From positions 1 to 37,858 of the forward strand of contig NW_021835865.1 in NCBI RefSeq assembly GCF_006345805.1: a stretch of DNA of 37,858 bases. The letters are read 5' to 3'. A program made the translations under genes and the position numbers. The notes under the pieces are model-generated. The model saw only the letters and a list, made by a program, of their open reading frames with translations, was not told the origin of the DNA and searched no databases. Source of the DNA: Octopus sinensis. Lineage: Eukaryota. Positions 1 through 37,858 of this stretch are shown in pieces; positions within the stretch are counted from its first letter, which is position 1, and each line of letters starts with the position of its first letter.

Positions 1-11136: not shown

Positions 11137-11597
11137 TTCTAAATAGTTGCTTTACTGAATCGGCAAAATGCTTTTTGCTCTTGTAAAATATAATAATAGA
11201 GAATAAATGTGCAATTAATAGACACAAATATTTCTATGAAGTTTATTTACGTTAATGTAGAAAACAGGTCATCCGTGAAAATATTTTATTTCTTAATGTA
11301 TATTTATGACTATAAATGTTTGTTCAAAAATTCTTTTCATTATAAATTTTATGACAAATTTCATTACTAAATTATCTGCGTGGGTTTGAAACTCAATGGA
11401 GTTGATCACATTTCCCCTTTATTTTAAGATCACATATTTGATGTTTATCAGAATATGACCTAGTTAAACCGAACAAATCCCTTGCATTAGTATAAATGGT
11501 ACGACCGTTCGTTCTGTATCATATTTTGTTCTGTATCATATTTTGTTCATATTTTGTTCTGTATCATATAACTTCTGTTATATATGTCTACATTTGA

Positions 11598-12620
11598 AGG
11601 TGGTGGGCTGTCTGAATCGTTACCGTGCCGGACAAAATGCTTAGCGGCATTTCTTTCGACTTTACGTCTTAAGTTCGAATTGCTTTTCACCCCTTTTGGA
11701 GTGGCTGTGGGGCGATAAAATAAGTACCACTCAAGTAATGGAGGGCGATGTAATCAACTTACCCCATCCTTCAAACTCACTGGCCTTGTGCCAAAATTCG
11801 AGACCATTAAAGGCAGCTAGCGGGTAGAACCGTTAGCACGCCGGGCGAAATGCTTAGCGGTATTTCATCAGCCGTTACGTTGTGAGTTCAAATTCCGCCG
11901 AGGTCGACTTTGCCTTTCATCCTTTCGGGGTCGATAAATTAAGTACCAGTTACGCACTGGAGTCGATGTAATCGACTTAATACCTGTGTCTATTCTTGTT
12001 TGTCCCCTCTATGTTTAGCCCCTTGTGGGTAATAAAGAAATAGGTATTTCATCTGCCGCTACGTTCTGAGTTCAAATTCCGCCGAGGTCGACTTTGCTTT
12101 TCATTATTTCGGGGGCGATTAAATAAGTACCAGTTACGCACTGGGGTCGATGTAATCGACTTAATGCGTTTATCTGTCCTTGTTTTCTCCTCTGTGTTTA
12201 GCCCCTTGTGGGTAGTAAAGAAATAGGTATTTCTTTCGACTTTACGTCTTAAGTTCAAATTCCGCCGACGTCGACTTTGCTTTTCACCCCTTTCGAAGTG
12301 GGTGTGGGGCGATAAAATAAGTACCACTCAAGTAATGGAGGGCGATGTAATCAACTTACCCCTCCCCTCAAACTTACTGGCCTTGTGCCAGAATTCGAGA
12401 CCATTAAAAGCAGCGAGCGGGCAGAACCGTTAGCATACCAGACAAAAAGCTTAGCAGCATTTCGTCCGTGTTTATATTCTGAGCACAAATTCCACCGAGG
12501 TCGGTTTTGCCTTTCACCCCTTTCGATAAAATTAGTGCCGGTCAAGAACCGGAGGCCGATATATTTGACTGTAACCCCTCCCCTCAGAAGCTGCTGATCA
12601 TGTGCCTAAATTCAAAACCA
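11598..12620 (+). mobile_element. tandem cluster of SINE family B copies, old and young
   Basis: Repeated GTTCAAATTCCGCCGAGGTCGACTTTGC units; 11650-11810 is duplicated at ~12230-12410. Confidence 0.8.
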
Positions 12621-12824
12621 TTATTTATGTCTATATTTATGTTTTCTGACCCAATAGGCAAACGAGTTTCTAAGTCTGACGCGCAAAAACAACAAAGCCC
12701 TTTTTGTTCTTTTTACATATCTAAATTCACATTTGGAAATGTTTTCCATGTTATAGTTTATATTAGAGTAAAACTACAAGAGTTTCCCCTCTGATTGCCA
12801 CATAATAACATGACTGCTCTGCTG

Positions 12825-12868
<44 letters not shown>

Positions 12869-15309
12869 ACCTCTCTCTTTTCTTTTATTACCAGCCTCAG
12901 CTTTAGAAAAGTTTTTCAGTAGTTGCTATGTAACTTAACTGCTCTGTTGCCCTTCTCTCACTGACTCCCTCTTCTCCCTTCGTCTCTCTCTCTCTCTCTC
13001 CGTCTCCTTCTTCTTTCTCTCTCTCTTTCTTTATATCTCTCTCTTTCTCTCTCTTTCTCCTCTCCTATCATCTTCCCATCTCTCCTCTTCCCTTACAGCC
13101 AGTTTGTCTTATAATACATCTTGGCTCCTTTTAGTCGACTCTACGACTGGTTCTTGTCTTTGGAATTAATCTATTTGCTCAACTGGATCTCCATATCAAC
13201 CTTTCACCTTTGCCCTAATTACATTGCACTCTTTCCCATTATGACCTCGCAGAGCAGAGAAATTATTCATGGCAGAATCGGTAGAGCGCCAGACCCCAAA
13301 AGGATGTAGTATTTTGTTGCGTTACACCAAATTCAGAGTTCGAACACCGTCGCAGTCGACTTTAACTTTCTGGGACCATAAAATAAGTAGAAATAAGCTG
13401 GGAACAATCACTGAAGGCAAAGCCATTAGAGTGTGTATGTGGTTATAGAATGTCTTCATATATGTAAGTTGTTGCAACGTTGTTTATATCAAAAATGGAA
13501 ATGCAGTATAAGTTGATTGTCTTAGGGAAACGGAAGAATTCATGCGAAAAATAATGTTAAATGCACGATAACAACGGGAAATGTAAAGGAATTGTGGATG
13601 ATGTGCAAAAAAAAGGATAGAAAAATAACATACCATCCTTTCTTCTTGTGAAAATGTACACGACAGGGCAATGGAGAGCTTCATGGATAAGTAGATAGAA
13701 TTTTTAGCAAAGCCAGTAACGGCTACATTTTTGCTATAAACTGGACATTTGTTTAAAGCTGAATGGTTTAACAAAATAGAAACTGTAACACATAAAGCAC
13801 GAGAGATCATAAAAGGTAAGTAAAAAAAAATACTGATGGATGATTTTGAAACTGGAGTTAAGTGTTTGTATTGAGATGCATCATAAATTGCACCTTAAAA
13901 GTGTTCACGTACCGTATTTTCCGGTATTAAAACATCGTTGCCACTTTTCCAAATCCTGCTGCATTTCTCATGGAATGTTTGGTCCTCCAAAGTTGTCTTG
14001 GTGATAGATGTGCCGAGCTTCCATTTTTGCCCGTAAATTTTTGCCTGAAAAACCCGATTTGTATGCTGGATAATAAGTTACTTTTGTCACCGAAAAAATG
14101 TTTTTACACAACATAAGGTTTCTATATACAGGAACTACAAACAATTTAGGGAAATATCGTCATTTGCGAATTGTTAATGATACAAGCGACCTTCCAGACC
14201 AGTCACAAGAATAAGTTACTGAAATCGATGTATTAAATTCAGAATCTGTTTAGTGCTACTGGAAAATTTTCAACATCAATGGCAGAAGACGTGTATCTCC
14301 TTCCCGCCATTACCACTTCACACAAAACAAACAAAAGCTTATAACCGCCATCTTCCTATGTTAAAAATCAATAATCATGAAAACTGTTAGTAACTATAAT
14401 TTAAATGCAAAATATTATTAGAATGAACTAAACATCATTATCGAATTTATTGTAAATATGTTGCCACAACACTACACAACAATATTAGTGGAAGTGGCGA
14501 ACCATAATGTAATCAAATTATGTTTTTCAAACTGAAGCTTCGTTTAATCAGATAAACTTTTTTCTTCAAAATATAAAGATGCATTATATTCAATACATAA
14601 ATGTCATGCTCAAGTTGTTTAACACCGTCTCAGAGGTGGCTGAGTGCACCTATGGTCAAAGGTGTGTGAGTCATAACTATCTCACCTTTCTTGGCACAAA
14701 AGGTGGATAGTATAACCTAGACTACTTTAGTCAATGTATCCTTCCTCGTTTATGATGTTATGGTAGATTTGGCAGCTATTTTTAGCAGATTGAATAACCG
14801 TGTATACGTTCCCTTATCGCTTTGCCTTATTCTGGTATATCGTACACATTTATATATATATATATCTGTGTGCGTATGTGTGTGTGTGTGTTTGTGTGTT
14901 TGTGTGTGTGTGTGTTGTGTGTGTGTGTGTGTGTACGAGAAATTTTAATGTATAGTACAATTGTCTTTTTTGTGCTCGTTTATGAGCTAAGGAGTAATAA
15001 AAAAGTTGTTGTACAAGATAAAAATTTCAGTTGTCAGTACTTTACATTCGAAAACTAAATCGTGCTTACAGCGATTTATAAGACTTGGATGGGATACATT
15101 ATTTTATTAAAAAATTCAAATAATAAAAAAAATAATAAAAGATAATAAAAAAGTATAATAAAAATAAGATATAAAATGTACATGAAGTAAGATATAAGAA
15201 CATGAAAACCGTGTGTGCGTGTGTAGATACATGTATTCAAGGAGGAATAAATAGAAATCAGTAGTACGAGATATCATGAAGGTAAAAGTCACCATCATCG
15301 TGTCCAATG

Positions 15310-16775
15310 AGGCTTAGCTACCTTGCGTAGAGAACGCTATCAAAGGATACGAGGCGGTGGCAGGGGAAAAAGTTAGAAAGGACGAGTCCATCGGCTTGCA
15401 TCGCGGCACCTGGAGGAACAAGTCGATATCGTTCAGTGTCGTGGATCACTGGACAGATAGTCCTGTTAAATTGCTTGGAGTTTGGTTTGGACCGGACTCC
15501 CAGGTGGAGAAAAATTGGAGCGAAGTTGCAGACAAGGTGGAGGCCCTAGTCCGGACTTGGTCCGGACAGGCTCTGTCCATGAAAGGAAGGGTGGAGGCGG
15601 TACAGGTGCCTATTGCATTTGTAATTACCTACCACCTAACCGTTGTCTCTTGGCCCGACTCATAGTTAAACAAGTTGGAACGCCTTCTCTTCCGCTTATT
15701 GTGGAAAGGAGGAAAGCCAATTGCGAGGCGCTCCGTCTGCTGCAAGGGTGGGTTAGGGATGCCCTGTCTAATGATGCGCAGACATGCGCTGAGGCTGAGA
15801 CATCTCTGGCGCTACACTGACGGTGACAAGGTGTGGAATTCGCTGGCGGAGGGATTCTTTCCGCGACCAGCTTCTTTGGAAAGATTCAAACCCAGTTTTA
15901 TTAATAGACGTAATTTGACAGAATGGCAAAAGGAGTGTCGACAGCCACTCGTGCTAATCCACAAGATGGGCAAGGCCGGCAGTGGGAATACCACCTCGGT
16001 TTTGTATAAAGGGCTGGTAGAGTTTTAAAATGATGACGTCCTACAAGGGGCTCTGGGGTTCAACGAGAACCAACTTGCCAACCTGTTCCAAAAAACTTTT
16101 AGGCCGGGGTATTTGGATAATTACCAAAAATCCCTGACCTGGTAGTACTACAGGAACGCTTTGCCGGTTCGCGATAAGTTAGCCAGGCACGGAATGTCAG
16201 TGCCAACGGCATGTCCAAGATGTGGGCTGGAGTATGGAACCGTCTGGCACGCTTTTGTACAGTACCGGAAACTTTCAGGCTTGATAATTTACGTTGAACA
16301 CGTGTTGTCACGCCTAGGCAGAGTACAGCTATCAGCTGAGTCTATAGTAAAGATTGTGCCGCCAACTGGACTCTCAAAGGAGGGTGAGGCATGTTTTCTC
16401 TGTCCAGTTGCAGTGTTGAAAGAGTGTGTGTGGAAGACCAGATTGCAAGGACTTGTGACGGGATCCTTCATCTCTGGCCCTAGTTTGCAGTCATACTTTA
16501 GATATCATCTGAAGAGCAAAATAAGGCTGGAGAAGAGATGCCAGTCGCGAGGTGTGTCCGAGAAAAGATGGAAGGCTGTGGTAAGAAAGGTGGCTGCAAG
16601 TGACCCTGCTTAGTCCGTATGGGAAAAAGAAAAGGTATAGTCGCCGGGCTTTTCAGCCAATCAGGTTTAATCCCCGCCCTCCATTTAAAAACTAAGTATC
16701 ATATGAACGCATAATAACAATAATCGTGTGTATTGTCCTGTTTTGTCCCCTCTATGTACGATATTAATTATCATA
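15310..16775 (+). mobile_element. L1/Tx1-clade non-LTR retrotransposon, 5'-truncated ORF2 (end of RT domain to CCHC zinc finger) plus 3' UTR
   Basis: VKLLGVWFG, LSMKGRV, GGLGMP, LPVRDKL...CPRCG...TVWHAF motifs across ORFs 15357-15665, 15675-16028 and 16161-16613, with stops and a frameshift. Confidence 0.85.
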
Positions 16776-16785
16776 AAAATTCATC

Positions 16786-16865
16786 TCTAGCGGACGAGAT
16801 GTCCAGTACTGAAGAGAGGCAGAAATAGCCCGAAACCAGGCTGGTCTGCTAGTCCCGTCGCTAGA
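16786..16865 (+). ncRNA. type I hammerhead ribozyme (predicted)
   Basis: Core CTGAAGA 16809-16815, stem II G(A)GGC/GCCC, GAAA 16832-16835, stem III ACCA/TGGT, GTC site 16844-16846, extended stem I TCTAGC(G)GACG...AGTA / TGCT...CGTCGCTAGA. Confidence 0.75.
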
Positions 16866-16882
16866 AGGCGGTAGGAGTTCAC

Positions 16883-17069
16883 TACATACATACATACATA
16901 CATACATACATACATACATACACATACACACATACATACATACATACATACATGAATACATACATACATACATACATACATACATACATACATACATACA
17001 TACATACATACATACATGATACATACATACATACATACACATACATACATACATACATACATACATACA

Positions 17070-17100
<31 letters not shown>
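16883..17100. repeat. (TACA)n microsatellite
   Basis: Directly visible. Confidence 0.97.
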
Positions 17101-17189
17101 GCAGACATGCATGTAAATGCATATTGAAAGTACCTGAAATTGAAACCATATAATAGTGAAAGTATTAATAGAAATGTTATTGTTTAACT

Positions 17190-17395
17190 TTTGACAGGTA
17201 ATACGGAAACCGAGATAAGAGATTGCTCCGGGCTCGCATTAAGCGAGAAATTGATTTTTTTTTACCCATGACACTGCATGAACCCTAATTAAAGCATGTG
17301 TAAAATTTGAATGAAATCCGTTGGGTAGTTCCCGAGTTTTAGTTGTGCACACATACAAACACGCAGACAGACACACATTCTCAGTTTTACTATAT
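17190..17395 (+). mobile_element. non-autonomous Helitron/Helentron-like fragment
   Basis: GTAAAATTTGAATGAAATCCGTTGGGTAGTT followed by a (CAGA/CA) tract and TTTTACTATATA resembles such elements; recognised from memory only. Confidence 0.35.
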
Positions 17396-17562
17396 ATATA
17401 TATAATAGTAATATAAATATATGCATATATACATACATATATGTACATACCTGCGTCTATATGTATATATATACATGCATATATGGGTACAGGACATCAA
17501 AAAGACGTTGAACACAATGAGAAACGAAAACATAAAAACAAAAACATAGAAACGAGACATAT

Positions 17563-17992
17563 AGGCGCAGGAGTGGCTATAGGCGCAGGAGTGGCTGTGT
17601 GGTAAGTAGCTTGCTTACCAACCACATGGTTCCGGGTTCAGTCCCACTGCGTGGCATCTTGGGCAAGTGTTTTCTGCTATAGCCCCGGGCCGACCAATGC
17701 CTTGTGAGTGGATTTGGTAGACGGAAACTGAAAGAAGCCTGTCGTATATATGTATATATATATATGTGTTTGTTTGTGTGTCTGTGTTTGTTCCCCTAGC
17801 ATTGCTTGACAACCGATGCTGGTGTGTTTACGTCCCCGTCACTTAGCGGTTCGGCAAAAAAGAGACCGATAGAATAAGTACTGGGCTTACAAAGAATAAG
17901 TCCTGGGTTCGAGTTGCTCGATTAAAGGCGGTGCTCCAGCATGGCCGCAGTCAAATGACTGAAACAAGTAAAAGAGAAAAAGAGAAAAGAGA
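17563..17992 (+). mobile_element. SINE family A with duplicated 18-nt head
   Basis: AGGCGCAGGAGTGGCT occurs twice (17563, 17581); body matches 5058-5470. Confidence 0.9.
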
Positions 17993-18370
17993 TATAACAT
18001 AGGGAATATTCCCCTTCTTCAGTTGTCCCTGTTTCATCAACTCCGCGTTTCCTGTATCCATATATGCATGTATATATACATATATATGTAGGTATGTACA
18101 TATATGTATGTATATATGCATATATTTATATATTATTTATATTATTATATGATCGAACGCCACGCATCCTTTTCCAAGTAAACGCATTGAGTCGAAACAG
18201 GGGCAGCTGAAGAAGGGGAATGTTCCTTGTGCTGGTTGTCTTGTACTCTGTTTTTTCGATGTTAAAAAAAATGGTCCGTTTCCTTGTTTGGTTTTATGTT
18301 TTCGTTTCTCGTTGTGTTCTACGTTTATTTGTGGTGTCCTGTACTCATATATGCATGTATATATACATAT

Positions 18371-18542
18371 AGGCGCAGGAGTGGCTGTGTGGTAAGTAGC
18401 TTGCTAACCAACCACATAGTTCCGGGTTCAGTCCCACTGCGTGGCATCTTGGGCAAGTGTCTTCTGCTATATCCCCGGGCCGACCAATGCCTTGTGAGTG
18501 GATTTGGTAGACGGAAACTGAAAGAAGCCTGTCGTATATATG

Positions 18543-18573
<31 letters not shown>

Positions 18574-18790
18574 GTGTGTGTTTGTCCCCCTAGTATTGCT
18601 TGACAACCGATGCTGGTGTGTTTACGTCCCCGTCACTTAGTGGTTCGGCAAAAGAGACCGATAGAATAAGTACTGGGCTTACAAAGAATAAGTCCCGGGG
18701 TCGATTTGCTCGACTAAAGGCGGTGCTCCAGCATGGCCACAGTCAAAAATGACTGAAACAAGTAAAAGAGTAAAAAAAAAAAAAGAGAGT
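18371..18790 (+). mobile_element. SINE family A
   Basis: Near-identical to 5058-5470. Confidence 0.9.
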
Positions 18791-18839
18791 ATGGACATAT
18801 ATGTATGTATGTATGTATATGTTTTATTTATTAAATTGT

Positions 18840-18877
<38 letters not shown>

Positions 18878-18879
18878 TC

Positions 18880-19315
18880 ATCCAAAATGTCTTGCAAACA
18901 ACTTGCACATGCAAGTGCTACCAGTTAAATGCTCCGTATACCGGAAGCTAGCAAGTGTATGGGGTCATCAGGAGAGAATGCGCGCCGTTTCGGGGCCTAC
19001 CTCTCGACGGCCTCAATGCGCACCGGCCCCCCCTCACTGATATGAGGCCCCGCTTGCTAGATCAGCTGGTTATGAAGAACTCAATATACTTCTAGCCATC
19101 GCTCATCGTCTCTTTTTAACCAAACCCAGTGGCTAGCCTTCTCCACTGTAGATTGGATATCAGTCATGGTGGTATTGACTTTACGATGAGTTAGGCCTAA
19201 CGATAACAACAGTCGTCTCACGCTGTGTAAATCTTTTCCTATATCGTATATTGAGCTTGATAATTTTCCCATGTGGCACGCTTGAACAACTATGAAGAGA
19301 TGTTCACATGAATCA
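18880..19315 (-). mobile_element. HERO-like (RLE-type) non-LTR retrotransposon 3' end
   Basis: ORF 19081-19272 ends ...LLSLG...VEKASHWVWLKRDDERW, resembling the HERO restriction-like endonuclease C-terminus; followed by a GC-rich structured 3' UTR. Confidence 0.65.
18961..19011 (-). ncRNA. non-circularly permuted hammerhead-like motif
   Basis: Minus strand GCCGTC-GAGAG-GTAGGCCCC-GAAACGGC-GCGCATT-CTCTC-CTGATGA-CCCC; stems I and III perfect, stem II not canonical. Confidence 0.6.
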
Positions 19316-19449
19316 ATTGTTTTATTTATTTATTTATTTATTTATTTATTTTGTTAACCCAGATATAGAAAGTATAGAAAGTATTTATCCACCAATGCGG
19401 TGTCGAGCACTCATTGTCAGTGTTCGATATTAGCGTGCAAGTTCACACG

Positions 19450-19490
<41 letters not shown>

Positions 19491-19748
19491 CCGTGAGTAA
19501 GCATGTTGACTACGTGTATTTTTTTTCTATGTAGTCGGCACATTATAGTATGAAAAGCTGTTAAATCCCATTACTACGCTTCCTTTATTCGTACACGACA
19601 ATCTCATTCTATTCATTTCCAAGCAATGTGTATATTTTCTAAACGTATGGCAGTAACCGGAATTGCATCTCTTTACGTAGAAAAGTAACTAATTTTCGAC
19701 AAAATAAATACGAAGCTGAAGCAACTACAGGGGACAGTATTTCTATAT

Positions 19749-19980
19749 CTATTTCTTTACTACCCACAAGGGGCTAAACACAGAGAGGACAAACAAGGAC
19801 AGACAAACGGATTAAGTCGATTATATCGATCCCAGTGCATAACTGGTACTTAATTTATCGACCGCGAAAGGATGAAAGGCAAAGTCCACCTCGGCGGAAT
19901 TTGAACTCAGAACGTAACGGCAGACGAAATACAGCTACGCATTTCGCCCGGCGTGCTAACGTTTCTGCCAGCTCGCCGCC
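19749..19980 (-). mobile_element. SINE family B, full length
   Basis: Matches 4695-4926. Confidence 0.88.
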
Positions 19981-20249
19981 TTTGGGACAGTAATATCGAA
20001 GTAGATCCATCGAAGTGTATGCCCGAGTATGACCACAGTCCGATGGCTGAAGCAATGAAAAGAATAAAGAATGATAGAATATAAGGATGGAAGTCATAAT
20101 GTGAACACTGACGTAAAGTCTGATAAAACTTCCTTATATAAGCATACAAACGCAAGCACACCGCACATATGTCTATGTATGGATATCAAAAAGTTTGAGA
20201 TATATTTTTGCAGCGTGATCAACAAACCACATCACGCAAATATATATAT

Positions 20250-20830
20250 AGGCGCAGGAGTGGCTGTGTGATAGTACTGGTAGGAACGTCAGCACGCCGG
20301 GGAAAATGCGTAGCCGTATTTCTTCTGCCGTTAGGTTCTGAGTTCAAATTCCGCTGAGGTCGACTTTGCCTTTCGTCCTTTCGGGGTCGATACATTAAGT
20401 ACCAGTTACGCACTGGAGTCGATACATTAAGTACCAGTTACGCACTGGGGTCGATACATTAAGTACCAGTTACGCACTGGGGTCGATACATTAAGTACCA
20501 GTTACGCACTGGGGTCGATACATTAAGTACCAGTTACGCACTGGGGTCGATACATTAAGTACCAGTTACGCACTGGAGTCGATGTAATCGACTTAACCCC
20601 ATTGTCTGTCATTGTTTGTCCCTTCTATGTTTAGCCCCTTGTGGGTAATAAAGAAGCTTGCTTCCCAACCAAACGGTTCCGAGTTCAGTCCCACTGCGTG
20701 GCACCTTGGGCAAGTGTCTTCTACTATAGCCTCGTCCCGACCAAAACTTTGTGAGTGGAGTTGGTAGACGGAAACTGAAAGAAGCTTGGCCGCAGTCAAA
20801 TGACTGAAACAAGTAAGAGAATAACAGAAT
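20250..20830 (+). mobile_element. nested SINE: family B (20281-20653) inserted into the head of a family A copy
   Basis: A head at 20250-20270 resumes at 20655 (AGCTTGCTTCCCAACC); the A copy lacks its middle section. Confidence 0.8.
20383..20583 (+). repeat. 32-bp minisatellite, 6 units
   Basis: GG(G/A)GTCGATACATTAAGTACCAGTTACGCACT repeated; GTCGA at 20386, 20418, 20450, 20482, 20514, 20546 and 20578. Confidence 0.95.
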
Positions 20831-21521
20831 AAAATAGTATATATACATGTGTGTGTGTGTGTATTCTATATATATGTATATATATCTACCTATCTACCTA
20901 TCTATCTATCTATCTATTTATCTATCTGTCTGTCTGTCTGTCTGTATGTATGTATGTATGTATGTATGTATGTATGTATGTATGTATGTATTCCTGTATG
21001 TGTGCCTGTATGTCTGTATGTATGTATGTATGTATGTATAACGCATATTGTTGCAACTCAATTAGGGTGGAAAGGGCACCTAAACTGTCTGACATACGAT
21101 AAAAATTTCGCTTCTTCTGTGCTTCCATATAACTTTCCAGTGTTCTTTTATAATAGAGATCATAAGTAAACTTCTTTTTGTCGAATTAGGGTGGAGCTGG
21201 GAATTTGACACAAGTCTATGCTTTTACAAACCTTGGCTTTTATGTAACACCATATATTGGGAAGTAGTGGGAGTCGAATTTCACTTTATTAAAACAACTG
21301 TTCGGCACAACAGCGTCATCAGATACGTGGTTTATTCTAATTCTTTGGATAAAGGCAAGCAGACTTATACGATTAAGATAGAGAGAGGTAGCTTTCTGTT
21401 TAAGCATCCACAACAATGGATTCGTCATTTTTTGAGGGGTGTTTTGGTTGCTATATCTAGCAGCTCATTGGACCATGCGCGTACGTGTGTGTAGAAACTT
21501 ACATATATATTATAAGATAGC

Positions 21522-21574
<53 letters not shown>

Positions 21575-21583
21575 CATCCATCT

Positions 21584-21778
21584 ATCTTTTATTTGTTTCA
21601 GTCATTTGACTGCGGCCATGATGGAGCACCGCCTTTAGTCGAACGAATCGGCCCCAGGACTTATTCTTTGTAAGCCTAGTACTTATTCTATCAGTCTCTG
21701 TAGCGAACCGCCAAGTTACGGGGGACGTAAACACACCAACATCGGTTGTCAAGCAATTGTAGGGAGACACACAAACAT

Positions 21779-21829
<51 letters not shown>

Positions 21830-22018
21830 ATATATATAGATATATATATATATATATACATACATATAGATAGATAGATATAGATATATATATATATATG
21901 ACGAGCTTCCAAATCCACTCACAAGGTTTTGGTCAGCCCAAGTTGCCACGCAGTGGGACTGAACCCGGAACCATGTGGTTGTTAAGCAAGCTACTTACAA
22001 CATAGCCAGTCCTGCGCC

Positions 22019-22019
<1 letters not shown>
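21584..22019 (-). mobile_element. SINE family A with internal deletions
   Basis: Reverse complement of the family A head and tail. Confidence 0.85.
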
Positions 22020-22051
<32 letters not shown>

Positions 22052-22519
22052 TATATATTACATATGTATGTATGCGTGTGTATGTATCTATGTCTGCATG
22101 TGTGTACGTTTGTATATATTGTGTGGATTAATGTGTGTATATTATTATATATTCATCATTTATTTACCTTCGCTGTGCAGAAAAGCTGTTGTTGTTTTTG
22201 TTGCTGCTACTGTTGTTTGCTTAACCCAAGGCCAGGCTTGATCCAATAAAAACCTATGATAAAATGCATCCCAGCCGTGGCTACCATCAAGTTTTTCTGT
22301 GTTCATGAAACCTAGGACCCAGAATATCAAGCCTATGTCCTTCTTAATTCAAGACGTCAGCGTGAAACTTGAAGGGCATTTGGCTGCAATTTCACGCAGA
22401 ACGACTAACCACATAGAAGTGCCTTTCTCATTGGCTCCTAGGCAGAGTTGCGGGATTAAGGAGCTCGCTTTGCAAATCGCTGGCTGTCACGGCACCACGG
22501 AAAAGTATCTTTTGCTATA

Positions 22520-22915
22520 GCGTGGGTGCCTGGCTAAGTGGTTAGGGTATTAGGCTCATGGTCGTAATATTGTGAGTTCGATACCTTGCGGCGTGTTGTA
22601 TCCTTAAGCAAGACACTTTATTTCACGTTGCTTCAGTCTAAGCTAGCACAAATGAGCTGCACCCAAAAATGAATTGTACTCAAGTGAGTTCTACTGAAAC
22701 GTGAGTTTGTACTCAAAAGTGAGTTGTACTCACACGGACCCATCGTCTGAGAACCGGTGTTGGCTTGTCTACGTTCCCATAACTTAGTAGTTTGGCCAAA
22801 AATTAAACAATAAAATAACTTCCGAACTTGAAAATCATTTATTCGGCTAAAACCCTTCAAGGCGGTGTTCCAGCATGGCAGCTGTCAAATGGGTGAAACA
22901 AATAAAAAATAAAAA
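22520..22915 (+). mobile_element. old CORE-type SINE with internal ~18-bp tandem repeat (22650-22733)
   Basis: TGGCTAAGTGGTTAGG...GAGTTCGATACC head, CCTTAAGCAAGACACTT core, GGCGGTGTTCCAGCATGG tail. Confidence 0.6.
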
Positions 22916-23034
22916 GTTAGAAAAACAGCAGAAACGAACGAAGTCAAATAAAAAATGCCTTTGATCTATTTTATTGAATTACTTTTCGTTTCATGTCCTC
23001 AATAATCAATAAATTCATTTTTATTTTCTAGGTT

Positions 23035-23390
23035 TTTTATTAAATACCGGCAATAGACCAGCCTTGAAGACTGAATCACGATTTAATGACAAGGAAATAA
23101 AGAAAAAGAAGCAAAAGATGATGGGGAGAGAGTTGATGGTTGCTTGGGCCAGAAAAAAAGGCGGCTTCAGCCGCGCCCTGCGGATATGACCGCGATGGTG
23201 TTGCTGCAAAAAAGGGTCAGCGGCACTTACTGCAGCAGGCATCGGGCCTCATTTCTGAGACGAGCCGCCGGTAGTTCGAGGTCAGAGAACACCCGAAGTC
23301 TCAATGGCGATCGAAACAAGCTGATAGCGGCCAATCGACTTAGAAAGAAGACATTGGGAGGTCCATTAAATCGATGACCCTCTTATTTCA
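23035..23390 (-). mobile_element. possible decayed LINE ORF2 3' fragment
   Basis: Minus-strand FF...NSLP.IF...FK spacing resembles CR1/Jockey-group C-termini. Confidence 0.3.

Positions 23391-37858: not shown

What the first reader, a model, noticed from the sequence alone, without database searches (positions are those of the whole stretch)
16786..16865. Apparently intact extended type I hammerhead ribozyme right after an L1/Tx1-like 3' UTR
Seen: all core nucleotides are present (CTGAAGA, GAAA, GTC; predicted cut after C16846). Stem II is closed by G-C, stem III is the near-palindrome ACCAG-G-CTGGT, and stem I is long with an internal loop that could contact loop II (AGAAATA). Established: type I hammerheads are typical of Penelope-like elements and retrozymes, and palindromic stem III is associated with dimeric cleavage. 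Inference: either an adjacent Penelope/retrozyme remnant or, more unusually, a 3' processing signal of the Tx1-like LINE. It is co-oriented with the LINE, ~170 nt after the ORF2 stop and just before a (TACA)n tract.
Basis: partly seen in the sequence, partly recalled or inferred. Interest (0 to 1): 0.7.

Follow-up and report, generated by a model that had tools for sequence, protein, structure and literature searches.

The report
Jumping gene lands before hammerhead repeat
A worn piece of a very common repeat carrying a hammerhead motif (predicted to be a self-cutting RNA) sits right behind the tail of a dead jumping gene, likely because this family of jumping genes tends to insert at that spot in the repeat, not because it carries the ribozyme itself.

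Summary
The type I hammerhead motif is real: intact core, predicted cut after C16846, chance 0.037 per shuffled window. It is not part of the LINE. In 4 of 4 DNA runs, contig depth over the motif is 20-44 times that over the LINE 3' end, and most motif-bearing contigs have other, mutually complementary flanks. So 16782-16880 is a fragment of an abundant retrozyme-like repeat. The LINE (decayed L1-clade, probably Tx1, 15288-16779) ends in an A-tail 65 nt before the cut site. The same tail-to-repeat junction recurs in at least two other diverged loci. The best reading is Tx1-type target preference for a retrozyme, a target I did not find in print. Against it: few bridging contigs, and no upstream repeat arm or clear duplication at this copy's 5' end. 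This copy carries a rare stem I mismatch and is predicted to misfold. Use of the ribozyme for LINE 3' processing is unsupported. The scan noted the same arrangement earlier on other DNA (e1-8669911, e1-8663643).

The parts
15288..16613 (+). 5'-truncated, decayed ORF2 of an L1-clade (probably Tx1) LINE: end of RT, zinc knuckle, C-terminus; 4 in-frame stops, no frameshift
   Evidence: tblastn of P0001: 50% over 433 aa in one frame, starting just after the YADD motif; zf-RVT E 0.00019, below the curated cut-off; relative P0002 best matches human L1 ORF2p, E 1e-72
16614..16779 (+). LINE 3' UTR ending in a short A-tail (16775-16779); some paralogs have 4 more letters there that complete an AATAAA signal
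   Evidence: sequence; insertion behind 16774 in 3 contigs of X1 and 1 each of X2, X6, X12
16780..16783 (+). Junction between the LINE tail and the hammerhead repeat
   Evidence: family contigs switch to a different upstream flank at 16781-16783: loose ends in 51+20 contigs of X1 and 16+52 of X12
16782..16880 (+). 99-nt fragment of an abundant hammerhead-bearing, retrozyme-like repeat; the family continues on both sides in sequence that this locus lacks
   Evidence: depth 20-44 times that of the LINE end; loose ends before 16782 and behind 16879-16883
16786..16865 (+). Extended type I hammerhead: distal stem I 16786-16796/16856-16865, internal loop, proximal stem I 16803-16808/16847-16852
16809..16846 (+). 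Catalytic core with stem II (16816-16831, bulge at 16817, 7-nt loop) and near-palindromic stem III (16835-16845); predicted cut after 16846
   Evidence: variants of 10% or more at core positions only at N7 and H17
16883..17099 (+). (TACA)n microsatellite that replaces the rest of the repeat
   Evidence: family loose ends behind 16880 differ from it
15257..15275 (+). Weak look-alike of 16783-16803 (15 of 21 columns), 12 nt before the LINE's 5' end; possible worn target duplication, inconclusive
   Evidence: 41 of 1236 background bins score as well

Best explanation
The hammerhead motif belongs to an abundant separate repeat, likely a non-LTR retrozyme, and a Tx1-like LINE likely inserted into one copy of it at a preferred site 65 nt upstream of the predicted cut site. 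Shown: the motif, the separate family with its own flanks, the LINE's A-tail at the junction, and recurrence of the junction in other diverged loci. Inferred: in the parent repeat the hammerhead cuts multimeric transcripts into monomers that close into self-paired circles, probably helped by dimerisation through the palindromic stem III. Also inferred: the LINE endonuclease nicks the repeat DNA near 16781 and primes reverse transcription from the A-tail. Later decay removed the LINE's 5' part with the upstream repeat arm, and the repeat beyond 16880. This copy is probably a poor or dead ribozyme, and the LINE does not need it.
For: Depth over the motif against the LINE end: 28,420 vs 652 (X1) and 25,079 vs 1,262 (X12); 30,750 vs 1,426 (X2) and 2,888 vs 111 (X6) (a rough ratio, not a copy number). 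12 of the 16 listed pieces start at 16778-16783. The family's upstream and downstream loose ends share a 15-nt exact reverse complement (read by eye from table 7), as in self-paired retrozyme RNA (PMC7229834). Three contigs hold two same-strand copies of the motif (joints that go back: 2 in X1; 1 in X2). Recurrent junction: X1 record 16697-16874 with 24 other letters and 4 gaps (a paralog, 31 or more letters on both sides); a joint 16675 to 16775 with 65 letters on its shorter side in X1 and X2; shorter hints in X1 record 1 and X12 records 9 and 10. Tx1 families are known to prefer other repeats as targets (PMC4494074, passages). Related ORF2 loci show no type I hammerhead on the sense strand, 0 of 65.
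Against: Only 1 of the 16 listed pieces (of 880) formally bridges the junction, and the share of LINE ends that join this repeat could not be counted: 190 loose-end rows were not shown. At this locus the upstream arm of the repeat is absent and the only duplication-like match is weak, so the insertion anatomy is shown on one side only. The full repeat unit, its length and its tandem structure were not recovered. Tx1 rather than another L1-clade lineage rests on recalled resemblance, with no tree. Cleavage is untested.
Confidence: 0.62

Rival explanations
1. One old chance insertion made a LINE-repeat chimera that was later multiplied as a unit (3' transduction or segmental duplication); there is no target preference.
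For: This copy lacks the upstream arm and a clear duplication; few bridging contigs were listed; the repeat is abundant, so one chance hit is easy.
Against: The junction contigs differ in their UTRs: one skips 16676-16774 yet resumes at the A-tail, another fits only from 16687. That suits separate insertions by related subfamilies. RNA-level transduction through an active hammerhead would tend to lose everything after 16846, but copies run to 16874-16880.
Confidence: 0.2
2. The hammerhead is an integral 3' processing signal of the LINE and defines the end of its RNA.
For: Same strand, 173 nt after the stop; the junction recurs.
Against: The A-tail lies before the motif. The great majority of motif depth has non-LINE flanks. 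A copy made from cut RNA would end at 16846 and lose the 3' strand of stem I, yet the window and the bridging copies run past it. No type I motif on the sense strand of 65 related ORF2 loci (distant relatives, 63 of them from one assembly).
Confidence: 0.07
3. The host repeat is the terminal repeat (pLTR) of an autonomous Penelope-like element rather than a protein-free retrozyme; the LINE link is as in the best reading.
For: Penelope pLTRs carry type I hammerheads with small palindromic helix III (PMC4209133, passages); animal retrozymes are proposed to derive from them (bioRxiv 10.64898/2026.07.22.740005, part 1 of 5).
Against: The architecture is canonical (6-bp proximal helix I, 4-bp helix II, extended stem I) rather than the minimal metazoan Penelope type (helix II 7-8 bp, short helix I). 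No RT or GIY-YIG Pfam hit in 33 of 33 ORFs of 75 aa or more over 13000-21500, apart from the LINE's zf-RVT.
Confidence: 0.1
4. The motif is a chance match.
For: Rfam score far below gathering; this copy's predicted fold is not the hammerhead.
Against: Descriptor chance 0.037 per window; the motif is the centre of a multicopy family with compatible variation.
Confidence: 0.01

Closest known systems
Metazoan non-LTR retrozymes (coral, mussel, axolotl; PMC7229834, parts 2-3 of 6 read)
   Same: Canonical type I hammerhead in an abundant repeat, self-complementary flanks, short palindromic helix III suited to dimer cleavage
   Different: Only a 99-nt worn fragment here; unit length, tandem arrays and circular RNA not established; bulged base in helix II; directly preceded by a LINE tail
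Tx1 families with preference for other repeats: Xenopus Tx1 in Tx1D, crocodilian Tx1-Mar in Mariner-N4_AMi, Tx1-8_Crp and Tx1-4_AMi in LTR elements, Tx1-9_AMi in Harbinger elements (PMC4494074, passages)
   Same: L1-clade LINE whose A-tailed 3' end recurs at one position inside another repeat family
   Different: The apparent target is a ribozyme-bearing repeat, not a DNA transposon, LTR element, snRNA gene or microsatellite; the 20% flank criterion was not measured
Penelope-like element pLTR hammerheads (PMC4209133, passages)
   Same: Type I topology, G10.1-C11.1 pair, palindromic helix III
   Different: Not the minimal type; no Penelope ORF nearby
R2 elements with HDV-like ribozymes (PMC3774820, start of abstract in a search listing)
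   Same: Site-specific non-LTR element next to a self-cleaving RNA in a co-transcribed target
   Different: There the ribozyme is the element's own and frees the 5' end; here it belongs to the target and lies beyond the 3' end, with no evidence of use

Membership tests
Type I hammerhead ribozyme | Conserved core C3-U4-G5-A6-N7-G8-A9, G12-A13-A14-A15.1, U16.1-H17 | tested here: met
Type I hammerhead ribozyme | Three helices, helix I open, G10.1-C11.1 closing pair | tested here: met
   pairs listed; one mismatch in helix I (rare in the family) and one bulge in helix II
Type I hammerhead ribozyme | Rfam gathering score | tested here: not met
   HH9 13.8 bits against 52; this lowers membership of that Rfam family, not of the ribozyme class
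Type I hammerhead ribozyme | Active fold accessible in this copy | tested here: inconclusive
   about 10 kcal/mol above the ensemble and 9.3 per ribozyme as a dimer; the energy model omits core and loop-loop contacts
Type I hammerhead ribozyme | Loop 1-loop 2 tertiary contact and self-cleavage | not testable with these tools
   needs a cleavage assay
Non-LTR retrozyme | Abundant repeat carrying a canonical type I hammerhead | tested here: met
   depth and loose ends in 4 of 4 runs laid
Non-LTR retrozyme | Tandem units of a few hundred bp without an ORF | tested here: inconclusive
   3 contigs with two same-strand copies; unit not recovered
Non-LTR retrozyme | Expressed as self-paired linear and circular RNA | not tested
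   no RNA run was laid; complementary flanks only suggest self-pairing
Penelope-like element pLTR | Minimal hammerhead (long helix II, short helix I) | tested here: not met
   against PMC4209133 passages
Penelope-like element pLTR | Adjacent RT plus GIY-YIG ORF | tested here: not met
   this locus only
L1 clade LINE | APE endonuclease-RT-zinc knuckle ORF2 closest to L1 | tested here: met
   relatives carry PF03372, PF00078, PF13966; P0002 vs L1 ORF2p E 1e-72, vs R2 E 6e-29
Tx1 clade | Placement in the Tx1 clade by RT phylogeny | not tested
   no named Tx1 reference was returned; the label is recalled resemblance
Target-specific Tx1 family | Same repeat in more than 20% of flanks (criterion of PMC4494074) | tested here: inconclusive
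   junction recurs, share not countable
Target-specific Tx1 family | Target split by the insertion, with a duplication at both ends | tested here: inconclusive
   upstream arm absent; weak match, 41 of 1236 bins as good

The most novel reading that the evidence does not exclude
This Tx1 lineage inserts just upstream of a retrozyme hammerhead in order to borrow it: read-through RNA is cut at the hammerhead and ends in about 65 nt of target-matching sequence that guides priming at the next retrozyme copy, while in tandem arrays the previous unit's hammerhead frees the 5' end. The LINE would need no terminator of its own, a mirror image of R2 with the ribozyme supplied by the host repeat.
Probability: 0.12. 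Interest if true: 0.7.

Novelty: new variant of a known kind. Interest (0 to 1): 0.4.

Why it matters
The hammerhead itself is an ordinary new member of the animal retrozyme class. The point of interest is the apparent target: a LINE parasitising a ribozyme-bearing, non-autonomous retroelement adds a new class to the known Tx1 targets, and I did not find it in print (Repbase and most subscription journals are not covered). It offers a direct test of whether co-transcription with a target and ribozyme-made RNA ends help site-specific insertion. This worn locus is a poor substrate for that test; young copies would be needed.

Tried and rejected
No whole genome is held for this window, so copies could not be counted or aligned. 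Exact-pattern scans for the motif found nothing in metagenome or viral contigs. No second copy of the motif or of the LINE in the window. Family flank motifs are absent from the window or at chance level. Protein search with the last ORF alone found nothing among longer proteins. Related ORF2 loci: 63 in one assembly, 2 in metagenomes, none in viral contigs; no Rfam ribozyme in the 8 of 65 scanned; one minus-strand descriptor hit in 65, taken as chance. No RNA holder was listed and no RNA run was laid, so expression is untested. Earlier-findings searches by sequence, near place and relatives were blank. The absence of variants at the 11 invariant core positions is consistent with selection but weak: about 1 in 4 by chance for 11 variant sites in 99 (hand estimate). 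The miRNA-type Rfam hits over (TACA)n are low-complexity artefacts. The O. vulgaris repeat paper has no mention of hammerhead, ribozyme or retrozyme in the main text or its one held supplement.

Full report
Observation. The sequence at 16786-16865 holds a complete type I hammerhead layout on the + strand. The core positions are C3-A9 at 16809-16815, G12-A15.1 at 16832-16835, and U16.1-C17 at 16845-16846. Helix II closes with G16816-C16831, has a bulged A16817 and three further G-C pairs. Helix III has four pairs and a 3-nt loop as a monomer and is near-palindromic, with a self-duplex of -16.6 kcal/mol. Helix I has a 6-position proximal part, an internal loop and a distal part of about 10 pairs. 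A descriptor finds only this site in the window, against 0.037 hits per locally shuffled window in 300 shuffles. Rfam aligns it to Hammerhead_HH9 at 13.8 bits, E 0.56, far below the gathering score of 52. The copy is not pristine. C16804 faces A16851, where 79-89% of family depth has G. The lowest-energy fold pairs helix II and III strands differently; the hammerhead fold lies about 10 kcal/mol above the monomer ensemble and 9.3 kcal/mol per ribozyme above the best dimer. These energies omit tertiary contacts, so they suggest, not show, poor activity.

The LINE. A single reading frame from 15288 to 16613 with four internal stops matches P0001 at 50% over 433 aa, starting just after the YADD motif. 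Full-length relatives carry endonuclease, RT and zf-RVT domains, and P0002 is closest to human L1 ORF2p among solved structures (E 1e-72, against 6e-29 for R2). The element is thus L1-clade. The Tx1 label is a recalled resemblance that I could not test by a tree, since no named reference came back. The stop is followed by a 3' UTR that ends in five A's at 16775-16779. Several paralogs carry four extra letters behind 16774 that complete an AATAAA signal (3 contigs in X1, 1 each in X2, X6 and X12). The LINE therefore ends before the hammerhead, 65 nt upstream of the predicted cut.

Whose hammerhead is it? No assembly was available, so I laid public contigs on the stretch: four DNA runs from four organism labels on 16290-16889 and two of them again on 16640-16889, out of 24 listed. 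Summed depth over the motif exceeds that over the LINE's last UTR bases by 44-fold (X1), 20-fold (X12), 22-fold (X2) and 26-fold (X6). The tool warns that this is no copy number, so I use it as a rough ratio only. Family contigs leave the window's sequence at 16781-16783 for a common different upstream flank (51+20 contigs in X1, 16+52 in X12) and at 16879-16883 for a common different downstream flank. These two flanks share a 15-nt exact reverse complement (read by eye from table 7), so the hammerhead caps a longer self-paired element. Three contigs hold two same-strand copies, a weak sign of tandem units. One search lists 11 variant positions of 10% or more in 16782-16880. None is at an invariant core base, two are at the tolerant N7 and H17, five keep or restore a stem pair, three are unpaired, and one (16818, 8-10%) breaks a pair. 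This is compatible with a functional family but not significant alone. These features match metazoan non-LTR retrozymes: canonical type I hammerheads in abundant short repeats expressed as self-paired circles, some cutting well only as dimers (PMC7229834, parts 2-3 of 6 read). They match the minimal Penelope type less well (PMC4209133, passages), and no Penelope ORF lies nearby (33 of 33 ORFs).

Why is the LINE in front of it? The junction is not unique to this locus. One X1 contig spans 16697-16874 with 24 other letters and 4 gaps, so it is another locus with the same tail-to-repeat joint. A second contig type, in X1 and X2, follows the UTR to 16675 and resumes at the A-tail at 16775, with 65 letters on its shorter side and unknown letters between. 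Three further pieces cross the junction by fewer than 31 letters and do not count formally (X1 record 1, X12 records 9 and 10). Different UTRs meeting the repeat at the same place suit separate insertions at a preferred site, a known habit of Tx1 families, several of which target other transposons (PMC4494074, passages). Against this, only 16 of 880 pieces and 12 of 202 loose-end rows were shown, so the share of LINE ends that join this repeat is unknown. At this locus the upstream arm is missing. The only duplication-like match, 15257-15275, has 15 of 21 identical columns, sits 12 nt from the LINE's start, and is equalled by 41 of 1236 background bins. A later deletion would explain this, but a single chimera that was multiplied afterwards is not excluded.

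Does the LINE use the ribozyme? Nothing here shows it. Copies made from RNA cut at 16846 would end there, yet the window and bridging contigs run to 16874-16880. Distant ORF2 relatives show no sense-strand type I motif in 65 of 65 loci (63 come from one assembly, so this is weak). A subtler use remains open: read-through RNA cut by the target's hammerhead would end in target-matching sequence, and co-transcription with a target is said to strengthen site-specific insertion (PMC4494074, passage). I give this 0.12.

Comparison and novelty. The ribozyme is a new, worn member of a known class. A Tx1-type preference for a retrozyme was not found in print: no paper held both 'Tx1' and 'retrozyme', one unrelated pipeline paper held hammerhead, Tx1 and retrotransposon (listing only), and searches listed nothing on it by title or abstract start. 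A 2026 O. vulgaris repeat annotation mentions no ribozymes in its text or held supplement (PMC13282606). Supplements of the bioRxiv retrozyme paper, of which I read part 1 of 5, are closed and could bear on family identity. That the host is an octopus is my inference from recalled SINE types and from earlier notes on this genome. Earlier notes of this scan describe the same arrangement in another genome and for other retrozyme families in this one. I had the target hypothesis in my notes before seeing them, and they are not independent evidence.

Verdict. Observation confirmed; interpretation partly supported. The best reading is a decayed Tx1-like LINE inserted at a preferred site of a retrozyme-like repeat (confidence 0.62). 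Interest 0.4.

Noticed in passing
window 5848-7300, also 3737-3992, 25344-25426 (-), 28095-28177: Tandem array of tRNA-Leu(TAA) genes, 170-bp period, 8.6 units with 9 genes, plus 4 more copies elsewhere.
   Followed up: no
L001-L063 (contigs of one genome contigs record labelled as an Arenicella MAG): 63 loci of L1-clade ORF2 relatives spaced about 6.4-6.9 kb apart in the same orientation: head-to-tail LINE arrays, probably animal host DNA inside a bacterial bin.
   Followed up: partly
L008 6550-6627 (similar in L004, L027): A long inverted repeat around a T-rich loop in the spacer between tandem LINE units, upstream of the next unit's first ORF.
   Followed up: no
window 16835-16845: The family has at least two loop III lengths: many contigs carry one extra base in the palindromic loop (loose ends behind 16839 and 16840).
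   Followed up: partly
window 16690-16760: Contig depth rises over the last part of the UTR compared with 16670-16689, suggesting a 3' segment shared among related LINE subfamilies.
   Followed up: no
window 17560-17980 and 18370-18790: Two near-identical copies of a roughly 400-bp SINE-like repeat in the same orientation downstream of the locus (by eye).
   Followed up: no
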